Shown here: in pieces, positions 1 through 64,000 of the stretch | How positions within the stretch are numbered: position 1 is the first letter of the stretch | Layout: every line of letters begins with the position of its first letter | Origin: Lama guanicoe | Taxonomy: Eukaryota | Length of the DNA stretch: 64,000 nucleotides | Direction of reading: 5' to 3' | Assembly: GCA_013239625.1 (NCBI GenBank) | Contig: MU055744.1 | Coordinates: 836,355-900,354 of the forward strand | Translations under genes and position numbers: made by a program | The notes under the pieces: model-generated | Told to the model about the DNA's origin: nothing | The model's database searches: none | What the model saw: only the letters and a program-made list of their open reading frames with translations

Positions 1-870
1 ATCCTGCGCAGGAAAGTCGTCTCTTCTCCTGGTTTATTCCTTACTCAATCGCACGTGTGTGTCGGTGTGCAGCCGTGGGTGTGCGTGCTACCACCGGCGT
101 TCTGCTCCAATTGCATGTCTGTTGTTACTCAAGTCATTGCAGCTTTGGCCGTTGGCACCTTGGTCAGGGTGACTCCTGTGACCCCCTTTTTTCTGAGCAC
201 ACCCCGATCTTCTGTCCTTACAGGATGCTCCAGGCTCCTCATGTGTGTTTCCTGCCCCAGCCCTAGAACCAGCCATGTCCCCAAGGAGCCCTGGCTCTTT
301 TCATTGGAGGATGGTGTTAGAAACCAGGACGCGGGCGCCAGGTGCTCAGTGCGGCTGGGCGTCACTGCTTCTCACTCTTCCCAGCAGAAGAGCCAGGGGG
401 TCTACGTGTGCTCTCTGAGCCGTGTGTGCAAACTTATCTGTAATTATTTCTGTGTCTGACCACCTCTGTTACGCTAACACAAGTTCATTCTTACGTCTCC
501 GACTTTAATCCAGTGCCACGTGGTCCGCCTGAGCGCTCCCCTTTGCTTGTCTGTAACCCCCCGCCAGCAGCGAGAAGCCTAGATTGCACTGCTCACCCTG
601 TGGCCATTTATCTGCTCCCTCCCAGGGTGCAAGGACTGCGACCTCAGAACGGCTAACCCAGACCCCCACAGGAAACAACTTTACCAACCAGCACAGCATT
701 TACGTACCGTTCCTTTCAGCTTTACTCTTACCATTTCTAACCAAAATACCATCTCCCACAGTTACTTAGTTCCTTTCAGAGAGTTACATCATGTGCCTGC
801 AACACAGTTAGAGTCTTTCGTCACAGTCACATTCCATCCCGGGATCCCCTCAGCTCTTGGTTGATTTCTT
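1..870 (-). mobile_element. Old L1 (L1MD/L1MC-like) 3' region fragment, antisense
   Basis: Motifs such as 'ccctagaaccagccatgtccccaaggagccctggctcttttcattggaggatggtgttagaaacca' resemble recalled L1MD/MC 3' UTR consensus; boundaries approximate. Confidence 0.65.
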
Positions 871-874
871 AAAA

Positions 875-1760
875 TTTTAAGCATTAAAGTTCACTCCATG
901 TGCTGTCAAGCTTGTGTAGGTTTTGACAAATGCATAGTGTCATGCATCCACCACCCAGTGCCAAACAGATCGACCCCGCCAGCCCAAAAATTCCCCTGTG
1001 CCTCTCCACCCCCCACCCCCACACCCAGCCCCTGGCAACCGCTGATCTGTTTCCTATCTTTACAGTCCTGCCTTTTCCAGAACGTCATATCAATGGAATC
1101 CTGCAGTGTGCAGCCTTTCTGCTCTGGCTTCCTTCACTTAGCAGAATGCATTTAAGCCTCCCCTGCGATGCTGCAAGAATTAGCAGCCCTTTCCTTTTCA
1201 TTGCTCGACAATGTGCTGCTGTCCCGAAGTCCCACAAGGTCACCGTGGTCACTTCCAGGTTTCGGTGATTCCAAATCCTGCTGCTCTGAACACTCCCCTG
1301 CAGGCTCTTCTATGAGCACGAGTTCTCGATTCACTTAGGTAGCCACGTACATGTGTGATTCCGGCCCCCGCGTTTGGTCTCCGTTTTACTGTGGAAGAAA
1401 CTGCCGACTGTCTTCCAAAGCGGCTGCGCCCTTCTGCACTCCCACCGGCAAGAAACGAGCGCACGGCTCCACGCCTTTTCATACTCCTTGTTTGTTCAGC
1501 TCTTGCGCCCATTTTTAAATCGGGTGGTTTTCTTCCTCTCGAGTTTGAAGGATTCTGATTGCATTCAAAATACAAGTCCTTATCAGGTGTAAGATTTGCA
1601 AATATTTCCCCCCTCCCCCCGTCTGTGGCTTGTCTTTTGTCTCCAGATAGAGTTTCTTCCACTTTTTTCAACACATTTTGTGCTTTTTCCGTGAAGACCC
1701 CACACGTGCTTTGCTAAGTTGACCCTGAGTACTTCATTGTTCGCTGGTGCTAGTCAACTG
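875..1760 (-). mobile_element. L1MB/L1MC-like 3' end fragment, antisense
   Basis: 'ttttgacaaatgcatagtgtcatgcatccacc', 'cccctggcaaccgctgatctg', 'gatttgcaaatatttccccc' are typical antisense L1M 3' end/ORF2 text. Confidence 0.8.
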
Positions 1761-1964
1761 ATACTTGGCAATAACATAAAGGCGGTTTCACAGCTGGTGC
1801 TGCAACAGTTGTATCCACTGCAAGCAAGCAAGCAACAACAGCAAAAGACAGCCAACTCCAACCCATACCTCTCACTAAACAAAAAAAGCAGAAAGACCCA
1901 AAGTTCCATGTAAGCCAGCTCTCCGCCAGGCCTCCGCAGCCGGGCACCCAGCCTCCGGGTGAAA

Positions 1965-2150
1965 GCACAGAGGCCAGGGCTCCGGACTTGAATCCATTCT
2001 CCACCATTTACCAGCCGTGGGACTGCAGTGAGTGGCTTCAGTGCCTCTGTGCCTCAGTTTCTCCAGCTGCAAAAGGAAGATAATAATACAGCGACCTGGT
2101 GGGCTGTCCTGAGTCCAGAGAGAACACACAGGACGCGCTAGGACAGTGTC
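1965..2150 (+). mobile_element. MIR SINE fragment
   Basis: MIR core 'ctctgtgcctcagtttctccagctgcaaaaggaagataataata'. Confidence 0.75.
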
Positions 2151-2220
2151 TGCGACACGTTTGACCTGAACAGCCGTTGCTACATTGTCAAGGTCACAAC
2201 CACATCATCCACCTTTGCCA

Positions 2221-2381
2221 CTCCTGTACCCACAGCCCCACCCCTGCACCCACAACCCCAGCCCTGGGCCCATAGACCCGCCCCTATGCCCACAGCCCCG
2301 CCCCTGTACCCACAACCCTGCCCTTGCACCCACAACACCGCCCCTGTACCCACAACCCTGCCCTTGCACCCCACAGCCCTG
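2221..2381 (+). repeat. C-rich minisatellite, 8 copies of a 20-bp unit (consensus CCCCTGYACCCACARCCCYG)
   Basis: Units in register at 2221, 2241, 2261, 2281, 2301, 2321, 2341, 2361; units at 2301 and 2341 are identical. Confidence 0.9.
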
Positions 2382-5300
2382 CCGCTGCCAGAGGCCCCCC
2401 AGGATCTCCAAGGGTCCTCCCATGTTTCTGTCCTCAGATCTCAGCAACCTGCCACCACCACTGAGGTCCCCTGGGAGGTGAGACTGGCGCTTGACCCAAA
2501 GCTGCAACCCCTTGTCCCGGTCCTACTGAAGCCATATTGGGATTTGGGGTGGGGGGCGGGGGGCACATCCTGTGAACACGGACTCCACCTACAGGCTGCA
2601 GTAACCCACCATCTCAGCCAGGGGGTCAAAGTTAAGAGGGCCTGCGGCTGCCCAGGGTCACAAGGCTAAGACTGGTGCGAGGTCTGATGCCTTCGCTGGG
2701 GCCTTGCCTGCTGGGCTCCCGGCCCCGGCTTTATTAAAACTCCATCACCCAGAGACCGGCTCTTTGCAGGAGGACCTTGGCTGGGGTGGAGGGGGGCCAG
2801 GCTGAGAGGGGCAGAGGAGCCACGTTACAGGGGACGCTGCAAACATTTCTAACCTTTAATCTTTTCCAACATGTCCTTGCAAACCACACAGAGGCCTTGA
2901 AATCATCGCCCTCACCTGGGAGAGTTGCACAGACTGACACGTTGGGGACCTGACCGCATATGGCGGCGGGAGACTTGCCCCATGACAGCTTGGGAGCAGG
3001 CTGGCTCTGGGATCTGAAAGAGAAGAAGCCTCTGCCCTTTGCCAGGCTCAGCCCTCCCACACGCGGGCCCCGGCTTCGTCTTCCACACACATCTGCAAGC
3101 CAAGTGTCTGCTCCGGGAAGTGGGCTGGCTGGGCCGGGGCTCGCAGTCACAGTGCGTGAGGAGCGCAGCCCGGCTCCAGCTCACTTCCTGCCGATTAGAA
3201 CATCCCCCCAGGGGCTCCTGAGCCCCAGTGTGCTGGCGTGAATCTGCAGAGCACAGCTCCGACAGACACAAAATGTATAGGAGCAGCCAGGCCTGGGCCA
3301 GAGGCCCTGCAGGCACAGGGCTGACGTGGTCCCGGCAGCCCCCAGCCGGCTGCAGGCCGCGGGAGTGCTCTCCCACAGGCCGTCCAGCCACCATCAGGGA
3401 GAGGCGGCACCCCAAGTCCAGCCCCAGGGAGCCCCTGCAAGTTGGGGGAGAGTCCACCTCCGCTGTGGGCGCCTAGCCCAGTGGCACAGAGCAGGCGCCG
3501 GGGCCTTGGGCAAACCTAGATTCAAAAGTACTGGGCCCCTCGCTCGCCAAGGAGGTGGCCGTCCCCCGTGGGCCTGTTTCCCCATCCATAGCACGGGGCG
3601 GTCCGGGCGGCCCGAGCTGCCGGGAGGACTCGGTGAGGAGTGAGCATCTCTGCCAATGGCCACGTTTCACGGTTCCCTGGACCCTGACCGTGTGAGGTCG
3701 CGGACCCCTTCAGGCGGGTGGACGGGCCCCCCAGAGAGCATGGCCTCTGCTGGGCTGACTCCAGTGTCTCCCAAGTTCCAGACATGGCCTGGCACACAGC
3801 AGGTGCTCCAAAAACACTCCCACTGACCACCAGTCTGCTGGCACAGACCTCCGGTTCTGACTTGAGACTGAAGGCTCTCTGAGGGAAGAGCACTGAGCAG
3901 AAACAGCCAGCGAGACGGCAGCCGGGCGCAGGGAGAAGCCCGCCACCTACTTCTTTGGAATCAGAGCCCCCATCTGGCAGCCTCCTGGGGCCCCAGGGAA
4001 GACCCTGCCATCTCTGAGTCTCACTTTCCCGTCTGAAACCAGCGGGGTTGAGTCCATCTGCAGGCCCAGCTGGTTCTCAGCGCCTTCCTTCCAGGACGTG
4101 GTAAGTGATTTATCAAAGGCTTTGGAAAGCCCTCCCCACCCTGACCAGGGCTATGACTGAGAGAGGAAGTTCCCGAGATTTCAACCGTCTCTTCGATGTC
4201 TTCCAGCCCATTTCCACCTCCGGACGCCGCATCCCCGCCCCCGGCCGTCCCTTCCTCTGTGCGGTTTTAACAATGTTAGCCTAGAGAGCAGCGTGCATGT
4301 GACAGCGATCACCAAGGGACATGGCAGATTCATCCCAGAGGAGCATTGGCCCAGAGAAGGCAAGCAACCTGCCCAAGACCACACAGCATGGTGAATGGCA
4401 TGGACTCAGCCCTGAGTCCTCCTCTCCACCTAAATGCACGTCCGGCGCCGTCCTGAGGGCCTGGTTTTCTTGTCCTCAGAGCATCTGAGGGCCCCCTGAC
4501 TGTGCAGGAGCCCTTGCAGCTGCTAGACACCCTCCCCATGGGGGGCTCACCACCTGGGGACACCAACCCTCCGAGCTCCTCTGGGTAACTGGAGCCCCAC
4601 CCTGAGCCCCACCCCAGCCTGGGCCAGCTCCTGGGGCCTCGTGGGAGCCGCCAGCCCAGCATGCGAATGAGCTCTGCCTTCACGTCTGCTCTCCAGATGC
4701 CCTGGTCCCAGGCCTCTTCTGATCCCTGCCCCAAGCACACAATTCCACAGCTTGTCCTCAGAAGACGAAGGTCACACAGCATGTGTGCCTGCTCTCTGCT
4801 CAGCCCGTCCCAGCTGAGCCCACAGCCAGGACGGCCAGTGGATGCCACCGTGTGTGCCCTTGGGGTGGCTCCACGAGGCTGACAGGAGAACAGAGCAAGG
4901 TCAGCCTCGATTGGGCAGGAATGAGCTGGGATGGATCCATGATGTCTGCCCTGCCACGAACGGAGACGGGCTCACCTGTAACCTACCAGGTGACCACCTG
5001 GGCGCCTCCAGAGTCTGTCTGCTGGTTCCTGATCCATGCTCAGTCCAGGGCTCTGCCAGGGCCGTGCTCCTTGCTCACAGACAGCTCCCCAAAGCAGACC
5101 CCTGGGGTCCACATGGACAGGACCCTGTAACACCTGAACTGCTGCCACCCAACCCGCCCCCACCCCCAGGCCGAGGAGGAGGAGTCTGCCCCGTCTCAGG
5201 TGAGAACTGAACCCCAGGGGCCACGTAACAGTAAGGCAGGTTCAAACCCAGGTCTCTCTGAGGGCGAGGTCTGAGACCCCCACCATCCACTGCCGCAGCT

Positions 5301-5809
5301 CCCCACCTCCTCTGGGCTACCCTCTTCAGTCCTTACACCTCGTTTTGCATCCTGAGACCCTAAACTCTCATCTCCCAACTTGCACATCTGTCTCGAGCCC
5401 CCCGAACCCCTTCCACCCCCAGTGCATCTGCTCACCTGGCCACCTGCAGTGCCCGCTCCACCTCCCCACACCTGGCTCTCCCCCTCAGGCCTGCGGGGCC
5501 CAGCGCACTCTGTGTCTCCCCCAAGATCCACCACCATCCGAGCCCCCCAGGTGGGCTGGTGCCCCTCTGCGGCTGGAGCACTCTGTCTGTTTGTAGGGAA
5601 ATAAAATGCCCCTCCCCACCTGCCAACCCCCCGCCTCTCCTCTGCCTGCAGCGGCTTTCAGCAAGAAAGTGTAAGGAGACAGAGACATTATCAGCACGAG
5701 ATCTCATCAGAGGCATGCGAAGAGAGGTGTCACCATTGTCACCAGGTGCATTTGCAACGTGCTTTTTTTTGGTGGCGACAGAGGGACCTAGAAACTTCCA
5801 GGGATGTGT

Positions 5810-5820
5810 GGGAAATTCCC
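5810..5820. promoter_or_regulatory. NF-kB consensus site GGGAAATTCCC
   Basis: Exact motif in a non-repetitive, locally AT-richer block; function untested. Confidence 0.3.
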
Positions 5821-8800
5821 TGAAGGCTCTGACCATGCACCTGGCTGAGCTGGTTCTGGGGGCACCGGGGGCCGAAGGAAAAGCTCACACGGACGCGGCC
5901 CCTCTGTGTGCCTGCCAAGTCCTCCGGGCCAGGACTGCCATCTTCACGGTCATGGCCCGGCGCCCAGGGGAGCTCGCTAAGAGCCGCCTGAGAACCCAGG
6001 GGCACCGCGGGGCGGGGGCCTGCCTCCGCGCTCTCTCTCAACCCAGCGTGGAGCCTGGTCCCCACTTGCCAGGTCCGCCGGCCGGCACCACGCCTGGCAG
6101 GCCGTAGGCATTCCAGAAACATCCATTGTGTGCAGGTCTGGTGAGGAGAGCCGTGGCTGGGGCGGCGCTCCTCCCACAGGCCATGGCGGTGCCCTCAGGG
6201 CAGCGCCCCTGCTCCTGCTGCTCTGGGTCGGACAGCAGCTGCCTGTGCTTCTGAGCAGCAGCGACGTCACTTAAGAACCAGGAGGAGGTGTTGGGGGGAC
6301 CTGTGTCCCTAACCCCGACACTGTCCAGGCTCCAGGACAGCCGCTGAAGGCCCGGTCGCTGAGCACAGCCAGGACAGCCGTCGTCCCTGCCAAGTCGACC
6401 CACCCGGCTTGATGGCAGTGCCCGTCATTCCCCACCCCTGACCAGTCACTTCCAGTTGCCTGAAAGGAAGACACTGCAGGCTGGCTCGGCCGCAGGGAGA
6501 TGTGCTTGGTCGGGGCCTCAGTAAAATCAGAGTCTAACATGTGAAGCTTCTTAAGCTCAGCGTTTATCCTTCCAAATGCTGACCAAGCGCCTGAGGCGCG
6601 GCCGGTCGGCCCTGCCCCAGGGAAGCCGTGGTCCAGGCAGGCTTGCCTGCAGGGGTGCGGGCACGGGCGGGAGCAGACCCTCAGCTGCCTCATCTGCTAA
6701 TGGGACAGACAGCACCCAGAGGATCCCCAAGAGACGGTGCTTGAGAGGCTGGGAGTGGTGCCCAGCGTGCGGCTGGTGGTCCCTCCAAGGCAGTGTGGAT
6801 TGTCTCAGGTCACATGGGAGAATGCCTGGGTCACATCTCCTTGAGGCCACTCCTCGTCTCCGGGGCTCCTGCCCGTGCTGCCCGGCCCACTGCTCTCAGG
6901 GAGGCCCACCCAAGCCCTGTCCGCCAGGACTGCGTGGCCGGGCCAGGCGGGGTCCCAGAGCCCTGCTGGGCACAGACCCCAGCCCCGCCCGGGCCTCCAG
7001 CTACTTAACTCGGCCGTCCAGGTGTCCCCCCTTCTTTCCATTTCAATCATCTCAGGGCAATTTCCTTTCTCGTCTGAACACGGATTCAGCTCCAGATGGC
7101 TTCCTCCCTCCATCCCCTCTACCGGGGTCTCTGGCCAAACCCCGGGGCTGAAGTTGGAGAAGGAGCAGCACGGGTGGGGGGTGGGCAGGAAGGCCCTGGC
7201 GGCGGTGTGCACGTGGAAACGGCAGTCCCGCCCGGAGGGGCCCGGCCGAGTGAGGCTCGGGGCTGGTCCCACCAAACCAGGCGCGGTGGCCACAGCTATG
7301 CCACAGCACATTTTTAGACCGTGAGTCAACTGTTAATAGAGTGATTTTTTTTTAATCACCCTAGAAGGAAGGCTGATTTATAGCTCTTCTCGGCTGGGGC
7401 TGAGTCGGCAGGGAGGGGGCCTAAGAGAGACTTGGGTAGAGGGAGGGGGCGGGGGGCCCCAGACCAACCATGGGTCAGAGGAAGTGTGCAGAGCCCCCGG
7501 CCATCTCCAGGAGGAGCCTGCTCCCTGAGACGAGGGACAAGCAAGACTCCATGCTCCTATCAGTCAGGATGCGAGGGGCTCTCCCTCGGCTCTGACACCA
7601 GCTGGTGTCTCTGGGGCCCCAACTCCTCACTACGAGGTATGTAAACCAGTCACAGAAGTGGCTTTTCTGTGTTCCCAGCCTGTGCCCAGGCTCGTGAGTG
7701 TCAAGCGATGAATAAGAGAAACCTCTTATGCAGAACAGGCAACGTGTGTGAAAAAGAAAGTTCCGGATCTAAAGAACGGTGGACACATCCTTCCGAGCCT
7801 GCGGAGCAGGGCTGAGGCGGAGAGGGCCCCATCTGACCTGCCTGTTTACGTTTCGGGGCCGCGGGGGCCGCACGGCATCGCTCCCTACGCAGTCCTCCCA
7901 GCCGGGCAGCGGCGGGCGGGGCTGGGGAGGCTGATGCAACAGAGCCTGCCGGCTACGGGCACACCAGCCCTCCCTGCCCCGTCCCGGACAAAGTCACTCC
8001 CTCTTGCCGCCACCGGGGCTCCTGTAGGGGCCTCCGCTTGGAGTGAGGGGCGGAGAGCCGAGACCTGCCAGCTCAGTGACCCAGCCTCCGTCTTCTGGAC
8101 GATGGAGCCCCACGTCCACCGTCACTCCAGCCTGACAGCAAGCTCTGCCCGTGGCTGTGTGCCCGGGAACGTAGCTTCCCCAGGCCGCGGATCCCTCAGC
8201 CCCGAAACAAGAGGGGGCCGGTGACGATGGCGCGCTGTCTGCCCTGGGACAGCGCAGGGCGGGCGCCGCCCCGATCTGGCCCCGCTCCCTCCGGGTCCCA
8301 CCACCGCCCTCCCTCCTGGGACCAGGGCCTGCCGGGAGCCCTTCTCACGCAGCCCGCAGTCCACCTCCTGTAACTGAGAGGGACTGTTGAGGGTGCTTCT
8401 CTCTGCCGTGGCTCCACACAGATGAAAGGGAAGCAGAGAGGGGCAGGGACCTGCCTGAGCTCTCGGAGGCGGCAGTAGAGGGGGCCCTCGGGCAGGAGGG
8501 AGCTGGAAGGAGGGGCTCTGGGGGAGGCCAGAGCAGCAAGGCTGGTGGGACCTGAATGGAGCGGGACCCGGCTGGGCAGAGGTGACCACACGGAGATGGA
8601 CGGGGATGGTCCTGGGCGGGACATCTAGCCCGTCACCAGACCGTGGCCACGGCCCCTGCCCTGCCCCCCCACCACGCATGTCTGGTTGGGCACAGCCCGA
8701 AGATGCCCCTGGCCCTGGGAGGAGGGCTGGGTGAGCGCAGAGAAGGCTGGGCCTGGGGGTCCTGGGGCCTGAGAGCCGGACCGGCAGCCAGCAGCACCAC

Positions 8801-11167
8801 GAGAAGGGAGCCAGCTTCGGTGCAGAGACGTGAGTGCTGGTGATGTGGGGGCTCCCCTGGTCCCTACCCCCCACCAAGAAGGCGGGGCCTGTGGTGTCAA
8901 TCACACGGGAACTGTGGCCAGTGGGCTGGGTCCCAGTTCTGGGGAAGAAGCACAGATGACCCCCAGGGGCCTGGGGCGAGGTCTCCCACGGGCAGCAGCC
9001 GCAGCCTGCACGTCTGCCCATGCTGCTGAGCAGGGGCCCTGGCCCAGCCCTCCCTGGGCGCCCCGCGCCTGCACCAGGCCAACCCGGAGCGGCTGGGCAG
9101 TGCTGGTCGAGTGCACGATGCTGAGTGCAGGGCCCTGGGGCCCCCAAGACACAAGAAGGGGCTGGACATGTGAGGCTGTGAGGGAGTGAGGTCTCCACCT
9201 CCAGCCAGCAGGACGACCTTCTGCCCCCAAGCAGGGTCCCCAAACAAACCAGAGGTGAAGGGCAGTGGCTTACAGTGAAAGTCATTGTCATTAGACAGAA
9301 AAATCTTCCTTTTTAGTGGTGGGCAGAGCATGAACTTGGCCCAGGCACTTTAAATGAATATTCCAAACTTCCGACAAGCAGCAAGAGGCGGAGGAGACAC
9401 TGGGCCAGAGCCCCCGTGGACACTGTCCCAAGGCCCGCTCAGGGGGGTCCCCACGAGGCCCCCGGGAGAGTCAGAGGGAGCCCCCCAGCTCTGGCAGCCC
9501 AGGCCAGCCCCCACGGCCTGAGCAAGGCCTTCAGGGGCCCGGCGCTGCAGAGGGCAGCGCCCGCCCGCCTCTGCCCCCGGCCCCAGGCTGCAGTTCTAAA
9601 CAAAACAATCACGTACACTAACAGAAGGGGAAGAAGTCCAATAAAACCTTCACTTTCTCCCCAGTGACTACCTCAGTGCTTTTTACGGAATATTTTAAGA
9701 ATTAGTTTTGGTGTCCCTGGCTTGCTAAGTGTGCGTACTACGAACTCCTATTGATTTCAGCACCATACAGGCCTGGGAGTCTGGCTTTCTCCTGCAAACC
9801 ACCCCCAAGGACTCTCAGCGACGGCCCTCAGTTCCTCTCGGGGACCAGAGCCCCGTCCTCTGCGCGCCGTGCCCACCCCAGCCCCGGCCGGCACAGTGGC
9901 TCCTGCCGGCCGGGCGGGCCGGACTCCCGGGCAGAAACGCTCGGTAGGGCCCGGGCTCCCTCCTACGGGGCTGGCCTGGGACACTCGGGGATTCCATGGA
10001 TTCCGCTGCCCGGGGAAGTCAGTGGGTGCCCAAGCAGTTTGGAGGCTCTGCTTGCCGTCACTCACCCTCGGAGAAGCCGGCAGAACCGTCCGGCAAGGAG
10101 GGACTTACGGAAGAATGGACGCCACTGCCCCCGCGGCCGGGAGTGAGTGAGCACCAGCGACAGACTGGGTCTCGGCCGGTGGGGGGCAGAGCCGACACAC
10201 CCAGGGCAGTGGGGGTCTAAGAAGGCACAGTGGGGAGTCGGACACACCTGGCTCCTGCGTGACCCTGCGGAGTCCCTTGGGCTCTCTGCACCCGGCTGTC
10301 CCCGTCAGTAGAGGGACAGGATGCCTGTATCACATACGGGGCTGCAGTGAGGGCGGAAGACAGTAACGTACATGTATATGGTGCACACATCCACGCACGC
10401 TTGCATGCGCACGCCCAGCGCAGGGAGCGAGATTGTGGGCGCTGGAGTTCCGTGCCAGTAAGTGGTCAACAACCAGCTCGGGGCACTGGAGGCAGGACAG
10501 CCCCCCCGAAGCCTTTGCTGATTTCCACGGCATAACTATTCCCACCTCGCTGGATTGCAAGCTCCCAGCGCGCTGTCTCTGACTCAGAGCCGGGAGGGCG
10601 CGCCGTCAGCTCCGGCAGGCCAGTCCGCGGCTCCGGCACTCTGCCGGAGCCCACGCCACGGCGCCCCAGAGCGGTGGCCTGGTGGAGCCACGGAGGGGCC
10701 TTTTCAAGATGCAGCCGAGGGGACAGCTTGGAGATGACACCTTGTGAGTGTGAGGACGGGCCCCTCCAGGATACAGCAGACACCCTGGCCAGCGACCTGT
10801 TCCCAAGATGGCCAATACAAGTCTAAGAGCCAAGGGGAGTGCGGTGGGGTCCCTGCCACCAGCACTCCCAGGGATTAAGTGGGGAGCTTGTCTTCCTAGG
10901 CACGTTAACTCCAGGGTCCCAGAGAGAAACTTTCTCCAGGGGCAGTAAGAGCTCCCCACAACGTCCCCGTCGACCACCTCCTGGTAACGCCAGGCTCCGT
11001 GCACCCAGAGAGCCGCAGGTCGGGAGGGAAGTGGTCCCACCAGCAGGTGACTGGCCTGTTAACCAGGACTCACGGCCCCGCGGGGGGGCCAGGGAGGCCT
11101 GGAGTGCACGGTCCCACAGTGGGGGCAGGGAGGGACCCAGGATGAGCCAGCTCCGGGCACACCCCCA

Positions 11168-11170
<3 letters not shown>

Positions 11171-11198
<28 letters not shown>
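11171..11198 (+). repeat. (TG)14 microsatellite
   Basis: Direct reading. Confidence 0.95.
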
Positions 11199-12530
11199 GT
11201 GACCTGGGCTCTGGGCCCTCGGGGGATCCCCTCCAGACCTACGCCTGGGCCGGGGCTGTAGTCAAGGCTGGGAGGGATCAAGGTTGGGAGGTGGGGAGAC
11301 AGAGCGGTGACCAGCAGGTTCCTGTTCTATGAGCGGCAGTGGGATGAGGGGGATGCATGCCGTGCTGGCCCCCGAACTGTTCTGTCAAGTGTCCCCGGGA
11401 AGGGGCTCACCCCCAGCCCGGGAGGAGCTGATTTTCCAGGTGGGGTGTGGATCTCGTGAAGTGAGCAGGCATTGCGGCCCCAGGGTGACTGGAGTGGACG
11501 CTGGACCTCAAGCCTGGTGCTCAACCCCGTGCTGCAGCTGCAGCTGCATCTCCCCGGCAGCTGCTCTCGACCAGAGGAGACCGCTGTGCAAGGTCACCCC
11601 TCCCCAGGCCCCCTGCGTCCCCTGACTCATCACACAGAGTACAGAGGCTCGGGGCCTCCCCTCGGCTGCCGTCCCGCTGCAGAGCGCCATCCGGAAGCAC
11701 CACAGCCCAGCCCGCCCTCTGCCCAGGCCCGTGCTCCTCGCTATTTCAGGCCTTGCTCCCAAAAGCTCCCCCAAACCATCTGCACATAATTCTGCCTTTC
11801 TGAGGCTTCCAGAGATTCCACCCTCCAGGAAGAAGCGCGGCCCCGGCCCCGGTGGTTCCACGACCAGACGTGGGGGGAGGGCCCGGGGCTCCGCCTGCCC
11901 CTGCACTGGCGGAGAGGTGTGGGGCGCTTGGTGACCCGCTGTCCCTGAGAGTCCCCCGACCCTCCCTCCAGCAGGCAGGGGCAGGACGGCAGCGGGAGCC
12001 TGTCCCGGGGTGAGTGTGGGTTTAATTAGTGGCACCAAAAAATCATGGGGTTGACTGTTGACTCCCTTCCGGAGGGGGCTGGGGGGGTTAGCTGCACGTA
12101 AACGAGGGCTGGCTCCCCGTGTGCATGTGGGATTCTGGCCTGGGATTTGCAGAAAGGGAGAGAGCCAGGCCCAGATTCCTCCAGGAAAACACCTGGGGTT
12201 CTCCTGAAGACTGGGGAGAAACGGTTCCGTGTCCACACCAGCAGCCTCAGGCTGGAGTGGGCTCCGGCCTGCGTGGATCTAGACAGGCCGGAGGTGGACC
12301 ATCTCAAGTGCAGCCTGGGGCACGGGGGGCCTCTGTGCGGATGCCCAGGGTCTGCAGCTTTCAAACAGGGGGTCCCAGAGCCCCATGGGGCGGGGCCTCA
12401 GAGGCTGAGGGCGAGGGGGCTGCTCCCCTTGAGCACCCACCTCGGTCCCGCTCACCTCCTGGATGTCCACATGGGACTTCCTGTGGCCGAGGAAAGTCAA
12501 AAACATGTGGGCACAGAATGACGGCCCTGC

Positions 12531-12670
12531 TCTCGCGAGGTCCCCGCCGGAAACGGAATCGCAAGACGGCGGGGCTTCTGCAGCCACATGTGGGTCGGGT
12601 ACCGAACTGCCCAGTTCCACGTAGGCAGCCGCCAGGACCGCATGGGCGGGGGAAGGGTAACCATGGCAAC
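12531..12670. promoter_or_regulatory. Candidate promoter/enhancer: TCTCGCGAG(G) motif, CCGGAA ETS core, GC box, RFX X-box GTAACCATGGCAAC (12657-12670)
   Basis: Four promoter-type motifs within 140 bp in a CpG-containing stretch; X-box fits GTNRCC-N(0-3)-RGYAAC. Confidence 0.4.
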
Positions 12671-13680
12671 CTCCCCAGTCATCGCTAAGCAATTCCTCCA
12701 CAATGTACAATTGCTCTGTTTATAGGAAGAATGCTGCCCATATATTCTGGTTTTCCATGCACAATACTTCACTAGGAAAGAATGCAGAGCCCACCAGAAG
12801 GAGCGCACGGTGCTCTTTGCTCCGTCAGCCAGACCTCTTCCCGGTCTGCGGGGAACGTGATGGATGGGCTGGACCGCTCTCCCTGCAACCCGAGAAGGTG
12901 TGGACTGCCCAGCCTCCGAGCTGCTGCCCGCAGGAGGGTCCCCACAGGTCGAACCTCGGGGTCGTTCCGCTTGAAAGCCTCCCAGAGGCAGAAGGGGCGT
13001 GGGACTGCGCTGGCCGTGTGTCTGGGCTCTGACATCGGGCCAAACCACCGCAGCACTGGTTCATCAGAAGGAAATTTCAACCAGCTGAAAGCACGAGGGA
13101 GTCTGACTTCTCGCTGGCGGAGGCCACAGACGCTGCTCCGTGACTTCAGCTGAGCCTCAGTCCTGGGGCGGGGGATGGGACCCACACATGCTTCCTTGCA
13201 ACATTTAGTTCAAATTTAGGAGAGAAAGATGAGTTTCAGACACTAAAAATAATCTTCGGGGACTTTTCCAGGAAAAGAAACGGCCCCGCCACTGGGCCAG
13301 GCCTGGGAGAAACGCTTTCCCTCTCTGCTCCATCTTTGCTGCATGTGGCGGCCGTGTCCTTGGTGTCCCGAGCTCGGCCTGTAATTTCCTGAGAACTGGA
13401 AAATCCAGATGTTCCCCAGTTTAGACTTTCCAGCTCAGAACAATGAATTTTAGTAAAATGTACCCTGGAAGTTCTTTGAAACTTTTTTTTTAATGGGATG
13501 TGCATTACAGAAAAGTGCAGAAACCAAAAAAGCATTGCTCAGTGAATGACCATGGAGTATGTGGCCAGGCGTTGGCATCCAGGTCCCGGCTGCTGCAGAT
13601 GTGACCGCCCCCCTGGAAACCCGTGGGCCCCTCCTACCACAGCCCCTTCACCTATCTCCAGAGCCCCAGCCACCAGTAAC

Positions 13681-13770
13681 ATTTATTTTGTTTAAGGAGG
13701 TACTGGGGATTGAACCCAGGACCTTGGGCATGCTAAGCACACACTCTACCACTGAGCTACACCCTCCCCC
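13681..13770 (-). mobile_element. tRNA-derived camelid SINE (Vic-1-like)
   Basis: Reverse complement reads GGGGGAGGGTGTAGCTCAGTGGTAGAGTGTGTGCTTAGCATGCCCAAGGTCCTGGGTTCAATCCCCAGTACCTCC with Pol III A and B boxes and an A-rich tail. Confidence 0.85.
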
Positions 13771-14299
13771 ATCCCCAGGCCTTTCTGTAAAAAGAGAAGA
13801 AAATTAGCTTGCTGTTTGAAGGAGAAACCTGCTGGGTGGGAGCCCTGGGGTGGAGGGCCCAGCCTCGGCGGCCCCTCCAGGTGGGATGGCGGCCTCGCTT
13901 TGCTCCCAGCCCAGCCTCACTGAATGGCACACACGTGTGACTCACGCCGCTGGTATTCGCAGGCTGCCTTCAGTGAGCTGGCAGAGGAATCTCAGTTATT
14001 AAAGGCTGTGTAATTACAAGCGCCTCCCCGCAGATGGGCCAGTGCAGGGTGATCCTTTCCTTTCCCTGCCCCCACTTTCTACATTTTTTAATGATATGAA
14101 GCAGGAAGCTGGTCTTGGATTCAAAAGATAAGCTGTCCTTCCAACTTCAAACACCCTGCTTTCATCTGGAGCGTGGACACCCCACCCAAACGCCGTTCTC
14201 TGCAGAGAGGGCAGAAAACTCAGAGCAGAGGTGCCGGAGAGCTGCTCGGGCCTGGTGTCCATCCCACCCAGGGGCCGGCTCCCCAGATCAATTGACCGC

Positions 14300-15720
14300 T
14301 TTCTTGTAAAGAAACAAAGGCAGCAAGAACATGTGAGGGAAGAGCAGAATCTGTTCACAAAACACTAAAAAGATGCCCAAATAACTAAGTCTATTTAGCA
14401 GAATCTGCACAGGGTCCAAACGAAGAGAGCCTTGCAACCGAGTGACAGAAAGTAAGACAGAAAAGAGGAAAGTCCTTGTGGACAGGAGGCAGGTTGAACA
14501 TAAGAAAGTCGTTTGCCATAAAATCGTCTATTAATTCAACTGAATCCTAATGCAAATACCAACAGTGTCCTCGGCGGTGGTGCTGGCGGGCATGTAACAA
14601 ATGATTTTTCAGTTCAAATAAAGTAATGAATTCATGAGGACAGACCAGAACATTCTGCCTCACTGCTGAAGTCACCAAAGCAGACCTCTGCAACATTAAA
14701 GCCACCACATTTAAAACAGCTCAGTTCTGGAGGTTTAAACCCATCCGTGGAAACGAGCAAATCCAGAAGTAACCCCAGAAGGACACGTGGGACCTGAGAC
14801 TGTGATGAATGGGAGGGAGGAGATGGGCTGTCCTGTAAATTATGGTGGGGCAAATGACCAGTCACTTGGAGGAACAAAGCTTCAGGAAGACCCGAATTCC
14901 TACTCTCTCTTTTCACCAGTTGTTCCAGAAGGACAGAGTTTTAAACATGAAAAATAAAACCATAAAAAGCAGGGGGAAACCCACATATGGACTTACCACA
15001 CAATCTTGGAGCAAAAAAAGGCCATTCTTGAAAGTACCCCAAAAAAGTTATACCGGAGAACACTGATTGATTTGAATACATAAAATTTGGAGGTCCTGCA
15101 AAGCACATGCACATACACGTGTACATGCCTGTACAACACACAGACGCTATAAATGCTACCACGTGTATGTGCGTCGTGTGTGCGTGCACATGCACACATT
15201 CATCTGTAAGTATCTCACATTCACATGCAAATTCAAAGGTGACTTCGCAAAAAAACAAAACACAACTTGCTACGGGGTAGACCAAGGCTCAGTTCTCCAG
15301 TAAACCAAGAGCTCATACAAGTCAGAAATTGTATGAAGAGCTGTGAAACCCACCTCAAGCTATTTTGAACTATGATCTCGGCAGGATGTTCATGTTTTTC
15401 AGTACCCAGTATTGGTGATGGTCTGGGGGAAGAGGCAGGCCTGATGCTGGGGGGCGATGCTGATGGGTGTCCCTGCTGGAGGACAATCTGGCCGTTCCAA
15501 TCAACACTTAAAATGCACCCTCAGCCTCTCAGCCAGGAAGTCCTCCGCAGTGACTTGACTTACTTTTACAGAAGCGGCCAAGATACACACAGGAAAGTGT
15601 TTCCAGCCCCCTTGCTTGTAAAGGCAAAAACACTGCAAACAGCAGGGCTGTTGCCCCGACACGTGGGCACGAGCCATGGGTGCAGCTCTAGATGCTTCCC
15701 TGTGAAGTAGGCGCCCTCAT
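14300..15720 (+). mobile_element. Highly diverged L1 (L1ME-like) ORF2/3' fragments
   Basis: A-rich sense text such as 'aattcaactgaatcctaatgcaaatacc', 'gatttgaatacataaaattt', 'gtacccagtattggtgatggtctggggg'. Confidence 0.6.
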
Positions 15721-16711
15721 CCTCCTCGTGATATGCACAAGGAAACAGAGGCACAGAGAGGGTGAGTCACTGCCCGAGGCCACACAGCAGGTGTAGCCTG
15801 GCACAGAACCAGGCGTGGCGGAAGCCACCTCCTGGCTGCCGGTGCTATTCTGATCACGGTGGGAGTGGGCTGTTCTGGGTAACAGTTTCTTTCTTGAAAT
15901 GATTTGCATCATCCTTGGAAAAAGTTTGAGGCCGATTCCACTTACTTAAGCACTCTGACTAACGGCAAATTGTAGGGTAGACCCAGCAGGGCGAGCGGTT
16001 CTGTCAAACAGGCAGATCTGGTGACCCCGCCGCATCCTGAGCAGACCGTCACCACCCTGGAGACCACGGGGAGGTGCCAGGGTCCTGGAAAGGAGCCCAG
16101 GGCGGCCACAGGCACGGCAGATTCCAGACAAGGGGCTTTTCCCTCCCAAGCAGAGCTGCAGCCCCTCCCGACTGCGGGAGCCCAGCCAGGTGGGCCAAGC
16201 AGCCCCTCTCCCTGCACGGAACATTGCACCCCAATGAGGCCATTTCCAGGAAGTCCTCTGAAGCAAGCCATAAAGGGCGGGAGCGTCCCCCTCCTCTGGG
16301 TTCCGGCTCTGGAGCCGCCCGGACGTGCTCCCCACACCCTTGGCAGAGGTTCAGGGGGATTTTTCCCTCTAGTTGAACCAGCGAATCAATAGGGGGCTTG
16401 TCCTGCAGGTGAGGTGTGGGTCGCTGGGTCACTGAAGGCCAGAGTGGAGGTCACTCTGGGGACAGGGCCGGGGCGAGGTGTGGCGGCCTCAGTTCCCGGG
16501 GACTACGAATAAGGTATTAACAAACGTCTCCCGTGTCCACGTCCTTGGGTCCTTCCACCCAGGGAGGTTCCAGGACCTGCCACCCCAGAGCCACCCCTAG
16601 ACCAACCCAGGGTCCTCACAAGTGGTGAGGGGAGGCCACCGGGGGCTGCCGTAGGGGGCCCTAGAGGGAGTGGCCTGGCCCAATGGCAGGGAGCTCGGGG
16701 CTCACTCTCCA

Positions 16712-17217
16712 TGAGGCGGGAAGCCCCATAAAACAGACCGGCAGGACCCCCAGGCAGGGCCACTACCCTCCTGCCCGCACCATCCAGTTCCCTGGCCCAG
16801 CGGCTTTATCTCACTCTTTGCCTCTGAAACAGCTTACTTCTAGGAAAGTGGAACTTATCCCTAAAATTCTATTGGTTCCCTGAGCTAACTCCTGATTGGT
16901 CTATTTGTAGTGCTTCATTTGCATGGAGCTCACTCCCGATTGGTTATTTCTCCCTCCTGATTGGTCCGTTTCTACAAAGCTTGTTCCTAATTAGTCAACT
17001 TTTGTTATACCTCATTTGCATATGATGTTGCAAAGTGTAGACTGGCAGCCTATAAAGGCCTGTGTAAACCTACAAACGGGGTCCAGAGCTTGGAGTGTTA
17101 GCTCCCCTAGGCCTGCTGGTGTAATAAACCTGAGTTCTCCAACTCTGAGCGCTGCTTGGTCTCTCACCCGGATCCAGGTTGTTGTAGCACTGAGCTATAA
17201 CGCACTTTTCTGCAACA
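16712..17217 (+). mobile_element. ERV1 (gammaretrovirus-like) solo LTR, 506 bp
   Basis: Starts TG (tgaggcggg) and ends CA (tgcaaca); 4-bp TSD TCCA at 16708-16711 and 17218-17221; 4 ATTGG boxes, 2 ATTTGCAT octamers, TATAAA 17051, AATAAA 17123. Confidence 0.9.
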
Positions 17218-18329
17218 TCCAGACAACTGGTCCGCCCTTCCCACCACGCATGACTCCCCAGTCCCAGGAGAAGAGCCAGCAGGGAGCGGGCAGCAGATTA
17301 GAGTCCACTGCTCCATTGATACGGAAATCGTTGTCCATAATTATCCCCAGTTCAGCCATGACCACCTCGTGCATTACAACTGACGTCCCTTCTGGAAAGC
17401 CAGAGTCAAAAACAGTGAGAGGTGGAGGCGTGGGAACAGACAGCCTCGAGGCTGGGCCTGGATGCGGCCCTCCACTCCGCAGGGGTCTTGGCGATCCCTG
17501 CCCACGGTCCTCAGTATCCCCAGATGAGGAAGGCCTGGGTCAGAGTTCTCAGGGCTTTTCAGCTGGGCCTTCTTCCCCTCCACCGTGTCCCAGGCCTCTT
17601 TGGGCATCTCCACCGGTGGCAGGACCCAAGGGGAGCAGAGCCCAGCCGGTCACGTTGAGGCCACGGAGGGACAAGGAGGAGGCTGGGTAAAGGGGGAGGG
17701 AGGGCTGGACAGCACCCACGGGCAGGATGCCAGCAGGCCCAAGGCTCGCAGCTCGGGGGAAGGGCCCGGGGAGGAGGCCTGGGCCTGGGCAGGCAGGCAG
17801 ACAGAGGCGCCCCAGCCCAGCCCCCGCGACGTCCCAGAAAGCCCGGCCCGGCCAGCGGGGGACCGAGCAGCCCTGGCCCAGCTTCAGGGCCGAGTCCCCT
17901 CTCCCACGGCCACAGCTGGGCAGCAGCTGTTTGCTTCGGAGACCTCCCCCGCTCCCCCGCAACATCCTTCGCTTCCAGTGCTTTTTGCTCCAGTTGGAAT
18001 TCCGCTCCAAATGGTAAACATTTTATCTCCATCTGTGAGGCTCCCATGCGGATGACTTTAACACAACATGGAAAATAAATACCTTTTGCTCCTCCGCTGA
18101 GGACGGGAGTCAAGAGTTGAGAAGATGAGTCGGCTGTGCAGCCAGAGGGCAAGCTTCTGGCAAAACACTCCGCCTTCCTCTGGACCACAACCAATGAAGG
18201 GAGCCTGCCCCCACCTCAAGGGCCCCCTCTGGGGCTGGGAGATGATGGCATCATCAGAGTCAGGACACAGGGGTCCACTCAGGAGTTTTGTTTCTATCCC
18301 GTCTGGCCCAGAGCCCCCCACGGAGGGGG

Positions 18330-18500
18330 GCACAGCGCTTGCCACTGAAGACCTGGGAAGCTGCTTCCTCGCTGAGCAACCTTGGGAAAGTCACTTCCCC
18401 TCTCTGATCCTTGTTTTCCCCGTCTGCAAAGTGGAAGTAAGGGTTGAACCCACTCCACAGTTTGCTGCAAGCACTGAATAAGGTGAAGCTTACATAACGC
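18330..18500 (+). mobile_element. MIR SINE fragment
   Basis: 'ccttgggaaagtcacttcccctctctgatccttgttttccccgtctgcaaagtgg' matches MIR core. Confidence 0.65.
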
Positions 18501-20899
18501 TTAGCCCACTGCTCCCGCTGTTGCTGTAGGAGCAGCTAGAATTATGGAATCTTAGAGACGCAGCCCATCTCCTCGGTTGACAAAAACACGCTTGGTTTGC
18601 TCACTGAAGCGACGGCCGCTATGTGCGCCAGGGACTGCGGACACCGCAGGGGTGCGTGCCGAGCCCCAGTGCAAACCCGCGCGTGTACCAGCACTCCGCA
18701 GCCCAGAGCCGCTGGAAGGTCAGCCCCTCAGGTGTCATCTCCTCGTGAGAGGAAGTCAGGTCCCCGCCCGGCTGCAGCTGCCCTGAGCGTGCAGTCCCGA
18801 GGGTCCGCCCCGACAGTGCCTGCCCAGAGTCCCTTTACGGGACGAGGGACAGGGCCTCTGCAGCTCACCCTGGGCCCACCGGCCGCTGAGCAGAGCTGAC
18901 ACCTGTGAACAGCTGCTCATAATGCGGTTTTCATTAATTTCCTGGAAGATGGAACTTTCGTTTCCACGTGATCCATTTTGGGAGACCTGGGAAGGAGGAC
19001 CCAGTGCAGAGCTGACCTCCGTGGTCCCAGCACCCTTGTTTCCATTTATTCCCACACTATTTGTTTAATCGTCTCCAGCCTGTGTCCAGTGCTCTGGCTC
19101 CGAGCATTTCCTGGGGGTGAGGACCGGACTTGCAGCCGCTCAGAGCTGGCGGGCGTTGTGACCCCACGAAGGACCGCAAGGCCCCTCCAATGGGTGGACA
19201 TCACATCACTTCTCTAGAATGTGCTTCGAGCCGTCCCAGAACACCCGTTCCAGGGAGGGGACCGCTGCAGTCCAGGAGGCCCAGGAGCAAGACTCAAAAT
19301 GCGCAGCAGGATCACCGCGTTTGGATGGACACTGTCCGCCTGGTTCCAAGTGTTCCGCGTTCCTTATTTTCTTCAGGCTTCCATGAAACCTCTAATAAAT
19401 GATAGGACACGGGGTCATTTTCAGTGTGAGGCCAGGGCGTGGGTGGGATGAAGTCAGGCGCTGGGCTGCTGGGCTCCCCAACACGGAGGGGCTGCCCAGC
19501 GCTGCCCCTTGCGAGGGAGAGCATGGCCGGGCCTCCGCCCCCTGCAGGGGGGCCCGTCCCCGCGGCTGCCCGGGGCACAGGCGGAGGGCTGCGGGCTCCC
19601 TCCTCCGCTTCCAGATGTGCCTCCAGCTAAAGCCCCGTGGGCGGGCGATGGCCGTGCGTGGGGGGGGGCCCAGACTCGCTCACTCAGAGCACTTTAAAAT
19701 GTTGCCGGATGATGGGCCCTGCAGCTCAGCCTTCAGACGCGGGCGCTCTGGGCTCGACCGCCCCACGCTGGCCGTGTGAACGGGGCAGGTCCCGGATCCT
19801 GCCTGCCTCGTTTTCCCTGTCTGTAAAGTGAAATTCGTAAGAGCACCCGTCTCGTGGGACTGTCATATACAAAATGAGCTAAAATTTGCAGAGTGTTTGA
19901 AAGGGATCGAGGCACATGGCAAACTCTTCAGAAGTGCTGATTACATTAAGAAAACACATAAGAAAGGAGAGCAGGTCCAGGCCGGAGAGAGCGCCCAGGA
20001 GCCGCGGGGGAGCCCGGGGCCTCGACTCACAGAGAAGGAATCAAGGACTCAGAGACCTGGGGGCCCAGCTGGTGGGCAGGAGTGGCCTTGAACACGCTCT
20101 GCGAAGGAGCAGGGAGGTGGCCCCTGCTCCCCAGCACCAGCGTGCTCTGGGGGAGGGGAGCATGGAGCCCCTCCCCAGGGTCACAGCACCTACTCTGCCT
20201 GCCCCAGGAGGCCCTGCAGGGGTGCAGAGCGCACAGATAACTGTGAAGTCTCACCAATGGCCCAGTGGCGGCCCAGCCTGCACGCCCCAGCTTTGGACCT
20301 CAGATGGGGTCCCTGCTCTAATAACCGGGGTGCTAAGGCAGCACCTTTCACCCCAGGACACCCCTGTCCACATGCCCAGACCCACCCAGCTCACCAGGGC
20401 CTTGCTGCAGGCTGGGAGGCTGAGTCCCAGCTTCGGGGGCTCTGAGGCCACTCCCCCCAGGCCAGTGCCCACTCCTCCGAGCCCCAGACGCAGCTTGCTC
20501 TTGCTGTTTGTTTTAGGCCAGATAAACTCAGTGTGAAGTGCCTCTAAACACCAGGAAGTTAGAGCAGCGCCACGCAACAGACCGTCCTGGGTGACTGGGA
20601 GGTCCCACCGCTGCCCCGTGCAGCTCAGGGGCCCTGGACAGACACACGGGGCTCAGGGCCCTGCAAACGTGAGCAGTAAGCCTGGAAGCTGCGGGTTTAA
20701 TCGAATTCGATCGCAGTTCGTGGTGGTTTAATTAGGCACCCGTGACACCGGGCAGCACAGGCCTAGGGACGGTGACTCAGACGCCGTGAACCTCAATGTT
20801 TGTGAAGTTCCTGTGCAGTTGCAGTTTCTCCAGAAACAGAGCTGGAGAGGGGACTGCAGGGCAAGCTGCCCGTCTGAAGGATGGAGAGGCCTCTGGGGG

Positions 20900-21340
20900 C
20901 GGGGGCGCGGGGAACGGAGCCGACTCCCACGGGAAGTGGAGACGGGCCGAGCCCAGGCACCCACAGGGCCACAGCAGCTGACCGTGATGGATGGGCGGAC
21001 CCTGTGGGGGCTGCCCACACAACGGAGTGTCATTCAGCCACATAAAGAGGTGAGATGCTGCAGTGTGTCAGCTACAGTGTGGACGTGGTGCCGAGGGGAG
21101 CAGCCAGACGCACAAGGCCGCACGTCGTGTGATTCCATCCGTAAGGAATGTTCGGAACAGGCAGATCCTTAGAGACGCAAGTAGACTGTGGTTGCCGGGG
21201 CTGAGGGGGAGTGATGGGTACAGGGCTCAGTTGGGGTGACAGAAATGTGCTGGAACAAGATGAGGGCCATTGTTGGACAACATTTGAATGTGCCAAATTC
21301 CACTGAATTGCTCCCTTTAAAAGGGTTAAATCTCACCTAG
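20900..21340 (+). mobile_element. L1MB/MC-like 3' end
   Basis: 'gtgtgattccatccgtaaggaatgttcggaacaggcagatcc', 'ggttgccggggctgagggg', 'gtgccaaattccactgaattgctccctttaaaagggttaa'. Confidence 0.75.
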
Positions 21341-21679
21341 AAAACCAAGTCTTCCTGAAGCCAGTTCTCACAGCAGGTGACTACGGGGTGCAACCCTACA
21401 GGGGCACTTGGGGAAAATGGTCCAGAATGACCGTCCCTGAGGGTAGGGAGCTGGGGTGTTTATATACCACCCTGGGGCGAGGCATCCCTGCGGACATCGG
21501 AGGAGGACACTGAAAGGGGAGGGCTTGGCGGACGCGGGCGGGCACACGCTGCTGCCCACGCTCTTTATAATAATAGTGGTAATGAAACAGCCCAGACCAG
21601 CAACGCCCCTCTGTGCCCCGCCAGATCCCCTCCCCGCCAGAGATCACCTTTCTCCTGAATGCCAGGTCCATCGTTCACC

Positions 21680-22165
21680 CGTGCGGCAGACGAGCGAGGC
21701 CCCAGAGATGCTGCCATTCCTGGACCCTGTGACTGTATCGCCTTCCCTGGCAAAGGGGACTTTGCCGACGATTAAGTTCAGGATCCTGAGACGGGAGATT
21801 ATCTCGGATGATGCAGGTGGGCCCAGTACCACCCCCAAGGGTCGTTACTGAAGGGGAGCAGCAGGGTCAGAGTCCGAGAAAAGACATGAGGACAGAAGCC
21901 GAGGCCGAAAGAGAGGAGACACCACCCGCCCTGGGCATGGAGGAGGGGCGGGAGCCGAGGGACCCGGGCGCCTCCTGGAGCTGGGAAGTCGGGGAGCAGG
22001 CGCTCCCCAGGAGCCCCCAGGAGGAACCAGCCCTGCTGACATCTTGATTTCAGTCCAGTGAGACTGACTTGGGGCTTCTGACCTCCAGAACTGTAAGATC
22101 ATACGTGTGTGTCGTTTTAAGCCACTGAACCCGCGGGGACCTGTTGCGGCAGCAGGAGGTGGGTG
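21680..22165 (+). mobile_element. MaLR LTR (MLT1D-like)
   Basis: 'gggagattatctcggatgatgcaggtgggccc', 'ccctgctgacatcttgatttcagtccagtgagac', 'gacctccagaactgtaagatc...ttttaagccact'. Confidence 0.85.
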
Positions 22166-23169
22166 TTCATGATGGGAGCGGTGGTGGCCCCACTCTCTCC
22201 CATGTGCCTTCCTCCCTCCATCACATGTCACGTGCATCCCTGCGGCTACATGGGACCCTTATCCGTCATTTTGCTGCAGGGTGACATTCTGCCCCGCGGG
22301 CCACCACAGTTCATTCGTCCGGTCGCCATCAGCGGGCGGTGAGCTGTTTCCACGCCCTGGGTTGTCAGCAGTACCGTCATAAACATTCCATCTCCTCCGT
22401 CCTGTTTTGTAGACCAGGGTTTCTCTGGACTCATATGTCCCGGTATTTATTTATTCCACAGATGCCTGCTGAGCATCTGTGTGCTAGCTGGTTGCTAGGA
22501 ACACAGCCGGGCAGGAGCTGGGCTCCAAACGCAGCTGGCCCACCAGCCGCACCCCAGGGGACACAAGGCAGACCTCGGGGGCTCCCTGGCGCCCCTTCAC
22601 CAGGCCTCCTGCGAGAAGACCTCCTCTCCACCCCCCAGCACCCCCACAGTACCCCCAGGAAGCCCTCCCTGCCCGCCTTCCTCAGGAGGCTGAGCCTTCT
22701 TCCACGTGCCCTGGGGCAGGTGGGCGGGACCTGAGCTACGGTCTGGAACCCGCTGTTCTCAGCATCCATGTCTCTGCCCCAGTTACAAGACAGGCCAACG
22801 CCACTGTCAGACCAGGGTGTCTCAGGCGGGGCCCTCGGGGCCATAACGACGTATCACACAGGTGTGAGGCTGCCCCAGGCCCCCCGGTAAGGTGTGCTCC
22901 TCTTCCACCCGTCCTCTGAGAAGTCATCCCAGTGAAGCTAATGATGTCCCCGTTTTATAGACAAAGACCCTGAACTTAGAGAGGAGGGGTCACCTGCCCA
23001 GGTGACCCAAAGGTGGGCTGAGCATTGACGGCCCCGCCTTCACTGCTCTTCTGCCCAAGAACTTCCAGCTCCAAAGGGCTGAAGTCTGCCCAGGACCACC
23101 CTCAGGGCAGCGAGCAGAAGGGGGATATGTGGATGGTGGGGACAGAGGAGCAGGAGAAACACCAACAAG

Positions 23170-23765
23170 TGTAAAACTGTGCAGCCATCACAGAAAACAA
23201 AGCTACACATAGAGTTCCTAGGTGACCCAGCAGTTCCTCTCCTGGGTTCAGATCCAGAGGACTTGGAAATGGAGACTCAAAGCCATGTCCACACAGGCTC
23301 ACAGCAGCACGTCTTTCCTACACACCCCAAGGTGCAGACCCACGCATCCACCAACGGATAAAGCGTGCTCTATCCCTATGGTGGAGTAGTATTCAGCCAT
23401 AAAAAGGAATGAAACACTGATTCGTGGTACCACTTGGATGAATCTTGAAAACACGATCCTAAGGAAAGAAGCCAGACACAAAAGGGCAAATATTCTAAGA
23501 TTCCATGTACATGAAATATCTAGGATAAGCGCATTCATGGAGACAGAAGGCAGACTGGAGGTGACTAGGGGCTGGGGGAGGAGTGACTGCTTAACAGGGA
23601 CAGAGTCTCTGTTAAGGGTGATGAAAATGTTTTGAACATAGACAGTCGTGACGGTTGCATGGCATTGCCAGTGTAATAACTGCCACTATTAGCGCATATT
23701 AAAATGGGCACAATTTTTGGTATGTGAAGTATATCTTAATAAATCTGTCTTAAAAAAGAAAAGAA
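23170..23765 (+). mobile_element. L1MB/MC-like 3' end with A tail
   Basis: 'tattcagccataaaaaggaatgaaacactgat', 'ttggatgaatcttgaaaacacgatcctaaggaaagaagccagacacaaaagg', AATAAA and A-rich end near 23740-23765. Confidence 0.85.
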
Positions 23766-24552
23766 CCACCAGAAACATTCCACCCCTCTGGCCCATAACA
23801 CTTACCCAGTCCTGTCCTTGCTCTGGTTGCAAAGCTCACATCGCCAGCACACAGGATGCACAGTGCTCTTCTCGGTGGGTGGACGGAAAGGGGTGGCGGG
23901 ACAGGAACAACGTGGGACTTTCCTCCGCATCAGGTGCCACTGCCCCTTGACCTCTGTGTGACCTCAGCAGGTGAGGTGACCCAAGCCTTCACCTGCCAAG
24001 GATCTGGGCCTCAGGGGCCCTCCCTTGTTTTCTTCCCCTAACTTTCTTATGTAAGCAGCACAGCCTGGGTTTGAGATAGTCCTCCAAGCGTCAATGTCTT
24101 TTTCCTGGCAAGTTTAGTCCTTTACGTTTAGTGTGATGATGGTGCATTTGATGTCACTCTGTCTCCCCTGTGCTTTCTATTCATCCTGACCTGTCCAGGC
24201 TCCCCCCGACCCTGTCCTGCCTTCTAGGGGCTGAGAGTCTCCTCCATTCCTGTTTCCCCCTCTGCTGCTTCTTCCGCTCTATTTCTGTTTGTTTTCAGCC
24301 GTTAGCCCTGTAGGTTTGGCATGTCTACCTAAGCTGGGAATTGATTTCTCTACCTTTCTCTGAAACAAGGAGAAGGATCTGAAGTACTTCCACTCCTGTC
24401 AGCTCCTCCCACCTTTCTTATTATTCTTGCCCAGTATTTTAGTTCTAGCTTTTTATCCCCTCGAATGAGATTGGCTTCCTGCAGTCACAGGGGGTGAGGC
24501 TGACGGGCTGAGTCTCTTCCTTTGCTGTTGCTTCCCTCCAATGGTCTGGCCG

Positions 24553-24632
24553 TGAGTGTGTGTGCGTGCACTGTGCGTGCGTGTGTGTGTGTGTGCACAC
24601 GTGTGAGCATGTGCACGTGTGTGTGCACGTGT
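24553..24632. repeat. Degenerate (TG/CA) alternating purine-pyrimidine tract
   Basis: gtgagtgtgtgtgcgtgcactgtgcgtgcgtgtgtgtgtgtgtgcacacgtgtgagcatgtgcacgtgtgtgtgcacgtgt. Confidence 0.8.
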
Positions 24633-25135
24633 AGGAGTGCCCATGGGACGGGGAGGCCCCTTTGCCTGCAGGGGATGCGGGTTGTGCCAGAGTACCCCTG
24701 CCCTCCCTCCGCGGCCTCCAGCACAGTCTCCATCCGTGTTTGGTAAACACGTGGGAAACTGTAAACACAGCCTTTGCAGAGCATTCCTTCCTCGGCTCCT
24801 TCTCCCTCTGGATTCGGCTCTTCCCCCCCCGAGTCTTACCCTTCCGTTCAGTGAGGGTGTGCGGAGGTGCTCTCAGTCCTGTGTGTCTGGAGTTGTCTGC
24901 ACCCACCGGTTTTAAATGGCACTTCACGGGACGCGGTGGGAGGGGCAGTCGCTTGGGGCACTTTGGAGACGTTTGCTCCTCGCTCTGGCTTCCCGTGGTT
25001 ATCAAGTTAGTTGTCAGCATGGTTGTCCTTTGACAGGGACTCGGTCCTTCCCGCCTGCCTGACTACATGGGGCCGTCTCTGCGCTTCGAGCACGTTTCCC
25101 GCCGCGGGTCCGAGGTGTCTGCCTCCTAGCTGCCC

Positions 25136-25151
25136 NNNNNNNNNNNNNNNN
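25136..25151. other. Assembly gap (16 N) flanked by C runs
   Basis: Direct reading. Confidence 0.99.
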
Positions 25152-27525
25152 CCCCCCCCCACGCCGAAGCGCGCTTGGCCTGCGTGGCTGCCAGGACTGG
25201 GCCACTCAGGCCAGCGCAGCCCGCCCTTGCTCTCTGGGGGAGCCGCTGCCACGCAGCCCCCCGGGAGCCCCCTGAAGGAGCGCCCCGCGCCGGCTTTCTT
25301 ACCGCTCAAGGAGACCTTCAGAGTGTAGACAAGTGGCTGCCTGGGACGGGGTGGGAGGAAGTGTCTGTAAACAGGGGTGGCTGCCCCCCGTTCAGAAACG
25401 CCTGCCTTGCCTTTATTTACTCCCGCCTTCATTTTGGAGGGACGTTTGCTGCAGGTACCAGGACCTCTAAGTGTTCTGAAGTGGGCCGGGGCCAAAGGTC
25501 ACACTGGGCAGGCAGCCACCAGCGGTTTCCCCTGGAGCCTTAGTGAAGAAAGTTCTGGAACGAAGGTTTTGACCGCAGACGGTTCTGAGACCCGGGCACG
25601 TCGTCTCCTCTCTTGGAGCCCCTGGCCCGCCGCAGCTCGCTCCCCCCAGGACATCCCTGACACCTCTGCGGCCCCTCCAGTTCGCCCTCCTTGGGGCGTC
25701 GCCCCCGCTTTCCAGCCTGTTCCCTGCAGCGCACGTCCCATGGTGCTGGAAGTCGAACATCTCACTGCGTTCCTGGATTTGTCCACAGATAACGTGCATC
25801 CTTGCCGCCCGCGTGGCGCCCAGTTCCGGGCCCATACGGTCCAGCAGCTCTGTTCCCACGCGAGGCCGTGGAGATGCCTTGCAGAGTCTGCTGCCCAAAA
25901 GCAGGCTTCCCTGTGGGAGCCAGCAGGCGGCCCTGCACCCAGGTCCCTGCCGCTGTGGGGCCCCGAGGGCGTGGACCACTTTTGTCTCATCATGATCGCC
26001 ATGGTGTGCCCCACGCAGGCCCGACACGCCGCAGGGGCTCAGCGTTACCTTTTCGGAGCCATTCGGGTGTGGCTTCCACCTTCATCAGCTGGGAAGGCCC
26101 GTCTCCATCCCTCCCCGTTCCAATCCCAGATCTCCCTGGCCCTGAGTTTTGTTTTGTTTTCACATTTTCTTTAATTGTGGTAAAATGCACATAACATAAA
26201 ATTTACCATCTTAACCACTTTAAAGCATAAACTTCAAGAGCGTTTAGTAAATCCGCAGCGTGGCACAGCCGTCCCCGCCGTCGGGTTCCAGGACGTTTGG
26301 CCCGGAGTCCTCTGCACACGTTCGCACTGCGCAGCTTTGCTGTCCGTGCTGGGCGCAGCCTCAGAGCCTTGTGGAATGAGGCAAGATTTCCACTAAGAAA
26401 ATACCTGACTTGAGAGGTTGAAGTTTGGGCTCTTTCCAACCTGTAACACTCCTGAGAATTCGTGCTTGATAAGGATGACCGAGGGTTTCTGGGGAGCATC
26501 GGTCCAGTGGCCCAGCTCTCTCTGAGTTTTGGCAGCCGAGAACCTCTTTCCACAACACCACCGACTTGCAGCTCCCAGGCTCTGGGGCCCCTCACTGGCG
26601 GCCGTGGAGTCTCGGTTTCCCTGGGTTACACACAAAAGTTTGGCCCCCTTGGCTCTGTGTATGGACTCTGTGTAATACACGCTGACCCAGGCCAGAGGCA
26701 GCAGCCAGACCAGCATCCAGGAGACTCAGAGGGCTGCGCCGCCCCCCGCCTGCCCACCGCCCTGGCTGCGCCATCGGACACCCTGGAGGCCGGACAGCAG
26801 CGGCCCTTCTCCCTGTGCCCGACACCCAGGCCTCTGTCCTTCTGGCTTTGCTCCCCATCTAGGCATCTTTGCCGAACACTGAGTGGAGACATCTAAGTCA
26901 CCCTGGGTGCGTGTCGAGGCCAGGATTCCAGGACGGCCACTGTCCTCATGTGTGGCTCGAGGTTGCCAGCTGGTCTTGGGCTGTGGGTCTCTGCAGCTTG
27001 GCGGTGAGAGGTGGCGGGCGAGAGGCTCCGGCTCTGCCTTCTCCTGCAGCACGTCGGAACCCAGGCTGGCTCCCTGGAGGAGGAGGCTCCCTGGGAGAGG
27101 CGTGGGACCAGGAGGGGCCTTGGAGATGGAGATGGCTCCTGACCCTCTCACCAATAGCAGCGACTTGGTCACGTCACAGCTGCACACTGTCCAGCAGGAG
27201 TGCCCAGGAGGCAGAGGAGGAACCCCCAGCCCTCTCTCCCAGTCCCAGACCACGTCCAACCTCTCTCTGCCGAAGGCCCAGTGCGCCGGGGCATCAGCGA
27301 AGGCAGTGAGGCCACTCCGCAAGCAGCCGCACCAAGCGGGGCTGGAGGCCCTGAGGGCACGGGGCTGCGGGCCCGGGTGCTCCGGCAGAGCTGGGACAGG
27401 GCAGCCGCCCACCCCTCGACAGCACCTGGGGGCTTGGGACGGTGTGAGCCGGCCCCTCTCGTTCCCGGCATAGCAGGGGACCTGGCAAGGGTCTGTGGAG
27501 GGAATCTGCCAGTTTAAAAAGGCCC

Positions 27526-28140
27526 CGTAATGAAAAATATATTGCCTATCACATCAGTGAGCAAAGGGCGCTGCAGCCACCAGCCACCAGCCACGAACGC
27601 AGCCCCGAAGGTAAGCGGAGGGGACTCAGGATGGAGACAAGGCCCCCAGCCTCTGCAGCCGCCCCCAACGGCACGCCCAGAGGGGACCCGGGATGGAGAC
27701 AAGGCCCCCAGCCTCTGCAGCCGCCCCCAACGGCTCGCCCAGAGGGGACCCAGGATGGAGACAAGGCCCCCAGCCTCCACAGCCGCCCCAACGTTGCGCC
27801 CAGAGGGGACCTGGGATGGAAAAGGCAGGCCGCTGGCCTGGACAGCGCAGGTGCAGGTCAGAGGAGTGAGTTCCAGACTCTTGCACCTTCCCATATGCAG
27901 ACAAGCGCTAAGCTCCTTAACTGGAGATAGCTGGTTTTCTTTAATTAACAGTCATCTGCTCATGTTCTGACTCCCTGGTCTTTGTTGCAAAAACGCCTAT
28001 GTGTCCTGGCTCCTCCCCGGCCTCTTCAGAGCGGCCCCTCGCGGCCATCTGAGAGGCCCTGCCCAGACTTGAGTCCTCAGACAGTCCAGCGAATAAACCT
28101 ACCTCCCCTCGGAGGCTGTGCACTGTTTCCTGACGTGACA
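27526..28140 (+). mobile_element. ERV1 solo LTR (MER41-like, cetartiodactyl type) with internal tandem repeat
   Basis: Starts (c/t)gtaatgaaaaatatattgcc, AATAAA 28092-28097, ends gtgaca; resembles recalled artiodactyl MER41-like LTRs; no TSD recognised. Confidence 0.65.
27618..27820 (+). repeat. About 3.2 copies of a 62-bp unit (GGATGGAGACAAGGCCCCCAGCCTCTGCAGCCGCCCCCAACGGCWCGCCCAGAGGGGACCCR)
   Basis: 'atgga' recurs at 27631, 27693, 27755, 27816. Confidence 0.95.
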
Positions 28141-30859
28141 CGGGTGGGGCAAGAGGCGCTCTGACCGAAACCACTCCCCTTGCCCCCAGTGCAGCCTCTG
28201 CAGCTGAGACACGGGGGCCGGGGGAACGAGGACAATGACACCCGGGGACGCCCAGACCCGGACGCCCACGAGGCCCTTCGCTGCGGCCACACTGAGCTAC
28301 GCTGTTCTCTGCAGGAAGCCCTGCGGAGGGGCACGCGGGTCCCGGGAGAGGCCACGGACACTGGGCAGGAACGTCAGTAAAGGTGCTGCAGGTCAGGGGC
28401 GCGGGGCGGGTGGGAGGGAGGGAGGGCTTCCCAGGGAAGGGGCTGCCCAGGCCCGGGGGGCCCGGGAGGTGGGATACCTCCTGCCCCAGTGTCACATCCC
28501 CCGCAAGCCGGGCCACGGGACATCCCACGGACACCTCCCAGACCTGTTGCTCATCAGGGGACACCGTCACCCTCGGGGGCTCCGCCTTCCCGCCCTATCC
28601 TCCCCCAGCTCTTCAAATGTGGTCCCTAGGACATCTGTCGTCTCACCCGACCCTCTTAACAAGCCTCCAGGAACCTGTCACCCACCCCCTGCCCCCGGGC
28701 CTTGTAAGGAGAGGCGACTGCAGCTCAGAGAATGCTTGTTCCCAAGGCCACACAGAGCGGAGGGGGCACGTGTGAGGGCCCTCGTCCAGGGCTCCTTATC
28801 CTGAGCAGTAACAGCAGGTGGGCAGAGCCAGGCGCGTGGCTTTGGTGTCAGCTGGACGTCAGTTTCCGTCTCTGCTCTACACTGAGCCTCAGTTTCCTCA
28901 TCTGTAAAACGGGCGCAGGGACACTGGGAGGCCCTGGTGTGATGACCCGCTTTCCTGGGCTGACCCTGAGCCTGGCACGGGGTGGGCGGGTCACCAACTG
29001 TGAGCTCACAGCCCTGGAGTCGGGGCCCAAGTGGGAGATCCCAGGCCACTGGGCACCTCAGGCCTCCCGCCTGCCTGCAAGAAAGTGTGGCCCCACCTAA
29101 GCCCCTTGGCAGTCCCGCTGGCCCCACCCTGCCCTGCAGTCACGGCAGCAGGAGGGGACAAACCCCACACGGCTGGTCCTGGGCCTCAGCTCAGGGAGCC
29201 CAGCCGGCCTGTCCAGCCGACGGCCCGTCAGCGGCGTGAGCAACAGCAGGGCAGCTGGGGAAGCAGCCACCACCCCTCTTCCCGGCCCCACTCCCAGCCC
29301 AGGGGCAGCGTCCTAGCGCCTCAGCCCGCCAGGACGGTGCCCCTCTACACTCACTCCCCTGGCCCCGGCCTGGCCCCGGCCTGCCCGTCAGCTCTGCCCA
29401 GGGTTCAGCGGTCCAGGCCTCGGTCCCCACCAGGGCCTGGGCGGCCGGGGCCCCTCCTCAGCAGCAGGGGTTCCTGATCGAGCCGTCACGGCGGCCAGCC
29501 GCCAGCTCCCCCCAGGCCGAGCGCTCCGAGGACATCACCTTGGCCCAGGCAGCAGCTACGTAGAAACAGACAGCACCTCGTCCAGGCCAGGACCCGCCCC
29601 AGGAGGCACGTCCACTGGGTGGGCCCAGGGTGACCAGGCACAGCAGGACAGCAGCCCTGTCACGGTCCTCGGCCCCGAGTCTGACCTGCTCCCTGTAGGC
29701 CGGGCCTCGAGGCTGCGTGGGCACCGTGTGCCTTGTTCACGGGCACCTCCCAACTCGCAAGACGGCGCCAAGCACGTGGTCGGCGCTTGGCAAATGCCAG
29801 CCAGATGAATGAAAGGCCCCGGCTGTCCGCGTGGGGGGGGGGTCGGCGGCCCCTCCCTGCAGCCCCCCCCGGAAGACGGCTCCTCAGACGGCCCCATTCC
29901 CCTGGAGCAGAAGCAGGTGGGTGGGGGTCACAGCTAAAAGTGCTGATTCGCCTCCAGGTGACGAACATGTCCTGAAATCGAGAGTGGTGACGTCTGCACA
30001 CAGCTGTGACCACACTCGCGCCCCTGACCCCTTAGATGGGGGACCCGTGTGGCGTGTCCATTACATCTCCTGAAGCTGTTTAAATAATGACAAAAGAGCC
30101 CTTCCTGCCAGCCAGGGGCCGGGCCTGGACCCGGGAGCTCTGAGGACCCCCTCAGGAAGGCTCCAGCAGGCAGTGGGCGGGGAGACGCCTGTCTGACGCC
30201 CACCCCGGCTTAGATGGGCCCCCTGTCGTCAGGGGAGACTTCAGGGACCGAGCCTTCCTCTTGTTCTCATGGTCGTACTTGTTACCGCAGCGCTTGGTGG
30301 CGTCTTGTTTGGTCCTCAGAAGAACCTTAGACCAACGGTATACGGGGTCCCGTGTGACAGGGTGGGGGGCGCTGAATGCAGAGGGGCACACAGATGGCCA
30401 GGGCTCCGGGGTGACTCCAGACCGAATGCTGGCACGTGGTCTGGACACGGAGCACAGCTGCAGGCTGCTTTGAGGCTGTCAGAGTGTAATTTTCAGAAAA
30501 TTAAGAGCAAGGCTGTCATGCAAACGTAACACGAATCTGCACCCACAGTGCACTAGCCCAGCGACACGGGGACCAGAGAAGGGCAGCAGCCGGAGGGGAG
30601 GGACAGGCAAGCGAGAGGTGACTCGGGCCAGGGTCCTGCAGGCCAGAGGGCTGCGACCTCCGGGCGGCCTTCTGCCAGACGTGCCCCTGCAAGTCGACAC
30701 GGCTGACACAGCCCACGTTCCTCGTCAGCAGTGACAGCAAAGTCAGCACAGCACAGGCTCCAGACGAGAACGTCCCTCGCGGGGCCTCAAATAACACCCC
30801 AGGGTGTCTTAGAGGGGAAACTTCTTGTCTCCCTTATTTTCAAGTTTTAACTATTTTTC

Positions 30860-31260
30860 TTGACACTGAAAAAGATACAAATAAATGGAAAGGTGTTCCG
30901 TACTGCTGGGTTACAGGGATGAATGTCGTTAAAATGCCGCCACTACCCAACGCCCCCTGCAGACCCGGTGCAAGTCCAATGGCACCCTGCACAGGAAGAG
31001 AACGAGCCGTCTGCATTTGCATGGAACCAGACAGCAAAAGCAATCGTGAGAAAGAGCGAACCTGGAGGCACCACACGTCCTGAGTTTAAACTATGTTACT
31101 AACCTATAGTCATCCAAACAGTGTGGCGCTGGCAGAAAAACAGACACACAGACCAAGGCACCAGAACACAGAGCCCCAGATAAACCCACATACACACGTT
31201 CTGTTAGCTTACAACAAAGGAGCCAAGAACACACAGTAGAGAAAGGGTGGTCCTTTCGAC
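30860..31260 (+). mobile_element. L1M ORF2 fragment (left part, interrupted by Tigger1)
   Basis: 'aaagatacaaataaatggaaaggtgttccgtactgctgggtt...gttaaaatgccgccactacccaa', 'tagtcatccaaacagtgtggcgctggcagaaaaacagacacacagacca'. Confidence 0.85.
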
Positions 31261-32720
31261 CCGGCAGACCTCGTTCTATGGTGCCCCCCTCTATTGTGCT
31301 TTGTACCCCAATTGTTGCAAAGTAAAGGTTGTGGCAACCTCGCCTCGAGCGGGTCTGTCGGCGCCGTTGTCCCAACAGCGTCGGCTCACCCTGTGTCCCT
31401 GCATCACGTGTGGGTTATTCTCACAATATTTCAAATTTCTCGGTACCTCTGAGTCGGTTGCTACTGTCATTGTTCCGGGTGCCACGAACCTCGCCCGCGT
31501 AAGACGCGACCTTAACCCGTGAGCCTCGGGTGCGGTCGGACGGCTCCGCCGAGGGCCGCTCCCCGCCTCCCTCGCTCTCCCCGGGCCCCGCGGCCCCGAG
31601 ACTCGGCAGCGCGGGAGTCAGGCCCGCTGACAGCCCTGCGTGGCCTCCAGGTCCGCACGTGAGGGAGGAGTCTCCCACTCTCCATCCGCAGCTGGAAACG
31701 ATGACGCTTCGTGAGGAAGGCGCGTCGAAAGTCAAGGTCGGCCCAAAACTCGGCCTTCTGCACCAGTCAGCCCAGCTGTGCGGGCAAAGGGAAGGCCCTC
31801 GAAGGCAATCGAGCGCGCCGCTCCCGTGCACACACGAGTGATGAGAAGGGAACCGGCCCTGTTGCTGCCCCGGGGGAAGCCTGCGTGGTCTGCAGCGAAG
31901 ACCAGGCCGGCCTCACGCCCCCGTCGGCCAAGGCCGCGCCCGGAGCGGGGCCCCGGCCCCCTCCATCCTGCGGCGGCGGGAGGCCCCGGGGGCGCGTGAG
32001 GCCGGCGGAGGCCGGCGCCCGAGGCGGAAGGACAGACGCCGGCTCGCAGCCGCCAAGGCCGAGGTGACCGGCGAGTCATGCGCGAGGTGGGGCGCGGCCG
32101 TTCACGGGGGGCTACACTGAGCGCAGGCTTTCGGGGCGGACGGGGCCGCCGTCTGCCGGAAGGGGCCGCCGCCCGGGGCCTCGCCGTCCGGAGAGGAGCC
32201 AGTGCCCGGCTCCCGGCGCCACGGGCGGGTGGCCGTCCCGGCAGGGGCTCACGCAGCTGGCGACCGGGCTGGAGCCAGGGCCCGCCGGCCGTTCCCTGAC
32301 TCCCAGGCCCTTCAGGGGGCGCCGGGGCTGCTCTGCCCGTGCCCGCGGCCGGGCCGACGCCGGCTCCTGCCGCTGCGCGCCCGCTGCCGGGAAACAGCTT
32401 CCCTTCAAAGCGCCCCGGCCCTGGACGCACCTGGGCCCCCGGGCGCTCTGACGGGACGGACGGCGCCACGGACGCGGTTTCCCCGCTGACGGCGCCCGTC
32501 CTGCAGCCCGGCTCAGACGTCATTTCAAGTCTTATTACCCAAGAACTGTGTTCTGTACGAGTCCAGCTGCCTTACATAGTGGTTCCTCTGATGGGTCTGG
32601 GCAAAGTAAAGTGAAAGCCTTCTGGAAAGGACTCCGCCTTTGGGATGCCACGAAGTCCACATGATCACGGGAAGAGGCCAACACAGCAACATTCACAGGC
32701 ATTTGGAAGACGCTGATTCA
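31261..32720 (+). mobile_element. Tigger1 (TcMar) DNA transposon fossil with degraded transposase; centre converted to a CpG island
   Basis: 5' end 'ccggcagacctcgttctatgg' resembles Tigger1 CAGGCATACCTCGTTTTATTG. Translations TLHPQLETMTLREEGASKVKVGPKLGLLHQ, KAIERAAPVHTRVMRR and VVCSEDQ match recalled TPase TLNQKLEMIKLSEEGMSKAETGRKLGLLRQ, KEIKSATPVNTRMIRK and VVWIEDQ. 32520-32720 is close to consensus. Frameshifted; right end missing. Confidence 0.9.
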
Positions 32721-33410
32721 AGACAGCAACCCTGGCAACGGTTTCGGATGTGACACTAGAAGCAAAGGCAACAGAGGCACAAGTAAGCACGTAGAACTAC
32801 ATCAAACTGAGATCCTGAGCCCAGCAGACAAAGGGAACCCTCCACACGGCGGGGAGGCAGTCTGTGGGGCCGGCACGCGAGTTTGCACATCACATATCTG
32901 ATAAAGAGGTACGATCTGAGCTGTATGAAGAACCACACAACTCAGTAACAAAAAACAACAAATTGCTTTAAAAATGGGCCAAGGAATTGAATAGACGTTT
33001 TTCCAAAGACACGTGCAGGTGGCCAACAGGCATGCGACTCGGTGCTCAGCACCACTAGCCATTCAGAGGATGCGAATCGAACCACCGCGAGGCACCGCCA
33101 GCCCTGCGAGAACGGCCGTCACTGGAAGAAAAGAGGTAACCGGTGTCGGCGAGGACGTGGAGGGAAGGGAGCCCCTTTGCTGGTGGAATGTAAACGGGAG
33201 CAGCCACGATGGGAAATTGCACGACATTCCTAGAAAAGTTTAACACAGAGCTACCGTGTCACCCAGCAACCCCACCTCTGGTGTTTATCCGAGGAAGTGA
33301 ACCCCTACCTCAAAGCAGTGTCCGCAGCCCGCGTTCACTGCGGCGCTGATTGCCCAGACATGAGACGACCCAAGCGTCCGGGGTGGGCGGACGGCTAAGA
33401 AGACCGGGGA
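32721..33410 (+). mobile_element. L1M ORF2 3' fragment (right part)
   Basis: 'agaactacatcaaactgaga', 'catatctgataaagagg', 'aaaaatgggccaaggaattgaatagacgtttttccaaaga', 'gctggtggaatgtaaacgggagcagccac'. Confidence 0.85.
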
Positions 33411-35001
33411 TGCGGGAGAACCCCCTTGTTTACATCTCTGGTAAAAGGACAGGGTAGATTAATGGGGCAGTCTCTCACCGAGGAACAAAAGTGCTTAAAA
33501 AAATTTAAAGCAAAGACATAGCAAGGTCATGGGAATAAGGAGGCCACGGTTGACGGGAGTGGAGCCTGCACGCAGCGCTCTTAATCAAAAGTTTGTAGGA
33601 AAACCAAGTGGACCTTGGGCGTCAACATCTCATGCAGGACACAGAGACACCCGCCCAGCCCCGCTCATCGGGGTGGCCCCCAGGAGGCAAGTGAACCAGA
33701 AGCAGACCCACCAACAGCCCCCCAGGGTCACCGGGGAGCCGCCTCGGGGCGGAGCGCGGGGCTGGGGCTGGCGGTGGGGCTGTCCCTGGGAGCTGGGACC
33801 GCCGTGCAGACCCACACCTCCCAGTGACTCAAAGGAGCCTCATCAGGGAACTTAGATCAAAGTGACCCTGGCTCTGTGCTGGAGGACCCAGAGGGACCAG
33901 GGGCAGACCCTCCTCTCGGAAGTTCACCTTCATCCACGACCTCAAAGGAATTCCACAAATTATTTACTAACAACAAGCAGTCTCGGTAGAAGTGCAGAAG
34001 GAACAAAACGCCAAGATTGAGGGACAGGAGAGGAAACAGATCCACCAACTTCAGATACTGGAAAAGTCTGACGTGTTCTGAAACAGCCATGTCTCTGTCA
34101 AGCTTAAAGAAATGAGAGCCAGATGGAAAATCCACTGGGAACTATTACAAAGGAACAGATAGCGTAAAACCAAATAGAAAGCTGGCCATGAAGAAGACGG
34201 TAATTAAAATTACTTATTGAATTTCTGTTTCCATAGAAAATTCAATTCAACTGAAGGAGCTTTACTGTGAAAATACAGAGCCAATGTGCACGCCGCACAA
34301 GACCCGACACGCTAGCGCAGGCCAGGCCAGAGGCGGTGCAGGCCCCACCACGCAGGGACAGGCATGGCCCGAAGGGACAGAACGGCCCAAAAAGCCAGGG
34401 AAGCCTGGGCAGGGCTAACAGAAAGGCCTGTGTCCCTGGGCTCGTCTTAGTGAAGCTGCAGAGAGAAGGAGGACAGGTGACCCCTGAACAGCACAGGTTT
34501 GAGCTGAGCGGGTCCACTTACACACAGGTTTTTTTCAATAAATATATCGGGAAAGTTTCTTCGGATATTTGCAATAATATGAGAAAACTTGCAGACAAAG
34601 TATATTGCCTGGAAATATCAAAAAATATTAAGAAAAAGTTACGCACGTCACGAACACATCGAGTGCGAGCAGATACCTGTCTGTCCTCGCACGGCTGGCA
34701 TCGTCCCTCGGCGGCCGGTGCCGGGCGCAGCGCGCTGTGTCCCGCGGGCGGTGGCCGCCGGCCCTGGCGGGCAGCTCGCCTCGTCGGCGGGCGCACAGCC
34801 CGGGACTCCGAACGTATCTCCTCTTCCTGACAACTGCCCTAACGTTTTCTGCTCTCTGGCTTGCTTTATTGTAAAACTACCAATAAAACACGCAAAACAC
34901 GTGTCATGAACCGTTCACGTTGTCAGCACGGTCCGGTCAGCGCTGGGTTATGAGCGGTTCAGATCTGAGGGAGTCAGAAGCTCCCCGTGCATTTTCGGCA
35001 G
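32846..35001 (+). repeat. 2,156-bp tandem duplication, copy 1
   Basis: Sequence and ORF track repeat with a constant offset of 2156 (e.g. ORFs 33013/35169, 34267/36423). Confidence 0.97.
34474..35001 (+). mobile_element. Tigger2a/MER28-like non-autonomous TcMar element, copy 1 (right TIR cut off by the duplication junction)
   Basis: 'caggtgacccctgaacagcacaggtttgagctgagcgggtccacttacaca' resembles Tigger2 CAGTTGACCCTTGAACAACACGGGTTTGAACTGCGCGGGTCCACTTATAC. Confidence 0.85.
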
Positions 35002-37157
35002 ACGGCGGGGAGGCAGTCTGTGGGGCCGGCACGCGAGTTTGCACATCACATATCTGATAAAGAGGTACGATCTGAGCTGTATGAAGAACCACACAACTCA
35101 GTAACAAAAAACAACAAATTGCTTTAAAAATGGGCCAAGGAATTGAATAGACGTTTTTCCAAAGACACGTGCAGGTGGCCAACAGGCATGCGACTCGGTG
35201 CTCAGCACCACTAGCCATTCAGAGGATGCGAATCGAACCACCGCGAGGCACCGCCAGCCCTGCGAGAACGGCCGTCACTGGAAGAAAAGAGGTAACCGGT
35301 GTCGGCGAGGACGTGGAGGGAAGGGAGCCCCTTTGCTGGTGGAATGTAAACGGGAGCAGCCACGATGGGAAATTGCACGACATTCCTAGAAAAGTTTAAC
35401 ACAGAGCTACCGTGTCACCCAGCAACCCCACCTCTGGTGTTTATCCGAGGAAGTGAACCCCTACCTCAAAGCAGTGTCCGCAGCCCGCGTTCACTGCGGC
35501 GCTGATTGCCCAGACATGAGACGACCCAAGCGTCCGGGGTGGGCGGACGGCTAAGAAGACCGGGGATGCGGGAGAACCCCCTTGTTTACATCTCTGGTAA
35601 AAGGACAGGGTAGATTAATGGGGCAGTCTCTCACCGAGGAACAAAAGTGCTTAAAAAAATTTAAAGCAAAGACATAGCAAGGTCATGGGAATAAGGAGGC
35701 CACGGTTGACGGGAGTGGAGCCTGCACGCAGCGCTCTTAATCAAAAGTTTGTAGGAAAACCAAGTGGACCTTGGGCGTCAACATCTCATGCAGGACACAG
35801 AGACGCCCGCCCAGCCCCGCTCATCGGGGTGGCCCCCAGGAGGCAAGTGAACCAGAAGCAGACCCACCAACAGCCCCCCAGGGTCACCGGGGAGCCGCCT
35901 CGGGGCGGAGCGCGGGGCTGGGGCTGGCGGTGGGGCTGTCCCTGGGAGCTGGGACCGCCGTGCAGACCCACACCTCCCAGTGACTCAAAGGAGCCTCATC
36001 AGGGAACTTAGATCAAAGTGACCCTGGCTCTGTGCTGGAGGACCCAGAGGGACCAGGGGCAGACCCTCCTCTCGGAAGTTCACCTTCATCCACGACCTCA
36101 AAGGAATTCCACAAATTATTTACTAACAACAAGCAGTCTCGGTAGAAGTGCAGAAGGAACAAAACGCCAAGATTGAGGGACAGGAGAGGAAACAGATCCA
36201 CCAACTTCAGATACTGGAAAAGTCTGACGTGTTCTGAAACAGCCATGTCTCTGTCAAGCTTAAAGAAATGAGAGCCAGATGGAAAATCCACTGGGAACTA
36301 TTACAAAGGAACAGATAGCGTAAAACCAAATAGAAAGCTGGCCATGAAGAAGACGGTAATTAAAATTACTTATTGAATTTCTGTTTCCATAGAAAATTCA
36401 ATTCAACTGAAGGAGCTTTACTGTGAAAATACAGAGCCAATGTGCACGCCGCACAAGACCCGACACGCTAGCGCAGGCCAGGCCAGAGGCGGTGCAGGCC
36501 CCACCACGCAGGGACAGGCATGGCCCGAAGGGACAGAACGGCCCAAAAAGCCAGGGAAGCCTGGGCAGGGCTAACAGAAAGGCCTGTGTCCCTGGGCTCG
36601 TCTTAGTGAAGCTGCAGAGAGAAGGAGGACAGGTGACCCCTGAACAGCACAGGTTTGAGCTGAGCGGGTCCACTTACACACAGGTTTTTTTCAATAAATA
36701 TATCGGGAAAGTTTCTTCGGATATTTGCAATAATATGAGAAAACTTGCAGACAAAGTATATTGCCTGGAAATATCAAAAAATATTAAGAAAAAGTTACGC
36801 ACGTCACGAACACATCGAGTGCGAGCAGATACCTGTCTGTCCTCGCACGAGTGGCATCGTCCCTCGGCGGCCGGTGCCGGGCGCAGCGCGCTGTGTCCCG
36901 CGGGCGGTGGCCGCCGGCCCTGGCGGGCAGCTCGCCTCGTCGGCGGGCGCACAGCCCGGGACTCCGAACGTATCTCCTCTTCCTGACAACTGCCCTAACG
37001 TTTTCTGCTCTCTGGCTTGCTTTATTGTAAAACTACCAATAAAACACGCAAAACACGTGTCATGAACCGTTCACGTTGTCAGCACGGTCCGGTCAGCGCT
37101 GGGTTATGAGCGGTTCAGATCTGAGGGAGTCAGAAGCTCCCCGTGCATTTTCGGCAG
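35002..37157 (+). repeat. 2,156-bp tandem duplication, copy 2
   Basis: Only differences noticed: 33649 A vs 35805 G, and 34694-34695 GC vs 36850-36851 AG. Confidence 0.97.
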
Positions 37158-37184
37158 CGCGGGGGTCGGTTTAAGGGTCATCTG
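36630..37184 (+). mobile_element. Tigger2a/MER28-like element, copy 2 (both TIRs present)
   Basis: Left TIR caggtgacccctgaac pairs with right gtttaagggtcatctg (13/16 complementary). Confidence 0.85.
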
Positions 37185-37480
37185 CGTTGGAAAACAGCTG
37201 TGGAAGGAGACATCACCCTCTGAAGAGTCACACTGACGCTGGCTTGCGGAAGGCGGAGCGAAGACCAAACCAGAAGCCCGTGAAAGGCCGTCTTCAACGA
37301 GCTGAAAGAAAATGCCCGGCCAGCAGGCTCCCCAGGACTGGGGGCAAAATAAAGCCGTTTCAGGACAGTGAAGCCTGAGAGAATTCAACAGCAACGGACT
37401 GTCCCTGCTGGGAGCCCGAGGCCGAATTCCAGGCATCTCCTCGCGTGATTCCAGGCAGAAGGCCTGCGTGCAGGGGGAGC
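37185..37480 (+). mobile_element. Old L1 ORF1 3' part (host of the Tigger2a insertion)
   Basis: 'cgtcttcaacgagctgaaagaaaat', 'ggcaaaataaagccgtttcaggacagtgaagcctgagagaattc' resemble L1M ORF1; the 5' part lies around 36096-36620. Confidence 0.6.
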
Positions 37481-37659
37481 AGGGGACCACGGAAAGCGGG
37501 AGAGCCGCGTGAGCCCTGAGTGTGTGCAGGGGACGAAGTCTTGTGTTACAGTCCGGCCAGCGGGGACTCACATGCCTGCAAGTCCAGGGTGCAAGGAACG
37601 AGGAGGCCAAGGGCTCTGTGCTTCCTGCGTTGTCTGATGCACTCTGCGTCTGCATCAGA

Positions 37660-37870
37660 AAGCGGGGTGAATAGTGTCCCCCCAAATTCATGTCCACCCA
37701 GAACCTCAGAATGTGACCCTACTGGGAAACAGAGTCTTTGCAGGTGTGGTTAGCTAATGATGGAGAGGAACTTGCCCTGGGCTAGGGTGGCCCCTACCCA
37801 ATGACCCGTGTCCTTACAGGAGGAGGAGGGACCCAGAGATCGGAGGAGGCAACTGTGAGTCTGGAGTCAC
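37660..37870 (+). mobile_element. MaLR LTR (MLT1B/C-like) 5' fragment
   Basis: 'gtgaatagtgtccccccaaattcatgtccacccagaacctcagaatgtgacc...gtctttgcaggtgt'. Confidence 0.85.
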
Positions 37871-39936
37871 AAGAGGCTGAGCAAGGAAGAGGGAGCGGCA
37901 GAGAGGGGCCGAGGGGCGGCGCTATGGGCAAGGCTCTAAGCAGGAGCTGGGAGGTGGGAAGGGCCATCTCAGACCTGGGGTCCAGGCTGGGCATCAACTG
38001 CTCAGTGTGGGGAGTGGGGAGTGGGGTGCCCGCCTCCCTGGAGGACTAGAGACGGAACGCTCAAGTCTGGCCCAGATGTCACGTGGCCACCAGCTTTGAC
38101 CGGGTAGAAGTACCTGCCAGGGGCTGGGGGCTGCTCCTTGCTAGGCGGGAGGAAGCCCCTAACAGGCGTGTCTGGAGGGGGCGCTGGGTCAGTGCCAGGC
38201 ATTTGCCACCGGGCCTGGGCCGCGTTCGCACTGGCCTCAGTGGTCCAGACTTGAAAAACGCTGGGTTCCGATCCCGGTGTCTACGGGGACTTGGGCCTGT
38301 TGCGTGCTTTCTGGGAGCCGCGGTTTCCCCATCCCAGGCCACTGTGTTGAAGGGACAGCAAAGTCCAGCTACGCAGACTCAACTAGGAGACCAGCTGTGC
38401 TGTGTCCCCAAGACCCAAAGGCTCGTCCCCGGAAACTCCTCAGGCCCTGGCAGTGCAGGCTGGACACAGGGATGGCCATGCCCCTGGCTGGGCCACGCCA
38501 CCACCAGCCCGCGGCCTGCAACAGCCTTTCCCAGGGAGGTCAGCCGGCGGAAACGCCTCCCCTTCCCCCTCCCTGCTCAGTTTGCAGTAACACAGGGACA
38601 TCCCCGCGGCTCTGCGAACAGCTGGGCCCCATCCTGCTCAACTCTGAGCCCCAGTGAGTCACCCCACTGGGCCTCCCACAGTCCAGCCGGCCAGCGAGGC
38701 TGCAGGCGCCACGTCCCCAGCTCCCACCCTCCACCAGGCTGTTCCGTGCCTGCTGAGGGGCCCCCGGCTCCGAGATGGCCTCCCCAGCTCAGGCCCTGGC
38801 ATCTGCAGCAGCGGCTGGAGCCTGAGTGAACTCCAGGGTCTGAGAGGCAGGAAAGAGCCAGGCTGGGTCCAGGCCCTACAGCCACACCGGCTGACCACAC
38901 TCCCTGCCCATCCCCACAAGGTCTGGGCCACCAGCCCCACGCCTGAGAGTGCAGACCTCCCCGGCTCCCGGATACGAGGCAGGGGAAGGTGGACCAGCCT
39001 CTCCCTGCATCCCCTGCTCACCCTGAGGCCCCTCCAGGAAACCCTCTGGGCTGAAGCCAGAAACTCACGTCACCAGAAGCTCAGAGCAGGTCACGAAGCT
39101 GGAGCGAAGCAACCAGCCCTGTTCCCCACGATCTCAGGCCGGCCGGCCGCCATCTCCCCTGTGTCTGGGCGGAGAGGAAGGGGCCCAGGCCTGCTCCCCG
39201 GCCTGACAGGAGGAAGGGGCAGAGTCCAGAAAGCAGAGGCCAGTGGTGCCCCCCTGGGGTGTGCAGGGTCTGTGACCCCACTGCACCCCTGCAGACGGCC
39301 TGGGGGGTGTGATGGGATTTGCACCTCAGGAGCACGGTACCCTCCATGCCCCCACCACAGATCTGTCTTCCTGGGGAGGTGGCGGGGGGGACCAGCCAGA
39401 TGGAGGAGCCCCTGGCCGTCCCCTAATCCACCCTCCTCTCCTGCAGCTGGAGAAGCCAGAGGCTGGTGGGCAGCTGGGCAGGCGGGCAGGCGGGCACCGG
39501 GAGGGCTGGGCACAGACAGGGGCCTCTTCTTCACCGAGGAGCTATAGGGGTGCACTCCCCACCCCGGCCATGCCTTGGCTAGGGGAGAGGAGGGCCAAAG
39601 GCAGAAGAGGAGGTTTTGATTTCAGCTGGACTAGACTCCTAAGTACCCGAGAAGCCTGCCCACAGCCCACGGGATCTGCCAAGGGGTCCCGAGAGTGGGA
39701 GCGGGGCTGTGGGGGTGATGGGCGGGGTGGGGGGGAAGGCCCTTCCCTGAGGGCACGGCTGACAGGCCAACTCACAAGCAGGTGGGATGAGTCCCATGGT
39801 GGTGAGACCTGCGCCCTGGCCTGCGAGGCCTCAGAGCGTCCCAGGGAGGCGGATGTTGGGGCCGAGTCAGGGGGAGGGAGAGGGTCCCAGGCAAGAGGCA
39901 GCCAGAGGCCGGAGGGTGACCTCCCTCCCTGGTCCT

Positions 39937-40050
39937 TCGTTCATTCATTCATTCATTCATTCACTGGTCAAAGATGTCTGGAGGCCAGCGGGTCCCAGCT
40001 ACAGGGACACGGTGCAGAGCCAGTGTGACCTGAAGGGGCCTCAGTCCAGA
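39937..40050 (-). mobile_element. L2 3' end with (TTCA)n tail
   Basis: ttcgttcattcattcattcattcattca followed by L2-like text. Confidence 0.6.
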
Positions 40051-40229
40051 GATGGGGCGTGAGGAGCGGTGCCACCAGCCGATGCAAAGGGAGGCAAAGG
40101 CCACACCATCTGTCTCCACCGCCCCAGCCAGGGCGGCGCGGGGACTCAGCCCGCCCCAGGGCAGTTCTGTGTCCATCGAGAGGCTATTTCTCAAATAAAG
40201 ACACAACCATCGACAGGGAAGGGGCTAGT

Positions 40230-40755
40230 GAGGGCCTTGAGAATTTCAAATTAATTCACATAAACCTGAGTGATTTGCCAGCCATTTCTTGACAAAAAAA
40301 ATTTGCTAAAGACCAGATTAAACACCAGCGACAAGTATCGGACACCCACAGGGTGGAGATATTGGGCTGGGCACATGGTACCCAGGATTATAAATAAGTG
40401 CAAATCATAAACGCAGAGATTAGAAATACAGATGCGGCTGCGCGGGACGCTGACAGTAACCAAGGCCACACAGGCAGGCCGCGCACCTTCACCTGCAAGG
40501 CTCTGCATTGCAACGGCAGCTCTGTTCAAAACTATTTCCAAAAATAAAATGCTCTCTAAAAATAGGAAAACATACCTGAGTACACTGAAGTGAAATAAAA
40601 TCTGTGCTGCTACAGGACCCCCTTGGCTGAGCGGATCTGTAAATCTTGCCCCTGGTGTTTATTTCAATTTGGTTTTATTTTTTTCCTGGTTTCCATGAAA
40701 CTGCTGGTAAATCATTCGAATTTATGTGAATTAATTTGAATTTCTTGAGGCCCTG
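40230..40755. mobile_element. About 525-bp element with about 60-bp terminal inverted repeats, probable ancient non-autonomous hAT-type DNA transposon
   Basis: 40230-40292 is the imperfect reverse complement of 40692-40755; perfect 20-bp core 40245-40264 / 40721-40740; right end reads CAGGGCC on the minus strand, as in hAT-Tip100 ends. Confidence 0.7.
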
Positions 40756-40782
40756 ACTAGACCTTTCTCTGTAAATCATGGT

Positions 40783-40944
40783 AATTTTTTTTCAATTTTC
40801 AGTTTATTTTTAATTCTTTTTGGGTGGGGGGAGGATAATTGGGTTTTCATTTGTTTATTTACTTTAGTGGAGGAGCTGGGGATTGAACCCAGGACCTTGT
40901 GCGTGCGAGGCATGCGCTCTACCACTGAGCTCTGCCTTCCCCCT
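40783..40944 (-). mobile_element. tRNA-derived camelid SINE (Vic-1-like), older copy with long tail
   Basis: 'ggaggagctggggattgaacccaggaccttgtgcgtgcgaggcatgcgctctaccactgagct' plus the 'ggggggaggataattgggttttcatttgtttattt' tail. Confidence 0.85.
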
Positions 40945-41099
40945 CAGACCAGGGTATTTTTATTTGAGAAAATATATTCTTCATAAAGGCTGAGACAGCA
41001 CGTACGTTTAAGGCGATTTCTGCTGGGTGAAGGAAATTCACAACCTTGGGTTTATTTGTTTGGTGTTTTTTGTTGTTTATTTGTTGTCTTTTGTTGTAC

Positions 41100-42560
41100 T
41101 TAAATGTGACCATATTTCAGCCCAAGTGTTCTCTCAGGTGCTGCGTTTGCACCTCTGTTCGGGGTGCCTTTCTCCCACAGATACGTTTGTAACACAAAGT
41201 TCAAATGGGTTGTTGCTACATTTGACTCTTTCGAATGGCCGTCTCAATTTTGTTCCGTTTAGCTTCAGCATATAAATTTACCCAATTAAACCTACAAGCA
41301 CCATCAAAACGTTCCTCCCACAAGTACGATTTTTCCAAAGCACAATTACACGACTTGAAATTAGATCTCGTGCACTGTCTGAGGCCTGGAGCGAAGTCTG
41401 TCTGTCTCCCCTTTGGCTTCCACGGGGATAAACGGCAGTGCCCTCCACGTGGGGACTTTGTTTTCAATCATGACGATTCTTAGAAGATTCGAAAGCTCGG
41501 GGGCTTTGGCTCCGTTTGTCACATCGATCACTGAAAGCCGTCCAAATGAATTCAAATAGAACGCAGGAGACTCCCGGGTGATACTTCGATGGCGCAAACA
41601 CGCCTGAAGCCCGGCCGCAGGCGGCAGGCGGCAGGCGGCAGGCGGCAGGCGGCAGGCGGCAGGCGGAGAGAGCGCGCGCCGCAGCGCGGACCGGCTCGCC
41701 CCTTCGTCGCGCGGCCCCTCCCCGGCGCGCCGTGCGTGCGCCGCCCCTGCGCACACGCGGGCGCTCGGGCATTCGGGTGCCTGCGCCGTCCGTTTCCATC
41801 GGCTGCACACGGCGTGGCTTCAGTGCGGTTAGGGGTCCTGCGCACGTCGCAGCCCGTTCCCAGTAATAAAGAATGAGTTCCTCGATTTCGGCAAAATGCT
41901 GTATTTTTTTAATCACGGAGCTACGATCCTCCAAAATTCAGCCTCTTGTCACCTTCAGAACAAACAAACTTCAGTGTTGAGGGGCTCGTTTGGTTTTCCC
42001 TGCACGTGCAGCCCTGTTGACAGCACACCAGATGTTTCTCGTTTGTTCCAATGAACTTCCAGGTGTTCCCCTCTGTTCCATCCACTGGGTTAAAAAAATA
42101 AATAAAAATGGTTTGGGAATGAATTTAACTGGTTTCCTGCTCGAAGCAACTGATGATGCAGATCTAAACAGGTGCCCCCAGGGGCGGGACAGTGCGCTGG
42201 TGACACGCGCAACCGGGACCGGGGACGAAGAAAGCGACTTTCCAAGAACAGACGCTCACTCCGAGTAAAATCACGGGCTCCACCGCGTGGGCGTCAGCGC
42301 AGCCCTTGCGGCCACGCGGGTGCCGCTGTCTCCCGCCCCCAGAAGCGGGCGGGCCGGATGGCCACGCCCACAGCCCCGCCCCGAAGCGGGCCGGGCCCGC
42401 TGGCCACGCCCACCCGCTCTCGCCCTGCCGCCATTGCCGCGCAGCCCCGCCGGCCTTACGCTCGATGGCCGCTCCCTTCTCTTCGAGGCTTTGCGAGGCC
42501 CGGTCTCCACGTTTCTGCTCGCTGCCGCGTGGGCTACTGCAGAGGTTTTAAAGCATTACC
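41100..42560 (-). mobile_element. hAT-Blackjack-like transposase fossil (frameshifted)
   Basis: Minus-strand peptides, in order: SASSVASSRKPVKFIP (cf. SVSSDASNRKSVKLIP, first catalytic D region), GDKRLNFGG (cf. GDNTNTNFGG), LLGTGCDVR (cf. LGIGCxxH), RALPFIPVEAK, and NCALEKSYLWEERFDGACRFNWVNLY (cf. NCALEYLDLWEESFDGA..FNWINLY). Comparisons are to recalled consensus. Confidence 0.8.
41617..41665 (+). repeat. (GCAGGCG)7 perfect heptamer tandem repeat
   Basis: Seven exact copies; gives the RLPPAAC repeats seen in the ORF track. Confidence 0.97.
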
Positions 42561-43450
42561 AAACAATAAAAAACAGTTGCGGATTTGCACCCTGCAGCCC
42601 CTGACAAACCGCGGGAGAGGTTAGGCTGGTCCCGACCCCTCGGCCCTCCACGCGGGCTGCGCGCAGTCCGTGGCTTCCCGACGCGAGCCTTCCCCGACCC
42701 AGCCCCTGGGCCCGGTGGCCCGCCCTCACTCGGGGCGGCCCCGGAAGACGGCCTTCAGGTAGGACCCCTGCCGTCAGACTCCCGTGCAGGGCCAGGCAGG
42801 AGGTCGGGGCGCGCGACGCCTCGGGGCAGGGCGGGCGGCCGGAGAGCCAGCGGCCTGGCGGGGGGCGCCCCTGTGCGGCCGCCCTCCGCGGCCTCCTCCG
42901 GCGGCGGTGGTCCGGGGGGACGGGTGCCCCCGGAGCGGCTCGGCCGGCCCCAGAGTGCAGAGCCGGGCTGGGCGGCAGAGCAGCGGGCTGGGTGGGAGGG
43001 CCCCCGCCGAGGCGAGCGTGCAGCCTTCGGGCACAGAGACCCCGGGAGGGCGCCGTGCCTCCACGCCCCCGAACGGCCTCCCTCCGACAAGGCAGGGCTG
43101 TCAGGCCCCATCAGACCTTCCGCCCCGGGGGCCACTTGCCTTCTGCATCGCTCCGCGACCCAGGCGCGGGCCCACCGTCCCCGGCCACACGGCCTCGGCC
43201 GGCTGCACGCGCCACGGGCCCGCGGGCGCCTCGCTCCGCAGCACGGGACCCGCGGGACGTGCCTCGGGCCAGCGGGGCGGGCCTATGGCGAGGCAGCGGC
43301 ACGGGACCACCACCCCCGGCCCCGGTGGCCCTGCCTCCCACCTCGTCACCCAGAAAGCTCCGTGGCGTCCTACCTCCTGGCCCGGCTGGACGGTGGCCTC
43401 TGTGGAGGAGGACGCTGTCCTTCCGTGTAACAGCCAGCAGGTAGAGACAG
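42280..43450. promoter_or_regulatory. Orphan CpG island (about 85% GC at its core)
   Basis: 42841-42900 has 51/60 G+C with dense CpG; no associated exon recognised. Confidence 0.7.
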
Positions 43451-43860
43451 CCCGCAAGTCCACCGGCAGGAACCGGTGAGCAGACGTGGTCTGTGCTCTC
43501 GGCGGAGCAGCGCTCAGCCACTGCAGGGGGCGGCGTCCTGGTGCCCGTCGCGCTGGGGACGGACCTCAGAAACCGACGCGGGAAAGCAGCCAGGCAGGAG
43601 CGGTCACCCATCGTGCGACCCCGGGGAGAGGGAAGGCCACAAAGAGCAGATCCAGGCGGACGGGCGGCTGCCGGGAAACTGGGGCAGAGGAGCGGGCGTG
43701 GTTATTTCATGTGCGTGGGGCGATAAACACGTTTCCGAGCTAGCTGGAGGGCTGGCCGCGCGACATCGTGAATGCGCTAGACGCCACTGAGCTGTTCACT
43801 TTAAGGTGGATAATTGTATGTTATGCAAATTTCATCTCGCTAGAAATACATTAAAGAGAA
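43330..43860 (+). mobile_element. L1MB-like 3' end, GC/CpG-shifted in its 5' part
   Basis: 'gacatcgtgaatgcgctagacgccactgagctgttcactttaaggtggataattgtatgttatgcaaatttcatctc' matches the L1MB terminus. Confidence 0.8.
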
Positions 43861-46704
43861 AAGGGAAAGGTTCCGTATATATTTTGAGCCCTTGTGCTTC
43901 AAGGCGCCATAAACGCTTTGAACCGGCGGCCACTGTTCAGTGAGCGCTTTGAGCCCAGAAAGTAGAAGGCACGGACCTGGGAGCCAAGGCGCGCGCGGCA
44001 CAGCCCTTCCCACCGCAGCGGCCCTCCCACGCCCACCCCGAGCCCAGCCCTGGGAATCCGGCTTCCATCCTCACAGCTTCAGTCTGTAGCACGAGAGGCC
44101 CAGTCCCCAGGGATGATACCCTTCCTCCAGGGAGGTTCACAAGGGTCTCTGCGAACCTCCTGCTCTCGGTTCCCTCAGGGTAGCTGAGCCAAAAGCAAAG
44201 AAAGGGGTGCCCCATCCTCCCTCCCCACCCTCCCCACGAGGGGCTGGGGGTGCAGCCGCGTCATGGGGCAGGAGGGTCGTTCTGGGCGCCCTCTGGGGGC
44301 CACCACCCTGGGGATAAGAGTCGATGGACCACCACAGCAGCCAGGGACAACGGAAGCCGGGACTCCCAGGCCTGGCGCGGGAAGGCTGCGGTCTCTGCAT
44401 GGCGAGCAGCCCAGGCCCGCAGAAGCGTGGGTGCGGGGGTGGGGTCAGGCAGGCGGGGCCAGGCAGGCAGGATGTAGCGAGGATGCACCGGAAGGCATTC
44501 CAGCTCATCCCACTAACTCTCCTGAATTGAGGCGGGGTTTTGGGGGATGCTGAGAGCCACCATACTGAAGCATCAAAGACCGGACAGAAAGGGCCGGTGG
44601 AGAGGCTCAAGGAGTCTGAACAAGGCGAAAACCTGCCCACACGCCCTCAGCCTGCCCCGGGTCACGTGGGCAGCGCACCATGACCCCTGCTGCCCACCGT
44701 TCTTAGCCGGGAGGCTTCTCTGCTGAGGGGTTGCTCTGTCCATGAACACACAGGACTGAAGTCCCCAGAACAACCCTCGAAGAACAAGGAGTCAGAAGTC
44801 CCCAGTGTCCCCACCACCCTCAGAGAGAGAGCTCAGAGGCTCCGCTCATTAGGACACACTCTTGGTCCCCCTCCCCCATCTAACTTCCCCACGGCCTCGC
44901 AGGGACTCCCAGGAGCACCTCCGCAGTAAACTACTTGCATCCAGATCTCTGTCTTGGGGTCTGCCTGGGTGGGAAGCCAGCCTACGGCACACTCAGGCCC
45001 CCGAGGCCGTCCTGGGCGGGAAGACGTCCGTTGTGCCTGAGAAGGAGAAGGAAAATCACAGCCGGCCCCGGGCTCACGGCCCAGAATTAACCACACGGTG
45101 AAGGGGCCGTCCCCCAACTGCCCCCGAGAAGAGGCTTCAAACTGGACTTTCCAGGCAAACCCAGAGCCAGCCAGGCACTGGGCACCGGCCCCTTCCTTCT
45201 AAACAGCGGAGACGTCACCTTAGGCTCCGGACCCACCCGGCCCAGCGTCCAGCACCGTCTCCTGCTCAGAGGACAGGGGGACCCTGGTGCCTGGTGGTGC
45301 GTCCTCTGCCCGTCCTCCACCACCTGTCCTCCCCTGCAGTCGGGGACCCAACCAGATGCTGCCTGGTTCCGTCCCTACCCCTCACTCTGCTCCCATTCAT
45401 GTCCTCCCATTGCTCCAGAGGGCGACTGTACAACAGGCGCACGGGGACACTGAGACAGGGCATAAAATGCTGAAACACTGCCTGTCGCTCAGCAGGGACA
45501 GGGACTTTCCATGCTCCCCTCTCCTTCCAGACACCGGGGCCATTCAGAAACGAAGGGGTTAGTTCCAGGACCTCACTCCAGCCTGGCTATCTGCCCGTTC
45601 TCAGCACCCTGCCTCACCTCCTCCCCGTTGTCCTCCACCCCTTTGTCTCGCTCACCTCCAGAGAACCCTAGAACCTGCCCTTTCTGCACCTCCCACTTGG
45701 GGAATTATACTCAGTTCTCAGTCCCTTGGCTAAATCTCTCCTCTCCTACAGGGCTAGCTCCTTTGGCGCAGGGCAGGGTGGTTTTTTGGTTTTTTGTTTT
45801 TCTTTCTTGCTTGCTATTGTGTTCTCAGCACCGGGCAAGGTACCAGCCCAGACCAGGAACTCAGCAACTGCCTGCTAGGGGATGAATGAATGCGTGAATG
45901 AAATGCCCTCTGAGCTGGCGCCCCGCCCCCCCGCCAGCCCCCACCGGTTACAGCAAGCAGCGCACGCGGGCATCCCGGCTGCGCTGTGACTCTGGACTCT
46001 CGGGAATGCTTTGGCAGCACAAAGAATTCTGCTCCAAACCCCAACTGGACTCCTTATCTTCAAGGATTGCACAAAACACTGGAACTCACTTTAATCCTAA
46101 CTGTCCGTTTAGAGAACATGCAAACCAGTAAGGCTCAAGGGCGGGGGTGGGGGGGGCGGTGAACTCGGCAATCCTCCATCTGAATCAGATGCTGGGCGGG
46201 CGTGAGCCGGCTGTTCTGAAACACACGGACAGATTCCTAACGCTCGTGTTGAAAGCCTGCAGAGGCACATCTGGGCTCACTGGCGGCACAGGCCTCAGCT
46301 GGAGGGCTGGACGTGGTCCTCCTTCTGGTGGGCTGACTTGCGACTTCAGGCGTGGCCTGACAGGGGCACCTCGACCAGCCTTTGAGAAGATCCACATCCT
46401 ATCTTCTCCAAAACCTTCCGTGACACCCGAGGACGTGGACGGAACTTTATATAAGTCAGCAGTGGCTTGTTCTCCAGCTCCACTGCCCGGCAAGCCCCGC
46501 CGCGCGCTCGCTGCACTGCAGCAGGGGGCGGGAGGGTTACACGGACACGGGGTCGGGGGGGGGGCCAGGTCGTCGCCACGAAGCAGGTCAGGGCACCGAA
46601 GCAGCTAGGGGGCGTCCCTGGAGCCAGACAGGCTTCAGATCACAGCTGCCTACTCAGCCCCTCCATGGCCCACAGCAAGTCACTCACCCCAGAGCCTCAT
46701 CCAT

Positions 46705-46920
46705 AAACGGGGAGGTTAATAGGCACGTGTTACTGTGGATAAAATGGATAAACAAGGAGGGCCTACTGGACGGCACAGGGAACTATATTCAGTATCTTGC
46801 AATAACCTATAATGGAAAAGAATCAAAAGAAAATGTCCACATGCATGTGTCTGTATGACTGAACCGTCTGCCGCACACCTGAAACTGACATCGTAAATCA
46901 ACTACATTTCAATAAAAAAT
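46705..46920 (+). mobile_element. Cetartiodactyl-type L1 3' end (L1_Art-like), 5' truncated
   Basis: 'ataaaatggataaacaaggagggcctactggacggcacagggaactatattcagtatcttgcaataacctataatggaaaagaat...cacctgaaactgacatcgtaaatcaactacatttcaataaaaaa'. Confidence 0.85.
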
Positions 46921-47699
46921 TTTTTTAAATTGTGGGGAAGAAAACACTCTTCTGTTGTGGAGTCAACAGACACGCACACCGCGCCTGGCACACCTCAGGC
47001 GCTCGATGTTTGTGGATGGCTTTGTTATGCACCTACTGTATGCCAGGCCCCGGGCCCATTCATGACAGCCCCCATGATCACTGTCCCAGGGGCCGCATGT
47101 CTGGCCACAGAAGGACCCTGTTTGGGGCTCAGGTTATAACGAAGCCCCTTCTTTATCCATGGAGAGAACACAGGCCCAGGACGACAAGCACACAAGTGGG
47201 AAAGGAAGGTGGGAAGGACGGCGGGGCCCCCGGCGAGCAGCACCCCTCCCGGGAGCACATACACTCTGCAGTTCACTGGCCGAGGCAAGGGGACACCAGC
47301 GCTCTGCTGGAAGCTTCCTCCAGGGAGCTCTCCACAGACACGGTTGAAGAGCTGCACCCCCAGGTGCACACAGGCCAGGCGGGGGCAGCGTGGTGCGCGC
47401 AGAAACACAGGAACAGGATCCCCACGGTCCCTCCAGCCAGGTCCCAGGCAGAGTGCTCTCCATCCACTATTTCATGGATTCCCCCAACAGCCCAACAAGC
47501 CAGGCCCCATCCTCACCCCAATTTTATAGCCGGGAGGTTCTGAAGGGTCGCTGGCCTGCCCAGGAGCCCACACAGTGGGGTCAGGATTTGAACACAGGCC
47601 ACTGACCCCAGAACTGGTCTCTAAGGACCATCCCCATGAAAGAGAGGGCCCTGGACCAGAGCAGAGGACTGTCCTCCAGGACATCGGCGCAGGAAGCCC

Positions 47700-48202
47700 G
47701 AAACTCTGACGAGAAGGAGCCGGACATTGATCCTCGGGCCCCTGCTGCCTGCATCTCCTTGATGGTGGAAGTACCCACGTCCGAGCTGACTTTGGAGGGT
47801 CCTCCCCCAAGTTTTCACGCTGAGCTGTTTTGCAGATACTCAAACCCCGACCAGGTGGAAGAAGTTAACTGCGTGCTGACCACCAGCACGTAGACCCCAG
47901 ACCAGCTGGAACCAGAAGGTTGATGACTGAGATTCCTGACACATCGTCCTGTAACCTCCCCACCAACCAGTCAGAGAAGCGTGCACAAGCTGAGCATGCA
48001 CCCCACGATCCTCTCCCTCATTTTGTCTTTAAGAACCTTTCCTTGAAAGTCTTCAGGGAGTTCCAGTCTTTGAGCACGAGCAGCCCATTCTCCGTGCTCG
48101 GCACCGTGCAATAGATGCTGCACTGCGCTTCAGCACGGCCTGATGTCACAGACTGGCTTTGCTGCACAGCAGGCGAGCGGACTCAAGTTTGGCTTGGTAA
48201 CG
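47700..48202 (+). mobile_element. ERV1 LTR (MER34/MER39-like) fragment
   Basis: 'gtctttaagaacctttccttgaaagtcttcagggagttccagtctttgagcacgagc' and 3' end 'ggcgagcggactcaagtttggcttggtaac'; 5' boundary uncertain. Confidence 0.7.
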
Positions 48203-48579
48203 ATGCAAAGAATCACCATCCCCTTAGAGCCGTTCCTCCAGCTTCAGCCAGAAAAATGCCTCTGTCCAAGCGCCCGCCTTCTGCTTCTGTGATCCCAGTG
48301 AAAATGCAGCTCGAAATGCAGGAGGGGCAGCTGTTGGGGAGAGTTTGCTGACCCAGAGTCTAGCAGAAAGTTCAACCCAGTGCTTGGCCGAGTTTCCCAC
48401 CATCCCTTCATGCAGCCCTGGAATAAAAGATGAGTCACAGAAGCTCTGAAATCGGGCTATAGATGTCCCCAGATTCTCATTATTTGACCACAAAATCTGC
48501 ACAAAGTGGATGAGATTCTGAATGGTTAAAATCCCCCCAAGGAAGTGCTACCAAGCCAAGAATCGGAGGCCTGAGCCGT

Positions 48580-48870
48580 GGCAGAAGCGGCCAGCTGACC
48601 GCAGGGGCCTGACTCCCTTTCCGTGGTGCAGAGTGGTGCTGGGAGCCGCTGCGCTGCCACGGACGTTTCCCCGCCTCCCTTGCAGCTGGGTGGAACCGTG
48701 TGATCGGTTCTCACCAATGAGAGGGAAGAGGGGGCGCCAGGAGCACTTCCCGGTCAAGGTGGTGGGAGGCGCGGTGCCGCCATGCTCTCTCTCTGTACAG
48801 GCTTCGGGGGAGCCCCGGGGGGAGCCTGGGGCCCCAGTAACTGCCTGGAGGAGAACTCCTGAGCAGGAAC
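48580..48870 (+). mobile_element. ERVL LTR16-like fragment
   Basis: 'cgtttccccgcctcccttgcagctgggtggaaccgtgtgatcggttctcaccaatgagagg' resembles LTR16 core. Confidence 0.6.
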
Positions 48871-49149
48871 AGCCGTGCCTCCTCTTGCTGCGAGGGCGCC
48901 GCGGTTCCGCGATGACCCGGCGGTGCCCGCCGATGGAAGGAGGACAGAGAAAAGGCATGGGACGCGCCTGCGTGCCGGCGTGCGGGGAACGGCAGCCCCG
49001 CTAGCAGGCGGAGAGCTGTCAGTATGCCTCAAGGCATCAGAAAGGCATCGGATGGTCATTAGCGGTCCTCGTGCTGCCCGGGTCCCCGACCCCGCCACTC
49101 TGCCCGAGGTCCAGGGCTCGGCACGGGCGGCCCGTTCTCCGTGCTGCTT

Positions 49150-49500
49150 GACTGCTGCTGGTCCCCAGTCTCTTCTGCACGTTACGTTTGCGTCCATTGC
49201 GTATTTCCACAGCTAAAGAGCATTTATTTTCACTGCCGGATGTTGTTTGTCTAAATACCATTGTTATTTACCCATTTTCCTAAGAGGGACAGTCAGCACG
49301 TCTCGGTTCTGGCTGTGGAGCAGAGCTGCTACGCACATGTTTGCACACATCTCTTGGGGCCCATGTGTGCGCTCCCTGAGGGGAAGAGCCTCGGTCACAG
49401 CACACGGCGGGCTCAGCTTCGACAGACGAGGCCGGACGGTGTCCAGCGGGGCTATCCCACCGCCCCCTTCCCCCAGCAGGGCACGGGCACTCGGGGCAAT
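49150..49500 (-). mobile_element. Old L1 3' fragment, antisense, GC-shifted
   Basis: 'gttatttacccattttcctaagagggacag...ctgctacgcacatgtttgcacacatctcttgg'. Confidence 0.6.
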
Positions 49501-51249
49501 GCCGAGGCGTGGATCCCACCTGTGGGTGCATGTCTCCCACCCCATGAGCCTTGGGACGCCACCCTCCCACCCGACGCTCATCGCCCTCCAGTGAGGCAGA
49601 CGGAGCCGGGTCGCTGTTCCCATCTGACAGACAAGGAAGATGAGTAACTTTGACACCCAGCAGGTCGGAAGTGGGACTTCTGATCCTGTCCCCCCACTGA
49701 CCAGGCCCGGCTCTGAGAGGAAGTGCATGTCCTGGCCTCTGTCAAGGTCAGGCCCTCAGGGGCCCGGGGCCTGCCGGGTCATCATCGTGGACTGCAGTGG
49801 AGGACGAGACTTGCTTTCCCCTTGAGCCCAGGACGGGGCCAAGCCAGGACCAGCCTCATCATGAGGTCCCTGTGGAGGGAGGCAGGAAGTGCCGAGGGCT
49901 GCACGTGGCTTGCTGGTATGTAGAATGAACTTGATTTAAATTTTGGGACACATGTCTCCACACCCCGCAACCCAGGAATGAAATTCCATGCAGAAATAAA
50001 GGCGCCCCTGCTGTGTGGACACGCAGGCTGTCGTGGGCTGGGCTGTCCCCCTGCCAGAGGCCACCTGTGGGTCCCTCGTCCCCTGTGGCATCTCTTCCCG
50101 CTCTCCTGGTCACGCACCTAGGGCAGAAATGGGGAGTCAGCCGTCCAGGGACAGCCCCACGCCCACCCCCCATCTAGTGCACAGCCCCTGGGCTTTGAGC
50201 AGACGCTGTAATGGGATGAGACTCGGGAACCTCGGATGGATGACTGTCTGACGTGTGGGAGGGACGTGAGTCACCAGGGGCCAGAGAGCAGACTCTGCTG
50301 GACAAGTTCTAAAGTGGCTTCCATGATCCCAGGGTCCTTGCGTAACCCCTTCCCCTTGCGTGGGGGCTGACCTGAGACCTCACACTCAGCAGACTACAGC
50401 ACAGGAAGTGGGTTGTCTCTTGCGTGGTGCTTGACAGAATTCCATCTTGCCCAACGTTCCAGGAGACCGTCTCTCTTGCTGGCTTTGATGAAGGACGCGG
50501 CCGTAGGAGAGGGCCCCATGGGACTGAGGGTGGCCTGAGGCGGCCCCCCAGCAATCAGCAAGGAATTGATGGTGGTCTCTAGGGGACTGCCAGCAAGAAA
50601 CAGAAGCCCTCGTGTGACACCCCACAAGGCCCTGAATCTCCCAGCAACCACTGGAGACAGGGGCTTGGGTCCTTCCCGGGCCAAGCTTCCAGGTGCAGCC
50701 CAGCCTCCAGCACCCGATGGCAGCCCTGCCAAGGACCTGCTGTGCCCAGACCCCTGCCCTAGAAACTGTGCGACAACAAGGGTGTGTCATTTCACACCGC
50801 GATGCTGGTGCTAACACCTGCAGCACGAGGGGACATGCTGAGCGGGAGATGCTCACACAGTGGCAGCTATTTCGGACAGAGGATCCACCATGCCAAGTAT
50901 TTTAAATAAAATGATGGGGCTAAAGTGCACAAAGCACTCGGCAAGTACTGAGGAGCGCTAGGGCTCCCGAGACCCATTCGCCGGAGGGAGCGTCCAGCCC
51001 CAGAGCGCACTTTCGGGCTCCAGGCTCCTAAGCCATTCCCGGCTATGACTTGGGAACCTGCCTTGGCCCTGAGCAGGTCCTTCCTTTCTTTTTCCCGGAG
51101 TCCCTGGACCATTGGAAGATCCTCAAGCTCAGTTCTCTCTACCACCTCCCAGGGGCGTCACTGTCATATTTGCTAGAGCAAAGCCACCAGTCCCCTGGTG
51201 TCAGCGTGACTGAGCATCTGGACACTCAGGCTGCTCAGGTGGCCCTAGC

Positions 51250-51566
51250 CACACGCCGCAGACTGGGGGCCAGAGCAGCAAGGCCCTTCGCACACTTCCG
51301 GAGGCTGCGAGGTCCAGGATCAAGGTTCCAACCGCTTCCGTTTCTGGTGAGAGCTCTCTTCCTGGCTTTTGGAAAGCCACCTTCCCGCAGTCCTCACAGG
51401 GCAAAGAAAGAGACGGTCCCATCTCTTCTCATAAGGACTGCGATTAAACAGGACTGGGGCCCCACCCCCAGGGCCTCATTTAGCCTTAACAACTTCCACG
51501 AAGGCCGCATCTCCAAATACAGTCCCGCCGGAGCTGCCGGAGGGGTGGCACACTCGGTCTGTAACA
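51250..51566 (-). mobile_element. MaLR LTR (MLT1A-like), antisense
   Basis: 'ggaggctgcgaggtccaggatcaagg...tctggtgagagctctcttcctggctt...ctcatttagccttaacaacttccacgaaggccgcatctccaaatacagtc...gtctgtaaca'. Confidence 0.85.
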
Positions 51567-52499
51567 GACCCCATGGCCATCTGCAAAGACAGGCTGGGCG
51601 TCTGTCCTTCCACCACGGACAGGACCATCTACCGGGATGGTTTCTCTTATTCCTTTGATGGGAAAGGGAGGCAACACTTCCCAAGGTGTTCTCCATCAAA
51701 CCCCGCTGCGCGGGCAAGGGCAACAGTGTTTGCAGAGAAGATTCCATCGTGAAACCGGCTCAGGGTCGGGTCACACCAAGTGTGACAGGCTCTCTGCGCC
51801 TGGGCCGCTCTCCTCCGACAGACGGGCGAGGGACAGAGCCTCCGGCCCAGACACCACGTGGCCACTTGCCCTTCTGCGTCCAGGCAGTGGATCCCGTCAC
51901 ACCGTCCCCAAGGGAGTCAGAGCCTGGGGGGGAGACCCCCTCATCCAGCAGACAGATGAGCCCCGAGGGAGTCCGGCCGGTAGCATAGCCGGCTCCCGCC
52001 CCCTTGCTGCCACAGCCTGGCCCAGCTCCTGCCTCGATCCCAGTTGCCGCCACTCCATAAACTGCGCGAGAGGTCGCTTCTCTGCCAATCCGTGCGCAAA
52101 CCAAAACAAGAGGCTTTTCCTCCCTTCACAGGCTTGAAAGAGCATCGAAGCCCCGCCAGGGCACAGGCTGCCTGCTCAGACTCATTGCCCCAGGCCAGGG
52201 TGGGAGCCCCTCAGAGGGTGCGGGACGGGAGCCCTGGATCCTGGCAGGGGTTGGGGGTGCCCTGCAGAAGGCACAAGGGTGACCCAGCGCTCCTCTAGGA
52301 AATCATCGAAGCCTGGCCCACAGTCCATGCTCAAAACAGACGCAGCTGAGCCATGCCCAGAACGGGGGCAGCAGCAGACCGCAGACCCCACCCTGCCCGC
52401 ACAGAGCGGCCAGCCCCTCGGGAAGACGAACGAGTCCCGGGCGCCGGAGCCCAGTCTGCCCCGACGTCCACTGCCACGCCCAGCCCCGGGCCGTGTCGC

Positions 52500-53500
52500 T
52501 CGCTCTCGGCACCACTGTGACGCCCCTTCCACGAGGGACTGAGCCCTGAGGTCCCTGCAGGAAGTGTGGCTGGCGCGGGGCGCGGTCAGCACTTCCTTGG
52601 GGCCTCCCCCCTTCCTGGGGCCCACATTCAGAGTGAGAGGGGTTGGGGGGGCTCGCGTGGTTCAGACACCGCTGTCTAACGCTGGACGCTCCGTCGGGCG
52701 CACTCACCCCGCGCCCCCATGGAGCTGGGCAACGCCTTGCGGGCCTGCAGCACCTACAGCCGCTGTCTCTGCTCCGTCCGGGCTCCCCCTGCCCCGCGCC
52801 GTGTGCGCGCCTCGTACACATCTGCCCTCGCAAACTGCAGCTCAGCGTCCACACTCGGAGCACCTAGCCCGAGACAGTGGTTCCGAGTGGTCCGAGGAGG
52901 CTGTGTCCCAGCTGGTTGCCAGGGCACAGACGGCCTACAGGGCCCGCTGTGCTGGTGTCGCGACTTCGACCAGGAGGAGCTGGACGGTGTTGCTGCTGGA
53001 CGGGCAGATGGTATCTGCGAGGAACAAGGACTGATGGTCACGGCAAAGCCCGCTGGTGCTGCCCAGAAGGACAAGGGACCCCTGAGAGACCCCGAGGGCC
53101 AGGACAGGCAGTGGAGCCCAAGTGGGAAAGCCAGGGGCCTGCGGGGAGGGGACGGCTGAGAGCGCCCAGGATGCGCCCAAGGTCAGAGGTGGCCGGAGTG
53201 GCTGGACTCCACAGACAGCCAGACGTCCTACAAGGCGGGCCAGCTGGGCCAGGACCAGGGGCCTGCGGTGGGGAGGGTCTACACCATGACACGGGGGTGA
53301 GATACCCAAAGGTGCACGCTCTCCGGCTCCTCCGAGCGCCTGAGCCGCAGCGTAGCCCACCCCCCCGGCCCTGAGAGACAGCAAGCGCGGCCCCCGCCTC
53401 CCCTGCACGCAGAGCCCCATTGCAGGCTGACTCAAGGCGGGGCGGAGGGGGCAGCGCCCAGCAGCAGGGGGGCTGGCGTGTGCGCAGGAGACCGGGGTAG
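52500..53500 (+). mobile_element. Class III ERV (HERV16/ERV3-16A3-like) remnant: LTR 3' end (to 52876), tRNA-Leu-type PBS, degraded 5' gag
   Basis: LTR end 'cacctagcccgagaca' followed by 'gtggttccgagtggtccgag' (cf. gttggtgccaggagtggtccgag); 'cccaagtgggaaagccaggggcc' and 'ctgagccgcagcgtagcccac' resemble recalled ERV3 gag text. Confidence 0.6.
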
Positions 53501-56500
53501 GCGCGGGATTTGGCCTCTGTGCGCCGGAGCCAGGGCCGGATCACAGAACCGTCCAGGGAAGAGGCTGCCTTGGAAGAGACTTCGGGGTTGCGGGCCTTGT
53601 CCCTGGGCCATTGTAACAGCCTCAGTAGGGGAAACAGAGAGGCCCCGGGCCGGAGCAGGCCATCGGCTGCAGAGGACCACAGGCCTTTTGAAAGGCACCT
53701 CCTGGCGTGCCAAGGCCCTGGCGGGGACGGAGGGCCTGACCGTGGAACCCCAGGCCCTCCTAGGGTGGGGTCACGTGCCCTGGAGCCACTCTCAGCCCCC
53801 GCTGCAGACAGCACCCGCCTCCACTTGCCCCTGGGGGTTCTGGGGCCCCACACAGAGAGCTGGAGGAGGAGGGACCCCCAGCCGGGGTGCCTAGGGGCCT
53901 GCTGGGTGTGGGGGTGCCAGCTGAGAACATGCAGCGGGCTCCCCAGCTGCTCAGCTCAGCCCTGTAGCCCCCATCCAGCCTGACCCCAGACCCGCCCCCG
54001 CGGCCCCCGCCCATGCCCTCTACTCTGCTCGACAGACTGGCCTCCTTCACTCTCACAGCAACTTGGACTGACCTTTAAGGAGAGAAACAAAAGCCCCCTT
54101 AGAACTGCCTCCTGAGGGACATGAGTTTTCCTCAAAACTGAATTCAAAAAAAAACCTTTTCCACTTCCCCTGGAAGGAGTATCAAAAACTGCACTTGAAG
54201 CATTCTTAATACATGTCACAAGTGTTACAAACCTAAATGCAGCTAATTTTGTCCACCTGGTTTCTGTATTTCCCCAAATAAAACTTCACAAAGACCTAAA
54301 ATTCTTTCCCATTCCAGAGTGCATTCGCGAGCACATTTACAAGGGCGGATGCGTGGAAGCCGTGCCAGCGGGCGGAGGGCAAGGGGGGCCGAGGGCGGAG
54401 GGGGGCAGATCCAAGCAGGGAGGGGGCAGAACCCGGGTTTGGTTCCAAGAGGCAGAACACAGCCGGTGCTCGAATCTGATTTCATCGGAGCAGCCCTGCC
54501 CCAGACCCTGGCTCCCCGGCCCGGCTGGAGTTTTGCCAAGGGTGGGGCACCCTGGCCAGTCCCGGCCCAGGAGTCGGCTCGGCCCACCCCAGCCCCCACC
54601 AGGCTTCCCACAGGCTGAGTCAGTCGCAGAGGAGGAGGCAGTGGTCACCAGTGGTGGCGTCCAGGCCACAGCCGTCCTAGGCTTGCTGATGGCCGGACTG
54701 GGGGCCGAGTCTGTCTTGGGGTTGACACCAGAGGAGCTGGCAGGGGAGGCGGTGGCATGCGGTGGACAGACACCCCCGGGGCCTGCCTCCCATACCCCTC
54801 CCTTTCCGGGGCTCCGACCCCACACGGCACCCGGCGGCCCTGCGGCCTGGAGCTGCGTTGCCTGCCCCCAGGCCCAGGCCGGTGCTCTCTGGAACATCCC
54901 TTGGTGGGCCCCACCAGGCCCTGGGAAGGCGCAGTGCAGTGGTGGCCACAACCCTGCCCAGTGCCTGAGCATTCACTGTGCACCGACTCAGGCAGGGAAA
55001 CTGAGCCTCGGGCAGCGACAGCCACTCGCTCAAGGCTCCACAGCCCAGATGTGGCCAAGCCGGGACCAGCCTGTGCACCACTGAAGCTGGTGTCTGAACC
55101 CCCACATCCAGTCCACACCCACCTCTGGGGCACAGAGGGGCAAACCGAGGCGGCAGAGGAAGCCAGCCAGCGGCACAGGTGGAGGCCCCGGCTGACTGTC
55201 CACAGCACGCATGCTTGCGGTCCTGCTGAAGCCCTGCAGGGGCTCACGAGGCTTCCGGGGTCCCCAACTCTGGTAACGCGCGGGGCCCAGGGGGCAGCTG
55301 ACCCTGGCGGCATCCGAGCAAAGGGCGCACACCCTGGTGGGGAGAGGGCACAGCCCTGGGCGGGGAGGGACACTCCGGAGCAACTCCATGTCCAGGGCCC
55401 GCCTCCCCTCCCACGGCCCCAGCCTCCCCGGGAAGCCACCCAGAAAAGGAGGAGGAAAAAGTTCATTTCCTGAACATGCGTGCGGAAAGGGAAGAGTGCC
55501 GGCTTCGTCCACGTGGCAGTCCCCCAGCGCCCTCGGCCAGCAGCCTCACCCTGCAGGCTCCCGAGGGGTTGGGAGGGCCCTGCTGGGACAGCAGGCACCC
55601 CCTCCTCACGGCTGGTCCCTTCCTGCCCTCCTTGGCCCTGCAGAACCAGCTGCTGCTTCTCCCTTCAGCCCCGGGCAGGGGGAAAGGGCCCCGGGAGCCG
55701 GTCAGGGCGGGGGCCTGTGGGGCTCTCCCCCCCGAGGAGAGGCTCACACACCTCCACTGCCAGGACTGGGCTCTCCCTCGGGGCCAAATCCACGCCTCTG
55801 TGTGCGAGGTCTGCCCCGGGCACCAGGGACACAGCCGAGCATAACACATCTGCCTCTGCTCTGGGTCCCGGAAAGATGACAAATAAACAAGCACAGGAGA
55901 TGCCTCCCGCGCCTGAGGAAGGAAGATGTGGGCAGGAGACTGGGGAGCAGGGTGAGAGTGGGTGCCCACTGGACCCTCGGAGAAGGCCCTGCGCAGAAGT
56001 GGACACCAGAGCCAGCAGAAAGAAGCTGGAGATCTGAGGAAGTGCTCCAGGCAGAGAACATGGCAAATGCAAAGGCCCTGGGGCAGGAGGGGCTCCCAGG
56101 AGGCCAATGTGGGAGGGAGTGAGTGGGGAGGGGCAGGCGTATGTGCCATCCTCTCCCTAAACACACATCAGGCACCAGCTGTGTGCCTGGTTCTGCGGGG
56201 GTGGGGCTCTTTTCCCACAGGTTCGGGGTCTCCCTAGGGGACAGGTGTTCCAGCCGACGGTGCCCTGGGGCAGGTCACAGCAGGGTGAGAGGCCCAGGCT
56301 TACCTAGCTTGGCCCTCGCATCCATGAAGTGTACCTGAGGCCGACTTTGGGTGCCATCTCCAGGGCAGGCTAAATCCTCCCCCAGGGTCCCGCCTTGAGG
56401 ACCGGGGGACACTCACTGTCCAACAGCACTGAAGGAAATGCTGGTCGGCACAGAGCGACTCGGTGCGGCCCGGCCCAGGGGCAGCTTCCTGCTGCGGGGC

Positions 56501-56785
56501 AGCCCGTGCTGATGGTGCCCCCAGGAGGCAGCTCTGGAAGGTTCTAGGCGTTTGCCCGGCAGGTCCTCCCCGGCCCCGGGGGTCTGCAAGTGCCTGAGTG
56601 CCAGGGTCTCCCAGTGTGGGCAGCTCCTCCAGGGGAAGTGGTGGCCACAGGGTGTTTGAGGGAGGAGTGGAGGGGTCCACAGGAGGAGGGTTGGCAGGGC
56701 GCAGCCGCATCCCGAGGACAGTGGGGGGCGCTGACGGGGGCACTCAGGGCCAGCCATCCCACACGAGGAAGTGAGGCCCTCCCGG

Positions 56786-56832
56786 CCCCCCCCCCCCCCC
56801 CCCCCACCCCCCAGCCCCCCCCCCCCCCCCCC
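56786..56832 (-). repeat. Poly-C runs (poly-G on the minus strand, G-quadruplex-prone)
   Basis: Two long C homopolymers separated by 'acccccag'; lengths may be sequencing-error prone. Confidence 0.85.
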
Positions 56833-59721
56833 TATTGTGGATCCCCCGGAAGAAACGTAGAGTCACCACTGCTGCACCGACGGACTGGTGGGGCCCCACC
56901 GCGGCACAGGGCACACATGGCCTCGCAGCAGCCCAGAGCAGCGGGGATGATCGCCCCCTGCCACAAATGCCCAGAGAGGTTGCGCTGCCCACTCCCCAGC
57001 CACGCTCCCAGGCGCTCCCTCCGGGCTCAGCGTCCAAGTCAGCTGACAGTGTGCTCCGCCCTGGCACCCAGAGCAAGCTGCACCTGCTCCCAATATTCCA
57101 AGACAAGGCAAGTCAGCCCAGTCTCAGCACCCCTCAGGTCCCCAAACGGACAGCCAGTGGGGTGCCAGGGCAGGCTTCCCGAGCAGAGGGAAAGGAAAGC
57201 CGAGGGCCTCCCTCACTCCCGCGGAAGAGCCGGCCTCTCCAGTGAGTGCAAGTGCTGCCCGCCGACCTGCCTTCCTTCCCGGAGCACTTGCCCCTGGCTT
57301 CTCTGCGTGGGCCAGATGGGGGGGCCTTCCTCCACAGAGCCCCTGGGGGCCAGGGACGCAGGGTGCCCTGAGAACAAATTGCTCTGTTACAGTCTTAATC
57401 GGCGTTAAATCGGTCATCTTTGTAGAGGAGGCTGAGTTCCACGCTGCTGCTGAACATAGCGTCCCTGGAGCCTGACGGGCTCCTGGGGGCCGGCGGAAGC
57501 AGTGTGGATGACACGGGGGGAGACTCGGGCCATCCGCCCAGCGCGACCGTGGAGTGGGGAAGACCGGCGGGCGCTCGGCCGGGCTGGGCCCATGGGAAGG
57601 GCTGGCGCAGCCCCCGGCCCCGGGCTCCCCTGAGCCTTGGGGTCCAGCTTACTGCAGGGGCCACAGTCAGATACCATTCGTGCCCTCAAGGGCGAAGCCC
57701 AGCCCACCCGGGCTTATCCCCGGGAAAGCTGACAGTGGGGCAGGGCCGGGTCCTGGGGCTCCAGTCCCATCTGGGAGAGGACCCCAAGTCCCCCCCGGAC
57801 GCGACAGCCCAACACCCCGCTAGAGGCTGGACCCTGCCGGGCACTAGGACATGGGGGGACAGGCCGGGCACGTGGGGTGCAAATGACGGGTCTTCGGAAA
57901 AGCCTGTGTGGTCAGTGCCACAGCTTCCACTTTACCTTCTGGGAACCGGGGAGGGATGGATTGACCTGTCCCAGGTACCCGGCTCTGAATGTGGGCCCCG
58001 GCCAGGCCACCCTCTGTCGCCAGGAGCGTCAAGGCCCACCACTGGGCCTCTAGATGGTTCCTGCAAACCCAAAGCCCAGGGTGCTACCTGAGGAAGGAGT
58101 CCCTAACCCCAGCCCAGGACCCGCCTTGGGCCCCTGGGCTGCCAGTGGCCAGGCCCCTTGCTTGGGTGGGCCTCCTCTGCCCCCTAGTGTCAGCACTTCA
58201 GGGCTGCTGGCAGTCGCCCCCCACCCATCGGGGTCAGCGGGGCAGAAGGAAGGCCTATGACCAGGCCCCAGGCAGGAGGTCACGCTCACAGCCCCAGCTC
58301 ACCGGTGCCTGTGCAGCGGGTGTGAGCCCAGGCGCAGCCCCACCCACGGGCGTCCGAGCCGCACAGCCCCACGAGCTGTTCGCGCGCAGGAGGTAGTCTG
58401 GGGTTGGCCCACTGTGGTTGCCCTCTTGAGGTTCTTAGTCTCTTTGGAAGGAGAGGCCCACAAATTTTGCAGCCGGCCCTGCTCCCAGCTTTCACACCAG
58501 GTGGGTGAGACTCAGCCACGCCCCTGCCCCCACCGGCCCCGGCCTTGGCTGTTCATCTGTGAAATGGGTTTATGCCCAGTTCCCAGGGTGGTCAGAGGGT
58601 AAAGGAAACACAGAGCTCTGAAGCTCGTGGTGGATGAGGAGGGAATCTGGGAGGCCAGAGGGATGCGGGAAGAGGAAGTGAGGGGGGAAGCAGGGAGAGA
58701 GGGAGGAGAGAGAGGGGAGCAGGGACGCTAATGGGAGGAGAAGGCAGGGAGCAGGGCCAGGCCGGGCACAGGCGAAGGTGGAGTCCGCCAGGTCTGCAGA
58801 CTCCTCTCTCTTTCCCTCTCTCTCTCCAGCATTCCCCTACAACCCCCTGGCCCAGTCCCACCCTCACCCGAGGAGCTGGGAGGACTCGGCCCGAGTCCCG
58901 TGGAAAAGAAGCGGCTGCACATTTTCCGAGATGTTTTAAACATTGTTTTGGCAACGCCGCAACTCCTCCATGGCCGGAGACATCCTGACATGAAACAAGC
59001 CTGACCCGCATCCCAGCCCCAGGCTCCTCTGGCCTCCTCCCCCGGCCAGCCCAGGCTCCCAGCTGCCGGACACGCTGGGCGGGAGAGGCCAGCCTGCCCT
59101 CTTCAAATGGCCTCTTTCTGGGGCCAAAATACGACTCATGGCGAGTTTGTTTCTGTAGTTGCTAAATAGCAGCACTGCATCCGTGCGGACGGCTCCCTGC
59201 CCCATGCAGGCTTTCTGGGCCAGGACGGGGCCCAGCCTCGAGGTGCTGGGGAGAGACTGAGGCCCGCAGAGGCCCGCAGAGGCAGAGGAGCTTGCCTGGA
59301 CTTCAGAGCAAATGGCCGAGCTGGGGGCTGGCCCCGGGGCAACCTCTAAACAGCTGGGCCATGGGCGTCGGAAGGGAGGGTGCTGGCGTTGGGGGTGTCA
59401 GCCCTGGGGGCCTCCAAGCCTCGCCTTCCCCATCTGCAAGTGGTTCTGAACATTAAGGACCTCACTGTGCCTAAACTACCTGGCACAGGGCCTGACTCAT
59501 GGAGAGCAACAAAAAATGACGTTCAGGAAAGGAGGGCCCACGAAGGGCTTGGACGGGTGGGCAGGAGCTCACCAGGTTGGCTGGGCAGCGACAGGGACGC
59601 AGGCTGCGTGCGTGCAGCAGGAGGGAGGCCGGCAGACCTCTCCCAGGCAGAAGCAGGCCCGCCTCCCCACCCCCCCTCATCCCGGCTCCTCTCAACGTGC
59701 GGGGTTGTCTAGGACCATCTC

Positions 59722-60260
59722 CTGTTGGGGAGGTGAAGCTTCCCCCTGGGCTCTTGAGTGCAGTTGTGGAGGCCTGCAGATTAAACCAGCAAGAGACAGA
59801 TTACTGAGAGAAAAGATAGATCTTTCCTCCTGTACACGTGTACTCAGGGGTTCACAGAAACCTGAGACTCGGAGGCGGACTTAGAATTTGGGGCTTATAT
59901 GCCCCCTTCGGGTTACACGACGGGGGAGGGGAGGGGGGAGGGCACCAGCGGAAAGAACGCATGTGACTGTTTGGAAGGATAAGTGCCCATGGGAGGAGGG
60001 CGGGGCTGGGGCAGCTCTGCAGGCATCTGCTCAGGTACCGGGAGAGGCTCAGGGGAACCATGAGCCGTGTGGGGCCTCGGTCTTCATGGGAACAGACTGC
60101 CCTGGTGGCTCCGAGGAGGGGATTGATGAGTCAGATTCTTCTGAGTTCCTCTGGGAGGCTCTGCTCTGAGGCAGGTAGGAGAATTTAGGAACTCCGGTGC
60201 CTTCTGGTCAACATAGGTTTTTGCCACGGAGGCGCGTGCAGAAAGAAGCCCCGCACGGCT
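59722..60260 (-). mobile_element. ERV1 LTR (MER31/MER34-like), antisense
   Basis: Begins tgttgggga; 'gcagattaaaccagcaagagacagattactgagagaaaag', 'agaatttggggcttatatgcc' resemble antisense ERV1 LTR text. Confidence 0.6.
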
Positions 60261-62629
60261 CTTGTCCCATCAGGCGGGCAGGTGGCCACCGGGGGCTCGG
60301 GGCTCACTGAGCTCAGGCTGCCTCGGGGCCCGCTACTCCTGAAGGCCTCGCTCGGCGGCGGCGCTGGCCTCCTGGGGGCCGGGCTGCTCGGTGCTGAGAT
60401 GGCAGGACCCCCACCAGGCTCTTGGGGATGGCTGAGCCTCCAGGCAGGCAGCTGCCCAGGACGTCCCTGCTCTGCCGGAGAAAGAGATAACCGGCCCAAG
60501 CCAGGGCCCGTCCAGCCCCCACGGTGTACCTCCTGCTGGTGCCAGGGCCCTGGGCACCCTCCTCCACCCCTCCCACAGGGGCCCCCTGGCTCCGGCCTCG
60601 GCCGTGCACGCAGGTGGGGGCGGGGACAGCAGGGGCCCTTCTGCGGGGCCGAGGGAGCAGACCCAGCACCCACCTCCACTTCCCGGCCCCCAGCTTGGCC
60701 GCCCTGCAGGCCTGGCTGCCCAGCTGCAGCTCCAGACCTGGGATGAGCACGTGCGCGAGGCCACTGGGTCCATGGGCACTGAAGCCAGGGACGCGGGTCA
60801 GGGCTGGGCACGCAGAGGCCAGTCAAGTGAGCTGAGCAGAAGCAGGACACAGGGGCTCGAGAGAGGCTGGGGCTCTGACCTCTCTGCTCCACCTCCAAGA
60901 GGCCAGCTGGATGCCCGTCCTGCCCCAGAAGCCCCCAGACGGCCAGATGGGGCCCCAGACACCGATGCCCTCCACGGCTGGCCCCAGTGGGGTCAGGTTT
61001 TACCAGCATGGGGCCTGGCTGGGAGCCCCACCGTGTCTTGGGTGCCAGACATTTCCCCTCTGGGATAGCTCCGCCTCTCCCCAAGGGGCGTCGAGCACCA
61101 CAAGCCGTTCTCAGCCTCATGCCAGGTCCCCCCACAAGGACACAGATTTCCAGCACAGACTGAGTGCTCGGTCTACGGTGGGCTCTCCAGGGGCTGAGGC
61201 CACTAGCCTAGAACCAGCTGGCCATCTAGGCTCCAACCGAGGGGTCCCACTCGTTGGTGTTAACTCTGAAACCGGAGAGACCACCACTGGGAAATGGGCT
61301 TCGTTTCCTCCCGTCCCACTGGGCTGACAGTCACAGGCCCGGGGGCTCCCCCTCCCCCTCCCACTCCACCTTCACCTGAGCTGTGGACAGGGCGTCTGTT
61401 CAGGTGTCCCGTGGACACACACACAGGCCAAGCCTGGGGACACAGAAGGAGGGAGGCTCACCAGGACCCTCACAGAGGCCACGGCCCAAGGGTGGAAGTG
61501 GACGTCTGCCCTGAGTCCCGGGGGGCACAGAAAATAAGGGGGTGCAGGGGAGGCCCCCAAACCCAGCCAGGTGTCTCCGGGTAAGGAAGAGGGAGGCAGT
61601 GAAGAGAGAGCAGGGGCGCCTGGGCCACGGCAGCCCTCGGCTTTGGGCTCTGCGTTCTACCTCGTGGAGTCGGCAGACAGGAGAGAGGGTCAGCCTGGGG
61701 CGGAGGCGCCGCTGCAGGAGCGGGGGCCGCGGAGGGGGCCTCACGCGGAGGGGGCCCGAGGGCCGGGGAGGGGCAGCAGGCAGAGCAGCTCTCCCCAGAC
61801 CTGCTCGCAGCGGGAGCTGGAAGTTCCGGGCCAGAGACCCCCTCGCACCCGCGTCTCCCTCAGTGGACGTCAGGGGCCAAACAGGTCTTGAGCGCGAACA
61901 TCCTGCCCTCTTTCTACCTTTTTTATTTTTCATGTTTTCATGAAAAGGAGATCGAGTAACAGAGGAGGGATGTGGCTGCTACGGAGAAGCCTGGGACAGG
62001 CTGCAGGCCAGTGACCTGCCCAAGCACGAATCTTCTGGAGCCTGGGCTGGGGCTGGGGCCACACGCCCGTGGACTGACGCCCGACGGCCGAGGCGACCAG
62101 AGGCCGTCCTGCCTCAGCCGCCAGCGCCTTGCCGCCGCCCGGGCTACTCAGACCTCCTCCCCGGCCGGGCATTTCGCTGGCTGACAGCTCAGTATCTGTC
62201 TGGTTGCCCCCGGGAGGAGCCGTAGCCGTTCTGCTGCCAGAAAGAGGCGGACACACAGGAAACGCAAGGGCCGGGATCCCCCGGACCGCGCGGCCTCAGG
62301 GTGCGGAGGGGCCGCCCTGCTCCGGGGGGCCCTCCTCTCCCCGCCGCCCCGTACCTAGGGACCGGCCTCCCGCAGCCAGGCAGCACGGCGCCCGCCCTCC
62401 CCGTCTCTGTCCCCGCCGTGGCCTGCAGCGGGGAAGTCAGTCTCCCTTGTCTGCCTCCGCCCTCCCGCGAGTGGCACAGGCCCGCCCGGGCGTCCAGCCG
62501 CAGAGACCCAGCAGGCCGGCGTGTGCCCGGCCTGGCTCTGGGCAGGCTGCCGCTGCGGCCGCCCCGTCGCTCTGCTTCGGCTCCCAGCTGGGCGCTGTGC
62601 TGGAACCTTTGTGCCAGAGGAGGGGGTTC

Positions 62630-62720
62630 GTCTTTCCCCCACTTGACAGACAAGGAAACGGAGGCCGGTGAGCCCAGCAACATGCCAGAGGCCACGCGGC
62701 CGGAGTTGGAACACATGTCT
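62630..62720 (-). mobile_element. MIR fragment, antisense
   Basis: 'cccacttgacagacaaggaaacggaggccggtgagcccagcaacatgccagaggccacgcggc'. Confidence 0.6.
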
Positions 62721-64000
62721 CTCGCTGCTCACCACCACAGTGCCACACTCCCTCCAAGCCACAAATGGGCCCTACAGCACCCCCCAGGGTCCAGTTCACC
62801 CCAGGAAGAGGCAAGCTGGGAGGCCTGTGGCCCAGCTCAACTCAAACGCTGACTGAACCCCGCCTGCGTAGCAGACACTGGGGTCCCACTGAGGAGAGGA
62901 GACAGGCGTGTGAGGAAATGGGCCACGGATGGCACCACGAGGGCCATCTTGGAGAAGGACCGCTGCTGGGACCCTGCTGAGCCAAGGGCCAGGTGACAGG
63001 AGGACCTAGTGCGAACGACAGTGTCTGACTTTCTGAGTGGCGGCTTCTCCAGGCCGAGACTATTTGCACCAGGAAGCCAGCTGACGTGCCATGAAGACAC
63101 GCAGGCAGCCGCAGGTGCTCCCCCAGGGGAGCCAGTCGGACCACCATGTGGTTCCACTGTGGATGCAAAACTTAGTGGGCAAAAGAAGAAACAGGGTATT
63201 TGCATAGTCTCCAAGCCTCCTCCCCCAACCCCCCCCCAAAAAAACCCAACAATGCGAGCGGCCTGGAGTTCTCAGAACACAGACGAAGCGATGGGGCAGG
63301 GCAGGCATGGAGGACTTTCTGGAGGAGGCTCAGACCTGGGCAGTTTGCAGGGCCTGGAGAAGGAGGGGGGCGGCATGACCCCACACATGGCCTGGGCATC
63401 CTGAGTCGAAATCCGGTTGGCCTGGTCCGCTCTGGGGCTCCCGGCCTCTCCAGGCACCAGGCACGGGCGGGAGGCTCGCATCTGCCGTCCCTTCCGGCAA
63501 CCCGGTGAGGCCAGTGCTGCTAAGATCGCATTTCCCAGAAGGGGAAACTGAGACTCAGAGCCGTGGGCGTGAAGACTGTGGGTGGCATCGCTGGGGGTCA
63601 CACCCAGGCTGGACCACCTGAAAAGCCAGGTGCGCTCTCGGGGCCCACATGCCTGCCCCCCCCACTCCACAGTCAACACAACCAGGGCTTTTGGGGGGAG
63701 CCTCCACCAGCTGAGCTTTGAGCCTGGCCCTGCCCCTGGCTCTTCCAAGAGACAAGACTTCTATTCACAAAACATAGAAGATCAGACTGTGACCCGTGTA
63801 TCAAATGCAGCAGAATCCAAATGAGGGAGAAACTCAGGCAGGCAGGGCTGGCTCAGGAGGGCTTCCTGGAGGAAGAAGTAGGGTTGGGGGTGGCCACCGA
63901 GTGTTCCCTGTGGAAGCCCAGGGCCACGTTGCTGAGACTGCTTGGGGGTACTCCACGTGGGGTCTTCCCCAGGCTGCAGTCACGCCCGGTGCAGGCTGGA

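What the first reader, a model, noticed from the sequence alone, without database searches (positions are those of the whole stretch)
31261..32720. A Tigger1 transposase fossil rewritten into an 85% GC CpG island, with a GC gradient inside one element
Seen: the element's ends stay close to the AT-rich Tigger1 sequence (32521-32580 is 25/60 G+C), while the centre is 52/60 G+C at 31921-31980 and 51/60 at 32161-32220, with dense CpG. The homology is still readable: 'ggctacactgagcgcaggctttcggggcggacggggccgccgtctgccggaaggggccgcc' versus recalled consensus 'ggctacactaaacaacagattttcaatgtagatgaaacagccttctattggaagaagatgcc'. Nearly all differences are A/T to G/C. Known: old TEs normally lose CpG and drift toward AT; kb-scale weak-to-strong substitution peaks are the signature of GC-biased gene conversion at long-lived recombination hotspots, best known in PRDM9-lacking canids. 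Inference: this was a stable, probably unmethylated hotspot that built a de novo CpG island from a dead transposon, with the TE consensus serving as the ancestral sequence.
Basis: partly seen in the sequence, partly recalled or inferred. Interest (0 to 1): 0.8.

Follow-up and report, generated by a model that had tools for sequence, protein, structure and literature searches.

The report
Dead transposon turned into CpG island
A dead Tigger1 "jumping gene" in a camelid genome has had about two thirds of the A/T letters in its middle changed to G/C, making a CpG island; this is a clear example of a process already described in dogs and other mammals.

Summary
The span 31261-32720 has 69% G+C and CpG o/e 0.92, and its core holds the most G+C-rich 600 bases of the window.

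No Tigger1 DNA consensus was available. I built a majority protein reference from about 320 database fragments, some named "tigger transposable element-derived protein 1-like". I back-translated it and aligned it to the window.
- One colinear chain joins 31641-32719 to transposase residues 1-407 (score 190; shuffled references 20 ± 2.6).
- The GC-rich centre alone scores 44.6 against 14.3 ± 1.6.

Changes at sites whose ancestral base is determinable:

| Part | A/T now G/C | G/C now A/T |
|---|---|---|
| Centre | 122/193 (63%) | 3/158 (1.9%) |
| 5' part | 43% | 3.6% |
| 3' end | 28% | 8.7% |

The A/T-to-G/C changes are strand-symmetric and transition-rich (86:36). At least 25 of 27 testable CpGs are new.

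The best explanation is GC-biased gene conversion at a long-lived recombination hotspot, on an already GC-rich background. The 5' non-coding 380 bases are only weakly tied to Tigger.

The mechanism is known, and first readers of this scan flagged many similar cases elsewhere in this genome.

The parts
31261..31640 (+). Presumed 5' terminal non-coding part of the Tigger1 fossil (inverted repeat and leader). It includes a GC 0.78 sub-peak at 31501-31600.
   Evidence: The evidence is weak. Residues 45-59 of the Tigger-fragment protein P0004 align to 31324-31368 with score 36 against a null of 21.4 +/- 3.8 (largest null 41). No DNA reference was available.
31641..32719 (+). Fossil of the Tigger1-type transposase ORF, residues 1-407 of the reference. 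The frame is broken. There are 21 gaps, all deletions in the window, 139 nt in total.
   Evidence: Alignment of the back-translated majority reference gives score 190.3, against 20.3 +/- 2.6 for shuffled references. The piece 32452-32661 hits 84 Tigger fragments, E down to 1.3e-7. Those fragments carry DDE_1, and their relatives carry PF04218, PF03221 and PF03184 with TIGD1-like names.
31853..32498 (.). Hyper-converted core of the GC peak (GC 0.78-0.85).
   Evidence: Change-point model: boundaries at 31852/31853 (range 31765-31939) and 32498/32499 (range 32472-32525), 2*dLL 36.2. W->S is 133/210 and S->W is 3/170. The centre 31901-32500 alone aligns with score 44.6 against a null of 14.3 +/- 1.6.
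31301..32500 (.). CpG island by the sequence criteria (length, GC, observed/expected CpG).
   Evidence: All 100-base bins have CpG o/e 0.76-1.24 and GC 0.51-0.85. The island caller gives 31201-32680, GC 0.684, o/e 0.92, 159 CpG.
30622..31080 (+). Left flank: LINE-1 ORF2 fossil, the host element into which the Tigger inserted.
   Evidence: phmmer against PDB matches LINE-1 ORF2p residues 790-830, E 1.7e-4. Pfam finds nothing.
32995..33240 (+). Right flank: the same LINE-1 ORF2 fossil continues, on the same strand and further along the protein.
   Evidence: phmmer against PDB: the only four hits are LINE-1 ORF2p, residues 1081-1146, but E is 0.48, which is weak.

Best explanation
**What it is.** A Tigger1 (pogo/Tc1-mariner type) DNA transposon inserted into an older LINE-1 and died. 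Its 3' third was later lost.

**What happened to it.** The whole neighbourhood then evolved under a fixation bias favouring G/C over A/T. A roughly 650-base core (31853-32498) felt this bias far more strongly than the rest. The core lies inside a CpG-rich stretch of about 1.2 kb.

**Most likely cause.** GC-biased gene conversion. Repeated meiotic double-strand breaks at one place give heteroduplexes whose A/T:G/C mismatches are repaired towards G/C. New A/T->G/C mutations therefore fix more often, and G/C->A/T mutations fix less often. Over tens of millions of years this turned a sequence of about 40% GC into one of 80% GC and created CpGs by chance of composition.

**Shown here:** Tigger ancestry through the centre, the direction and size of the substitution bias, its gradient, and the new origin of the CpGs.

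**Inferred:** that recombination is the cause, that the hotspot lasted long, and that the island is unmethylated in the germline (suggested by CpG o/e of about 0.9).
For: - **Ancestry.** One colinear chain joins 31641-32719 to transposase residues 1-407, score 190 against 20 +/- 2.6. The centre alone scores 44.6 against 14.3 +/- 1.6.
- **Direction of change.** In the centre W->S is 122/193 and S->W is 3/158. In the 5' part the figures are 40/94 and 2/56; at the 3' end 22/79 and 4/46. Fisher tests give centre vs 3' end p = 1.2e-7 and centre vs 5' part p = 0.0014. A strict filter (majority vote >= 0.7, sites away from gaps) gives the same rates.
- **Two-state estimates.** Equilibrium GC is 0.97 (0.93-1.0) in the centre and 0.76 at the 3' end. 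The W->S rate-time product is about three times higher in the centre (1.02 vs 0.35). The S->W product is about 3.5 times lower (0.031 vs 0.108). A fixation bias predicts both shifts; a mere loss of CpG decay does not.
- **Symmetry and spectrum.** Changes are strand-symmetric: A->G 54/128 and T->C 38/82. Both transitions and transversions contribute, 86:36.
- **New CpGs.** All 27 CpGs with a determinable ancestor come from non-CG dinucleotides. Only one or two sit at codons that may hide an old CGN.
- **No other source.** There is no repeat expansion and no paralogous donor in the window.
Against: - There is no direct evidence of recombination, methylation state or timing.
- The ancestral states come from a protein-derived reference. 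They cover only about 58% of the aligned ORF bases (626 of 1079), almost all of them first and second codon positions, and none of the 5' 380 bases.
- The S->W difference between centre and ends is not significant on its own (p = 0.16; 3 against 6 events).
- The 3' edge of the peak is sharper than expected from conversion tracts of a few hundred bases (GC 0.78 to 0.51 between adjacent 100-base bins).
- Alignment optimisation in an 80% GC target can slightly understate S->W.
Confidence: 0.7

Rival explanations
1. Functional orphan CpG island: the sequence was recruited as a promoter or enhancer. Its GC and CpG content are kept or raised by selection together with germline hypomethylation, and not by a recombination-linked bias.
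For: CpG o/e is 0.8-1.2 over 1.2 kb, as in unmethylated islands. Three RNA runs from reproductive-tract samples hold 8-13% of the words of 31000-33000. Orphan CpG islands are often enhancers (PMC11170920).
Against: - Hypomethylation stops CpG loss but does not convert 63% of A/T sites.
- The changes are spread evenly over about 650 bases at sites of a dead ORF, are strand-symmetric and include transversions, which does not look like selection on motifs.
- The flanks and the rest of the window show the same bias at lower strength.
- Function could be a consequence of the conversion without being its cause.
Confidence: 0.1
2. Local mutation bias: error-prone repair or some other AT->GC mutagenic process at this spot, with or without recombination, raised GC without any fixation bias.
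For: The W->S rate-time product is three times that of the 3' end. Deletions are also concentrated in the core, 113 of 139 deleted bases, which hints at local DNA damage and repair.
Against: S->W changes are fewer in the core, not merely outnumbered: 1.9% against 3.6-8.7%. A pure W->S mutation excess does not predict that. From my own knowledge, not checked in a paper here, mutations linked to recombination and to DNA breaks in mammals are not biased towards G/C.
Confidence: 0.1
3. Mosaic: the GC-rich centre is not Tigger-derived but an unrelated GC-rich insert or replacement between two Tigger pieces.
For: Pfam and tblastn see nothing in the centre. The 3' edge of the GC peak is sharp.
Against: - The centre alone aligns colinearly to reference residues 92-329, z about 17-19 against two kinds of shuffle.
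- G and C sites of the ancestor are kept (C 65/68, G 78/90). W->S changes are 70% transitions, p = 7e-6 against the 1:1 expected from chance pairing.
- The alignment needs no insertion in the window.
Confidence: 0.02

Closest known systems
GC peaks and CpG-island-like recombination hotspots of the dog genome (Axelsson et al. 2012, from my knowledge; Berglund et al. 2014, PMC4350167)
   Same: Both are kilobase-scale peaks of GC and CpG with strongly W->S-biased substitution, outside promoters, attributed to gBGC at stable, unmethylated hotspots. In the dog, gBGC makes such regions detectable as CpG islands.
   Different: The genome here is a camelid, whose PRDM9 status was not examined. Recombination and methylation are not shown for this locus. 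The ancestral state comes from a transposon reference and not from outgroup genomes.
PRDM9-independent hotspots of placental mammals inferred from equilibrium GC (Joseph et al. 2024, PMC11161765)
   Same: Both show a local rise of equilibrium GC, measured in 100-base windows, at hypomethylated CpG-island-like loci. The paper proposes this as the explanation for the GC-richness of CpG islands. It reports such peaks in 63-75% of 52 species with or without PRDM9.
   Different: That work averages over thousands of loci orthologous to mouse or dog hotspots. Here a single locus is followed to near saturation (equilibrium GC about 0.97). Camelids are not named in its main text.
Orphan CpG islands generated by gBGC tracts (Kocher et al. 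2024, PMC11170920)
   Same: The paper proposes gBGC as a way to gain orphan CpG islands. [quoted passage not shown]
   Different: It gives no case traced base by base from a dated transposon ancestor and includes no camelid. Enhancer activity, the theme of that paper, is untested here.
Tigger1 / TIGD1 (pogo-like DNA transposon of eutherians; Smit and Riggs 1996, from my knowledge)
   Same: The element is colinear with the transposase (CENP-B_N, HTH_Tnp_Tc5, DDE_1) over residues 1-407.
   Different: It is truncated at the 3' end. All frames are broken, and no Pfam domain is detectable on the window's own translation. Its composition is about 80% GC, whereas the inferred ancestor has 37-56% GC at determinable sites.

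Membership tests
Tigger1-type (pogo/Tc1-mariner) DNA transposon fossil | Sequence colinear with the Tigger1 transposase ORF (CENP-B_N, then HTH_Tnp_Tc5, then DDE_1) | tested here: met
   One chain joins 31641-32719 to reference residues 1-407, score 190 against a null of 20 +/- 2.6. The reference was built from fragments named TIGD1-like that carry PF04218, PF03221 and PF03184.
Tigger1-type (pogo/Tc1-mariner) DNA transposon fossil | Transposase domains recognisable on the element's own translation | tested here: not met
   Pfam finds nothing in any stop-free piece at E <= 10. Only the 70-residue piece 32452-32661 still finds relatives (E 1.3e-7). This is expected after about 40% change at determinable sites, so it does not count against ancestry.
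Tigger1-type (pogo/Tc1-mariner) DNA transposon fossil | Terminal inverted repeats and TA target-site duplication | tested here: inconclusive
   The 3' end is missing: the alignment stops at 32719, where the LINE-1 resumes. At the 5' end there is only a weak match of P0004 to 31324-31368. No DNA consensus was available.
CpG island (sequence definition of Gardiner-Garden and Frommer) | Length > 200 bases, GC > 50%, CpG observed/expected > 0.6 | tested here: met
   31201-32680: 1480 bases, GC 0.684, o/e 0.92. Every 100-base bin from 31301 to 32500 has o/e >= 0.76.
CpG island (biological definition) | Unmethylated in the germline, with CxxC-protein or H3K4me3 occupancy | not testable with these tools
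   No bisulfite or chromatin data. The high CpG o/e is compatible with hypomethylation, but also with strong gBGC opposing CpG loss.
GC-biased gene conversion tract or hotspot | W->S substitutions far exceed S->W relative to the ancestor | tested here: met
   Centre: 122/193 against 3/158, equilibrium GC 0.97.
GC-biased gene conversion tract or hotspot | The bias is local (kilobase scale) relative to the flanks of the same element | tested here: met
   W->S fractions are 0.38, 0.63 and 0.28 in three segments, 2*dLL 36.2. Centre vs 3' end p = 1.2e-7.
GC-biased gene conversion tract or hotspot | Strand-symmetric, affecting transitions and transversions, with S->W depressed as well as W->S raised | tested here: met
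   A->G 54/128 against T->C 38/82, and A->C 26 against T->G 15. The S->W rate-time product is 0.031 in the centre against 0.108 at the 3' end, but the S->W contrast alone is not significant (p = 0.16).
GC-biased gene conversion tract or hotspot | Coincides with elevated meiotic recombination (LD map, DMC1/SPO11 signal, crossovers), and W->S alleles segregate at higher frequency | not testable with these tools
No population or ChIP data could be reached.

The most novel reading that the evidence does not exclude
Camelids may have a dog-like landscape of long-lived, PRDM9-independent hotspots. These would keep turning old transposons into orphan CpG islands across the genome. This locus would then be one of many still-active, germline-unmethylated hotspots near RXRA whose GC is close to saturation. 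The repeated first-reader notes of 'repeat rewritten into CpG island' in this genome fit this reading, but they are unchecked.
Probability: 0.3. Interest if true: 0.55.

Novelty: new member of a known kind. Interest (0 to 1): 0.35.

Why it matters
- **A clean single-locus record.** A dead transposon gives a known starting sequence, so this locus is an unusually clean record of how far biased gene conversion can push DNA. About 63% of A/T sites are converted, equilibrium GC is about 0.97, and a full CpG island has been made from nothing.
- **A possible camelid-wide pattern.** If such peaks are common in camelids, as the scan's notes suggest, they could serve as fossil maps of recombination hotspots in a family for which I found no fine-scale recombination map in the searches run here.
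- **A caution for annotation.** Many "CpG islands" in such genomes may be by-products of recombination, not regulatory elements.
- **The mechanism itself is already established** in dogs and other mammals.

Tried and rejected
- **Pfam** on 15 ORFs and stop-free pieces of the element found no transposase domain.
- **Word search** with the 70-residue piece found nothing, because of its length window.
- **tblastn** of the first 84 fragments against the region gave only noise in the centre. Protein-level local search is too weak there.
- **Self-BLAST** found no second Tigger copy in the window to use as a DNA reference.
- **MAFFT** on all fragments stacked non-overlapping fragments on top of each other, giving references of 219 and 282 residues. 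I rejected these and replaced them by HSP voting on a scaffold.
- **The viral-contig scan** gave no relative.
- **Scans not run.** I did not scan metagenome or prokaryote-genome contigs for Tigger copies. Hits there would be stray mammalian DNA, likely human, which I am not to keep.
- **Recalled consensus not used.** The recalled stretch was checked only through the residues it encodes.
There is therefore no read evidence on transcription, polymorphism or other camelids.
- **Pfam on the LINE-1 flanks** found nothing. PDB sequences gave the LINE-1 assignment instead.
- **Literature searches** for PRDM9 in camelids gave nothing usable.

Full report
**Observation**

32521-32580 has 25/60 G+C, 31921-31980 has 52/60 and 32161-32220 has 51/60.
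- The span 31261-32720 has GC 0.687, 159 CpG and CpG o/e 0.92.
- The six 100-base bins from 31901 to 32500 have GC 0.78-0.85 and o/e 0.79-1.16.
- A smaller sub-peak (GC 0.78) lies at 31501-31600.
- The bins just outside the span are at GC 0.48-0.52.
- The whole window is unusually GC-rich for a mammal (GC 0.609, CpG o/e 0.52). Even so, 31901-32500 is its most GC-rich 600-base stretch, and 31201-32680 is its strongest CpG island together with 42101-44110.
- Tandem repeats do not explain the composition.

**Is the centre Tigger1?**

No transposon DNA library was at hand, and the window holds no second copy. Pfam sees nothing in any ORF or stop-free piece of the element.

The least changed piece, 32452-32661 (70 residues), found 84 short proteins in the full HMMER search, with E down to 1.3e-7. 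These proteins carry DDE_1. Two word searches seeded from such fragments gave about 240 more. Some are named "tigger transposable element-derived protein 1-like", and many carry PF04218, PF03221 and PF03184.

From all 320 fragments I derived a majority protein reference of 486 residues, inside a script only, by HSP voting on a scaffold. Depth is mostly above 100 and agreement about 0.8.
- I back-translated the reference into degenerate codons and aligned it to 31560-32790 with a neutral score.
- The best local alignment is a single colinear chain: window 31641-32719 against reference residues 1-407, score 190.3. Twenty shuffled references gave 20.3 ± 2.6.
- The GC-rich centre 31901-32500, taken alone against its own part of the reference (residues 92-329), scores 44.6. 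Shuffled references gave 14.3 ± 1.6, and shuffled window sequence gave 14.8 ± 1.8.
- Ancestral C and G are kept (65/68 and 78/90). W->S changes are 86 transitions to 36 transversions (p = 7e-6 against 1:1), which chance pairing of an AT-rich with a GC-rich sequence would not give.
Of 43 determinable sites, 28 are identical, 15 are W->S and none is any other change.

The "mosaic" rival is therefore rejected.

The 5' 380 bases (31261-31640) are non-coding in Tigger1.

**Direction and gradient of change**

Only sites whose ancestral base follows unambiguously from the reference residue were used. There are 626 of them, almost all first and second codon positions.

| Segment | W->S | S->W |
|---|---|---|
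| 31641-31900 | 40/94 (43%) | 2/56 (3.6%) |
| 31901-32500 | 122/193 (63%) | 3/158 (1.9%) |
| 32501-32719 | 22/79 (28%) | 4/46 (8.7%) |

- Centre vs 3' end gives p = 1.2e-7; centre vs 5' part gives p = 0.0014.
- A three-segment model puts the edges at 31852/31853 (support range 31765-31939) and 32498/32499 (range 32472-32525), with 2*dLL 36.2.
- Restricting to well-supported reference positions away from gaps leaves the rates unchanged: 0.37, 0.61 and 0.24.
- In the core (31853-32498) 133 of 154 mismatches are W->S, 3 are S->W and 18 are neither.
- The changes are strand-symmetric: A->G 54/128 and T->C 38/82.
- All 27 CpGs whose ancestral dinucleotide is determinable arose from non-CG dinucleotides (13 TG, 4 CA, 10 others). 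The fragment votes suggest a hidden ancestral CGN codon at one or two of these sites. The island is therefore essentially new.

**Mechanism**

A two-state model gives an equilibrium GC of 0.97 (0.93-1.0) in the centre, 0.92 in the 5' part and 0.76 at the 3' end. The W->S rate-time product is 1.02 in the centre against 0.35 at the 3' end. The S->W product is 0.031 against 0.108.

A rise of W->S together with a fall of S->W is what a fixation bias does.
- Hypomethylation alone cannot create G/C from A/T.
- A W->S mutation excess alone would not lower S->W.
- As a rough inference, assuming a two-fold S->W mutation bias, the ratios correspond to a time-averaged scaled bias B of about 4 in the centre and about 2 at the 3' end, with similar underlying neutral rates in both. 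One parameter therefore accounts for the gradient. This figure is indicative only, because it rests on 3 and 4 S->W events.

The published model fits.
- In the dog, hotspots sit in unmethylated CpG islands, stay in place and raise stationary GC by gBGC, which makes more regions detectable as islands (PMC4350167).
- Most of 52 placental mammals, with intact PRDM9, show such equilibrium-GC peaks at hypomethylated loci. The authors offer this as the explanation of the GC-richness of CpG islands (PMC11161765).

I therefore rate gBGC at a long-lived hotspot, on a regionally GC-rising background, at about 0.7. Recombination, methylation and timing remain inferred.

**Surroundings**

The element lies inside one LINE-1 ORF2 fossil on the same strand.
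- 30622-31080 matches ORF2p residues 790-830 (E 1.7e-4).
- 32995-33240 matches residues 1081-1146 weakly (E 0.48; the only four hits are all ORF2p).
- The alignment to Tigger ends at 32719. The last third of the transposon, and by my estimate about 70 codons of the LINE-1, are missing at that junction.
- The flanks are at GC 0.48-0.53, so the peak is confined to about 1 kb.
- Earlier notes of this scan say the genome is a camelid and that the window lies near RXRA. They list a second repeat-built island at 41100-43860, another converted Tigger1 9.4 kb past the window's end, and many similar first-reader notes elsewhere in this genome. These notes are unchecked, but they suggest a genome-wide pattern and not a singular locus.

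**What could not be done**
- The run index shows the stretch nearly intact (0.79-0.96 of words) in five closely related organism labels from six studies. It shows 8-13% of its words in three RNA runs from reproductive-tract samples. Neither result could be examined further.
- No orthologue from another mammalian family could be fetched, so the age of the conversion is open.

**Unexplained details**
- The 3' edge of the peak is sharp, while the 5' side is graded.
- All 21 alignment gaps are deletions in the window, and 113 of the 139 deleted bases lie in the core. This may reflect break-associated deletions, or alignment uncertainty in the most diverged part.

**Verdict**

The cause is very probably GC-biased gene conversion. 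This is a striking instance of a known process in a new lineage, not a new kind of thing.

Noticed in passing
window 42101-44110: This is the second strong CpG island of the window (GC 0.687, o/e 0.86, 203 CpG; 600-base windows reach GC 0.80 at 42701). It lies about 10 kb from the Tigger island, so GC peaks recur at short spacing here.
   Followed up: no
window 34571-35660, 36731-37580, 41441-41950: Three stretches have CpG o/e of 0.93-1.23 but only moderate GC (0.55-0.62). They are CpG-rich without the extreme GC of the Tigger peak and may be a different kind of island.
   Followed up: no
window 31641-32719: All 21 gaps in the alignment to the transposase reference are deletions in the window; none is an insertion. 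113 of the 139 deleted bases fall in the 646-base GC core.
   Followed up: partly
window 30622-31080 and 32995-33240: The Tigger fossil is nested in a LINE-1 ORF2 fossil on the same strand (ORF2p residues 790-830 on the left, 1081-1146 on the right). At 32719/32720 the 3' third of the Tigger and part of the LINE-1 are missing, as if one deletion removed both.
   Followed up: partly
Nothing was laid, and these letters were kept out of all later searches.
   Followed up: no
proteins P0107, P0180, P0216, P0244, P0206, P0208, P0222, P0172: Tigger1-like protein fragments in public databases are labelled Helicobacter pylori, Trichuris suis, Apteryx owenii, Dromaius novaehollandiae and Gavialis gangeticus. 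Tigger1 is a eutherian repeat, so these look like mammalian DNA contaminating those assemblies.
   Followed up: no
window 31000-33000: Three RNA-seq runs labelled 'reproductive system', from two studies, hold 8-13% of the sampled words of this stretch. Part of it may be transcribed, or the libraries may carry genomic DNA.
   Followed up: no
window 25136-25151: A run of 16 N, the only one in the window. It was left as it is.
   Followed up: no

What the first reader, a model, noticed from the sequence alone, without database searches (positions are those of the whole stretch)
41100..43860. Second TE-built CpG island spanning unrelated fossils (hAT-Blackjack, possible MIR, L1MB 3' end)
Seen: the GC/CpG peak ignores element boundaries. 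It covers the 5' part of a Blackjack-like transposase, a very GC-rich core (42600-43330, where 43155-43280 may be a GC-converted MIR) and the 5' half of an L1MB 3' end. It fades back to near-consensus AT-rich sequence at 41221-41280 (21/60 G+C) and 43790-43860. Inference: the cause is positional (a recombination or methylation domain), not a property of the TE family. This island looks like a promoter, but much of it derives from repeats and no gene is apparent.
Basis: partly seen in the sequence, partly recalled or inferred. Interest (0 to 1): 0.72.

Follow-up and report, generated by a model that had tools for sequence, protein, structure and literature searches.

The report
CpG island rewritten from dead transposons
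A 2.7-kb CpG island between two genes in a mammal (probably a camelid) is about two-thirds made of two dead, originally AT-rich transposons whose A/T bases were replaced by G/C, most likely by the known GC bias of meiotic recombination; it is a clear example of a known process, and nothing here shows that it works as a promoter.

Summary
The island is real: 41301-44000, GC 0.65, 268 CpG, the largest of 26 islands in 354 kb, and intergenic (41 kb past the RXRA stop). About 65% is transposon-derived. 40517-42612 aligns colinearly to a 2,933-bp hAT family (Blackjack type) rebuilt from 45 loci of this genome, and 43428-43857 is an L1M 3' end. In the hAT, 35% of ancestral A/T became G/C (55% at the peaks), against 12% in other copies. 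[quoted passage not shown] The proposed MIR failed its test. The core (about 42750-43427) could not be assigned; it may be the saturated 5' end of the hAT or an older island. A relative carries the same island, with no excess of CpG decay. Its RNA libraries give thin, unspliced cover, which does not show transcription. gBGC-made orphan islands are published, and this scan noted several elsewhere in this genome.

The parts
41301..44000 (.). CpG island, 2.7 kb, GC 0.65, 268 CpG, with three GC sub-peaks; intergenic
40517..42612 (-). hAT DNA transposon fossil (Blackjack type, name recalled), family positions 144-2272 of 2933, covering most of the transposase frame; weak extension to about 42750
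   Evidence: colinear nhmmer hits; GC-aware local alignments with 0 of 100 shuffles as high in eight blocks; extension test
41745..41865 (-). most rewritten alignable hAT block: 52 of 84 ancestral A/T sites are now G/C; 17 CpG, none ancestral
42203..42321 (-). second rewritten hAT block: 37 of 72 A/T sites now G/C; 16 CpG, 1 ancestral
42322..42549 (.). GC-rich stretch bracketed by colinear hAT blocks; hAT-derived by position (inferred), with no residual similarity
   Evidence: 51 of 100 shuffles as high
42613..43427 (.). core, GC 0.78, 98 CpG; unassigned beyond about 42750; single-copy; the slot (815 bp) would fit the missing 660 bp of the hAT 5' end
43428..43857 (+). L1M-type 3' end; W>S falls from 0.57 at its left end to 0.19 at its right end
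40789..40940 (-). young tRNA-derived SINE (camelid type, recalled) inserted in the hAT; 6 of 31 W>S, 1 of 37 S>W
40166..40298 (+). inverted second copy of a hAT piece (family positions 394-536), forming an inverted repeat with 40694-40772

Best explanation
This is an orphan CpG island in which two dead AT-rich transposons (a hAT and an L1 3' end) have had a third to over half of their A/T bases replaced by G/C, most likely by GC-biased gene conversion at a long-lived recombination hotspot within a generally high-recombination, GC-rich region. Shown: the transposon origin of about 65% of the island, the directional and strand-symmetric A/T-to-G/C excess, that nearly all CpGs are new, and that the drive is also regional. 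Inferred: recombination is the cause; the island is unmethylated in the germ line, so new CpGs persist; hypomethylation then keeps attracting PRDM9-independent breaks (a feedback loop); most of the rewriting predates the split from the relative that was sampled. No function is needed to explain it.
For: hAT blocks 41091-42611: W>S 255/730 = 0.35 against 2861/23833 = 0.12 in other copies at the same columns; peaks 98/179 = 0.55 against 0.13. W>W 31/730 = 0.04 against 0.05; S>W 35/213 = 0.16 against 0.26; A>G 0.26 equals T>C 0.25; transversions to G/C are raised as well; W>S is 0.50 at peak sites that cannot make a CpG. The 43 other copies have W>S 0.125 +/- 0.017, maximum 0.18. The L1 piece has W>S 107/243 and 37 CpG where 3 were ancestral. 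Regional drive: 14 L1 ends in 354 kb have W>S 0.17-0.48 (two are copies of one duplication) against 0.124 for 50 on other contigs; 11 young SINEs have 64/336 against 53/825 for 27 elsewhere. Among 40 of 73 listed differences from a relative, C>T/G>A changes are no more frequent at CpG (4/221) than at other G/C sites (8/463), as expected without germ-line methylation. Papers: PMC11161765 (passages, part 2 of 8), PMC4350167 (passages), PMC11170920 (passages).
Against: No recombination, DSB or methylation data were available, so the cause is read from substitution patterns alone. The core (30% of the island) is unassigned and could be an older host island that seeded the process. It differs less from the relative (15/358) than two neighbouring hAT records do (37/439; p = 0.02, post hoc; all four hAT records give 55/794, not tested). 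S>S changes are somewhat raised (16/213 against 0.035). The profile has troughs of 100-300 bp, which a single smooth hotspot does not predict. An apparently intact PRDM9 is present, so a series of PRDM9-directed hotspots is also possible. Only 12 differences could be polarised (window lineage 5 W>S, 3 S>W, 1 W>W; relative 1 W>S, 2 S>W), too few to show ongoing drive. Comparison copies were found by BLAST and lean towards low divergence; counts are not corrected for multiple hits.
Confidence: 0.72

Rival explanations
1. The core is an older, functional CpG-island element (a lncRNA promoter or distal enhancer). It acted as the hypomethylated seed, and gBGC then spread GC into the transposons on both sides. 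The flanks are explained as in the best reading, but the island did not arise from transposons alone.
For: The core has no detectable hAT, L1 or MIR similarity and is single-copy. W>S in the L1 falls steadily away from it. Its divergence from the relative is lower. RNA-library contigs of three studies cover parts of the island at depth 2-9. Transposons are usually scarce in islands (PMC12582260, Results part 1 of 2).
Against: 42322-42549, bracketed by hAT, has also lost all similarity, so saturation alone can erase it. The slot fits the missing hAT end. There are four indels in 42714-42917, one of 23 bp. Two GC sub-peaks lie inside the hAT, up to 1 kb from the core. No splice joint or defined start was seen, and DNA carry-over is not excluded. 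Lower divergence is also expected near GC equilibrium.
Confidence: 0.22
2. Loss of methylation alone, or GC-rich repeats and slippage, made the island, with no recombination bias.
For: CpG decay appears to have stopped. A short GC-rich tandem repeat and a small duplication contribute locally.
Against: The ancestral hAT stretch had about 10 CpG against 121 now, so there was little to preserve. W>S is raised at non-CpG sites and for transversions, while A<->T is normal.
Confidence: 0.03
3. Selection for GC/CpG content or for binding sites, after exaptation of the transposons as a regulatory element, drove the changes.
For: GC boxes occur at 5.8 per kb against 1.9 in the whole window. Orphan-island gains track enhancer activity (PMC11170920, passages).
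Against: The same bias affects all kinds of repeats across 354 kb. Hundreds of substitutions of every W>S type are too many for site-by-site selection. The GC-box density is expected from the GC content.
Confidence: 0.03

Closest known systems
gBGC-generated, lineage-specific CpG islands and GC-peaks of dog (Berglund et al., PMC4350167; passages read)
   Same: Non-genic island with a W>S excess and reduced CpG decay; new islands attributed to gBGC.
   Different: Dogs lack PRDM9, whereas this genome has an apparently intact one. Here the ancestral state comes from transposon families, and the island is larger (2.7 kb against a mean of 481 bp in their Table 1).
PRDM9-independent hotspots at hypomethylated loci in placental mammals (Joseph et al. 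2024, PMC11161765; passages and part 2 of 8 read)
   Same: High equilibrium GC at promoter-like, hypomethylated sites in species that keep PRDM9.
   Different: The words camel, alpaca and Vicugna do not occur in its main text (supplements not read). It studies loci orthologous to mouse default hotspots, not islands made of repeats. Hotspot activity here is inferred only.
Orphan CpG island turnover (PMC11170920; passages read)
   Same: Names gBGC and transposon insertion as sources of orphan islands; many overlap gBGC tracts.
   Different: Enhancer activity was measured there and is not shown here. The CpGs here were not imported by the transposon but arose after insertion.
hAT Blackjack (listed as an autonomous human hAT family in PMC5753468; passages read)
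   Same: About 2.9-kb element with short terminal inverted repeats and a hAT-type transposase.
   Different: Identity with the Repbase/Dfam consensus rests on recall. This copy is dead, interrupted and GC-rewritten, and its own ends are not recognisable.

Membership tests
CpG island | over 200-400 bp, GC above 50%, CpG o/e at least 0.6 | tested here: met
   2.7 kb, GC 0.65, o/e 0.93; criteria as given in PMC12582260
CpG island | unmethylated in the germ line | tested here: inconclusive
   indirect only: no CpG-transition excess among 40 of 73 listed differences from a relative; no methylome available
gBGC tract | W>S excess with S>W reduced | tested here: met
   0.35 against 0.12 and 0.16 against 0.26
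gBGC tract | GC-neutral changes not raised, strand symmetric, independent of CpG context | tested here: met
   W>W 0.04 against 0.05; A>G equals T>C; non-CpG W>S 0.33 against 0.13; S>S mildly raised
gBGC tract | elevated recombination, or GC-skewed allele frequencies | not testable with these tools
   no map available; the one DNA run laid returned no records
PRDM9-independent hotspot | breaks at a hypomethylated site regardless of PRDM9 binding | not testable with these tools
   PRDM9 exons are open, with five zinc fingers; no DSB data
hAT transposon (family level) | short terminal inverted repeats | tested here: met
   the family consensus from 45 loci has matching inverted ends; not recognisable in this copy
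hAT transposon (family level) | hAT transposase with C-terminal dimerisation region | tested here: met
   the family frame matches a profile of 150 ZMYM1-like hAT proteins at positions 661-721, E 2.3e-7 for a three-sequence search; Pfam found no transposase family in 20 window and 10 copy fragments
hAT transposon (family level) | 8-bp target-site duplication | tested here: inconclusive
   three copies with both ends gave no clear duplication
Blackjack | match to the Repbase/Dfam consensus | not testable with these tools
   length and end motif agree with recall only
L1M 3' end | match to a dispersed family ending in an A-rich tail | tested here: met
   27 other copies found; E 3.1e-36; the L1 and L1MB labels are recalled
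MIR | similarity to a MIR profile, allowing for GC conversion | tested here: not met
   a profile from 54 copies finds no hit in the core; 287 of 300 shuffles as high
Gene promoter or first exon | transcription start, spliced transcript, conservation in outgroups | tested here: inconclusive
   thin unspliced RNA-library contigs in a relative; no coding exon; no outgroup available

The most novel reading that the evidence does not exclude
Camelids, despite an intact PRDM9, may run dog-like stable default hotspots strong enough to build multi-kilobase CpG islands entirely from dead AT-rich transposons. This one, the largest island between RXRA and the probable COL5A1 promoter, may be 100% transposon-derived (the core being the hAT 5' end rewritten past recognition) and may now act as a new enhancer or promoter in reproductive tissue. 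That would be a regulatory element born without selection and invisible to repeat annotation.
Probability: 0.15. Interest if true: 0.6.

Novelty: new member of a known kind. Interest (0 to 1): 0.3.

Why it matters
It is a clean worked example, with the ancestral sequence known from the transposon family, of recombination bias creating more than a hundred CpGs where there were about ten. It also shows that such rewriting can erase repeat similarity completely, so repeat-free islands may be under-recognised as transposon-derived. The process itself is published, and this scan has found it several times in this genome, so the single locus adds little unless function or a camelid-wide hotspot regime is shown.

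Tried and rejected
Protein-level identification directly from the window failed: Pfam on 20 frames, tblastn with two own-genome hAT-derived proteins, tblastn and a profile from 150 relatives, and two homologue searches with single fragments gave nothing. A third homologue search returned one 173-aa record that looks like another mammal's fossil copy. The protein atlas gave no result. A MIR in the core was rejected. Leftward extension of the L1 into the core and rightward extension of the hAT past about 42750 had no support. An early alignment that seemed to place a converted hAT end near 42865 was dropped when the family proved about 480 bp longer. Rfam found only the SINE's tRNA head. DNA run X2 returned no records, so no polymorphism data were obtained; parts of the island without RNA cover are not evidence. 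COL5A1 could not be confirmed by Pfam or PDB; the name is recalled from the exon peptides plus one Gly-X-Y exon. Paper searches showed no listed paper with PRDM9 in camelids (15 of 129 listed), none on this interval (12 listed) and none combining five of six repeat/gBGC terms.

Full report
Setting. The window is G000:C6096:836355-900354 of a 2.05-Gb genome. A tRNA-derived SINE of camelid type (label recalled) points to a camelid. A coding-potential scan of 354 kb found RXRA exons on the minus strand at 921-946 kb (Pfam; PDB). It also found a collagen gene whose exons I recall as COL5A1 at 690-749 kb, with a probable promoter island at 789-790 kb (not confirmed). The finding lies between them, 41 kb past the RXRA stop and about 88 kb from that promoter. 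No coding exon was found in it.

The observation. 41301-44000 has GC 0.652, 268 CpG and o/e 0.93, and is the largest of 26 islands called in the 354 kb. In 100-bp bins it has three GC sub-peaks (about 41600-41800, 42300-42500 and 42600-43700) with troughs of 43-52% GC between them.

The hAT. Searching the genome with the window gave one family copy. That copy led to others (30 of 46 matches were fetched as loci). A profile from 85 fragments in 45 loci is 2,933 bp long, GC 0.32, with matching inverted ends and a broken minus-strand frame. Its C-terminus matches a profile of 150 ZMYM1-like hAT proteins (E 2.3e-7, three sequences searched). The name Blackjack is recalled; PMC5753468 (passages) lists it as an autonomous hAT. 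The window matches this family colinearly from 40517 to 42612. With a composition-corrected matrix, eight blocks beat 100 of 100 shuffles and fall in the expected order, including the GC-rich 41745-41865 and 42203-42321. The other 15 segments tested, among them the core and all controls, did not. 42322-42549 is bracketed by hAT blocks but keeps no signal. The match stays about neutral to 42750 and then decays.

The L1 and the MIR. 43428-43857 matches a profile of 27 other L1M-type 3' ends. It does not extend leftwards. A MIR profile from 54 copies finds nothing in the core, with or without GC tolerance. About 65% of the island is therefore assigned to repeats, and the core is unassigned and single-copy.

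Direction of change. At well-supported columns, with inferred ancestral CpG left out, the hAT in 41091-42611 shows W>S 255/730 (0.35) against 0.12 for other copies at the same columns; at the peaks it is 98/179 (0.55). W>W is 0.04 against 0.05, S>W 0.16 against 0.26 and S>S 0.075 against 0.035. A>G equals T>C. Sites that cannot form a CpG are converted almost as often as those that can. Symmetric and GC-tolerant matrices give nearly the same counts. The 43 loci with at least 300 scored columns have W>S 0.125 +/- 0.017. The ancestral stretch had about 10 CpG and now has 121. The L1 shows W>S 0.57, 0.52, 0.34 and 0.19 from left to right. This is the gBGC pattern. Loss of methylation alone would preserve CpGs but would not create this excess, and general hypermutation would raise W>W.

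Position, at two scales. The 14 L1 ends in the 354 kb have W>S 0.17-0.48 (one duplicated) against 0.124 for 50 elsewhere; the island's is second highest. Eleven young SINEs there show 0.19 against 0.064, so the drive continued after the SINEs inserted. The island is a local maximum on a regionally driven background.

The relative. Three RNA runs from three studies carry a form that differs by 3-10% per contig, has the same GC-rich island, and covers 41670-42960 and patches beyond at depth 2-9, with no splice joint. This does not show transcription. In one run the window has G/C where the relative has A/T at 35 sites and the reverse at 17 (p = 0.018). Only 12 of the 40 listed sites could be polarised. 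Since these differences are few compared with the rewriting, most of it predates the split (inference). CpG sites do not differ more often than other G/C sites (4/221 against 8/463), which suggests an unmethylated germ-line state. The core differs less than the adjacent hAT (15/358 against 37/439, post hoc) but carries four indels.

Mechanism. Most likely, after the transposons died in a high-recombination region, repeated conversion tracts fixed G/C alleles. New CpGs accumulated, the patch became hypomethylated, and it likely kept attracting PRDM9-independent breaks, as described for many PRDM9-bearing mammals (PMC11161765, passages and part 2 of 8) and for dog islands (PMC4350167, passages). 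PRDM9 looks intact here, so successive PRDM9 hotspots could also explain the sub-peaks. Whether the core seeded the island or is itself rewritten hAT remains open.

Novelty. gBGC as a source of orphan islands is in print (PMC11170920, passages; PMC4350167). Islands are normally poor in transposons (PMC12582260, abstract and Results part 1 of 2), which makes a 65% repeat-derived island unusual but not new in kind. No supplements were read; they may hold camelid data. Earlier notes of this scan report similar islands elsewhere in this genome (unchecked) and none for this place. Verdict: real and well explained, a new member of a known kind; interest 0.3.

Noticed in passing
window 32843-37157: Tandem duplication of 2,159 bp with only four differences (one at the edge); a recent duplication or an assembly artefact.
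   Followed up: partly
window 31201-32800: The first island (GC 0.67, 163 CpG) also overlaps old repeats. A GC-tolerant MIR match at 32249-32309 was reached by 1 of 100 shuffles, and the adjacent L1 piece has W>S 0.36.
   Followed up: partly
G000:C6096:676355-1030354: Region-wide GC drive in L1 ends and young SINEs; some SINEs have 11 of about 30 A/T sites changed.
   Followed up: partly
G000:C6096:910455-913550 (L067): Another 1.7-kb island just 3' of RXRA, next to the most GC-shifted L1 end of the region (W>S 0.48).
   Followed up: no
G000:C9322:4264779-4277630: PRDM9-like locus with open KRAB, SSXRD and PR/SET exons and a short array of five C2H2 fingers (domain labels other than SSXRD recalled).
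   Followed up: partly
window 40166-40298: Inverted duplicate of a piece of the hAT, 81% identical over 79 bp to 40694-40772.
   Followed up: partly
L083: Another copy of the same hAT family is mildly GC- and CpG-enriched (GC 0.38, 45 CpG).
   Followed up: no
P0151 and L072: A 173-aa public record begins with the same fossil frame as L072, sharing its gap; possibly the orthologous insertion in another mammal.
   Followed up: no
window 41876-41878: The relative has 33 AT-rich, TTA-like letters here that the window lacks.
   Followed up: no
window 52700-53020: CpG-rich patch with exon-like borders on the minus strand, seen by eye; no coding signal in the scan.
   Followed up: no
window 16790-17220 and 27620-27810: An LTR-like element and a short GC-rich minisatellite, seen by eye.
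   Followed up: no
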